DNA of 59,153 bases, the filler included. It is 9 parts of 9 records of this genome, joined end to end, with 100 filler letters (N's around TTAATTAATTAA, not from the genome) between each part and the next. Parts side by side here need not be neighbours in the genome. Positions count along the whole stretch, not along the records: positions 36,936 to 42,276 come from SRR31156797_7870; 8 more parts are not named here. One strand, given 5' to 3'. The notes under the pieces were generated by a model. The model was given only the letters and a program-made list of their open reading frames with translations. It was not told the DNA's origin and searched no databases. Positions 1 to 59,153 of this stretch are shown piece after piece. Made by a program: the position numbers and the translations under genes. The number at the start of each line of letters is the position of its first letter. Position 1 is the stretch's first letter.

Positions 1-1
1 C

Positions 2-871
2 CACCGCCATACCTTCAGGGAATGTTACAATGCCTGGATGGGAGCCAAAGCAGTGGGCGCCTATTTAAAAAAATATCATCCGGCAAGAATTAAAAAATAT
101 TTTTATATTACCGCCGATTACACATGGGGCCACACAACAGAGTCGTCCATGCGACATTTTTCCCTGACCGGGGACAGGACCCGTCACAAAGGTATAAAAA
201 CGACCTTTCCCAATGCCACTGAAAAAGAGCTGAGAAAGGCCATTGTATTTGCCAGGATGATGAAATCCGATGTTCTGGTACTGGTTCTTTTCGGACAAGA
301 TATGAGTACAGCCATCCGTCAGGCAACCCTGCTTGGATTAAAAAAAGAGACCCAGATCGTCGTTCCTAACCTGACCCTGGGAATGGCTGAAAACGGGGGC
401 CCCAAGGTGATGGAGAAGGTGATCGGGGCACTGCCCTGGTGCTGGCGAGTGCCCTATCTCAATGATTTTGGCCGGGGGAAAAGATTCGTTGAATCCTTTG
501 CGGCAAGATTCAACCGGTATCCGTCAACATCCGGTGCCTCCGCCTATACGATTTTGTACCAGTACAAGGAGGCGGTTGAACGGGCCGGCACCTTTGATTC
601 CGCTGCCGTTATAAGGAGCCTGGAAGACCATTCTTACGTCTCTTTGAAAGATGAACAGGTGTGGCGAGCCTTTGACCACCAGTCTGTCCAGAGTGTGTAT
701 ACGGTCAGGTGCAAGGCAGCCGATGAGGTGACCCGGGATCGGTTCAACCTGGATTATTTTCAAATTATAGAAATGATGCCGGGGTGGGAAGCGGTCCGTT
801 CAAGACAAGAGTGGAACCAGGTAAGGATAGATGCGGGTAGGCCGGTGGAATTGGAAGCATTGCCAGATTAA
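2..871 (+). CDS. Periplasmic substrate-binding protein, branched-chain amino acid (LivJ/PBP type 1) family; 5'-truncated
   Basis: Frame open from position 2 (HRHTFRECYNAWM...). ITADYTWG, ASAYT and RAFDHQSVQ motifs are typical of LivJ-like binding proteins. Confidence 0.8.
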   Translation, partial: HRHTFRECYNAWMGAKAVGAYLKKYHPARIKKYFYITADYTWGHTTESSMRHFSLTGDRTRHKGIKTTFPNATEKELRKAIVFARMMKSDVLVLVLFGQDMSTAIRQATLLGLKKETQIVVPNLTLGMAENGGPKVMEKVIGALPWCWRVPYLNDFGRGKRFVESFAARFNRYPSTSGASAYTILYQYKEAVERAGTFDSAAVIRSLEDHSYVSLKDEQVWRAFDHQSVQSVYTVRCKAADEVTRDRFNLDYFQIIEMMPGWEAVRSRQEWNQVRIDAGRPVELEALPD

Positions 872-891
872 ATCAATTTCCGGAGGGGCAA

Positions 892-3800
892 TTGGGAAAC
901 AAAAAAACTGAAGGTCTTTTTAAAGGAAGCATCAAAAACCGGATTTTCATGGGCTTTTTTGTTGCCGTCATTCCCATGGTGGCCATCATACTCATGAACT
1001 ATTACCCCGCCCGGGACAGCACGCTGGGCGCGGCCTCCAGGCTCATGTCCCTTTCCACACTAAATACCTCCCAAAGACTGGCATCCCATTTTGAATCACA
1101 GCATACCGTATTCTCCAAATGGACAAAGGATGATGTGTTCGGCATGGCCATTGAATTCAATGCCCTGGAGGAATTAAAGACACATTTTATATCCTTTTTG
1201 AAAGTTCATCCGGAATTCAACCGGCTTTTTCTGACCGATGAAACCGGGAAAATCCTGGAATGGGCTCTGGGCCCTAATCAAAACGACATTGATACGGAGC
1301 GCCTTACGACAGAATCCTTTCGTATTCCCCGGGACATGGCCGGCAAAAAAGATCTCCAGGTCCGTCTTATGGGCCATGATTTCAAGGCTGGGCCGGGAAC
1401 AGCCCGGCAGGAATCATTGACCGCTGTTTACACCTTCAGGACCCGGAGTTCCTCGGGACAACCAAACGGGTATGTTTTTGCCTTTCTTGACTGGTCCCGG
1501 GTACAAAAAATCGTTGACCAGATGGCCGGACAGATGAGGGAAAATCGTTTTAAAAGTAGCCAGATTGCCCTTGTGGATGCCGGGACGGAAACCATTCTCA
1601 GCCATTCTGACCGGAAGTTTTTGAACCGCCGCCTGCCCCATAACCGGGCCCTGACACAAATCAGTGCCAAAGCCCAAGAGGCCGTTGAAATTGCCACGGA
1701 AAGGGGCAGGGAATATGCCATCTCCACACCCATCATGATTGAAACAGTTGCGGGGCAGGCCGGTGGGAATAAGAATCAGGACGCACAGCTGGCCCTTGCC
1801 GTTTTTGTCACCCAAAAGGATATTCTTTCCCAGGTACGGAAAATTACCGGATTTGCCGTTGCCGTTGCCCTGGGTGGGGGCCTCCTCTTTTTTGGCATCT
1901 GTTTTTTACTGGCCCGTTCCATTACCCGGCCCATGACAAAACTGGTCAATGTCCTTGATGCGTATGAAAAAGGGGATATGGAGATCCGCGCAGATTTGGC
2001 GTCCGGGGATGAGATCGGTTTTTTTGCGGAAAAGTTCAATGCCATGCTGGAGCAGATCCAGGGCTCTGCCCGGACCCTTCAAAAAAGCGAGTCAAAATAC
2101 CGCACTCTTTTTACACAGCTCCAGAGTGCGGTCAACAAAAAAAACTATTCCTTCCGGTTCAACCCTGAATCCAAAGACGATGATCTGGCCCTTTCCCTGA
2201 ACCGGATGCTGTCCAAACTTGAAAAAGCAGATATCAGTACCGGCCGGCAGAACTGGCTCAAGAACGGCCAGACCGAATTGAACGATGCCGTCAGGGGGGA
2301 GCGCAACCTTGAAGCCCTTTGCCGGAAGGCTGTGACCTTTGTTGCCGGGTATGCCGGTGCCCGGGTCGCCACTTTTTATGTCAAAGACCGGGAAACGGAT
2401 GAGTTTTTGCTGACAGCCAATTATGCGTTCAGGGAAAGAAAAGGGTTTGTCAACCGGTTCAAACCGGGGGAAGGGCTTGCCGGTCAGGCCGCTCTTGAAA
2501 AACAAAGTATCCTGTTTGCTGATGTTCCCAAAGATTACATGCGTATTGAGTCTTCTCTGGGCCATACCCCGCCGGAACAGATTCTGGTCCTCCCCCTTGT
2601 TTTTGAAGATGAGGTGAAAGGAGTCATGGAACTTGGGTCCGTCAAGGGATTCGGCGACCTTGAAGTGGAATTTGTCGAGCAATCCGGGCAAACTCTGGCC
2701 GTGACCCTGAACACGACCATGTTTAATGACCGGCTGGAGGGATTGCTGGAACAGACCCGGGAGCAGTCTGTGGTTCTGGAGGAGCGGCAGGAAGAACTCA
2801 AGGCTGCCAACGAGGAACTGGAAGAACAGACCCAGGAGTTAAAGGAATCCGAGGCCAAACTCCAACTCCAGCAGGAAGAACTGCAGGCCAGCAATGAAGA
2901 AATGGAGGAAAAAACAGAAATTCTGGAGGCCCAGAAAGAAGAGATCGAAACAAAAAACGTCTCTCTTCAGATCAAGCAGAAAGAAGTGGAAAACAAAGCA
3001 GAGCAGCTGGAACTAGCCACCCGTTATAAATCCGAGTTCCTGGCAAATATGTCCCACGAACTGCGAACCCCGCTGAACAGCCTGCTGATCCTAGCCAATA
3101 TGCTGGCGGAAAATGAAGAAAACAATCTGACACCGGACCAGGTGGAATCCGCCGCCTCCATTCACCGCAGCGGCCGGAATCTGTTACGGCTGATAAACGA
3201 CATCCTTGACCTGTCCAAAATTGAAGCAAAAAAAATAGAACTTGATATTTCAACCATTTCCGTACAAAGTATCGGGGATAATTGTAAAACCGAATTTTTG
3301 CACATGGCCAGGGAAAAAGCCATTGATCTGAAAATCCGGATCAGCGAGGATCTTCCCCAGACCATTACCACAGATGAACTCAGGCTAAACCAGATTGTCA
3401 GAAACATTGTGGGAAATGCGGTGAAATTTACGGAAAAAGGCCAGGTCTCCCTGACCATTGAACGGCCTGACCGGGATGTCGTGCCGGATCATCTGGCAGG
3501 TGACCAAGCTGTGGCGATATCTGTTTCAGATACCGGTCCGGGCATTTCCGAAGACCAGCTCTCCTTGATATTCGAAGCATTTAAACAGGTGGACGGCTCC
3601 ATCAACCGCCGTCACGGCGGTACAGGACTGGGGTTGTCCATATCCAGAGAACTGACAGCGCTTCTCGGTGGAGAACTCAGTGCCCGGAGCACACCAGGCA
3701 AGGGCACGGTCTTTACCCTTATCATGCCCGGGACATACCGTTTCCCAGATACATCTGAGAAACCGGTTCCCGAAACAAAGGTTCCTCCAGAGAGCAGAAC

Positions 3801-5046
3801 GGATTCACAAGAGGAGGCCGCGGTTCAACCCGAAAAAAAAGAATTAAAAGAAAAAAAAAGGGGCCTGCCGACTGCCAAAACCATGCTGATAGTTGAAGAT
3901 GACCCCACTTTTGCCGCGATACTTGCCGATTTTTTTCAAAAAAACGGCTATGAAAGCATTATTGCATCGGACGGGGAAACAGGGATCAAGTTTGTTCTGG
4001 AGTACCAGCCCACTGCCATCATCCTGGATATCGGACTGCCCGGGGTGGACGGATGGGCCGTGTTGAGTGAACTGAAGAATAACCCTGCCACCCGTCATAT
4101 TCCCGTACATATTATGTCCGCCTTTGACAACACCCGTATGGGGCTTGAAAAAGGCGCAGTGGGGTATTTGACCAAGCCCGTGGACACCCGGGGGCTGCAG
4201 ACGGCACTGAGCAGGATAGAAAATGTACTTGTTAATGATGTCAAAGAGCTTTTGATCATCGAAGATGACCGGGAATTGAGGGCCAGCATGCTCAAGCTGA
4301 TGAAAACCAGGGATATCAACTGCATAACCGCCGAAACCGGCAAAAAGGGCCTGGACCTTTTAAGGGAGCGGGTCTTTGACTGTATGATCCTGGATCTCGG
4401 GCTGCCCGATATCAGCGGATTTAACCTCCTGGATATGATCCATGCAGACCCGGATATGAAAAAAATTCCGGTGATCATATATACGGGCCGGGACCTGAGC
4501 GAGGATGAGGCAAGCAAACTTGAAGGGTATTCCTCCAGTATTGTGTTGAAAAATGCCGCTTCCATGGCCCGGCTTCTGGATGAGACCGCCCTGTTCATGC
4601 ACCGGGTGGAAAATGATATGCCCGAGGAGCACAAAAAGATGATCCGGGATTTAAAGGACCGCGAATCCATCCTGCCCGGGAAAAGGGTGCTGCTGGTGGA
4701 CGATGATATGCGTAATGCCTTTGCCCTCAATAAATTTTTAAAATCCAAAGGCATGGAGGTCTCCATTGCCAACAATGGGAAAAAGGCCCTGGAGATTCTG
4801 GAAAATGAAACCAGACCGGATATCGTTCTTATGGATGTCATGATGCCGGTCATGGACGGGTATGAAGCCATGAAAAAAATCCGTGGGAACAGGGCGTTGA
4901 AAGATATCCCCATTCTGGCCCTGACCGCAAAGGCCATGGAGAGTGACCGTGAGGAATGTATCCGCTGCGGGGCCAATGATTACCTTTCCAAACCCGTGGA
5001 TACCTCAAAATTGTTGTCCATGTTGAGAGTATGGCTATACGCCTGA
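892..5046 (+). CDS. Membrane hybrid sensor histidine kinase (TM-sensor-TM-HAMP-GAF-coiled coil-HisKA-HATPase-3xREC)
   Basis: TTG start after GGAGG. Two hydrophobic helices, H-box FLANMSHELRTPLN, N-box NIVGNAVKFT, G-boxes DTGPGI and GGTGLGL, three REC domains (LIVEDD, LIIEDD, LLVDDD). Confidence 0.95.
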   Translation: MGNKKTEGLFKGSIKNRIFMGFFVAVIPMVAIILMNYYPARDSTLGAASRLMSLSTLNTSQRLASHFESQHTVFSKWTKDDVFGMAIEFNALEELKTHFISFLKVHPEFNRLFLTDETGKILEWALGPNQNDIDTERLTTESFRIPRDMAGKKDLQVRLMGHDFKAGPGTARQESLTAVYTFRTRSSSGQPNGYVFAFLDWSRVQKIVDQMAGQMRENRFKSSQIALVDAGTETILSHSDRKFLNRRLPHNRALTQISAKAQEAVEIATERGREYAISTPIMIETVAGQAGGNKNQDAQLALAVFVTQKDILSQVRKITGFAVAVALGGGLLFFGICFLLARSITRPMTKLVNVLDAYEKGDMEIRADLASGDEIGFFAEKFNAMLEQIQGSARTLQKSESKYRTLFTQLQSAVNKKNYSFRFNPESKDDDLALSLNRMLSKLEKADISTGRQNWLKNGQTELNDAVRGERNLEALCRKAVTFVAGYAGARVATFYVKDRETDEFLLTANYAFRERKGFVNRFKPGEGLAGQAALEKQSILFADVPKDYMRIESSLGHTPPEQILVLPLVFEDEVKGVMELGSVKGFGDLEVEFVEQSGQTLAVTLNTTMFNDRLEGLLEQTREQSVVLEERQEELKAANEELEEQTQELKESEAKLQLQQEELQASNEEMEEKTEILEAQKEEIETKNVSLQIKQKEVENKAEQLELATRYKSEFLANMSHELRTPLNSLLILANMLAENEENNLTPDQVESAASIHRSGRNLLRLINDILDLSKIEAKKIELDISTISVQSIGDNCKTEFLHMAREKAIDLKIRISEDLPQTITTDELRLNQIVRNIVGNAVKFTEKGQVSLTIERPDRDVVPDHLAGDQAVAISVSDTGPGISEDQLSLIFEAFKQVDGSINRRHGGTGLGLSISRELTALLGGELSARSTPGKGTVFTLIMPGTYRFPDTSEKPVPETKVPPESRTDSQEEAAVQPEKKELKEKKRGLPTAKTMLIVEDDPTFAAILADFFQKNGYESIIASDGETGIKFVLEYQPTAIILDIGLPGVDGWAVLSELKNNPATRHIPVHIMSAFDNTRMGLEKGAVGYLTKPVDTRGLQTALSRIENVLVNDVKELLIIEDDRELRASMLKLMKTRDINCITAETGKKGLDLLRERVFDCMILDLGLPDISGFNLLDMIHADPDMKKIPVIIYTGRDLSEDEASKLEGYSSSIVLKNAASMARLLDETALFMHRVENDMPEEHKKMIRDLKDRESILPGKRVLLVDDDMRNAFALNKFLKSKGMEVSIANNGKKALEILENETRPDIVLMDVMMPVMDGYEAMKKIRGNRALKDIPILALTAKAMESDREECIRCGANDYLSKPVDTSKLLSMLRVWLYA

Positions 5047-5053
5047 CCTTCGG

Positions 5054-5887
5054 ATGAAATTTATGGATATTGAAAATATAGAAATAAAAGTTCTGGTGGA
5101 AGCGGTCCGGATCAGGCACGGGTATGACTTCAGTCAGTATGCCGGGGCCTCCCTGGAAAGACGGGTCAGAAAATGCCTGACCGATACCGGATTAAAGCGT
5201 ATTTCGGATATGATCCCTCTGATTATCCACGATAAGGCGTTCTTTCAAACCTTTTTGCACAATCTTTCGGTCAATGTAACGGAAATGTTTCGTGATCCCT
5301 TGTTTTTTCTGGCATTGAGACAAAAAACTCTGCCTTACCTGAATACCTTTCCCTTTATCAAGATCTGGTCTGTGGGGGTGGCCACCGGTGAAGAGGTCTA
5401 TTCCCTGGCCATCCTCCTGAAAGAGGAAGGTCTGTATGAAAAATCTTTGATTTATGCAACCGATTTTAATGATACGGTACTGGAAGCTGCCCAAAAAGGA
5501 ATTTATTCTGCCGATACCATTAAAAAAAGTACGGCGAATTACCAGAAAGCCGGGGGGAAAACCTCCTTTGGCATCTATTACCACGCTGATTATGATTCAG
5601 TGATCCTGGACCGGGCCTTAAAAAAAAATATTGTTTTTGCCAACCACAATCTGGCCACGGACAGTGTATTTGGCGAGATGAATCTGATTCTATGCCGGAA
5701 TGTGCTGATTTATTTTAATAGAGACCTGCAGGACAGAGTGCTTTTACTGTTTAAAAAAAGCCTTCGACCCCATGGGTTTCTCTGTCTTGGAAGCAAGGAA
5801 ACCCTTGATTTTTCTCAGGTTTCACAGTCATTTACATCCACTTCCAAAAAACAGAAAATTTTTCAATACCAGGGTAAGAACGTATGA
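5054..5887 (+). CDS. cheR: CheR-family protein-glutamate methyltransferase
   Basis: GYDFSQY, VTEMFRD, IWSVGVATGEEVYS, ILCRNVLIYF, LCLGSKE motifs. Confidence 0.95.
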   Translation: MKFMDIENIEIKVLVEAVRIRHGYDFSQYAGASLERRVRKCLTDTGLKRISDMIPLIIHDKAFFQTFLHNLSVNVTEMFRDPLFFLALRQKTLPYLNTFPFIKIWSVGVATGEEVYSLAILLKEEGLYEKSLIYATDFNDTVLEAAQKGIYSADTIKKSTANYQKAGGKTSFGIYYHADYDSVILDRALKKNIVFANHNLATDSVFGEMNLILCRNVLIYFNRDLQDRVLLLFKKSLRPHGFLCLGSKETLDFSQVSQSFTSTSKKQKIFQYQGKNV

Positions 5888-6483
5888 CAGACACGGATAA
5901 AGTCAAGTTTCAGGCGGTTGTCATGGGAGTGTCGGCAGGAGGATTCAAGGCGCTTCACACGATTCTGCCCCTATTTCCCTTAAACTTTCCCTGCCCGATA
6001 CTGATAGTTCAGCACAGAAAGGGTGCAGGGGATCATTTTTTTGAGCAATCCCTGAACGGAATATGTCCGATGGCGGTAAAAGAAGCAAGTGATAAGGAAC
6101 CCCTTAAACCCGGCAGAATTTATATGGCACCAGGCGACTACCACCTTATGGTTGAAAAAAAATTTATATTATCCCTGTCCGGCGAAGAGCCGGTCTGTTA
6201 TGCCCGGCCATCCATTGATGTTTTATTTGAAACCGCATCAAGGGCCTTTGGAGAGCACCTGATCGGTGTGGTGCTCACGGGTGCAAATTCCGACGGCAGT
6301 GACGGGGTCAGAATGATAAAAGCCAAGAACGGATTAACCATTGCCCAGGCCCCGGAAACGGCTGAATCAAGTATCATGCCCCTTTCAGCCATTGAAACCC
6401 GGTGCATTGATTTTATTTTGCCTCTGGAAGAGATCCCCGGTTTTATCATGGGGCTATTGGAGGATGATCATGGAAAAAACTAA
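5884..6483 (+). CDS. cheB: CheB methylesterase (catalytic domain only, no REC)
   Basis: GVSAGG, IVQH, YARPSIDVLF, VLTGANSDG motifs; ATGA overlap with cheR. Confidence 0.93.
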   Translation: MTDTDKVKFQAVVMGVSAGGFKALHTILPLFPLNFPCPILIVQHRKGAGDHFFEQSLNGICPMAVKEASDKEPLKPGRIYMAPGDYHLMVEKKFILSLSGEEPVCYARPSIDVLFETASRAFGEHLIGVVLTGANSDGSDGVRMIKAKNGLTIAQAPETAESSIMPLSAIETRCIDFILPLEEIPGFIMGLLEDDHGKN

Positions 6484-7901
6484 CCTGAAACCGAAAATAC
6501 TTGTGGTTGATGATTCTCCGGAAAATATTCTGGCCCTTGAAATGCTATTGAAAAAGCTGGATGTGGATGTTGTTACGGCTGCCTCGGGTGAAGAGGTGCT
6601 TTCGGTTATGCTTCATCATGATTTTTCCTTAATTCTGCTGGATGTGATGTTACCGGAAATGGACGGGTATGAACTGGCTGACATTCTGCACAGGAGCGAT
6701 AGAACTGCTGATATTCCGATTATTTTCATTACCGCCATGGACAGGAACGACGCCATGGAGATTAAAGGATACAGCAAAGGGGCGGTGGACTATATTTTCA
6801 AGCCCATCAATGAAATTGTTCTTATCAGCAAAATTAAAATTCATTTGGAACTCTACCGGAAAAAGAAGCACATTGAACAGATACTACTTCGGCAGCAGAA
6901 CAAAAATCCAAAGATTCTCATCGTGGACGACAACCCCGAGAATCTGTATGTGTTGGAGAAAATACTGAAAAAACTGGATGCCGATGTCGTCAGAGCCGGG
7001 TCAGGAAACGCTGCCCTTTCCGCTGCCCTGTATGATGATTTTGCCCTTATTATCCTGGATGTACAGATGCCGAAAATGGACGGATATGAAGTGGCGGAAA
7101 TATTGAAGTACGATGAAAAAACAGAAAATATTCCCATTATTTTTGTGACCGCCGTTGACAGGGACAGTACCAAGGAGATCAAAGGGTATAAAAAAGGAGC
7201 GGTGGATTTTATTTTCAAACCCCTTAACGAGTTTATCCTGGTCAGCAAAGTAAAGATATTTCTTGATATCTATAGAATGAAAAGCGGGCTGGAACAGCTT
7301 GTAAGGGAGCGGACCCTGGAACTGGAAAGGGCTAATGCCGATCTTGCCGGCAACAATGCCCGCCTCACAAAAATTGTTGAAACGACACAGAAACTGGCTT
7401 CCTGTTCTGAAATGCGTTCTTTCGGTCACAGGCTGCTGGGTGAATTTGCCGATCACATGTCAGCCTCCGGCGGGAGCTTATATCTGATTGAAGGTGAAGG
7501 GCTGAAGCGGTTACATGCCATGGATTCCGGCCATGCACCGGAGTATATTCCTTTTCCTCTGTCTGAAAAATCCGTTTTTAAACAAGCAATACAGGAGGGA
7601 ACCCCCTTACTGGTTCAAGACCTGGCAAAATCAGACACCCTTGAGACCAGCGGCTGGACCGGCTACCGGAATCCTTCTGTCCTGGTTTTTCCCATCATCG
7701 GTGGAACCGGAAAGGTGATCGGTGTTCTGGCGCTTCACAATAAAGCCAAAGGGCCGTTTACCGAACAGGACAGGGAAATCGGCAGTATCCTGACATCTTA
7801 CAGCTGTGAAGTGATGAAAGAAGTCCGGGCATTTGAAGCGCTTCAGAAAAGAGAAAAGGATTTCAGAACCCTGTTTGAAAAATCCAATGACGCCATATTT
7901 A
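6470..7901 (+). CDS. REC-REC-GAF-(PAS start) signalling protein; 3'-truncated
   Basis: ATG 6470 after GGAGG. Two near-duplicate REC domains, a GAF domain (PSVLVFPI...IGVLALHNK...FTEQD) and a PAS start (FRTLFEKSNDAIF) at the contig end. Confidence 0.9.
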
Positions 7902-8001
7902 NNNNNNNNNNNNNNNNNNNNNNNNNNNNNNNNNNNNNNNNNNNNTTAATTAATTAANNNNNNNNNNNNNNNNNNNNNNNNNNNNNNNNNNNNNNNNNNN
8001 N
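7902..8001. other. Artificial contig-join spacer (N-run + TTAATTAATTAA + N-run). Also at 15004-15103, 21909-22008, 29793-29892, 36836-36935, 42277-42376, 48870-48969, 53992-54091
   Basis: Identical 100-nt structure eight times; the linker puts stops in all six frames; genes are cut off at the joins. Confidence 0.99.
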
Positions 8002-8003
8002 TC

Positions 8004-8198
8004 ATGATTGAAAAGAACTGTAACCTCGTAAGGGCCTGGCGGCTCCACCTCGGAAAGACCCAGAAGGAAGTGGCCATGCTCGCCGAGATCTCCCAGTCCG
8101 CTCTGTCACAGATAGAGAGAACTGAAAACAGCCGATCAGCCACACTTGAAAAGCTGGCGACCGCCATGGGCTTGAGTGTCTCACAGCTTACAGATTGA
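8004..8198 (+). CDS. XRE/HTH_3 protein (HigA-like antitoxin C-terminus), probably 5'-truncated
   Basis: VRAWRLHLGKTQKEVAMLAEISQSALSQIE is a classic XRE HTH; it lies at the contig start. Confidence 0.8.
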   Translation: MIEKNCNLVRAWRLHLGKTQKEVAMLAEISQSALSQIERTENSRSATLEKLATAMGLSVSQLTD

Positions 8199-8218
8199 TT
8201 GAAAAGGATTGACCTAGA

Positions 8219-8440
8219 ATGAAAAGACATAAGCTTCCTCCACTCCCGAAGCTATACACATGCGCTAATTGCCATAGAGAATTAAATGTGATGAACTATC
8301 AGTCATATCCAAATGAAGACACTCCGGAAGAGAATATTCATTATCAATACAATTCATACTACAGTTCATTCTCTATTCTTTGCACTTGTGGTCACTACAC
8401 ATACGTGACTTGGCCAAAGCCTCCCGATGAGCATCCATAG
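8219..8440 (+). CDS. Small hypothetical protein with CxxC and CxC (possible Zn ribbon)
   Basis: 73-aa ORF with CANC...CTCGH in an AT-richer patch. Confidence 0.45.
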   Translation: MKRHKLPPLPKLYTCANCHRELNVMNYQSYPNEDTPEENIHYQYNSYYSSFSILCTCGHYTYVTWPKPPDEHP

Positions 8441-8606
8441 CCCAGGGCATTGCCCAGTATGCCCTGGCAATTTCGGCGTATTCTCTTGAGGACTTGTCAA
8501 TCCCAATCAAAGATGCATTCCTGAAGGCAAAATTGATTGCAGAGAATACGCCTTCACAAATAAACAATTTCTCGATCGTTTCTGCCGGTTCAATTTTTAT
8601 AGTCAT
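8373..8606 (-). CDS. Phage hypothetical protein
   Basis: Start overlaps the stop of the gp26-like gene (TAATG) with GGAGGAG upstream. Confidence 0.5.
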   Translation of the reverse strand: MTIKIEPAETIEKLFICEGVFSAINFAFRNASLIGIDKSSREYAEIARAYWAMPWAMDAHREALAKSRMCSDHKCKE

Positions 8607-8917
8607 TACTCCTCCAGACCCGAATGGTACTTAATCCTCTGCCGCACCCACACCACTGGGGGCAACCAGATTGTTTCTCCAACATCAAGGGCCTCCCGAA
8701 TATCATCCAGTTCAGCCACCACCAAGACAACCCATTTAAGTTCATCCGTGCCGTAAAGCCTGTGAGAAATCAATTCCGGCATCAATCGCTCGTCTGGCTG
8801 GATTTCATACTCCGTCCACCCCTCTGTCTGATTTTCTGCGCCGGAACGAATCTCCCGGTAGAGCTCGGCCCGGTGAAGATCATCCCCAATATTGTACGGA
8901 CTAAGCCGTGAAACCAT
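8606..8917 (-). CDS. P1 gp26-like baseplate protein (LysM/T4 gp53-like)
   Basis: Y.IQPDE...PELISHRLYG..ELKWVV....LDD.....VG..I.LPP..WVR matches my recollection of P1 gp26. Confidence 0.72.
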   Translation of the reverse strand: MVSRLSPYNIGDDLHRAELYREIRSGAENQTEGWTEYEIQPDERLMPELISHRLYGTDELKWVVLVVAELDDIREALDVGETIWLPPVVWVRQRIKYHSGLEE

Positions 8918-8999
8918 AGAACCCCCAACCTTATAACTTTTTATCTTTCAAAAAAGATAACTTTATTTAATCATGCAAACCGTTCATAATCAATCTCTT

Positions 9000-9644
9000 T
9001 TATTCCCGTCTCCGCGCAGCCTCCACTTCCTTCAACCGTGTCATGGTGTACCCTGCGGTAATCGCATGGAATGAGGACAAGGGATTATCATCCCGGACTT
9101 CCGGTGTCAGCCAAACCTTTAGCATCTCATCCAGGTACCGGTGACTGACAGGCTCCACCATGGCGCCTACCACGCACAACAAAAGGCTCCTGTACCCAGC
9201 TGTGAAGGCGCTCCAGTTGATCGAATAGATAACTCGCCCTTTATCATCCTGCTTCTTTTCGACCCGTTGCCCTTCCCCGCCGGCCCGGATAACAAAATTC
9301 TGAAACTCCTTGGACACAATCAGGTTTTCCGTCTCCTGCAAGGCAAAGTACCAGTCCAGGGCCGTGTAAAAGTTGCTCCGGCCGGTCTCCCCATCCATCT
9401 CCTCGAGATTGAACTGACTGGCGTGTCGGGCAATATAATCTGTTTTTTCCTCCACGATGCAGACAAAGCCGTCCGCTTTTTTCTTTTTGATTTCTTCAAT
9501 GAGGGGTGCCTTCCATCGGCCAAACACGCCTTTGATCGGCAAGATGTGAGTCACCGCCAATTGCTCCCCGTTATAGACCGCATAGGCCTTGTATTTCTGT
9601 AGTCCCGCAAGTGAGACTGCAAATATTTTCACTATTTCTGTCAT
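9000..9644 (-). CDS. P1 Mat-like (particle maturation) protein
   Basis: VEEKTD, ALDWYF, DKGR..Y..NW and LLCV..AM.EP.S.R blocks resemble P1 Mat as recalled; ATGA overlap with pacB. Confidence 0.6.
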   Translation of the reverse strand: MTEIVKIFAVSLAGLQKYKAYAVYNGEQLAVTHILPIKGVFGRWKAPLIEEIKKKKADGFVCIVEEKTDYIARHASQFNLEEMDGETGRSNFYTALDWYFALQETENLIVSKEFQNFVIRAGGEGQRVEKKQDDKGRVIYSINWSAFTAGYRSLLLCVVGAMVEPVSHRYLDEMLKVWLTPEVRDDNPLSSFHAITAGYTMTRLKEVEAARRRE

Positions 9645-11122
9645 GCTGCATCCCCTTCAAGTATCTCTTTGGCCCACTTAATCATTTCATCACTGTGGTC
9701 ATCCGCGGCCGTTTCGACCGGTATGTAATCCACAAGGTAAAAGAAACAATGCGTATCCCACACATCCGGGCTCTTTATCCCTTGGCCCCTCATCCGTTCT
9801 TTTGTCCAGATTGCATACCGCCCTCGCTCGTCTAGGTCGTAGGGGATCTTGGCTCCCTCTTCGACAATCTTTTTCACAGGGGCGACCTTCATTCTCTCCT
9901 CGAACACGGCCTCCCGGACCTTCACCGACGCATAGGCACGCTGATTTTTATACCGCCGCTTATCCGCCTCGGAATGGCAGGGTAACCCCCAATGTATGGG
10001 TTCGCATTGCATCCCCAGTTCATCCAGTTCCAGGATAACCGTCCGCCCTGCCCCGTCTCCGTCCACCGCAATGGTGACAGAAGGCAGTTCCAGGCATCTC
10101 TGATAGAGCTTCCTGGCAAATTCTTTTTCATTCAGATTCAGGAACTCCCGGCATTCGGTAACCTCAACCTTACGCTTCTCGTAATATCCGGACACCTTGC
10201 CAATGGTCCAGACGGACGAATCCCGGTGTACGCCTTCGGCCACGTCCACGGTGACAACCCATCCCCATGATTCTTCATGGATGATTTCAAGCCCCTGGGA
10301 CAATTCCAACCATCGTTTGGGAATCAGGTACCCGGTCAAATTATCCGGTAGGCAGCCCAAGACCTTGATCTGGTATTCAGGGCTATGGTGGCCACCGTAC
10401 TCGATCAGTTTTTCCCGGATAAACTTCTTGGAAACAATGGGGGAAAGCTCGGCATTGAGGTTGAACGTCGTGTAAAGATCGCTCAGTTTCCCGAAAGCGT
10501 CAGCAAAGTGCCCCACTGGCCTTGTGGGCTGGGAGACCATGACATACCGGTTATCCTCATGGGTGAGAGCGCCCCTCAATACGCCATGGATCTCATCCTC
10601 AACGCCTGAAGCCTCATCAACAATGCAGATATAGTTGTTATTATGCTGGCCGGCCACATTCTCAGGGGCGCTCTTGCTGGCTGTCTTGGGGATTACATAC
10701 CAGGAGTCTTTATACAACCGCATGTAATACCGCTTGGTTTCCTTGACAAACCACCCGGCCATCCAGGGGTGTCGCCGGTCCACATTGATAATGACCTCAT
10801 CCATGTATTTCCAGACCACGGAACGCACCTGCTCGATGTTGGTCGCGGTCAACAGTGCATTGGAATACGGGTATACCCTCAGGTGCCAATCAAGCACATA
10901 GGCCAGTAACCAACTTTTTCCGGTGCCATGGCCGCTGGCCGCTGCCACCCGGCACCCGGGTTCCTGAATAGCTTTGACCAGGTCAATTTGTTGCCAGGTA
11001 AGCCGGTGCGGGGCATGGTCCAGCATGTACCCAACCAGATCCCCCCGGTACCTGGCACAAAAATCAAGATACCGGGGGTCCCGGGTAAGGGAACGCTTCT
11101 TACTGCTCTTCCTTCGGGCCAT
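9641..11122 (-). CDS. pacB: Terminase large subunit, P1 PacB-like
   Basis: TWQQ, Walker A SGHGTGKS, Walker B IVDEASGV, SQPTRP, nuclease VDVA...RDSSV and SPDVWDT. Likely ATG at 11122 after a G-rich RBS. Confidence 0.9.
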   Translation of the reverse strand: MARRKSSKKRSLTRDPRYLDFCARYRGDLVGYMLDHAPHRLTWQQIDLVKAIQEPGCRVAAASGHGTGKSWLLAYVLDWHLRVYPYSNALLTATNIEQVRSVVWKYMDEVIINVDRRHPWMAGWFVKETKRYYMRLYKDSWYVIPKTASKSAPENVAGQHNNNYICIVDEASGVEDEIHGVLRGALTHEDNRYVMVSQPTRPVGHFADAFGKLSDLYTTFNLNAELSPIVSKKFIREKLIEYGGHHSPEYQIKVLGCLPDNLTGYLIPKRWLELSQGLEIIHEESWGWVVTVDVAEGVHRDSSVWTIGKVSGYYEKRKVEVTECREFLNLNEKEFARKLYQRCLELPSVTIAVDGDGAGRTVILELDELGMQCEPIHWGLPCHSEADKRRYKNQRAYASVKVREAVFEERMKVAPVKKIVEEGAKIPYDLDERGRYAIWTKERMRGQGIKSPDVWDTHCFFYLVDYIPVETAADDHSDEMIKWAKEILEGDAA

Positions 11123-12137
11123 CCCCACCCTCCCCGAAGGAGTCGACATGGGACAGGTCCTCTTTGATCTGGACCACGGCCTTTTTCCGTTCGGCCACAA
11201 ACTCTACCCGCTCAGTCTCAATCTCCATCAACATCTTCTGGCGCCGGGCCAGGATCTCTTCCTCGGTGATCTCGTCACCGTCATCAGGCGGGGCCTCTTC
11301 CGGCTGGTGCTTCTGTAACAGCATTTTCAAGGGTTCCGGCATCTGTACACCCAAGCGAACACAACCAATAGCAGCCTCTTCAATGTCCATGGTGCCATCG
11401 GCCAGGCCGTCAAAAATGGACCTCATGTCCGCCATTTTTTCAAGGCCTTTGATGTTCGGCATGATCCGCTCAAACGCCCTTTGCATATCGATCACAAAAT
11501 TGGCCATTTCCCTTGAAGCGGATGGGGATTTAGCATCCTTCCAGTAAGATTTTGCATCCGCTGCATCCTTCAGCACATCAAAAAGCTTCCATTGCGTAAG
11601 AAGGACCTCTGCATACATATTTCTGGCCTCGTCGACGGCACGCTCCTCTACGAACGCTTGGATGGCTTTCCCGGAACTCTCTTTTATGGCAGCTTCTTTC
11701 TCCTTCCTCCAGCCAACTGTATTTCTGCGGAAAGTGGTATTCTCTGAATCTATCCCATGGAACCTTGCAAATGCCGATACGGTCTTGAATTTCCCTCTTA
11801 TGAATTCCTCTTTGAGGGTCGGCCAGTCGAGGGCGGCGACAGAGGTTACTTCCCGATTTTTTGAGGTTACCTTCTGTTTTTTTGGGGTTACCTCCTGCTT
11901 TTTTGGGGTAACTTTTTTGTTTTTCGCAGCTCCGGTCTTTTTTTTTGTCTTTTTTGAGGGTTTCTTTTTTCCCTTCAAGACGCCTAAAATTTTTTTCAAA
12001 TACGGCAAAGACATTGTTACGCCGAGTTCTTCACTCCTCCGCTCACAGAATTTTGCCTGGGTTACTTTTTCACCGGATTCTTTTAGTTTAAGAAAAAGTA
12101 ACCCCTCGGCCTGATAGTCTATTTTCTTTTCACTCAT
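11100..12137 (-). CDS. pacA: Terminase small subunit, P1 PacA-like
   Basis: Directly upstream of and overlapping pacB. DW..LKEEF HTH-like segment and a C-terminal IEEAA....LGVQMP...RR....FVAERK region resembling PacA. Confidence 0.7.
   Translation of the reverse strand: MSEKKIDYQAEGLLFLKLKESGEKVTQAKFCERRSEELGVTMSLPYLKKILGVLKGKKKPSKKTKKKTGAAKNKKVTPKKQEVTPKKQKVTSKNREVTSVAALDWPTLKEEFIRGKFKTVSAFARFHGIDSENTTFRRNTVGWRKEKEAAIKESSGKAIQAFVEERAVDEARNMYAEVLLTQWKLFDVLKDAADAKSYWKDAKSPSASREMANFVIDMQRAFERIMPNIKGLEKMADMRSIFDGLADGTMDIEEAAIGCVRLGVQMPEPLKMLLQKHQPEEAPPDDGDEITEEEILARRQKMLMEIETERVEFVAERKKAVVQIKEDLSHVDSFGEGGDGPKEEQ
11844..11912. repeat. Four-copy 21-bp tandem repeat (GGTWAC core) inside pacA; candidate pac site
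   Basis: GGTTAC at 11844, 11865 and 11886, GGTAAC at 11907: exact 21-bp period, separated by T-tracts. Confidence 0.85.
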
Positions 12138-12489
12138 ACTGAGCTGCTCTCTTTCTCTCCTCGTATTCAACCATGGTTCGGCAAACTGCTTCTCGGGTGT
12201 CGAACCGTGTTTGACATCTCTTGCAATCACGAACTCTCACTACGACCCCGGGGTCGGTCGGAATGGTTTGAGTAACGGTTGACTTTGTGTTGCAGACAGG
12301 ACAACGATCCGCTTTGGTCTGGCGAATCGGCCCGGCAACGGTTTGCTCGATGATGCTTGCAAAAACTTCTCTCGTCTCGAACCCGGCATTGCAGGCATTG
12401 CATTTCCGCCACCTGCAAATTGCTAACGTATTATCTTTCCTGTCGACCCCCGGGCTCCTCATGCGCCCACCGCAATTCAAACACTCCAA
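12130..12489 (-). CDS. Tandem double zinc-ribbon protein (NrdR-N/Ogr-Delta-like); putative late-gene regulator
   Basis: Two CxxC...R.R.CxxC...F.T.E units; overlaps the pacA start. Confidence 0.7.
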   Translation of the reverse strand: MECLNCGGRMRSPGVDRKDNTLAICRWRKCNACNAGFETREVFASIIEQTVAGPIRQTKADRCPVCNTKSTVTQTIPTDPGVVVRVRDCKRCQTRFDTREAVCRTMVEYEERKRAAQYE

Positions 12490-12501
12490 ACTCGATACTC
12501 C

Positions 12502-12732
12502 TCACGGAATTGAAGAATTACGCTCTTCAATTCTAAAATTTTCAGGTAGAGATGCCAATTGGGGCCAGGGAGAACCAAACTCGTCCGGCCAAAGACACTT
12601 ACACCTGGATACTCCCAACAACCTCTCAACTTTTTTGGCCATGCCCGGTGTCCAGCATTTACGCCCATGTTTCAGATCACAAAGATGTTGGGCCGTAATG
12701 CCAAGCAATTTGGCAATGGTAACTTGCTTCAA
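12502..12732 (-). CDS. Cro/XRE-like HTH protein
   Basis: KQVTIAKLLGITAQHLCDLKHGRK. TTG start overlaps the upstream stop (TTGA) with a GGGAG RBS. Confidence 0.7.
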   Translation of the reverse strand: MKQVTIAKLLGITAQHLCDLKHGRKCWTPGMAKKVERLLGVSRCKCLWPDEFGSPWPQLASLPENFRIEERNSSIP

Positions 12733-13529
12733 ACCGCCACTCCCATATCCTGAACGCCCTGTGTGTAACACTCGACGCCGATTCTCATGCATGCGGCCTT
12801 CATAGAGTCCAGGGTTTTGACATCCCCAACGAATGGGGCAATGAGCTCCGCCAAGGCCTCCCACTTCTCATCGGCCACGGCCTGGGCCTTTTCGGGGATA
12901 CAGGCAGCATCGCTAACGATTCTCTCTCGTCTCCGCTCCCGTGTTTTTACCCGGGCCCGAGCATTCTTAGCCTGGCGTTTGCACTCATTGCAGTGGTATT
13001 TCTTGGTACTCCAAGCGCCTTCACTCATCCCTTCCCGCTTGTAGAAAATCTTCCCGCACGCCTCGTATGCGCACCGCTTCCAGGTGACCCCTTCCAAGGC
13101 TGAATCTGGTTTATCACCTGAATCGCTTTTTGCATTATTTAACGAAGTTTCAGCGCTCGACGCATACAGTTGCACTCGAACACCCGTGAAGGCCGATTTT
13201 TCAGTGCAACAATCTCGCCCTGCGGCCAATCCATCTGTTTTTGTTTCCACGTTTTTTACATTTCCCTCCAAATCCACTGTTTGCATGCCAAGCTTACAGC
13301 CCTTCTTTCTCAAAATTCGTTCGATGTCTTTTTTGCGTGCATGTTGCGGCATTGCCCGGTGCAAAGAACAATACTTCATCCTGGCCCAACTCTTCGAACT
13401 GGCGCCCTCAGGCCGTGTAAACGATTCACCACACGGGCAAATCTTGACCTCGCCCCTCTTGGGTGAGGCAATCTCTTCCTCCAGGACGGCTTTCAAAACG
13501 TCGATGTTGCTCTGTGTTTCTGTGCTCAT
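12729..13529 (-). CDS. Phage protein with two repeated Cys-rich zinc-finger-like motifs
   Basis: CPCGESF.R.EG.S...W...KYC and C....CGKIF.KREG.S...W...KYHC..C; ATGA overlap with the upstream gene. Confidence 0.7.
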   Translation of the reverse strand: MSTETQSNIDVLKAVLEEEIASPKRGEVKICPCGESFTRPEGASSKSWARMKYCSLHRAMPQHARKKDIERILRKKGCKLGMQTVDLEGNVKNVETKTDGLAAGRDCCTEKSAFTGVRVQLYASSAETSLNNAKSDSGDKPDSALEGVTWKRCAYEACGKIFYKREGMSEGAWSTKKYHCNECKRQAKNARARVKTRERRRERIVSDAACIPEKAQAVADEKWEALAELIAPFVGDVKTLDSMKAACMRIGVECYTQGVQDMGVAV

Positions 13530-13708
13530 GCTTCACCTCTCGGGGTGCCTTGCCCAGGCCGGACACTCCACAACGGGCAGTCCTCAACGTCGCATTGAGA
13601 TATCTCGGATTGCGATCCCTGGCAGCAATCCAAGCAGTTGGCATTGATTGCAGACCTCAGGGCCTCGGGGTTCTCTTCTGGTTTTCGAATAGTGCTACAC
13701 TGTGTCAT
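13526..13708 (-). CDS. Small Cys-rich phage protein
   Basis: AINANCLDCC.G...EI..C....CPLW..R pattern; ATGA overlaps on both sides. Confidence 0.7.
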   Translation of the reverse strand: MTQCSTIRKPEENPEALRSAINANCLDCCQGSQSEISQCDVEDCPLWSVRPGQGTPRGEA

Positions 13709-14181
13709 CTCTTTCTCCTGCTGTTGTAAAAATATCTCTCGGCCTGATACGCAATCAGCATGGCCTCAGCCCGGTCGTGATCTTTCTCTCTCAAAAAATA
13801 CTCACTCTCCGGGAACATCCGCCTGGCCACGGCCAATGATTTCTTTTTCGTCGTGCTGCCGTCGGACTTCTTGAACAGCCCTTTTCTCCAAGCTCGAGGG
13901 GCGACAAACTTGAACGGGATCTCCAGGGAAGCCAAGACGCCCTGCCAAAATCCGAAGTTTGTGCCGAACTTGAACGCCGATGCCCTGCCATCCTCCGGCA
14001 TGCTATGGACCAGCTCCAGGAATGCCCCCTGGATGTGATACTCGCGGTTCCACTCCCGGATCAGGGCCGAAGTTTTTAAGATGCCGGCATAGTCTGCGAT
14101 CATGATCTGGGATCCCGATTTCAGGCAGGCTGCCCCGGATCCCCCGGGATCTATACCGAGCCACCACTCTTGCGTTACCAT
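13705..14181 (-). CDS. Phage RuvC-like Holliday junction resolvase
   Basis: LGIDPG.SGA, FLELV, SAFKFG.NFG, P..WRK and KDHDRAEAMLIA catalytic blocks. Confidence 0.88.
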   Translation of the reverse strand: MVTQEWWLGIDPGGSGAACLKSGSQIMIADYAGILKTSALIREWNREYHIQGAFLELVHSMPEDGRASAFKFGTNFGFWQGVLASLEIPFKFVAPRAWRKGLFKKSDGSTTKKKSLAVARRMFPESEYFLREKDHDRAEAMLIAYQAERYFYNSRRKR

Positions 14182-14342
14182 TCCAAAAAAGTCTCCAATG
14201 CGGCGTAGAACTCAACAAGGAGTGCAAACCCCCAAATTCCGACATAATACGAATCCACAGAATCAAACTTTAACTTTTTTACAAATCGGCCACCTGCGAT
14301 TATGCAGACAAAGATTGCCACGATCAAATTTAAGCTCTTCAT
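14175..14342 (-). CDS. 55-aa two-helix membrane protein (absent from the ORF track)
   Basis: Manual translation: MKSLNLIVAIFVCIIAGGRFVKKLKFDSVDSYYVGIWGFALLVEFYAALETFLEW. ATGA overlap upstream; its stop overlaps the resolvase start. Confidence 0.6.
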   Translation of the reverse strand: MKSLNLIVAIFVCIIAGGRFVKKLKFDSVDSYYVGIWGFALLVEFYAALETFLEW

Positions 14343-14566
14343 TTTCTCTTCCTCCTCAACCCGTACACCCTGGTCATAATCTCCACATCCTCCTCGTTCA
14401 GCGCACAGTCACCAGGCTTGATGCCCAAGTAATTGTGTGACGGAAATCTATGATACGCACAGACTCCGTTCTCGGCAAAACCACAAGTCTTCCGGCAGAG
14501 CCCCCTGTCTTTGGCTTGCTCGATTTTCAGAAATGCCCTCTGGTGTCCGTGCTCAGTTTTTGACAT
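14339..14566 (-). CDS. Small Cys-containing phage hypothetical protein
   Basis: Fills the gap in the co-oriented gene run with overlaps on both sides. Confidence 0.5.
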   Translation of the reverse strand: MSKTEHGHQRAFLKIEQAKDRGLCRKTCGFAENGVCAYHRFPSHNYLGIKPGDCALNEEDVEIMTRVYGLRRKRK

Positions 14567-15002
14567 TCTTGAACAACCCATGGGTCAGCCCCTCCAGCTC
14601 TTTCGGATTCAGCGCTTTCATCTCCTCGTGGATCTCAATCGCCTCTCGCTCATTCCAGTTACCGTCCTTGGTTTTCAGGATCGTAGAGGCAGTCCCCCAT
14701 GGGGATTCCGTAGATGGCCAAAACAAGACCAGGCCCTTGAGGGTTTCAGCCACGGCTCCTGGATGTCTGCTGTTCTTGATTTGCTTCTGAGCCCACTGGT
14801 AGGGGTTAAAGGCTTTCGCCTTAGGTGGGAGTTGGCAGATCTCCTTGCAGGCTTCGTTGATGGCTTTGAAGAATTCTGCCGTGCTCTTGATGTCCTGACT
14901 ACCGCCTTTGGGTTTCACTGTCCTGTCAAACTCAAAAAAAGCCCCCGGGGCCTCCCCGGGGTTTTCTTTTACGTTTGGAGAAGGAGAAGGAGAAGGAGAA
15001 GG
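14553..15002 (-). CDS. C-terminal part of a probable phage replication protein; 5'-truncated
   Basis: Frame is open to the contig end and reads PSPSPSPSPNVKEN..., a linker typical of phage replication initiators. Confidence 0.5.
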   Translation of the reverse strand, partial: PSPSPSPSPNVKENPGEAPGAFFEFDRTVKPKGGSQDIKSTAEFFKAINEACKEICQLPPKAKAFNPYQWAQKQIKNSRHPGAVAETLKGLVLFWPSTESPWGTASTILKTKDGNWNEREAIEIHEEMKALNPKELEGLTHGLFKNVKN

Positions 15003-15103
15003 ANNNNNNNNNNNNNNNNNNNNNNNNNNNNNNNNNNNNNNNNNNNNTTAATTAATTAANNNNNNNNNNNNNNNNNNNNNNNNNNNNNNNNNNNNNNNNN
15101 NNN

Positions 15104-17146
15104 CCCGTTTAAGGCAAATTTCATATTTCCGGTCCCTGAGGCTTCTGTACCTGCTGTAGATATCTGTTCGGAGAGATCTGCTGCAGGTATTATTTTTTCA
15201 GCCAGGGAAACATTGTAATTCGGAATAAAAACGACCTTGAGCCGGTTGTCGACCCGTGGGTCGTTGTTGATGACTTTGGCCACCGAGTTGATCAGTTTAA
15301 TGATAAGCTTGGCTCGGTGATAGGATGGGGCAGCCTTGCCTGCAAAAATTACTGTCCTGGCTTGGATATCGATATCCGGTGTGGTTATTAACCGCTGATA
15401 AAACTCAATGATGTGCAGCACATTCAGCAGTTGGCGTTTATATTCATGGATACGTTTGACTTGGATATCAAACATGGAGGTTGGATCCACCACAATACCT
15501 GAGTTGTTTTCGATCAAGGCAGCCAACCGCTTTTTATTCTCCAGCTTGATGTGCTGCCATTGACTGCAAAACTTTTTATCCGTATGAAACGGCTCCAGCA
15601 TGCGGAGCTGGTCAAGGTCTGTTACCCAGTTACTGCCTGTTTTTTCACTGATTAAGGATGACAACTCAGGGTTACACTTGAGCAGCCATCTGCGGGGCGT
15701 TATTCCGTTTGTTTTTGAGTTGATTCTCGTGGGATACATTTCGTGGAAATTGCGAAAAAGGTGCTGTTTCAATAACTCGGTATGAAGGGCGGCTACTCCA
15801 TTTGTAGAATGGCTGCCGATAATCGCCAGGTTGGCCATTCTGACTCTTTTGGGCTGATTTTCATCAATGATTGACATTTCCTCAAGTTTTCGCAGGTTAC
15901 CGGGGTAGCGTTCGCTTACCTCTTCTAAAAATCTACGATTGATCTCATATATAATTTCTATGTGCCTAGGCAGTACCCGGGACAGCATTTCCACTGTCCA
16001 TGTTTCAAGTGCCTCCGGCATAAGTGTATGATTGGTGTAGGCAAAAGTCTTTACGCAGATGTCCCAGGACTCTACCCAACCCAATTTTTCATCATCAAGC
16101 AGAATTCGCATCAGTTCTGGGATGGCTATGGAAGGGTGGGTATCGTTGAGCTGCACCGCTACCTGGTTGGGGAAATCGTTAAATGTTTCATTCTCTTTAC
16201 GATAACGTCGGAGGACATCTTGGAAGGTGGCAGCTACGAAAAAGTATTGCTGTTTAAGTCGCAGTTCCTGGCCTTCACGAATATCGTCTGACGGGTAGAG
16301 GACCTTGGAAAGGGTTTCAGAGCGTACTTTATTTTCAACTGCACTGATATAATCGCCGGCATTGAAAAAACTGAGATCAAGTTCTCTGGATGCTTTGGCC
16401 TTCCAGAGGCGCATGTTGATAACATGGTCATTGTTGAACCCTGGTACCAGCATGTCACAGGCCAGGGCCATGATGACTTCGGTATCAACCCACTGTGGTT
16501 GGTAATTACCTTCTGCGTCTGTACCACTGCTGACCCGCCCGTAAAAATGGACAGGATACATGAAGGAGGTTCGTTCATAGATCCAGGGGGAGCCAAGGCG
16601 CATCCAGCTGTCGGGTGCTTCAAGCTGATAGCCATCGACAATGGTCTGGTTGAAGAGGCCAAAGTCGTACAATATGCCATAGCCATAGGCGGGGATCTTC
16701 ATGGTGGCGATCGAGTCCATAAAACAGGAAGCAAGACGTCCCAGGCCACCGTTGCCCAGCGCTGCATCTTCTTCGTATTCACATAATACTTCGAGGTCGT
16801 ACCCGAGTTGCTCCAATGCCTCGGTCACTTGACCCAAAAGCCCCATGTTGATGATCGCGTTGCCTAATGATCGTCCAACTAGAAATTCAAGGGACAGGTA
16901 GTAAACCCTTTTTTTGTTATGGGCATAAACCGTCTTTTGGGTATTAATCCATTTTTCCATGAGCATGTCGCGCAAGGCATAGGAAAGTGCCCTATAAACA
17001 TCCTGTCCGCCCGCCATCAGGGGGTCACGTCCCTGAAAGCTGACGAGGTGGCGGCGGATGCGTGCCTTGAATTCTTCAATGCCGGTGTTGCCAAAAATGG
17101 ATGTATAGGCATTGTTTGAATTGGGAGAATCTGTTTGCAGGTCCAT
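15104..17146 (-). CDS. glgP: Glycogen/starch phosphorylase; 3'-truncated
   Basis: LGNGGLGRLASC, LRLKQQYFF, QLNDTHP, AYTNHT, KTNGITPRRW, QVKRIHEYKRQ, EASGTGNMK. Confidence 0.98.
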
Positions 17147-17409
17147 AGCCTCTCCTTAGGTTGATGAAAGGTAGGAAAAGAAAATAATTACAGGAAACAA
17201 TTATTTAATGATATATGAAGTGTAATGCAAGACGCTTCATTTTGCCAATTAATATGATGCAATCTATTGATATAAGGGTATGAATAGTATTTTGGTTGTT
17301 TAAAAAAAGGGCGTGATGTTTTGCTTATGAAGTAAAAGAGAGGGTACCTGAGAATAATATTACCAAAAGGCAGCTATGAATAACCCTTGAGCACCATCAG
17401 ATACATGAG

Positions 17410-17935
17410 GAAAGAGCACTCCTCCGTAAAATGTTGGCAAATATTATTGATTCCATGCCTTCTGTGCTCATTGGTGTGGATGCCAGCGGAGGGGTTACCC
17501 AATGGAATAAAGAAGCTGAAAGAGTGACAGGTATTGAACAGGCGGTTGCATTGGGGAAAAGGCTAGGAGAAAGATATCCGTATTTTCAAACGCAGGTTCT
17601 TGAGGAGGTAAATGCTGCTGTAAAGTGCAGGGAGGTAAGGCCTCACCTGAAAAACACCCGCAGCATAAAAGGTAAGACACTCTATGAAGATGTCACCGTT
17701 TATCCCTTAGTTTCAAATGGGATAGAAGGGGCTGTTATCCGGGTAGATAATATTATTGAGCGGGTGCAGTTGGAAGAGGCGATCATCCAGGCAGACAGAA
17801 TGTGGTGGCCACCAGTGGTTACTTAAATGGTCCGGTGCTTGCCAGATATGAAAGCCATGGTTTTTGCGGGGTACTTCCAAGCCTTTTCAGCTGAAAGACC
17901 TGGCCGCCGTGTTGCAGGATGTACTAGGAAATTGA
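17410..17935 (+). pseudogene. Collapsed hybrid sensor kinase: PAS domain joined out of frame to a REC C-terminal remnant
   Basis: PAS (IIDSMPS...WNKEAE...IRVD) ends at IIQADR. From 17802 another frame reads VVATSGYLNGPVLARYESHGFCGVLP, then after a 1-nt shift KPFQLKDLAAVLQDVLGN*. Confidence 0.7.
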
Positions 17936-17939
17936 CAAC

Positions 17940-17966
17940 AGGTGGAGTGGGTTGACCCCTCCACCT
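17940..17966. terminator. Hairpin between convergent genes
   Basis: AGGTGGAG...CTCCACCT stem with an inner GGGT/ACCC pairing; no clear U-tract. Confidence 0.4.
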
Positions 17967-17993
17967 TGCCGAACCAATTGTTACTGTTACCTG

Positions 17994-19322
17994 CTAACCC
18001 TTGTTTTTTTTAACTTCATAACTATCTGCTATCCGGTCCTGAAGAACAACCGAACCAAAACCAAGAGGATCGGTTGTTTTGTATAGATCTTTGGCCGTAT
18101 CCTGGCATTTCCTGCAGCTGTTGAAGGGCACTGTAAAGGCGTGAACATAGTTGTTAAGGCCTGAGGCGGTTATTTCTGTAAAACCGGGACAGTGCGGACA
18201 GGTATGATAGGATCTCTCCTCCTCTACATCAAAACCGGTGGTGTCGTAATATATTCGCTTACTGGTTGTTACCACCTTTTCAGCGGCCATTTCCTTTTTT
18301 AACTGATCTCTTTGCTGATAGAGCTTCAAAGCCTGATCGCAAACTGTTGCAATGTGGCTGTTCATATCTGCAGACTGAGTAAAGTTTCGCGGATCGTAAT
18401 CCGGTTCCTTGACGTTGGAGGTATCCAGGCCAGCCATGGCCAGGATGATCCCCAGATTTGTATAGGGGAGAGCCCCTTCTATGGAATACCCTCCTTCAAG
18501 GACGCAGATATCAGGGTTGAGCAGACGATTGAGTCTGGCATATCCTTGGGCAGTGAAATTCATGTTGGTGATTGGGTCGGTGTAGTGGTTGTCTTGGCCT
18601 GCGGAATTGATAATGATTTCTGGCTGGAAATCATCGAGAATGGGCATGATTACCCTTTCCATAGCCATGTCAAATCCCTCTTCAGATGTGGCGGGAGGTA
18701 AGGGGAGGTTAATGGTGTAACCGGGCGCTGAAGGGCCGCCCGATTCATGGATAAATCCTGTTCCCGGATAGAGAGTACGTCCATCCTGGTGGAGCGAAAT
18801 AAACAGGGTGTCCGGATCGTTATAAAAAATATCCTGGGTGCCGTCCCCGTGGTGGCAGTCAGTATCCACCACTGCTACTTTTCTGACCCCGTAATGACGA
18901 CGGATATATTCCACCATGACTGCTTCTATATTGACGATGCAGAAACCGCGGTCACCAAAAACCGTCTGCATGGCATGATGACCAGGTGGTCTGACAACGG
19001 CAAAGGCTTTCTCCACCTCTTTGTCCATGACCGCCCGAGCTGCCCTTATGGCCCCTCCTGCAGATATAAGATGGGATTCGGTGAGGAGTTTTTGTGATGA
19101 GGGAATACAAAGGTGTACGCGGTCGATATCTTTATGCAGGGCTATTTCAGGATTGAAAAAAGAAATATTTTTTACATCCTCAAGGCCCTCCTCTATAAGC
19201 TGGTCTTTGGTGTAGAGGAGGCGCTCTTCTCGTTCCGGGTGGGTTGGACTAATGCACCAGTCAAATGCGGGGAAAAGGACAAGGCCTGTTGGGTTCGGTG
19301 CGGTAGGCATAAAGTGTGTCAT
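17994..19322 (-). CDS. Histone deacetylase-family amidohydrolase with Cys-containing C-terminal extension
   Basis: HPE, RPPGHHA, GFC, DTDCHHGDG, SAGQD..DP, LEGGY motifs. Confidence 0.92.
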   Translation of the reverse strand: MTHFMPTAPNPTGLVLFPAFDWCISPTHPEREERLLYTKDQLIEEGLEDVKNISFFNPEIALHKDIDRVHLCIPSSQKLLTESHLISAGGAIRAARAVMDKEVEKAFAVVRPPGHHAMQTVFGDRGFCIVNIEAVMVEYIRRHYGVRKVAVVDTDCHHGDGTQDIFYNDPDTLFISLHQDGRTLYPGTGFIHESGGPSAPGYTINLPLPPATSEEGFDMAMERVIMPILDDFQPEIIINSAGQDNHYTDPITNMNFTAQGYARLNRLLNPDICVLEGGYSIEGALPYTNLGIILAMAGLDTSNVKEPDYDPRNFTQSADMNSHIATVCDQALKLYQQRDQLKKEMAAEKVVTTSKRIYYDTTGFDVEEERSYHTCPHCPGFTEITASGLNNYVHAFTVPFNSCRKCQDTAKDLYKTTDPLGFGSVVLQDRIADSYEVKKNKG

Positions 19323-19337
19323 AGTGTTTTCCTCTTC

Positions 19338-20984
19338 CTAAAGTTGTTCGAGGCCTGGCCGAATCTGCGCCTTGAGAGAAATAATTTTTCCGGAGCTGCT
19401 GAATCCGCGAACGGTATTCATCTCTTGGCGTTCGAGAAAGTCAATTTCCGGTATTTTTTCCATCCCAAACTCTTTGGCCATAGTGGTTATGACTTCGGTG
19501 AGCTTTTTCTCAGCGTCACTCATATCAAAATAGGACCGGACTGTACCCCGGCATCCTGTTTCGGGGATGGAAAGGGTACCGTCTGATGTGTCGGCATATA
19601 AAGTTGCCTGCAGGGTAGGCCTGGTTCTGCCTGAGCCAATGGCATTGGCAACTTCGTAGTGCTCTGGAACACTGCATGGGAGCTGTAGGCTCTCTGCTAG
19701 TATATGCTGTATGGCCTGAGCCGGTCCCCCGACAAGAATGATTTCTTTGGGTTTGATTCTTTTAAGATTGAGCAGTGCTGCCACGGTGTAAACCGGACGG
19801 CTGAAGACCTCTTCAATCATATGCTCAACTACCTGTTTAATCTGGTTTGCAAAGGCTTCGAGCAGCTGTACGGCTGTTTTTTCAGGCTGCTGGTCTGGGG
19901 CCAGTTGCTGCATGGCTCCCTCAGCCTTGGCCAGATCACCTATCTGTAGTGTTTTGAGGACGATCATGGCATCTGTAGGCGTAGGGATCGGGCCCCCCAA
20001 AGCCATGGGCGGACCGTTTTTTTGTGGACCAATGGAGAAACCGTCTTCCGTATAAGACACTGCGCTGTCTCCCCCTAGGCCGACACTTTTGGTGTTCAGT
20101 GCCCTTACCAGGGTAGGTCTCTCTTTAATGGTGACCCCGTACGGTTCCAGCAGGGGAGATCCGTCAGCGAAAATTGCTATATCTGTTGTTGTACCTCCTA
20201 TATCAAGGAGGATCGCATCGCTGATATTTTTTTGTAAGGCAAGGCACCCCATAACACTTGCAGAAGGACCAGAATGCACGCTTTCGCAGGGGGTGTCACT
20301 GGCAGCTGAAAAGGGGATGGTACCGCCGTCAGCCTTGAGTATGTAGCATGGGCAGTCAAGTTCCAGCTGGCGGAGGCCATTTTTCATAGCATCTTTAAAA
20401 AGCATGAATCGTGATTTTAATGCCGCATTGAGCCAAGTTGAATAGACTCTTCTCGGGAAATTAGGTAGTCCTGATATGCGATGGCCCATGCTGATGTGGG
20501 GGAAACTGTCAGCCAACCTATCACGGGTATCCTGTTCGTGACTGTTATTGCGGTGGGAAAATTTAGTAACTACGCCGACGCTTTCAATACCATTATCCTT
20601 GAAAGAGTTCGCAGCATCATCGATGGTAGATTGGTCGGGCTTTTTGATGACATGTCCACGGTGATCGATGGCACCATTAAGGAAACAGACATGTTCGCCG
20701 CAATCAAGAAAGCTTGGGTTCATACCCGGACCTGCCTGAATCAGCATTCCTACCTTGTCAAAGGTTTCGTTGACAATGGCGTTGGTGCAGAGAGTTGTGC
20801 TGAGATGGATTCGGGTAAGGTCTGCCGGGGAATCCGGGATAAGTGTTTTCAAGAGGGCGATTATAGAATCACTGAGGTTGTCCTGGTCCACCTGAACCTT
20901 GTTTTTGACCAGTATTTTGTCGCCGTCCAGCAAAACCCCGTCTGCATGGGTTCCGCCTACATCAATGCCGATAATAAGAGCCAT
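19338..20984 (-). CDS. Hydantoinase/oxoprolinase A-type (ATP-binding) protein
   Basis: GIDVGGTHAD, STTLCTNA, KADGG, SGPSAS, DIGGTTTD, PTPTDA motifs. Confidence 0.92.
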   Translation of the reverse strand: MALIIGIDVGGTHADGVLLDGDKILVKNKVQVDQDNLSDSIIALLKTLIPDSPADLTRIHLSTTLCTNAIVNETFDKVGMLIQAGPGMNPSFLDCGEHVCFLNGAIDHRGHVIKKPDQSTIDDAANSFKDNGIESVGVVTKFSHRNNSHEQDTRDRLADSFPHISMGHRISGLPNFPRRVYSTWLNAALKSRFMLFKDAMKNGLRQLELDCPCYILKADGGTIPFSAASDTPCESVHSGPSASVMGCLALQKNISDAILLDIGGTTTDIAIFADGSPLLEPYGVTIKERPTLVRALNTKSVGLGGDSAVSYTEDGFSIGPQKNGPPMALGGPIPTPTDAMIVLKTLQIGDLAKAEGAMQQLAPDQQPEKTAVQLLEAFANQIKQVVEHMIEEVFSRPVYTVAALLNLKRIKPKEIILVGGPAQAIQHILAESLQLPCSVPEHYEVANAIGSGRTRPTLQATLYADTSDGTLSIPETGCRGTVRSYFDMSDAEKKLTEVITTMAKEFGMEKIPEIDFLERQEMNTVRGFSSSGKIISLKAQIRPGLEQL

Positions 20985-21247
20985 GTTTGCCTCTCCTGAA
21001 AAGGATTTTCTATCGCCGGTAGCTGCGGTTGCCTTTGTACTATTTTATCAATGAATAGAAGTAGATTACTCTTAAGGAGGAGATAAAAACAAGAAAATTC
21101 TCAGGCAGGTGAAGGCTATCGACATGGAATCACCAGGAAAGGCAGGTTGTTTTTTGTACCTTTCCAGAAGAAGAATTGGGATGGGTAATGCCTGGTGCGT
21201 TGGTAACAGCTATTAGTGGTAAAAGTTTGTCAAATAAAGGATTGTGG

Positions 21248-21724
21248 TCATCGGGTAAACTCTGGTTCATAGCCAACGGTAAAGGTGCTGTCAGCCATGT
21301 TGCGTGTGCTTAAAAAGGTCGCATTGTTTCTGGTAAAAGGGCAAAGTGGGCTCGTACAGGGGCTAAACCCGAACTTTTTATAGTAATTGGGATCGCCTAA
21401 AACAAACAAAATGTTGTCTTTTATCACCTGCTGGCGAAGAGAAAAACGGAGTAATTCCGAACCAATACCACGGTTTTGAAACTCTTGGTTTACTGCCAGT
21501 GTTGCTAGGTGAAGGCCGCATACCTCTTTTGCTGCATATGCATTTGAATAGGCAATGTAAGCAACAGCTTTATTGCGGATAATACACATCCATTCATGCA
21601 GCGTTCTTTGGTTGTTATGGAGGTTTTCTACGAGCCGCTTTTCATAGCTGCTTCGTGGGAACGCATTTTGGAGCAGGGCACTGACTTTAGGGTGGTCTTC
21701 TGTGGTAACTGGTCGTATTTTCAT
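21248..21724 (-). CDS. GNAT N-acetyltransferase (YhbS-like)
   Basis: LAVNQEFQNRGIGSEL and VLGDPNYYKKFGF. Confidence 0.9.
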   Translation of the reverse strand: MKIRPVTTEDHPKVSALLQNAFPRSSYEKRLVENLHNNQRTLHEWMCIIRNKAVAYIAYSNAYAAKEVCGLHLATLAVNQEFQNRGIGSELLRFSLRQQVIKDNILFVLGDPNYYKKFGFSPCTSPLCPFTRNNATFLSTRNMADSTFTVGYEPEFTR

Positions 21725-22008
21725 TTCTAAAATTGTTGTAGCTGGTGAAGCACAAAAGGGGCAGTTTTTTTAAGATAGCAGGTGTCTAGAGTTTCGTATG
21801 ACAGTAAACGCATATAAGGTCATCTGCCTTAGCTTCTTTTCCACATTCTGAGCAACTTTTTGTGATGCTGTCCCTGGTGCCTGTCACAATTAGCGGTGGG
21901 GGCGTTTTNNNNNNNNNNNNNNNNNNNNNNNNNNNNNNNNNNNNNNNNNNNNTTAATTAATTAANNNNNNNNNNNNNNNNNNNNNNNNNNNNNNNNNNNN
22001 NNNNNNNN

Positions 22009-22743
22009 AAAAACCCTTTCAAGCCCCCCCACCACCAGGCGTTTCAAGTATAGCTCGGGAGCCACCCGCATATAAAGGTCCATCCCCAGTGCATTGTGAT
22101 GGGTGATAAAAGGCCTGGCGGTGGCCCCGCCCGGAATGGGCTGCATCATGGGCGTCTCCACCTCCAGGAAGTCTTTTTCGATGAAAAACTCGCGAATGGC
22201 CTGGATGATCCGGCTCCGTGCCACAAAAACCTCCCGTACGGGATCATTCATGATCAGGTCCACATATCGCTGCCGGTACCTTGTTTCAACATCGGTTAAG
22301 CCATGCCATTTTTCGGGAAGGGGTCTCATGGATTTACCAAGCAGGGTAAGATCTTCCGCCACAATGGTCAGTTCTCCGGTTTTGGTTCTGAACAAAGATC
22401 CCTTTAGCCCCACGAAATCGCCGATATCCATCAGCTTAAACGTATCGAATTGCTCGGGCTGTATCTTGTTTTTCCTGACATACGCCTGAATCCGGCCGGT
22501 TCTGTCTTTGATGTGAATAAAGGACGCTTTTCCAAAATCCCGTCTGGACACTATTCGACCGGCCACGCAATAGCTTTTTGTCTCCTGCTCCAGTTCCTTT
22601 TCATCCATGCCGCCGAACCGCTTAAAAATTTCTCCAGCAGTGATATCCACTCGGTAACCCGCAGGATAAGGGTTGACGCCACTCGCCCTCAATTTCGCCA
22701 TTTTATTGGCTCGATCTTCCATAATCGTACTCGGTTTTCCCAT
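22009..22743 (-). CDS. lysS: Lysyl-tRNA synthetase class II; 3'-truncated
   Basis: [55 protein letters not shown]. Confidence 0.98.
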
Positions 22744-22989
22744 AATCACACAAAATCCGTCTTGAATTTATTGTTGCAACGACACGTCTTATCACAATCG
22801 ATTAAACTCACTTGTTTAATTCAATCGGCCATTATAGTCAAGGTCAATAGCAATCCGGGAAAAGTTTTTGGGGCAATAAGGTTGAACCGGATTTCCAATG
22901 TTAAAAACGAACATTAATTTATGCTTGTGGGAAGGGGGAAAATATGGGAAATTGGGGTATTTTATTTAATGGATTACGGAGGATTCGAT

Positions 22990-24315
22990 ATGGCCAAGGC
23001 GAAAATCTGGTTCATGGATGCAAGGGCGAGGCGTTTTCTGGAATCCATCGCCATCAAGGGACGAGAAATTCTGGAGTATTCCGGGTGGTTGGACAATCTG
23101 AAACCCGGCGACCTCGTGGCGGTGAAAACCCACATGGGAGAAGCGTACAATGTGGGATACCTTCGGCCCATTATTGTACGGACCCTGGTGGAAGCCCTGA
23201 AGGATAAGGGATGTCGGCCCTTCGTAACGGATACCACCACCATGCCTTACCATCCCTGGATCAGCCGAACCCTGGCCATCGATCACCTGGAAACCGCCAA
23301 CATGAACGGTTTCAACCAGGGAACCATGGGGTGCCCGGTCATCATTGCGGACGGCTGGCTGGGGACCGACGACGTGATCGTGGATCTGGAAGGTCGCGGC
23401 AATTACCTGGAAAAGCAATTCGTGGCCCGGGCCATTGCCGATGCGGACGCGGTTCTTTCCGTGGCCCATTTCAAGGGGCACCCGGCGGGCGGTTACGGCG
23501 GAGCCATGAAAAACCTCGGGGTTGGCGGCGCCAGCAAACGGGGGAAAATGAACCTGCACGGCGCCCTGGCAGGGGACAAGCCGGTTTTTAAAACGGAGTT
23601 GTGCCCCGGTCGTTCCTGTGAGTGGTGGGAAACCTGTGAGGCCTGTTGCCCGGAAGGGGGCATCACCATTACGGATCAGGGGTTCGAGGTGGATGAAGAA
23701 AACTGCGTATACTGTTTTTCCTGCGCCAACCTGTGCGTCAATATGGCGGGTGTGGGCGCCATTCAACGATTTGACCTCCTTCCGGCTTTAGGAAGACGCA
23801 TCGCCGATTCGGCCCTGGCCGCCGTGATGACCAAGGATCCCGGCATGGCCTTTTTCTTGAATTACGCCATCGATATTACGCCGGCCTGCGACTGCTACGG
23901 ATGGACGGACACCCCCATCGTGAACGGTCTGGGCATTCTGGCCTCAACGGACCCGGTGGCCGTGGACAAAGCCTGCATCGATATGATGAACCAAGCCCCC
24001 GGACTCACCAATTCGGAAGCGGAAGAATTTGACGTACTGGCACCGGGATCGAAAAAACTTAATGTCATCAAGGGGAAAGACATTGAACCCCAGGTTTACG
24101 GCGGGGTTGAAAACGGCATGGGCACAACGGACTACGAAATCGAGGAAGTCCCCATGGACCGGAGCCAGAAAACCATTGCCAAATACTATCCGGAAATCCC
24201 GGCCAGAAGGCTCAAACCCATGTACGCGGAAAACCATCCCCTGGCGGGCCTGGATACGGCCTCTTTCGGGAAACCCACCGAAGGGGTGGAAAATCCCAGG
24301 CATCCCAAGAAATAA
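22990..24315 (+). CDS. DUF362 protein with inserted 4Fe-4S ferredoxin-like domain
   Basis: VAVKTHMGE, TDTTT.Y, IADG..G, AHFKGH..GGYGGAMKNLG, C..C..CP and CVYCFSC, TPACDC. ATG 22990 after GGAGG. Confidence 0.88.
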   Translation: MAKAKIWFMDARARRFLESIAIKGREILEYSGWLDNLKPGDLVAVKTHMGEAYNVGYLRPIIVRTLVEALKDKGCRPFVTDTTTMPYHPWISRTLAIDHLETANMNGFNQGTMGCPVIIADGWLGTDDVIVDLEGRGNYLEKQFVARAIADADAVLSVAHFKGHPAGGYGGAMKNLGVGGASKRGKMNLHGALAGDKPVFKTELCPGRSCEWWETCEACCPEGGITITDQGFEVDEENCVYCFSCANLCVNMAGVGAIQRFDLLPALGRRIADSALAAVMTKDPGMAFFLNYAIDITPACDCYGWTDTPIVNGLGILASTDPVAVDKACIDMMNQAPGLTNSEAEEFDVLAPGSKKLNVIKGKDIEPQVYGGVENGMGTTDYEIEEVPMDRSQKTIAKYYPEIPARRLKPMYAENHPLAGLDTASFGKPTEGVENPRHPKK

Positions 24316-24336
24316 CACAACATGGAGGACCCTTCC

Positions 24337-25149
24337 ATGCAGAACCGGATCAAACCGATCGAGGCCTATTTTATCGAAGATGAACCCTATTATCTGCCTT
24401 CGGGCAACGAGGTAAACATCTTCACGGAATCCTACCGGAACCGTCTGCCGGTATTGCTGAAAGGGCCCACGGGATGCGGCAAAACCCGGTTTATGGAATA
24501 TATGGCATGGCGTTTAAAAAGGCCCCTTCTCACCGTGGCCTGCCATGACGATTTAACCAGCGGGGATCTGGTGGGCAGGTATCTCATTCAAGGGAACGAA
24601 ACGGTCTGGACGGACGGGCCTCTGGCCCGGGCCGTCCGGGCGGGCGGGTTCTGTTATCTGGATGAAATCGTCGAGGCCAGGAAGGACACCACCGTGGTCA
24701 TCCATCCCCTGGCGGACGACCGTCGCATCCTGCCCATGGAAAAAAAGGGGGAAGTGTTGACCGCGGCGCCCGAATTCATGCTCGTCCTCTCCTTCAACCC
24801 CGGCTATCAGAGCATCATGAAGGATCTCAAACCGAGTACAAGACAGCGTTTTGTTTCCCTTGAATTTGACTATCCTGACGAAGCGGGCGAAACCGCTATT
24901 GTGGCACAAGAATCGGGCGTGGATAAAGAAACCGCCAAGCGTCTGGTTCGTCTGGGCCGCATGACCCGAAACCTCAAGGAAAAGGGGCTGGATGAAGGGG
25001 GGAGCACCCGATTGCTCATTAACGCCGGCAAACTGATGCAATCCGGCATCTCCCCGCAAGACGCTTGTCTAGCGTCCGTCACCCACACCCTCAGCGACGA
25101 CCGGGAGATGCAGCAATCCATGAACGAAATGATCACCTCCCTCTTTTGA
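24337..25149 (+). CDS. MoxR AAA+ ATPase, CbbQ/NirQ/NorQ subfamily
   Basis: EPYY, LLKGPTGCGKTRF, ACHDDL...DLVGR, YLDEIVEARKDT, NPGYQS..KDLKPSTRQRF, STRLL. Confidence 0.95.
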   Translation: MQNRIKPIEAYFIEDEPYYLPSGNEVNIFTESYRNRLPVLLKGPTGCGKTRFMEYMAWRLKRPLLTVACHDDLTSGDLVGRYLIQGNETVWTDGPLARAVRAGGFCYLDEIVEARKDTTVVIHPLADDRRILPMEKKGEVLTAAPEFMLVLSFNPGYQSIMKDLKPSTRQRFVSLEFDYPDEAGETAIVAQESGVDKETAKRLVRLGRMTRNLKEKGLDEGGSTRLLINAGKLMQSGISPQDACLASVTHTLSDDREMQQSMNEMITSLF

Positions 25150-25162
25150 ACTGAAACACAAA

Positions 25163-27508
25163 ATGGCTTTTCTGACCGAACGGAAGGATACGAGCAACGA
25201 CATCCTCTCTGTTTTTGAGCTTCCCCTTGAAACCGGCTCCAGGATCTACTACGAGGAAGATCTGGTGGAGATGGGGTTTTTGAATCTTCTGGACGATTTT
25301 ACCACGGAGATCCGTAAAACCGTCCTGATTCATGCCCGAACCCTTGCGGGCATAAAACCGGAGTTGGCGTTTTATTTCCTTATCAAATGCAGAGAGCTCC
25401 TTGAACAAATCAACCCGGACGACCTGGAAAAATGGGTGTCCCTGGCCCTGGACATATCCGATCTTCAGGGGCTTAACCCCGCAAAAGAGTTCATTCTGAC
25501 CTTAAACAACCATCCTCTTTTTATTCGACACTGGGGAATGGGGGTTTCCTTTTTTGAGGTTCACGGTATCCTGCAAAATTATATTCATGCACTGGGAAAT
25601 CGGGACTTTCATCTGGAACCGGGCCAAACACATTATACCGACACACAAACCATTTATCTCCCTGAGCGGATCTCAACGTTTTCTCGAAAGGACGATAACG
25701 CGCTCCTTTACAAAATCATGGTCACCCACAAGTTCCTGCAGACGGCACTGGGGACCTATCGGTTGGATCTCGGGAAAATTTCCCTGCCTCAAAACACGCT
25801 CCTTCCCATAGACGAAAATTCCCTTGAAGAAAAAAGCCCCCCGCTTTCCCGTTTCCGGGACCGGTTTTCCGAACCCCTTCTGGCGGAAGAGCTCTTTAAT
25901 TTTTTTGAGACCTTAAGGATTGAGGCGTGGATAAAAGAAAATCTTCCGGGACTCTGTCGGGAAATGAACCGGCTGAAAAACCGACTGGGTCTGAAGCGGG
26001 ATGTGAACCCTGAGCTTCCCCCCAAAAGCCTGATCATGGACAATCTGATCAGCCGTTGGCTCACAGGGGATATTCACACCCTGAAGGAACCCTCTTGGGC
26101 CAAGGCGGCCGAGGATATTGCTCAATTTCCGGAAGCCATCAGAAAACCCCACTCTACCGTTGAAGATACTGCCGCAGCCGTACTCCGGGCATGTGCCCGG
26201 CTCGATGGAATCCCCGGATCCTACGAACCGGTAATGCCGGTCCCCTTCATGGGAACGCTGAAACCCGAAGACGCAGAGAGAGGGCGTCAGAAAAGACGCG
26301 AAGCCACGCGCATCAGGTTTCGTGAGGAATTGGCAAAAATGATACGGGATTTACCCCAATGGGAGCAGGTGGAAATTGAGATCCCCGGAACCGGTGAAGT
26401 GCATAAGGCTGAAAACAAGCCCTTGCCCCAACAGCAGGTTCCCGATGCCCTTCTCATGGACGGAAAGCCGGTTCCCATTCCCGAAGCCATGCGGAAAATC
26501 ATCGAAGAGATATATGAAGACCTGGGGGCCATTCCCGGCACTTACGTGGCAACGGCGGATGACATGAGCGGTCATTCTTTTCGTTCCCTCTGCCAGACGC
26601 CCACTGGAACCAGCAATATCCTTTCCGAGCACGGCGCGGGGGTCCATGTCTATGACGAATGGGATTACCGAAGGAAAGGGTATCGAAAACGATGGGCTCT
26701 TTTGAGGGAATCGGATGCCCCCATGGGCGATTCCGCTTTTTCCGACGAAGTTCTTGACCGGCATGGGGGAATGATTCAGGCCATCAAGCGGCGGTTTGAG
26801 CGGATCCAACTGGCCCGGGTCCTTTTGAAGAGGCAGAAAGACGGCGACCGCATTGATCTGGATGCCGCCATTGAGGGCTTTGCGGACCAGCGTGCGGGGC
26901 TGATACCCTCCGAGCGCGTCTTTGCCCACATGCGTCGGGACAAACGGGACATCGCCACCGCTTTTCTCATTGATTTGAGCGGTTCCACCAAGGGCTGGAT
27001 CAACGACATGGAACGGACGGCGTTACTCATCCTCAGTGAGGCGCTTCAGGTATTGAAAGACCGGTTTGCCATTTACGGTTTTTCCGGCAGGACCCGGAAA
27101 AGATGCGAACTTTTTCGCATCAAGGGATTTGAGGAAACTTACGGAGAAACCATAAAGAATCGAATTTCAGGGCTTGTCCCGCTGGATTATACCCGCATGG
27201 GACCGCCCATCCGCCATCTCACCGGCATCCTTAAACAGGTGGAGGCGCAAACGCGGCTCATGATCACCTTAAGCGACGGCAAGCCCGATGATTACGATAT
27301 CTATAAGGGCCGGTACGGCATCGAGGATACCAGGGCTGCCCTGCTGGAAGCCAAGCAAGCCGGCATCCACCCCTTCTGCATCACCATTGACAAGGCGGAG
27401 CACCATTACCTGTCCCACATGTACGGACCCGCCAATTATGTGTTCATTGATGATATCGCGAAACTACCGGTCAAAATTCCCGAAATTTATAGAAAATTAA
27501 CCACATAG
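25163..27508 (+). CDS. CbbO/NorD-type vWA adaptor protein
   Basis: YTD...IYLP, E..RIE, YDEWDY, DGDRIDLDAAI, MIDAS DLSGS, YTRMG, LSDGKPDD, PFCITID. Confidence 0.92.
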   Translation: MAFLTERKDTSNDILSVFELPLETGSRIYYEEDLVEMGFLNLLDDFTTEIRKTVLIHARTLAGIKPELAFYFLIKCRELLEQINPDDLEKWVSLALDISDLQGLNPAKEFILTLNNHPLFIRHWGMGVSFFEVHGILQNYIHALGNRDFHLEPGQTHYTDTQTIYLPERISTFSRKDDNALLYKIMVTHKFLQTALGTYRLDLGKISLPQNTLLPIDENSLEEKSPPLSRFRDRFSEPLLAEELFNFFETLRIEAWIKENLPGLCREMNRLKNRLGLKRDVNPELPPKSLIMDNLISRWLTGDIHTLKEPSWAKAAEDIAQFPEAIRKPHSTVEDTAAAVLRACARLDGIPGSYEPVMPVPFMGTLKPEDAERGRQKRREATRIRFREELAKMIRDLPQWEQVEIEIPGTGEVHKAENKPLPQQQVPDALLMDGKPVPIPEAMRKIIEEIYEDLGAIPGTYVATADDMSGHSFRSLCQTPTGTSNILSEHGAGVHVYDEWDYRRKGYRKRWALLRESDAPMGDSAFSDEVLDRHGGMIQAIKRRFERIQLARVLLKRQKDGDRIDLDAAIEGFADQRAGLIPSERVFAHMRRDKRDIATAFLIDLSGSTKGWINDMERTALLILSEALQVLKDRFAIYGFSGRTRKRCELFRIKGFEETYGETIKNRISGLVPLDYTRMGPPIRHLTGILKQVEAQTRLMITLSDGKPDDYDIYKGRYGIEDTRAALLEAKQAGIHPFCITIDKAEHHYLSHMYGPANYVFIDDIAKLPVKIPEIYRKLTT

Positions 27509-27658
27509 TATTTAAGGGCCCGTCCGGTTTGAGACTTCAATTGAAGATAAATCCAGCGGATCTTCGGATCATGTCCATTTTAAGGAATCACCCCTCCGCC
27601 ATAAGTTTTCAGAAGAAAATCAAATACCTGCCGCCCTCACTTTCTTCATTCACCCTGA

Positions 27659-28066
27659 TTATCTCACATTTTCAAATCCCTGTTCCACAAAATGCTTATC
27701 AAAACCAAAGACCTTCTCTATTTTATAACGCCGCATCATCACAAAACTGATACAATCAACAAAACTCAATTTTCTTCGTCCCAGGGTGAGCCAAAGCTCA
27801 TAGGCCAAATTGTGCATTGAACCGTCTATCCACAGGAGTTCAGCAAGGCCTAACACATCCCGATACCAGAGATTCGCGGCATCAAAACCCAAACGACTTT
27901 GCAACAGTGCCAGTGTTTCAACAATGATATAATTTCCGGTACAGAAATAAAGGTTTTTTTCCAGAAGCGTTCCCCAGAGATCCGCCGCCTGTCCATGATG
28001 AATGTCCGAACGATCCATCAGCGCGTAAAAACCTGACGTGTCTATAAATACCCGTTCATTTCGCAT
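27659..28066 (-). CDS. vapC: VapC PIN-domain toxin
   Basis: VFIDTSGFYA, YIIVET, LSFVDCISF, FGFDKHF. Confidence 0.9.
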   Translation of the reverse strand: MRNERVFIDTSGFYALMDRSDIHHGQAADLWGTLLEKNLYFCTGNYIIVETLALLQSRLGFDAANLWYRDVLGLAELLWIDGSMHNLAYELWLTLGRRKLSFVDCISFVMMRRYKIEKVFGFDKHFVEQGFENVR

Positions 28067-28319
28067 GTGGACCCACTGTTTCAAAAGCCTCTACCAGGTA
28101 ATGGTCATGTCTCTCAGAAACATCAGACAGTTTTGAAGAAAATCGACCGACTGCCGCAAGGGCGCGCCTCTTTTTTTCTTTGGGAACGCGTTCTTCACGG
28201 GAGCGGAAAAGGGCAACACCTTCACGAATCAGCTGAGAAACAGAAACGCCTCTTTCGCTCGCTTCCATTCTAAGCCATTTGATCTGTTCTTCCTCAATTT
28301 GGATCTGTGTTCGTACCAT
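28056..28319 (-). CDS. RHH/CopG-type antitoxin (VapB-like)
   Basis: MVRTQIQI...GVSVSQLIREGV...DVSERHDHYL; upstream of and overlapping vapC. Confidence 0.85.
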   Translation of the reverse strand: MVRTQIQIEEEQIKWLRMEASERGVSVSQLIREGVALFRSREERVPKEKKRRALAAVGRFSSKLSDVSERHDHYLVEAFETVGPHAK

Positions 28320-28541
28320 AAAAACACCTCCATGACAGCATTGCGCAGTAGTATATACATCATGCTATGACCCCAAATGAAGGTTGTCAAGTCTTTTGAG
28401 CACTGTCGCAATACCGTGATGCATCGGATTTATGAAGGGACCCATACACCGGTTCGCATTTACCGGTACAAAGACCGCTTGGTGCAAAGTTGGACGCGCC
28501 GGGGCCCACGTCATGGATATTATCGATCTTGACATTATATA

Positions 28542-28700
28542 TGTCGGGAAGAAAAAGTCAGGCTCACCGCCCTCAGGGCCGGGAGTCGAAAGCGGCTGGC
28601 CGTCAGGGTTGTGAATAAATATGGCTTGTCACCGGCTGAGTCCGCCGGATAATCGGGCGTGTCCACCTCGAGCATCGCTCAAATCATGATAAGGCATCAG
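28542..28700 (+). pseudogene. Degraded C-terminal HTH of an IS200/RAYT-like Y1 transposase
   Basis: Manual translation CREEKVRLTALRAGSRKRLAVRVVNKYGLSPAESAG*SGVSTSSIAQIMIR, with an internal stop; resembles the recalled LR.GSR...YGLSLAE.AR.LGVSTS tail. Confidence 0.5.
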
Positions 28701-28737
28701 AGAGTAAAATTTGTCAACATAAGGTCCCTCCGCCCAT

Positions 28738-29055
28738 CTATGATTGGACCATGGGAAGGTCCTCGGGCTTTACAATGAGATAATACCGTCCGGTTGCGGT
28801 AATACCGATAATTTGCTTCATGGCCAGATGTTCCAGGGCTTTCGGCCGATAATCCCGGGTACCCATGCGGAACAGACTTTTGCTGGCGTAGGGGAGATCC
28901 ACTGCCGAGGCGGGATTCACAGCCCCTCTTTTTTTCAGATCATCCATGATAAAAACATAAGCCCTTGAAAGCCGCCAGGAGTGAAAATGCCGGGTGAGGA
29001 TGTAGACGGCCACCAGGACCCCGATACCCACGATGATTTCCACGGTTTCATTCAT
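28738..29055 (-). CDS. Small membrane-anchored hypothetical protein
   Basis: N-terminal TM helix; GAGGGT RBS before ATG 29055. Confidence 0.7.
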   Translation of the reverse strand: MNETVEIIVGIGVLVAVYILTRHFHSWRLSRAYVFIMDDLKKRGAVNPASAVDLPYASKSLFRMGTRDYRPKALEHLAMKQIIGITATGRYYLIVKPEDLPMVQS

Positions 29056-29265
29056 ATTCACACCCTCAATTTTTCTTGCATTTCGTCCGGTTTGGATTCC
29101 GAAAAGTTGCTTTGATTGAACTTCATCATTCAATATTTCACTTGCTTTTCATTCGTCGCTAGCCTTATACTTTCACCCATTCATTATTCATGTAAAAGCC
29201 TAGCAGATTCCATGTGGTTTTCCAACCGCATTTTGCCAAGGCCTGAATGGCACAAGGGGGGGGAC

Positions 29266-29760
29266 ATGATAATTCCTGAAATCAAAAAAATCCTGTATAC
29301 CACGGATCTTTCCGAAAATGCCCGTTATGCAGCCGGCTACGCGGCGAGCATCGCCAACCGATACGGAGCCGGCATTACATTCATGCATGCCCTGGAACAA
29401 TTGTCTCCTTACCGGGAGAGCCTGGTGGTAAACGTGATCGGAGACACCAAGTGGCATGAAATCATGGAACGAAAAGAAACGGAAGTTCATGACAAATTCC
29501 GAAAAAAGCTTGAGAACTTCTGTGATGAAATGGGTGCCGAACACCCAAACTGCCCTTTCATCATTGACAACATGATCGTGAAGGCCGGCAATCCCGTTGA
29601 ACTGATTCTGGATGAGGTGCAAAAAGGAGAATATGACCTGGTGGTAATGGGCGCCCACGGCCATAAGCGTCTGGCCGATGCGGTCATGGGAAGCACCTCA
29701 AGACGTGTGCTCAGACGATGCGCAACGCCGGTGCTGGTGGTACGGCTGCCGGAAGAGTAG
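29266..29760 (+). CDS. Universal stress protein (UspA family)
   Basis: IKKILYTTDLSENA, GNPVELIL, DLVVMGAHG, MGSTSRRVLR..PVLVV. Confidence 0.95.
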   Translation: MIIPEIKKILYTTDLSENARYAAGYAASIANRYGAGITFMHALEQLSPYRESLVVNVIGDTKWHEIMERKETEVHDKFRKKLENFCDEMGAEHPNCPFIIDNMIVKAGNPVELILDEVQKGEYDLVVMGAHGHKRLADAVMGSTSRRVLRRCATPVLVVRLPEE

Positions 29761-29892
29761 ACGCACCCGGCCGATATCACGGTATTAGAGAANNNNNNNN
29801 NNNNNNNNNNNNNNNNNNNNNNNNNNNNNNNNNNNNTTAATTAATTAANNNNNNNNNNNNNNNNNNNNNNNNNNNNNNNNNNNNNNNNNNNN

Positions 29893-30306
29893 CTGATCAT
29901 CGTGGTCGCCGCCTTCAACATCATTTCCAGCATGATCATGCTGGTGAAGGACAAGGGGCGCGATATCGCCATCCTGCGCACCATGGGCGCGACCGGCGGC
30001 ATGATCATGCGCATTTTCCTGCTTTCCGGGGCCAGCGTCGGCGTCATTGGGACGATTGCCGGGTTTGTGCTCGGCATTCTGTTCTGCGAAAACATCGAAA
30101 CCATCCGCCAGTGGATCCAGGGGCTGACCGGCACCGAGTTGTTCGACCCGACGATCTATTTCCTGTCGCAATTGCCCGCGAAGGTCGACCCGACCGAGGT
30201 CGCCGCCGTCGTCGGCATGGGATTGGGGCTGTCCTTCCTGGCGACGCTGTATCCGTCGTGGCGGGCGTCGCGTATCGATCCGGCGGAGGCCCTGCGCTAT
30301 GAGTGA
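29893..30306 (+). CDS. lolE: Lipoprotein-releasing ABC permease LolC/E; 5'-truncated
   Basis: [43 protein letters not shown]...P.EALRYE. Confidence 0.95.
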
Positions 30307-30979
30307 TTCGGTCCTGTCGCTGGTTAATGTCACCCGCGGTTTCGAACAGGCCGGGGCCAAGCTTGAAGTCCTGAAGGGGGCTAATCTCGAGGTCGGCCGG
30401 GGCGAGATGGTGGCCCTCATAGGACCGTCGGGCGCCGGCAAATCGACGCTGCTGCACATCGCCGGTCTGCTCGAAAAACCCGATCACGGTGACGTCCTGA
30501 TTTCGGGCAAGGCCTGCGGCAAGCTGAACGACGATTCACGGACCAAGCTTCGGCGCCACAACATCGGCTTCGTCTATCAGTACCACCATTTGCTGCCCGA
30601 ATTTTCGGCGCTGGAAAACATCGTCGTGCCGCAGATCATCGCCGGGCTCGACAAAAAAGAGGCCCGCAAACGGGCCGCCGAACTGTTGGACGTACTTGGC
30701 CTCAAGAACCGCGAAACCCACCGGCCCGGCAAGCTTTCCGGCGGCGAACAACAGCGGGTCGCGATCGCACGCGCCCTGGCCAACGCGCCGCGTCTGCTAT
30801 TGGCCGACGAACCGACCGGCAACCTCGATCCGGACACGGCGGCGGACGTTTTTTCGGTGTTGTTGCGTCTGGCGCGCGGCGCCGGTTTGGCCCTGCTGAT
30901 CGCCACCCACAATACGGAACTGGCGGCCCGGATGGACCGCATCGTCAAGCTTGAGCATGGACTGTTGGTCGACGCCTGA
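30299..30979 (+). CDS. lolD: Lipoprotein-releasing ABC ATPase LolD
   Basis: [44 protein letters not shown]. Confidence 0.97.
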
Positions 30980-30994
30980 ATCCGGCCTTCCGTT

Positions 30995-31687
30995 CTACGC
31001 CGCAACCGTACCCGTTTCTTTGAATTGATCGGCCATCTGGGCCAGGGTCTGCTGCGCCTCGCGGCCCGGTTCGGATTCACAGGTCGCCGGCGGCACCATC
31101 CAATCGACCTCGAGGCCGTTTCTGAGCAGGGTGTTCTCGACCGACCGGCCGATGGCGATGACGGCTCGCGGCGCCAGGGCCCTGATCTGATGTTCCAGGA
31201 TGGCGCCGAAGGCGCGGTCCATGATGCGGGTATTGAGCCAGGCATCGTCCCGGACCGGATAGGGCACCAGGTGAAGGAAGCTGATCTCGTCGTGGGGAAC
31301 GGGCAGGGCGTCGAAGCAGGCGTTGGTCAAGCCGTTGAAGCGGCGTTCCTCGGCCAATTGCAGGGTGAATTCCATCAGGCCCTCGAACCGCACCTGCACG
31401 TTCTCGGGACGGACGGCGTGATGAAACTCGTCGAGGGCGCGATGATAGGCGCCGCGGTCGAACGGCGAATAGGCGCGTTCGACACGTGCCCCCGGGGCCC
31501 GTTCATTGACGATGACGATGCCGCCCGGCCGGTATTTCGGGCCGACCAGACCGGGGCGCATCAACCGTGCGTGCGCCGGGTGCGGTACCGGCGAAAAGAT
31601 CCAGTCCTCGGCCCGGTCGAAAATATGGTTCCACGGCGCGGTGCGGCCGAGGCCGTGCCACAGCAACGCCGTTTCCTGTCTGTTCAT
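30995..31687 (-). CDS. Hypothetical protein, possibly uracil-DNA-glycosylase-like fold
   Basis: GGAGAG RBS. PG.VG..Y..GGIVIV...PG, FLHLVPYP and QIRALAPRAVIAIG resemble UDG-superfamily strands; weak call. Confidence 0.55.
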   Translation of the reverse strand: MNRQETALLWHGLGRTAPWNHIFDRAEDWIFSPVPHPAHARLMRPGLVGPKYRPGGIVIVNERAPGARVERAYSPFDRGAYHRALDEFHHAVRPENVQVRFEGLMEFTLQLAEERRFNGLTNACFDALPVPHDEISFLHLVPYPVRDDAWLNTRIMDRAFGAILEHQIRALAPRAVIAIGRSVENTLLRNGLEVDWMVPPATCESEPGREAQQTLAQMADQFKETGTVAA

Positions 31688-31804
31688 CGTGCTCTCCTGG
31701 CGGGGCTATCGTGCCCGTAAAGCCTATCGCCAAAGGCCGCCGGCTTCTGTCAACCAGTTCACATTTCTTCAATAAAAGTTGGTGGGTGGCCGACTGCCGA
31801 TTGA

Positions 31805-31851
31805 TCGCAATTTGTTGTGGATAACCGCCGGCCATCCCCAACATCTGGCTG
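31805..31851. promoter_or_regulatory. Candidate tandem NrdR boxes with an overlapping DnaA box, upstream of dnaE
   Basis: TCGCAATTTGTTGTGG (31805) and CCCCAACATCTGGCTG (31836) are 31 bp apart; perfect TGTGGATAA at 31816-31824. Confidence 0.4.
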
Positions 31852-31914
31852 GAACGAGGCCTGATCCTATGGAATCCTAGTAATCGGATTGGCGCCACCT
31901 TAGAAAGCCGGATC

Positions 31915-34900
31915 ATGTCGCACGCCGAATTTGTGCACCTTCGCGTGCATACCGCCTATTCGCTGCTGGAAGGCGCCATCCGCATTCCCGAACTGGTCAA
32001 GCTGGCGACCGAACGGCGCATGCCGGCGGTGGCGATGACCGATTCCAACAATCTGTTCGGTGCCATGGAATTTTCGTCGGCCTGTGCCGGCGCCGGCATC
32101 CAGCCGATCATCGGTTGCCAGATGGCCATAACCGGTGAAGCGGTCGAGAAGTTCCGCGGCAACGGCAACGGCCATTCGCGTGCGGCCGTCGATGCCACCG
32201 ACAAGCTGGTCCTGCTGGCCCAGAACGACGGCGGCTATCGCAATCTGCTGAAGCTGGTGAAAACGGCCTTTCTCGATGCAGCGCCGGATCTCGATCCGCA
32301 GGTGTCGCTCGACGATCTCGAGGCCAACGGCGCCGGCTTGATCGCGCTGACCGGCGGCCCCGGCGGTCCGGTCGGACGCTGTTTGGCCGAGGGCCGGCCG
32401 GATGCCGCAAACGAGGTGCTGGAGCGGCTGAAAGCGGCCTTTCCGGGGTGCCTCTATGTCGAACTGATGCGCCACGGCCTGCCCGAGGAATCGGCGATCG
32501 AGGCCGAACTGATCGATCTCGCCTATGTTCACGACTTGCCGCTTGTCGCCACCAACGAGGTCTTTTTTTCAAGCCCCGACATGTACGAGGCCCACGATGC
32601 CCTGGTCTGCATCGCCGAAGGCGCCTACGTCTCGGAGACCGAGCGCCGCCGCCTGACGCCCGAGCACGGTTTCAAGAGCGCCGAGGAAATGCGCGTCCTG
32701 TTCGCGGATTTGCCGGAAGCCGTCGACAATACGCTGGCGATTGCGCGCCGTTGCGCCTTCATGACCGAGAAGATCGACCCGATCCTGCCGCCCTACGATT
32801 GCGGCGAAGGACGCAGCGAGGAGGACGAGCTTCGGGACATGGCCAGGGACGGCTTGACGGCCCGGCTCGAGGCGCAAGTCTTCAACCCGGACATGAGCGA
32901 TGACGACCGCGCCGCCGCCGAGCGGCCCTACCGCGAACGTCTCGACTACGAACTGGGCGTCATCATCGAGATGGGCTTTGTCGGCTATTTCCTGATCGTT
33001 GCCGAATTCATTCACTGGGCCAAGGATCACAACATTCCGGTCGGACCGGGGCGCGGTTCGGGTGCCGGGTCGGTCGTCGCCTGGTCCCTGACCATCACCG
33101 ATCTCGACCCGCTTCGTTTCGGCCTGCTGTTCGAACGTTTCCTCAATCCCGAGCGCGTGTCGATGCCTGATTTCGACATCGATTTCTGCCAGGACAAGCG
33201 CGACCAGGTGATCCGCCACGTTCAGGAAAAATACGGCCGCGACAAGGTCGCCCAGATCATCACCTTCGGAAAGCTGCAGGCCCGCGCCGTGCTGCGCGAC
33301 GTCGGGCGGGTTCTGCAGATGCCCTATTCGCAGGTCGACCGCATCTGCAAGCTGGTGCCCAACAACCCGGCCTGTCCGATGACGCTGGACGAGGCCCGGC
33401 AGGCCGAACCGCAGTTGCAGGAGATGATCGCCGAGGACGAATCGGTGGCGCGGCTGTTCGATTTCGGGCTTCGCCTCGAAGGCCTGTACCGGCACGCCTC
33501 GACCCATGCCGCCGGCGTCGTCATCGGCGACCGACCGCTGGAAGAATTGATCCCGCTGTACCGCGATCCGCGTTCCGACATGCCGGTGACCGGTTTCAAC
33601 ATGAAGTGGGTGGAATCGGCCGGCCTGGTCAAGTTCGACTTCCTGGGCCTGAAAACCCTGACGGTTCTCGACAAGGCGGTCGAACTGACGGCGGCGCGCG
33701 GTATCACAATCGATCTGTCGAACCTGCCGCTGTATGACGCGCCGACGTTCGAACTTCTCGCCCGTGGCGAAACGACCGGCGTGTTTCAGCTGGAAAGCAG
33801 CGGCATGCGCGACATCCTGAAAAAGCTGAAACCGGACAGCTTCGAGGAAATCATCGCCATCGTCGCCCTCTATCGCCCGGGTCCGATGGACAACATCCCC
33901 AGCTATATCAAGCGCAAGCACGGCGACGAGGAACCGGACTACCTGTATCCGACGCTGGAAGGAATCCTCAAGGAAACCTTCGGCATCATGATCTATCAGG
34001 AACAGGTCATGCAGATCGCCCAGGAACTGTCGGGCTATACGCTGGGCGGCGCCGATTTGCTGCGCCGGGCCATGGGCAAGAAGATCCAGGCCGAGATGGA
34101 CAAACAGCGCCAGGCCTTCATCGACGGCGCCGTCGCTCGCAACGTGCCGAAAACCAAGGCATCGGACATCTTCGATCTGGTCGCCAAGTTCGCCGGATAC
34201 GGCTTCAACAAAAGCCACGCCGCGGCCTATGCGCTGGTCGCCTATCAGACAGCCTACATGAAGGCCAACTATCCGGTCGAATTCATGGCAGCGTCGATGA
34301 CGCTGGACATGCACAACACCGACAAGCTGGCCGCATTCAAGCAGGAACTGCGGCGTCTCGATATCAGGCTGCTGCCGCCGGACATCAACGCGTCCGACGT
34401 CGAATTCACCGTCGAACATGCGCAATCGGGCGAGCAGGGGAAGCAGAGCGAAACCGAAGGCTCCATCCGCTATGCCCTGGCCGCCATCAAGAACGTCGGC
34501 GAAGGGGCGATGGCCGGCCTGGTCGCGGAACGCCGCCAAAACGGCCCCTTCAAGGACCTGTCCGACCTTGCCGACCGGTTGGATGCCCATGCCGTCAACA
34601 AACGGCAGATGGAGAATCTGGTCCGGGCCGGCGCCCTGGACAAACTGGAAGCGAACCGGCGGCGCCTGTTCGAAGGGTTGGAAAGCGTGCTTCGGCACGC
34701 CCAGGCGGCGGCCGAGGAACGGGCCAGCAACCAGATCGGGTTATTCGGCGAAGCGGCGATGCCGGCGCCTCTGGCGAACCTTCCGACCGTTCCCGATTGG
34801 CCGAAAATGGATCGCATGCGCGAGGAATTCGATGCCATCGGGTTTCATTTGTCGGGACACCCTCTGGAGGTCTTCGGCAAGGGCCTGGAACGTCTGGGGG

Positions 34901-35421
34901 TGCGGCCGGTGGCCGAAGTCCTGGCCGAAGGCCGGGGCGGCCCGGCGACGCTGGCGGGGACGGTACAGACTAAGCGCGAGCGCACGTCTTCGCGCGGCAG
35001 CCGCTATGCCTTCGTTACCTGCTCGGACATGTCCGGCGAATTCGAACTGACGGTGTTTTCCGAAGTTCTGTCGTCGGCCCGCGAGATCCTCGATGTCGGC
35101 AACTCGCTTTTGATCAAGGCCAATGCCCAGTTCGAAGGCGACGACGTGCGCTTTACCGCCCATTCGATCGTGCCGCTGGCGGAAGCGACCCAGGGAACCA
35201 GCCCGGGTTTGAAGGTGCGGCTGGGTTCGCCGGAACCGCTTTCCCCATTGAAGGACCTTCTGGTCCGCGAAGGGCGGGGCAAGGGGCGCGTCGTGCTAAT
35301 CTGTTCCCTCGGAGGCGGCGGCGAAGCCGAAGTCACCCTGGGACAATCCTTTTGCATATCGCCGACGGTGATCGGTTCCATTCAGCAGATCCCCGGCGTC
35401 CTTGCCGCCGAAGAAATCTAA
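31915..35421 (+). CDS. dnaE: DNA polymerase III alpha subunit
   Basis: FVHLRVHTAYSLLEGA, GPGRGSGAGS, PDFDIDF, KFDFLGL, YGFNKSH, OB-fold C-terminus. Confidence 0.99.
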   Translation: MSHAEFVHLRVHTAYSLLEGAIRIPELVKLATERRMPAVAMTDSNNLFGAMEFSSACAGAGIQPIIGCQMAITGEAVEKFRGNGNGHSRAAVDATDKLVLLAQNDGGYRNLLKLVKTAFLDAAPDLDPQVSLDDLEANGAGLIALTGGPGGPVGRCLAEGRPDAANEVLERLKAAFPGCLYVELMRHGLPEESAIEAELIDLAYVHDLPLVATNEVFFSSPDMYEAHDALVCIAEGAYVSETERRRLTPEHGFKSAEEMRVLFADLPEAVDNTLAIARRCAFMTEKIDPILPPYDCGEGRSEEDELRDMARDGLTARLEAQVFNPDMSDDDRAAAERPYRERLDYELGVIIEMGFVGYFLIVAEFIHWAKDHNIPVGPGRGSGAGSVVAWSLTITDLDPLRFGLLFERFLNPERVSMPDFDIDFCQDKRDQVIRHVQEKYGRDKVAQIITFGKLQARAVLRDVGRVLQMPYSQVDRICKLVPNNPACPMTLDEARQAEPQLQEMIAEDESVARLFDFGLRLEGLYRHASTHAAGVVIGDRPLEELIPLYRDPRSDMPVTGFNMKWVESAGLVKFDFLGLKTLTVLDKAVELTAARGITIDLSNLPLYDAPTFELLARGETTGVFQLESSGMRDILKKLKPDSFEEIIAIVALYRPGPMDNIPSYIKRKHGDEEPDYLYPTLEGILKETFGIMIYQEQVMQIAQELSGYTLGGADLLRRAMGKKIQAEMDKQRQAFIDGAVARNVPKTKASDIFDLVAKFAGYGFNKSHAAAYALVAYQTAYMKANYPVEFMAASMTLDMHNTDKLAAFKQELRRLDIRLLPPDINASDVEFTVEHAQSGEQGKQSETEGSIRYALAAIKNVGEGAMAGLVAERRQNGPFKDLSDLADRLDAHAVNKRQMENLVRAGALDKLEANRRRLFEGLESVLRHAQAAAEERASNQIGLFGEAAMPAPLANLPTVPDWPKMDRMREEFDAIGFHLSGHPLEVFGKGLERLGVRPVAEVLAEGRGGPATLAGTVQTKRERTSSRGSRYAFVTCSDMSGEFELTVFSEVLSSAREILDVGNSLLIKANAQFEGDDVRFTAHSIVPLAEATQGTSPGLKVRLGSPEPLSPLKDLLVREGRGKGRVVLICSLGGGGEAEVTLGQSFCISPTVIGSIQQIPGVLAAEEI

Positions 35422-35521
35422 CCGACCCGAGGATCGCCATCGGGCGATGCGGCCGCCGCCCCGCGGCGCACCGGGGTGATGCCCCGGCGGCACGCGGAAG
35501 CGGAGCCGTATTGTCGGACGA

Positions 35522-35668
35522 CTATTTTTTCTTGCCGTCGTCCATCATCTTGCCGTCGTCCATCTTCTTGCCGTCGTCCATCATCTTGTCGTCATGCATG
35601 GCCGACTCGCATGCCGAAAGGGTCAGGCCGGCGATGAGAACGATTGCCGCATGGGTGAGAACTTTCAT
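35522..35668 (-). CDS. 48-aa lipoprotein with Met/Asp/Lys hexapeptide repeats (MXKDX-like)
   Basis: GAGGT RBS, signal peptide with lipobox LSAC, mature MHDDKMMDDGKKMDDGKMMDDGKKK; 18-bp DNA repeats. Confidence 0.8.
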   Translation of the reverse strand: MKVLTHAAIVLIAGLTLSACESAMHDDKMMDDGKKMDDGKMMDDGKKK

Positions 35669-35880
35669 TGTGTGATACCTCGCTGTGATACAAACCGGCC
35701 GCTCGGCCCGGCGGACCGAATGTCCGCATGCCCGACGGCTATTCATCGATGTGGTGTGCACCACGCATGGCCGTGGGGTTCGGCCGGTCACACCTAATCA
35801 CAATGCCTTGATTGGCAAGTGACGGCGGAGGGTGCGGCCGGTGCGCGATCGGCATGGGGGCGGGTGCCGCCCCTTTCTCC

Positions 35881-36031
35881 TTGCATTCGGGCGGCCCCGG
35901 CGTTAAAACCCGCCGTCAATTCACACGCGGGCTCGCGGCCCCGGCGCAAATTCGCCGATCGGTCGCTCCGGTGTTCGGAATGGTTCCGAAACTTGGTCCG
36001 CGGAGGTCTAACCGGAAAAGGAGCAATTACT
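35881..36031 (+). promoter_or_regulatory. rpsB promoter and S2 autoregulatory leader
   Basis: TTGCAT-17bp-TAAAAC; leader begins CACACGCGG and ends GGAGGTCTAACCGG, as in recalled proteobacterial rpsB leaders. Confidence 0.55.
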
Positions 36032-36835
36032 ATGGCACTTCCGGCCTTCTCTATGCGTCAGCTCTTGGAAGCTGGCGTTCACTTCGGTCACAATACCCGC
36101 CGTTGGAACCCCAAGATGGACCAGTATATTTTCGGGGTCCGCGCCGGGATTCACATCATCGACCTGCAACAGACCGTTCCGATGCTCTATCGCGCGATGA
36201 AGGCGGTCGAAGATGTCGTCTCGGCGGGCGGCCGGGTGCTGTTCGTCGGCACCAAGCGTCAGGCCAGCGGCAAGGTCGCCGAATCGGCGTCGAAATGCGG
36301 TCAGTACTTCGTCAATCACCGCTGGCTCGGCGGTATGATGACGAACTGGCGGACGATCTCGAATTCGATCAAGCAGCTGCGTGCGCTCGAGGCTCAACTC
36401 GACGGCGAAGTGCAGGGCCTGACCAAGAAGGAACTGCTGCGTCTGACCCGCGAACGTGAAAAGCTGGACCGCGCACTCGGTGGTATCAAGGAAATGGGCG
36501 GGCTTCCCGACATTCTGTTCGTCATCGATACCAATAAGGAATCGATTGCGGTTGCCGAAGCCAACAAACTCGGTATTCCGGTTGTCGCCGTCCTTGACAG
36601 CAACAGCAATCCTGACGGCATCGACTATCCGATCCCTGGAAACGACGACGCTATCCGCGCCATCAACATGTACTGCGAATTGATGGTCGGTTCGGTGCTT
36701 TCCGGAATTCAGGAGGAAATGTCGACCGACGGCGCCGATATCGGCGAAAGCGACCAGGGTCTGCAGGAAGACCTGCCGGCGGAAGACGAGGTTGTCGCCG
36801 CGGCTGCCGAAGAAGCGAAGGCCGAACCTGCCGCC
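36032..36835 (+). CDS. rpsB: 30S ribosomal protein S2; 3'-truncated
   Basis: [40 protein letters not shown] 36032 after AAGGAG. Confidence 0.99.
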
Positions 36836-36935
36836 NNNNNNNNNNNNNNNNNNNNNNNNNNNNNNNNNNNNNNNNNNNNTTAATTAATTAANNNNNNNNN
36901 NNNNNNNNNNNNNNNNNNNNNNNNNNNNNNNNNNN

Positions 36936-37345
36936 CGCGCCGGAGAACTTGAATCCCATGCCGGTCGAAGGGTGGATTCTTTATGGGGGCAGAAACTGGT
37001 TTTTCTGGCTCTAATAACGCCCAAAATAACCATCCCGGCAGGCTTCACCTTTCACCGGCCAGACCCGGCTTTAACTAAATGGTTCAAAGAGAATAAACAA
37101 TTAAAAAGAAAGAAAATACTGGCAAAAGAAAAACCTGAAAAGCCGGAACGATCATCGGAGTACCCCACCATACCAGCACTCGCTCTCAAACTGTTGAGAG
37201 AATTCAAAGAGTATCATCCTGAAATTCATATTCAGGCAATAGTTGCTGAGGCCCTGTATAGGAACGCTGATTTTATGGACAAGGCATCAAACATGTTCAA
37301 CGAGGGTCAGGTCATCAGCCAAATTCGGTCAAACCAGAAGGTCTC
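36936..37345 (+). pseudogene. DDE transposase fragment (IS4/IS701-like)
   Basis: GGFFMG then frameshift to QKLVFL..TPKITIP.GF, AEALY (degenerate ADALY), QVISQIRSNQ, then homology stops. Confidence 0.65.
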
Positions 37346-37658
37346 ACCTGAAATTACTTTTATGTGGAAATCCAGTTTTTTCAGGTTTTTTGAACGACTG
37401 TTTCACATTCTACTTGACAAAAGCAGAAACAAATAGTTCGATTCAGGCTGGGGATCGGGAGGCGGTGTCATCACATGCCTTATGCTGAAAGTCTTTTTGA
37501 CTATCAGGCTTTCCCAAGAAGGGTTGGTTTTCAAGTCCATTTTTGCCGTCTCTTCTATCTGCACCCCAAACGGTTAAAATCAGAAAGAATTATGCAAACT
37601 GGAAATAAAGAGCAAATGAAATAAAATCCATTGACATAAAAATCCGGACGATTGTCAC

Positions 37659-38414
37659 ATGCAAACTGCAAAGATCAAAGAGCAAAAGGCAAATATTTTA
37701 AAACTGCTTGGAATGGCAGGCGCCAATGGCCTCAACAAAAGCGGCCTGAAAATTAAGTCCTCAAAAATAAAACAGCAGGCGCTCAGGGAACTTGAAAACG
37801 AAAGAAAAATTGCGAATCTCGAGGTCAGAGGGAGATACCTGTATGTGCTCAAGGAGTTTGACACTCCCCTGGAGATGGCCTGCGACAGGGTGGAAGATAT
37901 TTTGAGTTCCCAGGGGAGCAGACTCCTGAGCAAGAGACAGCTGATCACCCAGTGCAGCAAAGGCTCCCCGGGAAAAGTCAAAAACGAGCTGAACCGTGCC
38001 ATCGACTGGCTTATCAAAGACAATCGACTGATGAAACTTCAGCACGGCAGTTCCGTTTTCCACCTTCATGTAGCATCCGTTTCCCGGCTTTTTCCCGATG
38101 CGGATCAGGAATTCAAATCACTCTCCAAAACGCCGAGAACGAATATCGAAAGAAAAAAGGTCCTCCGTGCATACAGGAAAATCGCATCCCAGACAGGCTA
38201 TTCAAATATCGAAATCTACCGGTTGAAACAGGAACTCGGCGTGGGGATGGACCTCCTTGAATCCTTTCTGCTGAATGAGAGCAAACGGGGAACAGCCGTC
38301 CTCAGCTTTGGGGACTGGTCTCTCTCATCGGAAGATACCCGGTCCGGTTCCATAGAAATCGACGGGACCCCCCACCTGCTTGTAAGGTTCAAATCAGAGG
38401 AGGATACCCTGTGA
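37659..38414 (+). CDS. Basic protein with probable tandem winged-HTH modules
   Basis: Three helix-helix-helix-hairpin-like units (ALRELENERKI...YLYV; AIDWLIKDNRL...FHLH; IEIYRLKQELG...IDG..HLLVRF). Fold is inferred. Confidence 0.7.
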   Translation: MQTAKIKEQKANILKLLGMAGANGLNKSGLKIKSSKIKQQALRELENERKIANLEVRGRYLYVLKEFDTPLEMACDRVEDILSSQGSRLLSKRQLITQCSKGSPGKVKNELNRAIDWLIKDNRLMKLQHGSSVFHLHVASVSRLFPDADQEFKSLSKTPRTNIERKKVLRAYRKIASQTGYSNIEIYRLKQELGVGMDLLESFLLNESKRGTAVLSFGDWSLSSEDTRSGSIEIDGTPHLLVRFKSEEDTL

Positions 38415-40399
38415 ACGACACCCCCATGATCAATCCCTTTGAAAATGTTATCGTTCGTGAACCGCGGCAGGTTGAGAAACAGGCGGTTGCAAGCCTGAAC
38501 AGAAGATTCCTGGACCGGCTGCTCTCACAATTCAAACGGCTTCAAGCCGGAGCGTTCCCGAGAAAAGTCAGGCTGCCTCACGCCCAGTTCGTTGTCTCCC
38601 CCCAGCCGGGTTACGGGAAATCACATCTTATAGGACGCCTGTTTCAGATCATTTCGGGGCAGGCGACCCTTGTTTATGTCACGCCCTTCGAAAATGCCGC
38701 CACATGCTGGAAATCCATTCTCCTAAAAACGGTTCAGGAACTGAAATTCCCGGATGATATGAACCATGAGTGCAGCAGTGACGACAAACCTTCCCAGCTT
38801 GAAGTTTTTGCCCATGGCGTGACGGTAGCGTTGATCACTGAAACCTTCAAAAACCAAAAAAATATCACTTTTTTCCAGGAGTCGACGATTAAAAACCTGA
38901 GAAAAAAAAGGAATTTTCTCGAAAAAAAGAACAAGTTTATTTCCAAACTGGCCCCCCAGATAGAACGCAAAGGGATCAGACTGTACGCATCCTCCCAGAG
39001 CTGGCTCAACGTACTGTTCACCTGTGCTTACGACAACGACCCCGAACGCCGTGATGCCTGTGAGGCGTGGCTTTTAGGCAGCAGCATGGATTCGGAGATT
39101 GCTTCGGGAATCGGCATCCGGCAACGGGACATTCCCGGTTTTGATATGGGAGAGGCCGAAACGGGCGAAAGCTGCAAGCACAGGATCCTAGATCTCTGCA
39201 AGTTAGCCGGTTTTTTCAGGCCCTTTGTCTTCTCCTTCGACCAGACAGAAAACTACGGTAAGGACGAAAGCCTCGCCAAGGCCCTGGGATCGGTTATTCA
39301 GGTCCTGATGGATGAAAGCTGCAATCAGATGACCATTATAGCGGTGAATCAGATCCCTTGGGATAAGAGCATCACCCCCCACTGGGAAGAAGCCTATAAA
39401 GACCGCCTGGGCCCGCCCATAGAACTTGAAGGCCTTGCCAGGGACCAGGGACTGGAGTTGATCGAACACAGGAGCAATTCTTCCAGCCGGGAAAATTATG
39501 AAACACTGACCAGAAATCAGGACTGGCTGGAAGAGATATTCAAGGTACATAAACAAGTGGGGGTACGCGATTTCCTCGGGAAATGCCACAGGCAATGGGA
39601 AATAATGATGGGTCGGCCAAGCGCCCCCCAGGATATGGACGCATATTACTCAAGGAGTATCGAAGACCTGGAAACCCACCCTAAAGACATGCTCTTTAAT
39701 CCGAACATTTTCTACTGGCTTATCCACGAAGTAGGGGCGGTGAATCCGGATTGGCACATTGAAAAGATCGAAAACAGGGGCTCATATTTTTCCCTTTTAT
39801 GGAAAATCGAGGACCGCGAGATCCGATTCGGCCAGGAAAGCGGTTCCCACTGGAAAAGGTGGCAGGCCATACAAAGGAAATCGGAAAACTTCCAAAGAGC
39901 CAACAAGCATTCCAAAACCGTCTTCTTCAGAACCCCGGACCTTCAGGGAATTCCGGGAACCGGCTGGAAAACAGCCCCGGAACTTAGAGCCGCCAAACAA
40001 CGTCATCTTCACATCATCACCCTCAACAGCCGGCAGACCGCAAAGCTTTACGGCGCCTATTCCCTTTATCTCAAAGCGACGGAAGGGAATATCCCCCTGA
40101 GCACCGGGGATGTAGTATCTTTCACCCATGACAAACTCAACTGGTTCTGGGAAATGGTGACCGATCCCATGCCCCGTCATCAGACCGGCATGGAAGTGGA
40201 AAAAGAGAAGGTCACACCAGAGCAGGTAAAAGAGATTCAGTGCATTGTTGAGACCCACAGGTTCATGGGCATCGATGATCTTATCTCAAGGCTTTCAACG
40301 CCGGTATCCAGGGATATTTTCCATGAAGGCCAATGCCTGATACCTCATATCAAAATTTTCGAAGGACTGAAGAACAAGGTGGTACAATGGCAATCCTGA
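38411..40399 (+). CDS. Large P-loop (AAA+/STAND-like) ATPase
   Basis: INPF N-terminus, Walker A SPQPGYGKSHL, Walker B FVFSFDQTE, probable Arg finger AYKDRL; GTGA overlap with the upstream gene. Confidence 0.85.
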   Translation: MNDTPMINPFENVIVREPRQVEKQAVASLNRRFLDRLLSQFKRLQAGAFPRKVRLPHAQFVVSPQPGYGKSHLIGRLFQIISGQATLVYVTPFENAATCWKSILLKTVQELKFPDDMNHECSSDDKPSQLEVFAHGVTVALITETFKNQKNITFFQESTIKNLRKKRNFLEKKNKFISKLAPQIERKGIRLYASSQSWLNVLFTCAYDNDPERRDACEAWLLGSSMDSEIASGIGIRQRDIPGFDMGEAETGESCKHRILDLCKLAGFFRPFVFSFDQTENYGKDESLAKALGSVIQVLMDESCNQMTIIAVNQIPWDKSITPHWEEAYKDRLGPPIELEGLARDQGLELIEHRSNSSSRENYETLTRNQDWLEEIFKVHKQVGVRDFLGKCHRQWEIMMGRPSAPQDMDAYYSRSIEDLETHPKDMLFNPNIFYWLIHEVGAVNPDWHIEKIENRGSYFSLLWKIEDREIRFGQESGSHWKRWQAIQRKSENFQRANKHSKTVFFRTPDLQGIPGTGWKTAPELRAAKQRHLHIITLNSRQTAKLYGAYSLYLKATEGNIPLSTGDVVSFTHDKLNWFWEMVTDPMPRHQTGMEVEKEKVTPEQVKEIQCIVETHRFMGIDDLISRLSTPVSRDIFHEGQCLIPHIKIFEGLKNKVVQWQS

Positions 40400-42201
40400 A
40401 TATCAATGTCAGCCAGCTGAAATGCGCCTGCCTGAATGAATCCTGGCGAAACAGTTTTAAAAACGGTGAAAATCCTTCGACTTTCTGCCCGCCCCCTCCA
40501 GGCAGCATGCCCGTCTACGGCACAAAATTTCATAAACTCGTGGAACGGTTCACCCGCCGGCTTTCATCGGACCGGCAGGCAAAAACAGGGTTCGGCACAC
40601 ATGACGAAATTAAACTATGGCAAGAGCTGTATGACCTCTTTGCCGAAAAAACCCTCTCGAAGCTCCTGAAAACCAGAGAGATCGATTCGGCACACCATCT
40701 TTGCGAGTGCCTAAAATCATTCTGCCGCCACCTGATGGACCTGAAAAAAAAAGCCCCCGGTATGAAATCATGGCAGGATCTCTATCTGACCCAGGAATTT
40801 CTGATCAAGGACCTCCCGTTTAAGGTCGGCCCCCACACCCTGTTTATTTCCGGCCAGGCGGATGCCGTGAGAAGCCATCCGGAACATGGCATCGAAGTGG
40901 TGGATTACAAGCTTTCACAGGGCTCCAACCTTGAACAGGATCTGGTGCAGCTCGCCATCTATGCAAAACTGCTTGAAATTGAAAAACCGGGACTCTCCTT
41001 TCACGGAGCGATCGAGTACTTTGAGCCGGAGCTTCGCGCAGTTCCCGTTTCAAACGAAGATCTCAAGTCCATTTTTGCTGAACTTGTCGAGCCAGTACTG
41101 CCTGAGCTTTTCACGGCCGAGCAACAGGGGAAAACCGCACCGTCCAAAGAGAACAGCCCCGATCTGTCTGAAGAAATCAGGCAGTGCTACCGCTCCTTCA
41201 AACTGGATGTTACGGTAATCGAGCGCATGGAAGCACCCCAGCTTGTAAGATACAGCTTAAAACCCGCCAACGGGGTCAAGGTGGTCTCCCTGGCCAACAG
41301 GGCGGAAGATCTTCAAGTATTCCTCTCTCTACCCATGGCGCCTTTGATCGAACCTGCCCGGGGGGCGGTCTCCATCGACATCCCCAAGGATAGACCGGAT
41401 ACGGTTTACTGGGAACAGCTAAGGCATGATACCTCCTGGGGCAAGGATGGCAACAGCGTTGCATTTCCAGTGGGTATCTCCGTCACGGGCCAATCGATCT
41501 TCGCCGATTTTTCAGATCCCAACATGTGCCATGGGCTGATTGCCGGTGCTTCCGGAAGCGGCAAAAGCGAATTTCTGAAGGCGATGGTGGCTTCCCTGGT
41601 TTCGAGAAACACCCCGGACACCCTGCGCCTGTCCATCATCGACCCCAAGCATCTCACCTTTGGGGCCCTCAACGGCAGCCCCTATCTGACAAGCCCCGTC
41701 ATCAAGGAGATGGCCCCGGCCATCTCATGCCTGCAGTCGGCCGCCCGTGAAATGGACACACGGTATCGAATCCTAGAGAAGGAGGGTTTTGAAAACCTGA
41801 AGGGCCGTTTCCAGGCGGGACATGAAGATATCCCTTACCGCTTCATTGTCTTTGATGAGTTTGCTGATCTGATTCTCAGCGGAAAGGAGGAGAAAAAAGA
41901 GTTTGAAAACCTGGTGGCAAGAATTGCCGCCAAGGGGCGCGCGGCCGGAATCCATCTGGTGCTGGCCACCCAGAGACCGGACAGGAATATTGTCACGGGA
42001 CAAATCAAGGCCAACCTGCCCCTGAAAATCTGCCTCAGGGTCACCACCGCCGCCAATTCCCAGATCGTCCTGGACGAGGCCGGAGGGGAGTCCCTGCTGG
42101 GACGGGGAGATCTTCTCTGCAACCTGGGCCGGGGAACGGTACGAGCCCAGTCCCCGTATGTTTCCCAGAAAAAACTGCGGACGCTGGCACAACTCCCTTA
42201 A
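40387..42201 (+). CDS. PD-(D/E)XK (RecB/Cas4-like) nuclease fused to an FtsK/SpoIIIE alpha-beta motor; no TM or gamma domain
   Basis: Nuclease: YGTKFH, ISGQAD, VVDYKL, QLAIYA. FtsK: APQLVRY..KP..GVKV, HGLIAGASGSGKS, IIDPK, VFDEFAD, GRAAGIHLVLATQRP, ESLLGRGDLL. Confidence 0.92.
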   Translation: MAILNINVSQLKCACLNESWRNSFKNGENPSTFCPPPPGSMPVYGTKFHKLVERFTRRLSSDRQAKTGFGTHDEIKLWQELYDLFAEKTLSKLLKTREIDSAHHLCECLKSFCRHLMDLKKKAPGMKSWQDLYLTQEFLIKDLPFKVGPHTLFISGQADAVRSHPEHGIEVVDYKLSQGSNLEQDLVQLAIYAKLLEIEKPGLSFHGAIEYFEPELRAVPVSNEDLKSIFAELVEPVLPELFTAEQQGKTAPSKENSPDLSEEIRQCYRSFKLDVTVIERMEAPQLVRYSLKPANGVKVVSLANRAEDLQVFLSLPMAPLIEPARGAVSIDIPKDRPDTVYWEQLRHDTSWGKDGNSVAFPVGISVTGQSIFADFSDPNMCHGLIAGASGSGKSEFLKAMVASLVSRNTPDTLRLSIIDPKHLTFGALNGSPYLTSPVIKEMAPAISCLQSAAREMDTRYRILEKEGFENLKGRFQAGHEDIPYRFIVFDEFADLILSGKEEKKEFENLVARIAAKGRAAGIHLVLATQRPDRNIVTGQIKANLPLKICLRVTTAANSQIVLDEAGGESLLGRGDLLCNLGRGTVRAQSPYVSQKKLRTLAQLP

Positions 42202-42376
42202 AATTAATCCATAGCCAGGTTCTGTTTAAAATTAGTAAAAATTACTCTTCCATGGCGCCCATCTCGATGGAGATCTNNNNNNNNNNNNNNNNNNNNNNNN
42301 NNNNNNNNNNNNNNNNNNNNTTAATTAATTAANNNNNNNNNNNNNNNNNNNNNNNNNNNNNNNNNNNNNNNNNNNN

Positions 42377-42426
42377 AAACTCTAAACTCTAAACTCTAAA
42401 TTCTAATCTCTAAACTCTAAACTCTA
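42377..42426. repeat. Heptanucleotide tandem repeat (AAACTCT), about 7 copies
   Basis: aaactct aaactct aaactct aaattct aatctct aaactct aaactct, abutting the hydA stop at the contig end. Confidence 0.9.
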
Positions 42427-44145
42427 CCGCAAAACTTCCTTTTCACAATAGGTTGTTCTTAGTTTTTCCCTGAATGAATCCTTTTCCTTTCCTGAATATT
42501 TTTCAAACAACTCTTTTACCGCAGGATTTTTGTGCGCTACTTTAATGGATTCTTTTTCATCGATGTCGTACAACGATTTCATTCTCAATTTTAGTGATTC
42601 TTTATTTTTTGTGATGGGCTGGCCTCCCCCGTTTACACAGCTTCCCGGGCAAGCCATTGCCTCGATGAAATGGAGGTCGTTTCGTCCGGATTTGATTTGA
42701 GCAATCAGTTCTTTGGCATTTTCAAGCCCGTTAACTGCTGCAACACCAATTTTTGTCTTACCGATTTTGGAAGAAATTTGCTTGATGTTTTTGTTGCTGC
42801 GGAATGCCGTAACTTTAAAATTGACCAGATTTTTCCCGGTCATCCTGTGATACAGGGTTCTGTAAACTGCTTCAGCTACTCCGCCACTTGCACCAACGAT
42901 TTTACCTGCCGAACTGCGAATGGCAAATGGACCGTCAGCCAATTCCAGGGCCGATTGTTGAATGTCCAGGCCCATCAGACGTATCATGCGGGCGAGTTCG
43001 CGTGTCGTGAGCACGGTGTCCACATCCTGGATGCCTTTGTGTGTGTGCTCCTCGCGCTGAGCTTCAAATTTTTTGGCCGTGCAGGGCATCAGCGAGACAC
43101 TGTAAATGGATTCACCTTTCACTTTTTGTTGCCGCGAAAAATGGTGTTTTACCAGGCTACCCATGATCTGTTGCGGAGATTTACAAACAGAAATATGGCC
43201 CAAAATATCAGGATGGTACTCCTCCATGAACTTTACAAAAGCAGGACAGTCACTTGAAAACATGGGCAGCGAGTCCTGGTTTTCGATCCTGCTTACCAGT
43301 TCATCTACAATAAGGGTCACCATTATATCGGCAGCGAAAGCGGTTTTAAAAACTTTTTTAAACCCCATTTTTCGGAGTGTAGCCACCAATAGACCATCAA
43401 TCTCTTTACCTGCTTTCACATTAAATTCTTCGGCTAACGAAACAGAAACTGTTGGAGAAATTTGCACAACAGGGTATTTATCTGGATTCTGCAATGATTC
43501 CATCACCTGGCTGATGTTATCCTTTTCGTGCAGTGCGCCGGTTGGGCATACCATAATGCATTGGCCACAAGTGATGCAGTTTGAAATATTGAGCCTGTTG
43601 TTGAATGTTGGCCCCACAAGGGTTTTCATCCCTTTGCCGATGAAGTCGAAAGTGCTTACGCCGATTCTTTCTTTGCAAACACGTACGCAGCGACCACAGA
43701 GGATACATTTTTCCGGATCGCGAACGATGGCTGCACTTGACGGGTCTTTTTTGAGTTTTCTCGTTGCAACAGGCAATTTGCGTTCCCGTATGCCCAGCTC
43801 TTCAGCCAGGTTTTGTAATTCACAGTTGCGGTTGCGAATGCAGTACAGGCAATCGTCGGGATGGCTCGAAAGCAACAGTTCCACAATGATTCTCCTGGCG
43901 CGGATTACCCTGGGAGAGTGGGTATGAATCTTCATCCATTCTTCCACGGGATGCGAGCAGGAAGGAACCAGGTCATCGTTGCCATCAACCTCAACAACAC
44001 AAATCCTGCATGCACCTGTTGGTGTGAAGGTTTCCATGTTGCAAAGCGTGGGAACTGATATACCGTTTTTACGCAGCGTTTCAAGGATGGTATCTCCTTT
44101 TTTCGCTTTGATGGTCTTGCTATTTACTTCAATGTTAAAAACCAT
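42424..44145 (-). CDS. hydA: Group A3-like [FeFe]-hydrogenase catalytic subunit (HydA/HndD) with variant L1 motif
   Basis: N-terminal 2Fe-2S, H...C..C..N..C and 2x4Fe-4S; L1 SSDCPAF, L2 MPCTAKKFE, L3 EAMACPGSCVNGGGQP. Confidence 0.9.
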   Translation of the reverse strand: MVFNIEVNSKTIKAKKGDTILETLRKNGISVPTLCNMETFTPTGACRICVVEVDGNDDLVPSCSHPVEEWMKIHTHSPRVIRARRIIVELLLSSHPDDCLYCIRNRNCELQNLAEELGIRERKLPVATRKLKKDPSSAAIVRDPEKCILCGRCVRVCKERIGVSTFDFIGKGMKTLVGPTFNNRLNISNCITCGQCIMVCPTGALHEKDNISQVMESLQNPDKYPVVQISPTVSVSLAEEFNVKAGKEIDGLLVATLRKMGFKKVFKTAFAADIMVTLIVDELVSRIENQDSLPMFSSDCPAFVKFMEEYHPDILGHISVCKSPQQIMGSLVKHHFSRQQKVKGESIYSVSLMPCTAKKFEAQREEHTHKGIQDVDTVLTTRELARMIRLMGLDIQQSALELADGPFAIRSSAGKIVGASGGVAEAVYRTLYHRMTGKNLVNFKVTAFRSNKNIKQISSKIGKTKIGVAAVNGLENAKELIAQIKSGRNDLHFIEAMACPGSCVNGGGQPITKNKESLKLRMKSLYDIDEKESIKVAHKNPAVKELFEKYSGKEKDSFREKLRTTYCEKEVLR

Positions 44146-44159
44146 TTTTTGGTTGGATC

Positions 44160-46100
44160 TTAAATCATATCTATTGCTGAAAATTTACACACCTCAAAAC
44201 ATATCCCGCATCGGGTACACTTGTCCTGATTGATAAAATGGGTTTCATGTGCCGAACCGGTAATGGCATCCTCCGGACATTTTTTCATACAAACGGTACA
44301 CCCGGTACATCGTTCGGCGCTGATTACATAAGACTTCAAGTCTTTGCAAACATTAGCTCTGCATTTCCTTTCGTAGATATGTTCTTCAAATTCTTCCCTG
44401 AACCATTTTAGTGCTGTTAAAACAGGTATGGGGGCCGTTTTTCCCAGTCCGCACAAAGAGGTTTCTTTGATTACTTCAGCAAGGCTTTCCAATTGCAAAA
44501 TTCCCCTGAAACGTGTGAGAGATTCATGGCTTTGCATATCGGCGGGCCTTTCGGTGATGGCTTCCAGTATTTTGTGCATCCTGTTGGTTCCTTCCCTGCA
44601 GGGTATGCACTTTCCGCATGATTCCTTCTCAAGAAAGCCAATAAAATATTTTACAATGTCGACGATACATTTTGTGTCATCCATTACCACAAGTCCACCG
44701 GAACCCATGATCAGGTTTTCTTTCCTGAAAGCATCATAATCAATTTTGATATCAGTATGTTCCTGTGGGATCAAACTACCAGAGGGCCCGCCAATTTGAA
44801 TGGCTTTCAGGTTTTTGCCATTCTTAAGTCCGCCACCTATTTCCCAGATAATTGTTTCGAGCGAAATGCCAAAGGGCACCTCAATAATTCCGGTGTGTTT
44901 GGTGTCGCCCGTCAGGGCAAAGAGTTTGGTGCCTTTACTGTTTTCGGTTCCAAATTTTTTAAACCAGTTTGGCCCTTTCAGCATGATCAGCGGCACGATG
45001 GCCAATGTTTCAACATTGTTGACAACCGTGGGTTTTCCAAACAGTCCTTTCACAGTAGGGTAGGGTGGTTTGGGGCGTGGCATTCCGCGGCGTCCTTCAA
45101 GGCTTTTGAGCAGTGCAGTTTCTTCGCCACAAACAAATGCTCCCGGCCCTTCTCTCAGGAAAATTTGCAGGTTAAACCCGCTGTTAAAAATATCATTACC
45201 CAGCAAACCTGCAGATTTTGCCTGTTCCAGGGCAGCTTTCAACCGCCTGACGGCAATAGCGTATTCTGATCGGATGTAAATGTAGGCCTTTGAAGCACTG
45301 CAGGCATATGCAGCAATGGCAATACCTTCGATGAGCCGGTGTGGGTTTCCTTCCACAAGGGTACGGTCCATATAAGCGCCGGGGTCACTTTCGTCGGCAT
45401 TACAAACCAGGTATTTTTGCTCGCTGCCGGTAGTTCCTATCTGTTTCCATTTTACACCCGTAAGGAATCCTCCGCCTCCCCTGCCGCGCAATCCACTTTG
45501 CTCCATCATTTTACAAACTTCATCAGGCGGATAGTTGAGGATGGTTTTTACAAACGAAACATATCCTTCCCTGGCCAGGTATTCATCCAGGCTTCCAGGT
45601 GCAACTTCTCCGCAATCGTATAGCAGCAAGCGTTGCTGATTTTTAAAAAACGGAAGATCATTAATTATGGGTACATTTTCCCAGTATTCCAGATTTTCAT
45701 TTTGGAATTGCCCCAAAATATTCACCCCTGACAGATGATTGTGGAAACATTCGTTGAGCAACTTCGGGACCAGATCTTTGGTAACTTTTTGAAAACTTAC
45801 CCTGGCCTTGCCGGGAAGCTGCACATCCAGCAAAGGTTCTGCACTGCACAGCCCGATGCAGCCCACCTCAACAACCTCTGCATCTTCATTGGTATTTTCG
45901 AGGTATTCATGGACAGCTTTTAAAGTTTGACCTGCTCCGGCAGCGATACCGCATGTTCCCGTTCCAACAAAAATCACAGGTTTGTGCAGGTTGGTTCGTA
46001 GGAGTTCGCTGCGTTTTTGCTGAACCTCATCGCTATAATCCCTGGTGAAATTCATCACCATTTTTTTGAGGAGGAATTGTGTATGTAAATCTGCTGCCAT
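44160..46100 (-). CDS. hydB: NuoF-like diaphorase subunit HydB/HndC
   Basis: GLRGRGGGGF, NADESDPGAYMDR, GAFVCGEETAL, GGPSG, ESCGKCIPCREG, two C-terminal 4Fe-4S. Confidence 0.93.
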   Translation of the reverse strand: MAADLHTQFLLKKMVMNFTRDYSDEVQQKRSELLRTNLHKPVIFVGTGTCGIAAGAGQTLKAVHEYLENTNEDAEVVEVGCIGLCSAEPLLDVQLPGKARVSFQKVTKDLVPKLLNECFHNHLSGVNILGQFQNENLEYWENVPIINDLPFFKNQQRLLLYDCGEVAPGSLDEYLAREGYVSFVKTILNYPPDEVCKMMEQSGLRGRGGGGFLTGVKWKQIGTTGSEQKYLVCNADESDPGAYMDRTLVEGNPHRLIEGIAIAAYACSASKAYIYIRSEYAIAVRRLKAALEQAKSAGLLGNDIFNSGFNLQIFLREGPGAFVCGEETALLKSLEGRRGMPRPKPPYPTVKGLFGKPTVVNNVETLAIVPLIMLKGPNWFKKFGTENSKGTKLFALTGDTKHTGIIEVPFGISLETIIWEIGGGLKNGKNLKAIQIGGPSGSLIPQEHTDIKIDYDAFRKENLIMGSGGLVVMDDTKCIVDIVKYFIGFLEKESCGKCIPCREGTNRMHKILEAITERPADMQSHESLTRFRGILQLESLAEVIKETSLCGLGKTAPIPVLTALKWFREEFEEHIYERKCRANVCKDLKSYVISAERCTGCTVCMKKCPEDAITGSAHETHFINQDKCTRCGICFEVCKFSAIDMI

Positions 46101-46564
46101 TACAAACCTTCTTTTTCTCTGATTGAAGCAATAATCTGGCTTAGCTTTTCGCTGGTTGCATGGGTAAAAAAGTCATCATTGATACGAACTACCGGGGATT
46201 TTCCACATGCACCCATGCACGGTGTGGTTTTGAGGCTGAACAAGCGATTGCTGGTAATTTCGTTTTCTTCAATCCCGGTAAGTTTTTTGATTCTGCCCAG
46301 CAGGGAAGATGATCCTTCCATGTGGCAGGCTGTGCCATTGCATACTTTGATTTTGTATTTCGCCCCGGGAGAAAACCTGAACTGGTCGTAAAATGTAGAA
46401 ACAGCATAAACTTTACTGGTGGGTATCTTGAGATATGCACCCACTTTTACAACTGCATCTTCAGGTATGTAGCCTTCCTGCCGTTGAACTTCCTGCAAAA
46501 TAGGCAGTAAGTTCTCCCGATCATTGTTGGGTAATTTTTCCAAAATCACCTCAATTTTGTCCAT
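46100..46564 (-). CDS. hydC: NuoE-like 2Fe-2S subunit HydC/HndA
   Basis: LLPILQEVQ..EGY, VSTFY.QF, CNGTACH, CMGAC. Confidence 0.93.
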   Translation of the reverse strand: MDKIEVILEKLPNNDRENLLPILQEVQRQEGYIPEDAVVKVGAYLKIPTSKVYAVSTFYDQFRFSPGAKYKIKVCNGTACHMEGSSSLLGRIKKLTGIEENEITSNRLFSLKTTPCMGACGKSPVVRINDDFFTHATSEKLSQIIASIREKEGL

Positions 46565-46614
46565 CCGGTTAATTATTAATCAGTTACAGTTTTGATTCAC
46601 AAAATTAATATTTT

Positions 46615-46649
46615 TTGTTAATTAATTCACATTGTTATTTTTATAACAA
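46615..46649. promoter_or_regulatory. Two adjacent Rex-like operators in the divergent hyd promoter
   Basis: TTGTTAATTAATTCACAT and the perfect inverted repeat TTGTTAT-N4-ATAACAA, compared with the Rex consensus TTGTGAA-N4-TTCACAA. Confidence 0.55.
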
Positions 46650-46708
46650 AAAATGAAAAGATTATTTTTTTTATGATCTTTGCTATTCCAAGAAATTATT
46701 CAGGTGTA

Positions 46709-46969
46709 ATGCTCAAAAAGAAAACGATTTTGATTTGTTTGGGGAGTTCATGTTTCGCCAGGGGGAATAAGCACCTGGTTCAGGAGATCAGGAAATATCT
46801 TGAGGAGCATAAGCTTGGCCATCGTGTTGATTTTAAAGGGAAACATTGTTTCAGCAATTGTGAAAACGGGCCGGCAATTCAAATTGACAATCAGCGATTT
46901 GATCACATCAGCAAGGATAATATCCGTGAAATACTTGATAAACAACTTTTAACCACATCATGGGATTGA
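46709..46969 (+). CDS. Thioredoxin-like [2Fe-2S] ferredoxin
   Basis: ICLGSSCFARGN...HCFSNCENGP. Confidence 0.88.
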   Translation: MLKKKTILICLGSSCFARGNKHLVQEIRKYLEEHKLGHRVDFKGKHCFSNCENGPAIQIDNQRFDHISKDNIREILDKQLLTTSWD

Positions 46970-48810
46970 TACAGATAAATCCGGAAAATTGTACCGACTG
47001 CCTGCAATGTGCACGGGTATGCCCGGTGCATGCCATCATTGTTAAGGTTGGACAGGAACATCCTGTGATTGATCATGACAGATGTATGGGGTGTGGCACC
47101 TGTATTAAAGCCTGCGCCGATTCCGGGTTTGGTTATCACGATTCTAAACCGAAAGTCAACACCCTGATTCAATCAGATAAACAAACTGTTGCGCTGGTCG
47201 ATCCTAGCATATCAGGTGAGTTTCCCGATGTGGCTGATTACCGCAAATTTGTGGAGATGATCAGGCAATTGGGGTTTGAAATTGTAATGGATGTATCGTT
47301 TGGTGTAGATCTGGTGTCCCGGAAATATCAGGAACTTTTCAGCAAAACGCAGGGAAAATATTACATCACCGCCAATTGTCCGGCCATCGTTGAGATGGTG
47401 CGTAAATATCATCCTGATTTAGTGGATAACCTGGCCCCGATCATTTCTCCCATGGATGCCATGGCCAAAGTAGCCCGCCAAATTCACGGCCAGGACCTTC
47501 AAACAGTTTTTATTGGGCCATGCATCTCAGCAAAACTTCATTCATGTGATTTTGATGATGATACTTTGATCGATTCAGTATTAACTTTTAAGGAACTGCG
47601 CGAATTGTTTGAGGAGCAAAACATCCACGAAGGCCAGCTGGAATTTTCGGAGTTTGACCCGCCATTTGGACGAAAGGGAGCTTTGTACCCTATCAGCAAA
47701 GGAATCCTGGAAGCCGGAGAAATCGATCAGGATACGATGGATGGACAGGTAATTACCCTGGAAGGAAAGGTAGAATCTCTGCAGGGAATCCGTTCCTTCG
47801 AATCCGATATAGCATCAATCCAGAAACATTTCAATGTTTTTTATAACAAAGGTTGTGTGATGGGGCCGGGCATGACAACAAGCGGTGATCAGCAAAAACG
47901 AAACGCCCTTGTTATTGATTATGCGCATAAAAGACTCGCGAAGCTTGACCAGCAAAAATGGGATGCCGAAATGCAAAAGTTTGCTGATCTGGATTTGAGC
48001 AGGACATTCGAAAAAGATGATCGCCGGGCAAAAGCACCATCGGATGCCAGGGTGAACGAAATTTTGACCCTGCTCGGTAAAACCGGTGAACGGACAAATA
48101 TGTGCTCTAATTGTGGTTTCGATTCATGCAGAAGCTTTGCCGAAGCAGTGGCTCAGGGGTTTACACGTACTGACATGTGCCTGGATTTTAACCTTCAGAA
48201 TAAAAACAAATATATCTCCTCGCTACGAGATTCCAATGCAAAGCAGGATGCAGAGATTGAAAGCCTGAAAAAAAATCTGGCTGATCATATTGCTGAATTT
48301 GAGCTCATGAATGATAAACTGGAAACCTCAAGGGCTATCATGAACCAGATTCCATCAGGGGTGGTGATTGTGGATGAGAAATTGAAGATCACTTCATCAA
48401 ACCGCAGCTTTATTGAATTGCTTGGCGAAGAAGCCCGGGATATCGACGAGATTATTCCCGGTTTGCGAGGTGCCGATCTGAAAACCCTCGTTCCTGTGCA
48501 ATTTTACAAGGTCTTTCAGAACGTTTTGGCGACCGGCGAAAATATCCTAAGCCGGGATGTGAAAATCGAAGAGGCATTTTTAAACCTGAGCGTGTTCTCC
48601 ATCAAAGATAATAAAGTGGTTGGCGGAATCGTACGTGATATGTTCTCGCCGGAAGTGCGCAATGAGCAGATCATCCAGCGTGTTACCGATGTCATCGATC
48701 AAAATCTTGGGATGGTCCAGCAGATCGGCTTTCTGCTTGGCGAAGGTGCTTCCAAAACTGAGGCCATGCTCAACTCGATCATCCAGTTGCACCGGAAGAA
48801 AAAGAAATAA
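46960..48810 (+). CDS. Group C (HydS-like) [FeFe]-hydrogenase homologue with FeS and PAS domains; degenerate H-cluster motifs
   Basis: 2x4Fe-4S, ITANCPA, GPCISAK, FYNKGCVMGPG, CSNCGFDSC...MC, coiled coil, PAS (IPSGVVIVD), C-terminal VQQIGFLLGE. Confidence 0.85.
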   Translation: MGLIQINPENCTDCLQCARVCPVHAIIVKVGQEHPVIDHDRCMGCGTCIKACADSGFGYHDSKPKVNTLIQSDKQTVALVDPSISGEFPDVADYRKFVEMIRQLGFEIVMDVSFGVDLVSRKYQELFSKTQGKYYITANCPAIVEMVRKYHPDLVDNLAPIISPMDAMAKVARQIHGQDLQTVFIGPCISAKLHSCDFDDDTLIDSVLTFKELRELFEEQNIHEGQLEFSEFDPPFGRKGALYPISKGILEAGEIDQDTMDGQVITLEGKVESLQGIRSFESDIASIQKHFNVFYNKGCVMGPGMTTSGDQQKRNALVIDYAHKRLAKLDQQKWDAEMQKFADLDLSRTFEKDDRRAKAPSDARVNEILTLLGKTGERTNMCSNCGFDSCRSFAEAVAQGFTRTDMCLDFNLQNKNKYISSLRDSNAKQDAEIESLKKNLADHIAEFELMNDKLETSRAIMNQIPSGVVIVDEKLKITSSNRSFIELLGEEARDIDEIIPGLRGADLKTLVPVQFYKVFQNVLATGENILSRDVKIEEAFLNLSVFSIKDNKVVGGIVRDMFSPEVRNEQIIQRVTDVIDQNLGMVQQIGFLLGEGASKTEAMLNSIIQLHRKKKK

Positions 48811-48839
48811 AATATGAATACGAAATCGATAATAATCAG

Positions 48840-48864
48840 GTAAAGACGCACGGCCGTGCGTCTC
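48840..48864. repeat. REP-like palindrome
   Basis: Perfect 20-bp palindrome AGACGCACGGCCGTGCGTCT (48844-48863) preceded by GTAA; at the contig end. Confidence 0.7.
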
Positions 48865-48970
48865 AACGANNNNNNNNNNNNNNNNNNNNNNNNNNNNNNN
48901 NNNNNNNNNNNNNTTAATTAATTAANNNNNNNNNNNNNNNNNNNNNNNNNNNNNNNNNNNNNNNNNNNNA

Positions 48971-49939
48971 AAGAACCTGGAAGCAAAAACAGCGCTTTGT
49001 GAGAAAGTTGAAGAAATTAGTACAATAGAGATCACCAATCACAAAGAATGGGATGAAAAATCGAAAGAGCTTATTGAATTACAAAAGGTTTGGCGTACCA
49101 TAGGTTTTGCTCCGCGCAAAGACAATAATAAAATATACGAACGTTTTCGTACGGCTTGTGATACTTTTTTTGATGCCAAACGTGCTTTTTATTCTAAAAA
49201 CAAAGAACAACAGAGCAATAATCATCAGCTAAAAACCGACTTATGTGTTCAAGCTGAATCGCTTAAGGATAGCACTGATTGGAAAAAAACGACCCAGGAC
49301 TTTATTAATATCCAGAAAAAGTGGAAAGAAATTGGTCCTGTTCCCCGAAAATACTCTGATAGTCTGTGGAAACGCTTCCGTGCTGCATGCGATTATTTCT
49401 TTGATAAAAAATCGGATCATTTTTCAGGAGTCGACACTGAACAGCTTGATAATTTAAAGCTTAAAGAAGAGTTGGTTGAAGAGGTTCAGAATTTTAAAGC
49501 TGCCGATGATATTGATGAGAACCTGGCATCATTAAAAGAATTTCAACGTCGCTGGATGGAAATTGGCCATGTACCATTTAAAAAGAAAGATGAAGTTCAG
49601 GCAAAATTCCGTGAGGCAATAAATAAACTTTTCGATGAACTTAAGTTGGACGATGAAAAACGTAATTTGTTGAAATTCAGGAATAAAATGTCGTCGTTCT
49701 CTGAGACTTCCAGGGGCCAGAACAAAATGCGACTTGAGCGGGATAAATACATGAACAAGATGAAGCAATTAGAAAACGACCTGATATTGTTAGACAACAA
49801 CATCGGTTTCTTTGCTAAATCAAAAAATGCCGAATCGTTGATTGAGGATGTTAAAAAGAAAATTGAGGTAACGAAACAAAAAATTGAATTGCTAAAAGAT
49901 AAAATCCGGGTGATTGATGATATGGACAACGATGAATAA
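48971..49939 (+). CDS. DUF349 domain protein; 5'-truncated
   Basis: Frame open from 48971; repeated LQK.W..IG.VP.....W.RFR.ACD.FF and NL..K..LC units. Confidence 0.88.
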   Translation, partial: KNLEAKTALCEKVEEISTIEITNHKEWDEKSKELIELQKVWRTIGFAPRKDNNKIYERFRTACDTFFDAKRAFYSKNKEQQSNNHQLKTDLCVQAESLKDSTDWKKTTQDFINIQKKWKEIGPVPRKYSDSLWKRFRAACDYFFDKKSDHFSGVDTEQLDNLKLKEELVEEVQNFKAADDIDENLASLKEFQRRWMEIGHVPFKKKDEVQAKFREAINKLFDELKLDDEKRNLLKFRNKMSSFSETSRGQNKMRLERDKYMNKMKQLENDLILLDNNIGFFAKSKNAESLIEDVKKKIEVTKQKIELLKDKIRVIDDMDNDE

Positions 49940-49961
49940 TAATGTATAACTTATCATAACT

Positions 49962-49988
49962 AAAAACCGGCTTTTTGCCGGTTTTTTT
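49962..49988 (+). terminator. Rho-independent (bidirectional) terminator
   Basis: AAAAACCGGC-TTTTT-GCCGGTTTTTTT. Confidence 0.88.
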
Positions 49989-50082
49989 GTGTCGTATTTT
50001 TTTATCAGTAATGACAGATGTGTTATTGAAACCAGTATTTGTTTCTGAAAGAATTAAAGGAATTACAATTGATTGAATTACT

Positions 50083-50347
50083 GAATTCTTAAGTCCCTGA
50101 GAATCGCATGAAATAATTTTTTAGTACAGTTTTCAGTTTAGCACATTTTAAAAGCGCTAGATTTGTGCGTTCTAGAATACTCAATAGAAAAACTTTCTTT
50201 CAGGGGGGATTTTGTATTTATAGATGTGCAGCTGATGCGCGATGGAATGTGCGTTAACCGTGTGGCTATTTAATATAGTGTCGAATTATAGGAAAAACCA
50301 TGCCTAGAACTACGAATTCTTAAAGCTCTGAGAATCGCATGAAATAA
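50083..50347. repeat. Two 34-bp intergenic direct repeats (50083-50116, 50314-50347)
   Basis: GAATTCTTAAGTCCCTGAGAATCGCATGAAATAA vs GAATTCTTAAAGCTCTGAGAATCGCATGAAATAA, 31/34 identical. Confidence 0.85.
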
Positions 50348-50515
50348 AGAAACACTTATAAACTTTTACATAAAATCTGTACCGTTATCAGACTAAAGCC
50401 GTGATAACTGATTTTATGCAAACTAGCAGAGCTAGCCGTATTATGCTGAGTATTCCAAAATATCAAATACACACACTTGTCCTATAATTGATATTATGTT
50501 TATTTGGGTGAATTC

Positions 50516-50543
50516 AAAAAAAGGAGAGTCGAAACCCTCCTTT
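50516..50543 (-). terminator. Rho-independent terminator of gyrA-TPR
   Basis: Minus strand AAAGGAGGGT-TTCG-ACTCTCCTTTTTTT. Confidence 0.85.
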
Positions 50544-50548
50544 ATATA

Positions 50549-51727
50549 TTATTGTCCTAACTTTTCAAGAATTTCGTTGTACTTATCCATGTCTTTTAAA
50601 CGGTAGTACAAGTTTTTCAACGATTCTAAAGTCATTTCATCGTCTGCATTAATCTCACGGCACTTCTCCATATATGGTAGTGCTTTTTCGAACCAAATAT
50701 CAGCCTTCTTTAATTCTTCCTGATACTTTGCGTTATCATTTGCAGGAACAGCATTTGCAACTTCGATTTGCTTAACACCTTTGTTATAGTACAAAGCACC
50801 TAAGTTATAATATGAGTTAAAGAAAGTTGGATCAACTTCTGACGCTTTTTTGTACGCTTCTACAGCATTTTCTTCTTCACCAAATTTTTCATACAAAGCA
50901 CCTTTTGCAAAATGATAAGTTACGTTATTCGGATCTTGTTCAATTGCCATTTCCAAATATTTCAACGCTTCTTCATTCTTGCCCATTTTCATATAAAGGT
51001 CAATCATATTGGTCAATACTCCATTGTCAGTTGGGTATTTTTCAAATCCGTCTTGTACCGCTTTTAAGGCATTAACAGTATCTTGCATTTGCAAGTAAGA
51101 TTCCGATACCAAAGCATAACTACGAGCGCCATTATAACCGTATTTGGCTGCTTCACTATAATATTTAACGGCTTTTTCAAAGTTTTTAGCGTTGTATGCC
51201 GCTAAACCCGAATTGAATAGAATAACCGTATCAACAGCATCAGGATTGTCTTCTTTTACTACAGGAATTTCCTGAACTTCTAAAATCTGTTCGAAAGATC
51301 TTAAAGCCGTTTCAAAATCGTTATTGTTAAAAGCTTCAACTGCCTGATTAGTAAGGTCGTTGGTTAACAATGTTAATTTAATCTTTACACTTTTACCAAA
51401 CTTATTTTTTTCGTCTAATTCAAGTGCTTTTTTATACGACTCAAGTGCAACAGTTAAAGGATCATCGCTTAAAGCCTTATAGTTAGCATCCTGACTTGAA
51501 AAAATGGCTTGATAAACTTCACCTTTTACCTCCCACGTTTTTGGCCATGGAATAGATTTCTCGGCTTTTGCATTATTTGCGTCGGTTGCTTCAGTAATTG
51601 CCTCAAATGCTTTGTCCAATTTACCTGTGTCTTTAAAATTCTGGGCACTGGTAACTTTTCCTTTTTGAGCAGATGCAGCGCCCACTGTAAGTACCAAAGC
51701 TAGTAGAATAATAGTTTTTTTCATCAT
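50549..51727 (-). CDS. Exported tetratricopeptide repeat protein
   Basis: Signal peptide (ASA-Q) and multiple TPR units (YYNLGALYYN, ALPYMEK). Confidence 0.9.
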   Translation of the reverse strand: MMKKTIILLALVLTVGAASAQKGKVTSAQNFKDTGKLDKAFEAITEATDANNAKAEKSIPWPKTWEVKGEVYQAIFSSQDANYKALSDDPLTVALESYKKALELDEKNKFGKSVKIKLTLLTNDLTNQAVEAFNNNDFETALRSFEQILEVQEIPVVKEDNPDAVDTVILFNSGLAAYNAKNFEKAVKYYSEAAKYGYNGARSYALVSESYLQMQDTVNALKAVQDGFEKYPTDNGVLTNMIDLYMKMGKNEEALKYLEMAIEQDPNNVTYHFAKGALYEKFGEEENAVEAYKKASEVDPTFFNSYYNLGALYYNKGVKQIEVANAVPANDNAKYQEELKKADIWFEKALPYMEKCREINADDEMTLESLKNLYYRLKDMDKYNEILEKLGQ

Positions 51728-51842
51728 CTAATTTTTAAAATTTAATCAAATATCGTAACAACTAATTTTTCTGCGAACTAACGTGCCACAAAAATAGCTG
51801 TTTTAACATTTTATTCAAATCTTAGAAAGAATATTCAAATAT

Positions 51843-53990
51843 TTATTCCGTTTCTAAGTTATTTTCTTCATTATCAATATTTTCACCTACTTCAGGATTG
51901 ACTTCTCCTTCAGTTTCCTCTTCAATATTCACACGAGCTACTGAGGCGATCCTGTCATCATCTTTAAGGTTTATCACACGTACACCTTGTGTAGCTCGTC
52001 CCAATACTGATATCGAATTTATTGCTAAGCGAATTGTAATACCGTTTTGAGTAATAATCATCAAATCATTTTCATCAGATACACTCTTAATAGCAATAAG
52101 CTCACCTGTTTTTTCAGTGATGTTCATTGTTTTAACACCTTTACCTCCCCTGTTGGTAACGCGGTAATCATCAATTTTAGAACGTTTTCCGTAGCCATTT
52201 TCTGCCAGCACTAAAATGTCTTCGTTTTCATCCATTACACAAACCATACCAATTACCTCGTCTTTCTCGTGACCAAGCGTAATTCCTCGTACACCAGATG
52301 CGGTTCTACCAATAGCTCTCACAATGCTTTCATTGAAGCGAATGGCTTTTCCGGAACGAACTGCAATCATAACTTCGCTACTGCCATTAGTCAAACGTGC
52401 TTCTAATAATTGATCCCCTTCTTTTATGGTAATCGCATTTACTCCGTTCTGACGTGGACGAGAATATGCTTCGAGTGTTGTTTTTTTGATTATACCTTTT
52501 TTGGTGGCAAGAATAATGTAATTATTATTAATGAATTCCTGATCGGCCAGCGTTTTAACTTTTATAAATGCCAATACTTTATCATCTGGTTCAATATTCA
52601 AAATATTTTGAATTGCACGGCCTTTAGATGCCCTGGTACCTTCTGGTATATCATATACCTTTAACCAGTAACATTTTCCTTTTTCAGTAAATAAAAGAAG
52701 GGTATTGTGCATTGAGGCAATTATAATGTGCTCCAGGAAATCTTCATCACGGGTAGTACTTCCTTTTGAACCAACTCCTCCCCTTCCCTGGGTTCTGAAT
52801 TCGGCCAATGGAGTACGTTTAATGTATCCCAAATGAGAAATCGTAATTACCATTTCTTCGTCGGCATAAAAATCTTCAGGATTAAATTCTTCTGCATTCG
52901 GAACTACTTCACTTCTGCGTTCGTCACCAAATCGTTCCTTAACTTCAATTAATTCTTCCTTAATAATTTTCATCCGAATATTAACATCAGCAAGAATCTC
53001 TTTCAGACGTTCAATTTCCGCCATAATCTCTTCGTATTCTTTGTGTAGCTTGTCTTGTTCCAGACCAGTAAGCTGACGAAGACGCATTTCAACAATTGCA
53101 CGGGCTTGAATTTCACTAAGATCAAATCGTTCGATCAGTTTTGTCCGGGCTTCTTCCGGTGTTGAAGATCCACGGATTATTGCAATAACTTCATCAATGT
53201 TGTCGCTGGCAATAATAAGTCCCTGAAGTATGTGAGCACGTTTTTCTGCTTGTTCAAGTTCGTACTGTGTACGACGTGTAATCACCTCGTGACGATGATC
53301 GACAAAATGCCTGATCAGGTCTTTTAAGTTCAGTATTTTCGGACGCCCGTTAACCAGGGCAATGTTGTTCACACTAAAGGACGTTTGAAGCTGAGTATAT
53401 TTGTATAATTTGTTTAAAACAACGTTACTCATAGCATCGCGTTTCAAATCATAAACAACACGCATGCCTTCGCGGTCCGATTCATCGTTTACATTTGAAA
53501 TTCCTTCAATTTTTTTCTCATTAACCAAATCGGCTGTTTTTTGTATCATTTCAGCACGGTTAACCAGATATGGAATTTCAGTTACCACAATTTTTTCACG
53601 TCCCCCTTCATTTTCAATGTGGGCTTTTCCTCTGATTACGACGCGACCTTTACCTGTTTCATACGCATCAATTACGCCCTGATAACCATAAATTATACCC
53701 CCTGTTGGAAAATCGGGAGCTTTAATAATATTAATCAGTTCCGAAATTTCAACGTCGTTGTTGTCAATGTATGCAATAGTAGCATCAATTGTGTCGCTTA
53801 AGTTATGTGGCGGCATATTTGTAGCCATACCAACCGCAATTCCGGAAGCCCCATTTATTAAAAGCTGGGGTATTTTTGTTGGAAGTACCGTGGGTTCATT
53901 TAACGATTCATCAAAGTTTGGCTGGAAGTCGACCGTGTTTTTATCTAAATCGGCCAGTGTTTCTTCCGAAATCTTCGACATCCGTGCTTC
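51843..53990 (-). CDS. gyrA: DNA gyrase subunit A; 5'-truncated
   Basis: EARM, NGASGIAVGMATNMPPHN, APDFPTGG, GyrA-box-like QGRGGVG, beta-pinwheel repeats, acidic tail. Confidence 0.97.
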   Translation of the reverse strand, partial: EARMSKISEETLADLDKNTVDFQPNFDESLNEPTVLPTKIPQLLINGASGIAVGMATNMPPHNLSDTIDATIAYIDNNDVEISELINIIKAPDFPTGGIIYGYQGVIDAYETGKGRVVIRGKAHIENEGGREKIVVTEIPYLVNRAEMIQKTADLVNEKKIEGISNVNDESDREGMRVVYDLKRDAMSNVVLNKLYKYTQLQTSFSVNNIALVNGRPKILNLKDLIRHFVDHRHEVITRRTQYELEQAEKRAHILQGLIIASDNIDEVIAIIRGSSTPEEARTKLIERFDLSEIQARAIVEMRLRQLTGLEQDKLHKEYEEIMAEIERLKEILADVNIRMKIIKEELIEVKERFGDERRSEVVPNAEEFNPEDFYADEEMVITISHLGYIKRTPLAEFRTQGRGGVGSKGSTTRDEDFLEHIIIASMHNTLLLFTEKGKCYWLKVYDIPEGTRASKGRAIQNILNIEPDDKVLAFIKVKTLADQEFINNNYIILATKKGIIKKTTLEAYSRPRQNGVNAITIKEGDQLLEARLTNGSSEVMIAVRSGKAIRFNESIVRAIGRTASGVRGITLGHEKDEVIGMVCVMDENEDILVLAENGYGKRSKIDDYRVTNRGGKGVKTMNITEKTGELIAIKSVSDENDLMIITQNGITIRLAINSISVLGRATQGVRVINLKDDDRIASVARVNIEEETEGEVNPEVGENIDNEENNLETE

Positions 53991-54091
53991 GNNNNNNNNN
54001 NNNNNNNNNNNNNNNNNNNNNNNNNNNNNNNNNNNTTAATTAATTAANNNNNNNNNNNNNNNNNNNNNNNNNNNNNNNNNNNNNNNNNNNN

Positions 54092-54932
54092 GATCACAAT
54101 ATTCAGCGATATCACAACCGGCATCACTTGTGCAAAAACCACCACCAGCAACTTTACAAACGGTCCAATTCCCTTCTACAACACAGGCTGAAAGGGCATT
54201 ACAGTCATCATCATCCACGCATTCACTTGCATAAACACACTCGTTTTCCGGCTGCTTCAACTCGCACATAAACCCGAACTGACAATCTTCGTTCACTGCA
54301 CAAGGACTGGTATCAATACAATGGTAGTAGTCATCTTCAAAAAGACATTCATAACCTTCGGGACATTGGCTGTTATCTGAACATTCGTTTTTTGATCGAC
54401 ACATTTTAAAAAGCCCATCAGTTTTGCAATATTCACCCGGGGCACAATCATCATCATCGTTACATATATCCGGAGCTGTATTGGTCACACATTCTTTCCA
54501 GTGATCTTTTTCCACACAGATCTGCATAGCAGTACAATCCTCATCACTTTCACACTGTCCGAATTTTATGCATTCATTGGGCTCGAGCATAACATCACAA
54601 ATATACTGCCAGGCGCAGTCTTCATTCGTTTGACAAAGATCAACCGGTTCAGGATCATCAGGAATTTCATTATCTTCATCAACAACAGGATTATCCACAA
54701 CTTGAACATCATCGTTCATGTCCGGGATCTCCTCATTATCCTCAGCCTCATCAGGCTCCACTTTTTCATCAACTTCATCAGCATCATTAACATCCTTTTC
54801 ACCGACTGCGTCAACATCGGTCATATCGGTATCCTGACTGCTCTCTTCTTTCGGTCTTGTCTTATTATTCTCATCACAGGACAAGATAAAAAAAACAGCT
54901 ACAAATAACGCCAACAAAATAGTTTTTTTCAT
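54092..54932 (-). CDS. Lipoprotein with acidic linker and tandem Cys-rich repeats (CxxxxDCxxxxxC...C); 3'-truncated
   Basis: Lipobox ILSC; at least six repeat units of about 27 aa. Confidence 0.85.
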
Positions 54933-55100
54933 ATTTTTCTCCAAAAAAGTGCCCAACACATGAAGATTCTACTCAGTAAAATTTATTTCTCAAACATTTT
55001 TCGTTGAAGTATTTACTTATATAACTATAATAAAATTGTGTTGGATATGTAACCAAATATACAGCGGTTTAAAAATTGCTGATAATTAAGGGAGCTAGTT

Positions 55101-59101
<4,001 letters not shown>

Positions 59102-59102
59102 A

Positions 59103-59153
59103 ATGAGAATCATAATTTTCGGCCTGGTTCTTTCTCTTTTTCTAGGCTGTCAA
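59103..59153 (+). CDS. Start of a further lipoprotein; 3'-truncated
   Basis: MRIIIFGLVLSLFLGCQ, signal peptide with lipobox FLGC, 1 nt after the previous stop. Confidence 0.65.
   Translation, partial: MRIIIFGLVLSLFLGCQ

Follow-up and report, generated by a model that had tools for sequence, protein, structure and literature searches.

A three-gene cassette pairing an Orc/Cdc6-clade AAA+ ATPase with a nuclease-FtsK fusion, a probable member of a predicted class of anti-mobile-element capture systems

Organization of the cassette

The locus consists of three co-oriented, overlapping genes on the plus strand (37659-42201), preceded by part of a transposase gene and enclosed by two assembly spacers. 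Positions refer to the window, that is, the whole stretch of 59,153 nucleotides that was analyzed.

36836..36935, no strand: assembly spacer (44 N + TTAATTAATTAA + 44 N), contig boundary 5' of the cassette
36936..37436, plus strand: transposase gene, 3' portion only; the frame runs in from the contig's first base and has 166 codons before the stop
37659..38414, plus strand: gene 1, 251 aa, three tandem winged-helix domains (AF2 model)
38411..40399, plus strand: gene 2, 662 aa, AAA+ ATPase of the Orc/Cdc6 clade that carries two additional domains
38582..39610, plus strand: AAA+ core plus lid of gene 2, residues 58-400 (K70, D277-Q278, N313, R332, R386)
39701..40081, plus strand: alpha/beta domain in the middle of gene 2, residues 431-557 (predicted secondary structure and list of invariant residues)
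40217..40390, plus strand: winged helix at the C-terminus of gene 2, residues 603-660 (structural rows 2qby_B, 7jpo_A and 4xgc_E reach residue 662)
40387..42201, plus strand: gene 3, 604-aa nuclease-FtsK fusion (start backed by homologues)
40507..41115, plus strand: gene 3 PD-(D/E)XK nuclease of the RecB/Cas4 type (PDDEXK_1, 6.6e-9; D, DxK and QxxxY intact)
41107..41385, plus strand: gene 3 FtsK alpha domain (FtsK_alpha, 3.4e-10)
41431..42198, plus strand: gene 3 FtsK beta domain (RecA-like motor), to the C-terminus (FtsK_SpoIIIE, 9.1e-39)
42277..42376, no strand: assembly spacer, contig boundary, 75 nt 3' of gene 3

The layout proposed by the sequence-only reading held, with all of its ORFs and named domains present: 37659-38414 (251 aa), 38411-40399 (662 aa, with a GTG start) and a third frame that opens at 40333 or 40387 and ends at 42201. 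The GTGA overlap between genes 1 and 2 (38411-38414) can be read straight from the sequence, and a GAGGA lies 6 nt 5' of the GTG start. For gene 3, the ATG at 40333 is an in-frame alternative upstream of 40387, but all seven aligned homologues (7/7) start at the ATG at 40387, which upholds the 13-nt overlap with gene 2 (40387-40399). The cassette contains no methylase or other self-marking (modification) gene.

Separate contigs, strung end to end, make up the window: TTAATTAATTAA occurs 8 times (0.02 expected) with runs of 44 N on either side, a concatenation that had escaped the first reading. Because the window joins contigs at these spacers, the cassette stands alone on a contig of 5,341 bases (36936-42276), where the only other gene is the 3' part of the transposase. 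The dnaE/rpsB genes and the hydrogenase genes hydABC are located on other contigs and were ruled out as neighbors. Residues 18-136 of the ORF at 36936-37436 are 42-44% identical to annotated "transposase" genes on two plasmids, no Pfam family matched it, and a branch of the assembly graph falls inside it at 36965. Its description as a transposase remnant is right about the transposase, but the contig end cuts the ORF, which need not be decayed. When the contig was scanned for promoters and terminators, counts were at chance (4 versus 3.5 and 12 versus 8.2). Contigs from an RNA library leave parts of the cassette uncovered, a gap that carries no information.

Domain architecture of the encoded proteins

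The AF2 model of gene 1 places winged-helix domains at about residues 2-66, 69-140 and 162-247, in agreement with the repeated wHTH-like units that had been suggested for it. The protein matched nothing in Pfam or PADLOC 2.0 (E<=0.1), so there is no signal of kinship with DndG, SspB or FokI.

In gene 2, the Walker A motif (G67-x-G69-K70-S71), the Walker B aspartate (D277), R332 and R386 are invariant in 26/26 sequences; the Walker motifs noted earlier are therefore real, and R332 is the candidate for the probable Arg finger. The Walker B Asp is followed by Gln rather than Glu, and this Gln is invariant. The best structural matches of the protein are Orc/Cdc6, an assignment more specific than the earlier "P-loop ATPase" with BrxC/D and SspC as comparisons. 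Other searches were silent: no match was found in Pfam, PADLOC, NCBIfam or PHROGs, the only match of a PDB profile search was at chance level (E 0.35), and Foldseek returned only generic AAA+ proteins with poor TM-scores (Cdc48, HslU). The family comprises 213 clusters at E<=1e-30.

The middle domain of gene 2 (residues 431-557) is modeled with the order of elements a-b-b-b-a-b-a-b-a, like restriction-endonuclease (REase) folds, and has no invariant Asp or Lys. By this topology it is a candidate inactive REase. Sequence similarity to the gene 3 nuclease was not detected, as hhalign aligned only the P-loops of the two proteins (probability 1%), and in the ESM Atlas residues 425-565 drew only an unnamed cluster at 0.87. 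The C-terminal part of gene 2 (residues 405-662) and the first 250 residues of gene 3 received a predicted binding score of 0.72, which, with one control at 0.61, weighs on neither side.

Gene 3 proved to be the fusion of an intact RecB/Cas4-type nuclease to an FtsK motor that had been described, with Pfam matches to both and motifs invariant in 8/8 sequences: D159, D173-Y-K175 and Q188..Y192 in the nuclease (numbering from 40387), and Walker A GSGKS(393-394), Walker B D490-E491 and ATQRP in the motor. Three Cys residues are also invariant, two of them in the motor. Fusions of FtsK to nucleases were reportedly noted by Iyer et al. in 2004. The motor resembles bona fide FtsK most (2iuu_A, 8.6e-81, with alpha and beta domains aligned), and it matches plasmid TraB (3.2e-13) and coupling proteins more weakly. 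In PADLOC it matches SspH best (1.2e-58), at the C-terminal positions 1395-1763 of the 1766 in that profile. There was no Ftsk_gamma match at E<=0.1, no hydrophobic stretch or membrane anchor was seen on reading the sequence, and the scores against NF007615 (182.5 bits, cut-off 1566) and the Cas4 equivalog model TIGR00372 (25.2 bits, cut-off 65) stayed below threshold.

Synteny and variation of the third component

Gene order was compared in 50 loci from 49 genomes, and the family search ran over 185,579 species, each represented by one genome. In 47/50 loci gene 1 is the immediate upstream neighbor of gene 2, so this pair keeps its order, while conservation is partial for gene 3: a nuclease-FtsK gene lies directly 3' of gene 2 in 31 of the 50 (28 intact, 2 split and 1 that shares a single frame with gene 2), and the rest vary. 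Six more loci have a partial or alternative partner, namely a nuclease-HerA protein (L049), a nuclease only (3 loci), a gene 2-FtsK fusion or, next to genes 1 and 2, an SMC/LmuB-like protein (5.9e-17 to LmuB). In the remaining 13/50 loci no gene 3 relative adjoined gene 2 at E<=1e-10, and solitary copies of gene 2 also occur. The third ORF of two Verrucomicrobiae loci (L057 and L072; 254 and 282 aa) had no Pfam or PADLOC match, and a profile comparison with gene 3 showed no similarity. Among long gene 2 relatives, natural fusions to a C-terminal FtsK or HerA motor are found in 16/20, seven of these 16 with a recognizable PD-(D/E)XK domain in between.

The three genes evolve at different rates. 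At the same distant loci, identity drops to 20-35% in gene 1, the fastest-evolving component, to 31-40% in gene 2 and to 44-55% in gene 3. Genomes with the cassette also encode a separate, ordinary FtsK that is 29-35% identical to gene 3.

Comparison with known systems

The architecture of the cassette matches that described for the "capture" systems, Orc/CDC6 plus HerA/FtsK systems predicted by comparative genomics to act against mobile elements (PMC10853773; NAR 2024;52:1005) and mentioned again in PMC12839542. According to the passages of PMC10853773 that deal with them, they are made of an Orc/CDC6 AAA+ protein with an inactive REase inserted before the C-terminal wHTH, an active REase (two families are named, one of them common to AbiJ) and a HerA/FtsK motor, with FtsK-alpha in one set; they are found in mobile neighborhoods, and a subset adds a standalone, fast-evolving protein that consists of 2-4 wHTH domains. 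The cassette has in common with this description the Orc/CDC6 AAA+ protein with an alpha/beta domain before its terminal wHTH, an REase-fold nuclease that is predicted to be active from its intact motifs (here PDDEXK_1, of the Cas4-RecB kind), an FtsK motor with FtsK-alpha (a HerA variant without FtsK-alpha exists), a separate and fast-evolving multi-wHTH protein, here with three domains, the fusion or splitting of domains depending on the genome, and mobile, patchy neighborhoods. Additional to what those passages describe are the nuclease-only or SMC/LmuB-like third genes, the solitary gene 2 and the Gln that invariably follows the Walker B Asp. The cassette had been put forward as a candidate new system; it does go unnamed in PADLOC 2.0, where genes 1 and 2 lack a model, but its layout is already in the literature, as those passages indicate. 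Their assignment to defense was itself inferred from gene context, and we found no experimental test of this class in the published literature.

DndFGH and SspFGH are similar in having three genes, an FtsK-alpha domain and FtsK motor (at the C-terminus of SspH) with an REase ahead of the motor, as PMC10853773 notes for DndH, and a counterpart by fold class, DndG, of the triple-wHTH protein. However, gene 3 (604 aa) aligns with no more than the final fifth of the SspH profile and lacks the DndH/SspH core of about 1,500-1,700 aa (inactive SWI2/SNF2, TRDs, inactive methylase, REase and HerA/FtsK), genes 1 and 2 match none of the DndF, DndG, SspF or SspG models (PADLOC, E<=0.1), DndF is kinase-like whereas gene 2 belongs to the Orc/Cdc6 AAA+ proteins, and the cassette contig has no dnd or ssp modification genes. 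Cellular FtsK shares the alpha and beta domains, both Walker motifs (A and B) and ATQRP with gene 3, which differs in its N-terminal nuclease and in lacking the N-terminal membrane domain, the linker and the gamma (KOPS-reading) domain. Unlike BREX BrxC and the BREX-related capture systems (PMC12839542), the cassette is devoid of PglZ, a BrxB-like STAND protein, methylase, GNAT and TGT, and gene 2 has no match to Pfam DUF6079 or BrxC. Lamassu, Menshen and the like follow a similar logic of an ATPase with a nuclease effector, but genes 1-3 match their models only by the generic P-loop.

Genomic distribution and possible function

The family is rare and patchy, with 152 loci in the 185,579 species genomes, spread over Desulfobacterota, Nitrospirota, Verrucomicrobiota, Alpha-, Gamma- and Zetaproteobacteria, Acidobacteriota and others. 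The flanking genes, which are mostly metabolic or housekeeping, differ in 16/16 loci scanned, two genomes have two copies each, and Desulfocicer vacuolatum carries a decayed form in which a truncated gene 2 is followed by a complete Menshen NsnABC system. Rarity, shifting position, decay of copies, swapping of partners and a fast gene 1 are traits of accessory conflict genes. Defense neighbors, on the other hand, are few: known defense genes were beside the cassette in only 2/10 loci scanned with PADLOC (Menshen in L003 and a PtuB-like HNH 3.4 kb off in L018). The gene 2 family had no match in 50,697 phage records and just three weak partial ones in 72,556 plasmids. The plasmid match H4 (Methylosinus pOB3b1) is uninformative, being a 226-aa fragment between IS6 copies.

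Taken as a whole, the cassette is probably a member of the predicted Orc/CDC6 plus HerA/FtsK capture class, with defense against mobile elements as the best reading of its function. The translational coupling, the gene 1-2 pairing, the gene 2-motor fusions, the swapping of the third component and the patchy spread count in favor of the capture class. Counting against defense are the rare defense neighbors amid mostly metabolic or housekeeping flanks, the lack of phage and near lack of plasmid records, the missing self-marking gene, the 13/50 loci in which no gene 3 relative adjoins gene 2 and the conservation of gene 3 across phyla, more like a housekeeping protein than an arms-race effector.

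Some of these same observations would suit a chromosomal module for DNA repair or recombination, in which DNA ends would be resected by a ring translocase together with a RecB-type nuclease, as by HerA-NurA and AddAB, and the Orc/Cdc6-type ATPase and the winged-helix protein would be loader and regulator. The housekeeping flanks, the scarcity in phages and plasmids, the strongly conserved gene 3 and the absence of a modification partner fit such a module, as do the RecB-type motifs, typical of end-processing enzymes. We regard it as unlikely, given a family that is so rare and patchy, that changes genomic position in every locus scanned, that has two-copy genomes and split, truncated or IS-flanked copies, that exchanges its third component among FtsK, HerA, SMC-like and nuclease-only forms, and whose gene 1 diverges so fast.

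The transposase gene 220 nt upstream on the same contig, the IS66 and IS200 transposases that adjoin the cassette in one relative (L013) and the inclusion of the Tn7 and Mu ATPase subunits in the Orc/CDC6 family, as stated in the passages of PMC10853773 on that family, raise another alternative, a transposon-like element whose TnsC/MuB-like AAA+ regulator, TnsA-like REase-fold nuclease and target selector would serve its own movement or maintenance. Yet transposases occur in just 2/17 contexts and belong to different IS families, and the 113 flank ORFs (at least 150-200 aa) of 16 loci include no Pfam integrase, cassette-conserved DDE transposase, relaxase or T4SS gene. In Tn7-like TnsABC, the TnsC-type AAA+ protein comes together with a TnsB-type transposase and TnsA, a combination that the cassette does not have. 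Moreover, we know of no role for an FtsK pump in known cut-and-paste transposition, and altogether this origin seems distinctly unlikely. Finally, DNA transfer or partition, with an FtsK/TraB-like pump moving dsDNA between cells or into daughters as in actinomycete conjugative elements, is very improbable in spite of the FtsK and weaker TraB and coupling-protein matches and a ParA-like gene upstream in L013, as gene 3 has neither membrane anchor nor gamma domain, its fused active nuclease would destroy the cargo, the flank ORFs searched include no relaxase or T4SS genes and plasmid matches are near nil.

Under the capture-class reading, genes 1 and 2, the latter with its own winged helix and putatively dead REase-like domain, would form the conserved recognition core, which would bind some feature of incoming or replicating foreign DNA. 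Once bound to ATP, this core would recruit or license gene 3, whose soluble FtsK alpha-beta ring might then pump dsDNA past the fused RecB/Cas4-type nuclease and so bring about its cleavage. The machine of sensor, ATPase and translocating nuclease envisaged in the sequence-only reading fits all domain findings, and its defensive role stays at the level of inference. A further step, possible though doubtful, is that genes 1 and 2 are a portable, ORC-like recognize-and-load core, in which an ATP-latched Asp-Gln switch and a triple winged-helix adaptor would sense a foreign replication or transfer intermediate and load the adjacent FtsK, HerA or SMC-like motor-nuclease, while the putatively dead REase of gene 2 would pair with the gene 3 nuclease and gate cleavage. 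If so, the pair would do in bacterial immunity what ORC/Cdc6 does when it loads MCM.

Should the cassette restrict phages or plasmids, it would give the predicted HerA/FtsK capture class its first experimental footing, and it would mean that an origin-recognition-type ATPase and a chromosome-segregation pump have been re-used for immunity. For annotation, the assignment supplies names for two protein families that are now "hypothetical". The compact three-gene form is a practical entry point to the class, and homologues are present in cultured strains, among them Rhodovulum sp. PH10 and Bradyrhizobium, besides the decayed copy of Desulfocicer vacuolatum.

Gene boundaries and contig structure

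The observation made in the sequence-only reading, a three-gene module of a winged-helix protein, a P-loop ATPase and a nuclease-FtsK fusion, is confirmed and sharpened. The three co-oriented ORFs are present, and gene 2 encodes an Orc/Cdc6-clade AAA+ ATPase:

37659-38414, + strand, gene 1, ORF of 251 aa (three tandem winged-helix domains)
38411-40399, + strand, gene 2, ORF of 662 aa with a GTG start
40333 or 40387 to 42201, + strand, gene 3, ORF with two candidate ATG starts
36936-42276, cassette on + strand, contig delimited by spacer positions and by an identical 5,341-base contig in a public run

Genes 1 and 2 have the GTGA at 38411-38414 in common, as had been read, and GAGGA lies 6 nt upstream of the GTG start. 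The seven aligned homologues of gene 3 all start at ATG 40387, not at ATG 40333, so the 13-nt overlap proposed for genes 2 and 3 holds.

The spacer TTAATTAATTAA, a six-frame stop, occurs in 8 copies in the window against 0.02 expected, with 44 N on either side of each copy (N44-TTAATTAATTAA-N44).

Positions of the TTAATTAATTAA spacers (along the window)
7946, 15048, 21953, 29837, 36880, 42321, 48914, 54036

The window is made of nine separate contigs, and the joins coincide with jumps in base composition and cut rpsB, a phosphorylase, a class II tRNA synthetase and gyrA, among other genes. Since GC differs from 0.33 to 0.65 from piece to piece and spacers stand at the joins, gene adjacency across them is meaningless, and the pieces may come from more than one organism. 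Because the cassette stands on its own contig, dnaE/rpsB upstream and hydABC downstream, on other contigs across TTAATTAATTAA spacers, are ruled out as its neighbours. The identical public contig has assembly-graph branches at both ends. The sole true neighbour is an ORF entering from the contig edge and ending at 37436; its residues 18-136 share 42-44% identity with annotated transposases of two plasmids, and it matched no family in a Pfam search.

On other contigs, five consecutive minus-strand ORFs (214, 519, 376, 266 and 158 aa) at 9000-14181, a region of strongly negative GC skew, matched no Pfam family at E<=0.001. Imperfect AAACTCT heptamer repeats occupy 42377-42425, at the start of the next contig and directly downstream of a convergent hydrogenase gene. 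At 24322-27508, a CbbQ/NirQ/NorQ-type AAA_5 ATPase followed by a 781-aa VWA-domain protein, with a DUF362 protein upstream, is an ordinary MoxR/VWA-like pair.

Distribution, gene order and fusions

A word-indexed search with gene 2 retrieved 333 proteins at E<=0.001, nearly all labelled "hypothetical" and one "ATP-binding protein". When 1.84 billion representatives were searched exhaustively with a profile, 1,322 matched at E<=1e-3, of which 213 reached E<=1e-30. With each of 185,579 species represented by a single genome, we confirmed 152 loci, in Desulfobacterota, Nitrospirota, Nitrospinota, Verrucomicrobiota, Acidobacteriota, Myxococcales, and Alpha-, Gamma- and Zetaproteobacteria. For gene 2, the 50,697 phage records searched yielded nothing and the 72,556 plasmids yielded three weak, partial matches; both collections under-represent the phyla concerned.

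Eighty of these loci were fetched, and 50 (from 49 genomes) were compared for gene order by coordinates, with ORF listings bearing the order out directly at 16. At 47/50 loci the gene immediately before gene 2 is a homologue of gene 1; the others are the apparent exception L043 and two solitary copies of gene 2 with neither gene 1 nor gene 3 alongside (L036, 7989-10028; L059, 7776-10136), whose genomes carry a full cassette on another contig. The nuclease-FtsK gene follows gene 2 directly at 31 loci (28 intact, two split at L035 and L070, and one in the open frame of gene 2 at L069). Six further loci have a partial or different third component:

L049: nuclease fused to HerA
L029, L032, L007: nuclease only
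L065: gene 2 fused to FtsK-alpha/FtsK, without nuclease
L017: 1,172-aa SMC/LmuB-like protein

At L017 (9809-13327, a Desulfatibacillum MAG), gene 2 is apparently split into two frames, and the SMC-like protein after the gene 1-gene 2 pair (PADLOC LmuB, 5.9e-17) resembles the gene 3 N-terminus in its first ~80 residues. No gene 3 relative adjoins gene 2 at E<=1e-10 at 13 of the 50 loci, mostly of Verrucomicrobia, where the gene 2 match stops near residue 588.

Among 20 long proteins of the gene 2 family (889-1,534 aa), seven carry PDDEXK_1 and FtsK, seven FtsK without a detectable nuclease, two HerA and four nothing recognisable. The best evidence for joint action of genes 2 and 3 comes from these natural fusions with a motor.

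Domain architecture of the ATPase and the nuclease-motor protein

Sequence searches with gene 2 found nothing in four family libraries or the PDB sequence profile. An AF2 model built on a 26-sequence alignment was confident (pLDDT 85.9, pTM 0.82). Walker A K70 and Walker B D277 are invariant in this alignment, as are the candidate sensor-1 (N313), Arg-finger (R332) and sensor-2 (R386) residues. Residues 277-280 read D-Q-T-E in 26/26 sequences, with Gln where Glu is usual after the Walker B Asp. This Gln resembles the E-to-Q change engineered in AAA+ proteins as an ATP trap, and the residue pattern suggests a switch-like ATPase that hydrolyses ATP slowly. In the model, an alpha/beta domain separates the lid from the winged helix:

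gene 2 residues 431-557, alpha/beta domain, element order a-b-b-b-a-b-a-b-a

Restriction-endonuclease (REase) folds have their elements in the same order. The domain has no invariant Asp or Lys in the 26-sequence alignment, and is consistent with a candidate inactive REase.

For gene 3, the proposed joining of a RecB/Cas4-type nuclease to an FtsK motor was borne out by Pfam (PDDEXK_1, 6.6e-9; FtsK_alpha, 3.4e-10; FtsK_SpoIIIE, 9.1e-39) and by motifs invariant in eight sequences from five phyla: D159, D173-Y-K175 and Q188..Y192 in the nuclease (numbered from ATG 40387), and Walker A GSGKS, Walker B DE and an ATQRP stretch in the motor. Assignment to Cas4 itself was rejected, at 25.2 bits against the NCBIfam cut-off of 65. 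The nearest solved structure to the motor is FtsK 2iuu_A (8.6e-81, alpha and beta domains), and the nearest PADLOC model is SspH (1.2e-58), of whose profile gene 3 shares the C-terminal fifth. Unlike cellular FtsK, gene 3 has the alpha and beta domains without a gamma domain match in Pfam; since no hydrophobic segment was read at its N-terminus either, it is predicted to be a soluble pump lacking the KOPS reader.

Comparison with published systems

PMC10853773 describes "HerA/FtsK capture" systems, one class of which couples an Orc/CDC6 AAA+ ATPase, an REase and a motor. By that account, an inactive REase is always inserted before the C-terminal wHTH of the ATPase, an active REase is also present, the motor is HerA/FtsK (with an FtsK-alpha domain derived from cellular FtsK in one set and none in another), a subset has a separate fast-evolving protein of 2-4 wHTHs, and the domains are variously fused or split. 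In the model put forward by its authors, the Orc/Cdc6 part would position the restriction apparatus on DNA, and the pump would catch the element as it segregates or is transferred, a view restated in PMC12839542. Judged by this published description, the cassette shows every testable feature of the class apart from the inactive REase, for which residues 431-557 of gene 2, REase-like in order and lacking invariant Asp/Lys, are a candidate. The phrase "FtsK capture" appeared in no further paper in our literature search, which retrieved no experimental study of the class. Reading the cassette as a defence system was reasonable, but systems of this kind had already been predicted in the literature.

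Functional interpretation, genomic context and expression

We consider a defence role probable: the genes behave as accessory genes, their effector is swapped, evolutionary rate is graded across the three genes, gene 2-motor fusions occur, and the literature describes a matching class. Counting against it are the few defence neighbours, the strong conservation of gene 3, and the absence of both a self-marking gene and published experiments.

Flank ORFs were picked by hand: we kept the largest frames that did not overlap, with a minimum length of 150-200 aa, and left out shadow frames and small genes. This gave 77 proteins from 10 loci, cassette genes included, and 36 from six more; the PADLOC defence scan covered the first 10 loci. 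At 16/16 loci the flanks differ, and most of their genes are of metabolic or housekeeping type (acetate kinase, BamA, PBP1, leuB/argJ, ABC transporters, MCPs, flagellar genes). A function in DNA repair would sit easily with such surroundings and with a conserved gene 3, less so with accessory-gene behaviour, and we hold it unlikely. Mobile or conflict-type neighbours are few; IS66 and IS200 transposases beside the cassette at L013, like the edge ORF, would suit a transposon-derived function, which we regard as a little less likely still. DNA transfer or partition, to which an FtsK-type motor could lend itself, is very improbable. No integrase, relaxase or T4SS family was found among the flank ORFs of the 16 loci.

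Other neighbours include a PtuB-like HNH 3.4 kb upstream of the cassette (L018), Fic/DOC (L021) and ARPP-1 (L019). In Desulfocicer vacuolatum DSM 3385 (L003), a complete Menshen NsnABC (10220-13307; NsnA 7.7e-128, NsnB 9.7e-110, NsnC 8.4e-111) directly follows a gene 2 truncated at its C-terminus (599 aa) and stands where the nuclease-FtsK gene would be, which looks as though a second defence system had taken the place of the first one's effector region.

Two marine-sediment metatranscriptome runs (X2 and X3) contain contigs of 151-277 nt, with 0-7 differences and a low depth of 2-3.4, that match genes 1-3 at 96-100% identity and also fall in the intergenic stretch before gene 1, a weak hint, from a single study whose libraries may contain DNA, that the cassette is transcribed in situ.
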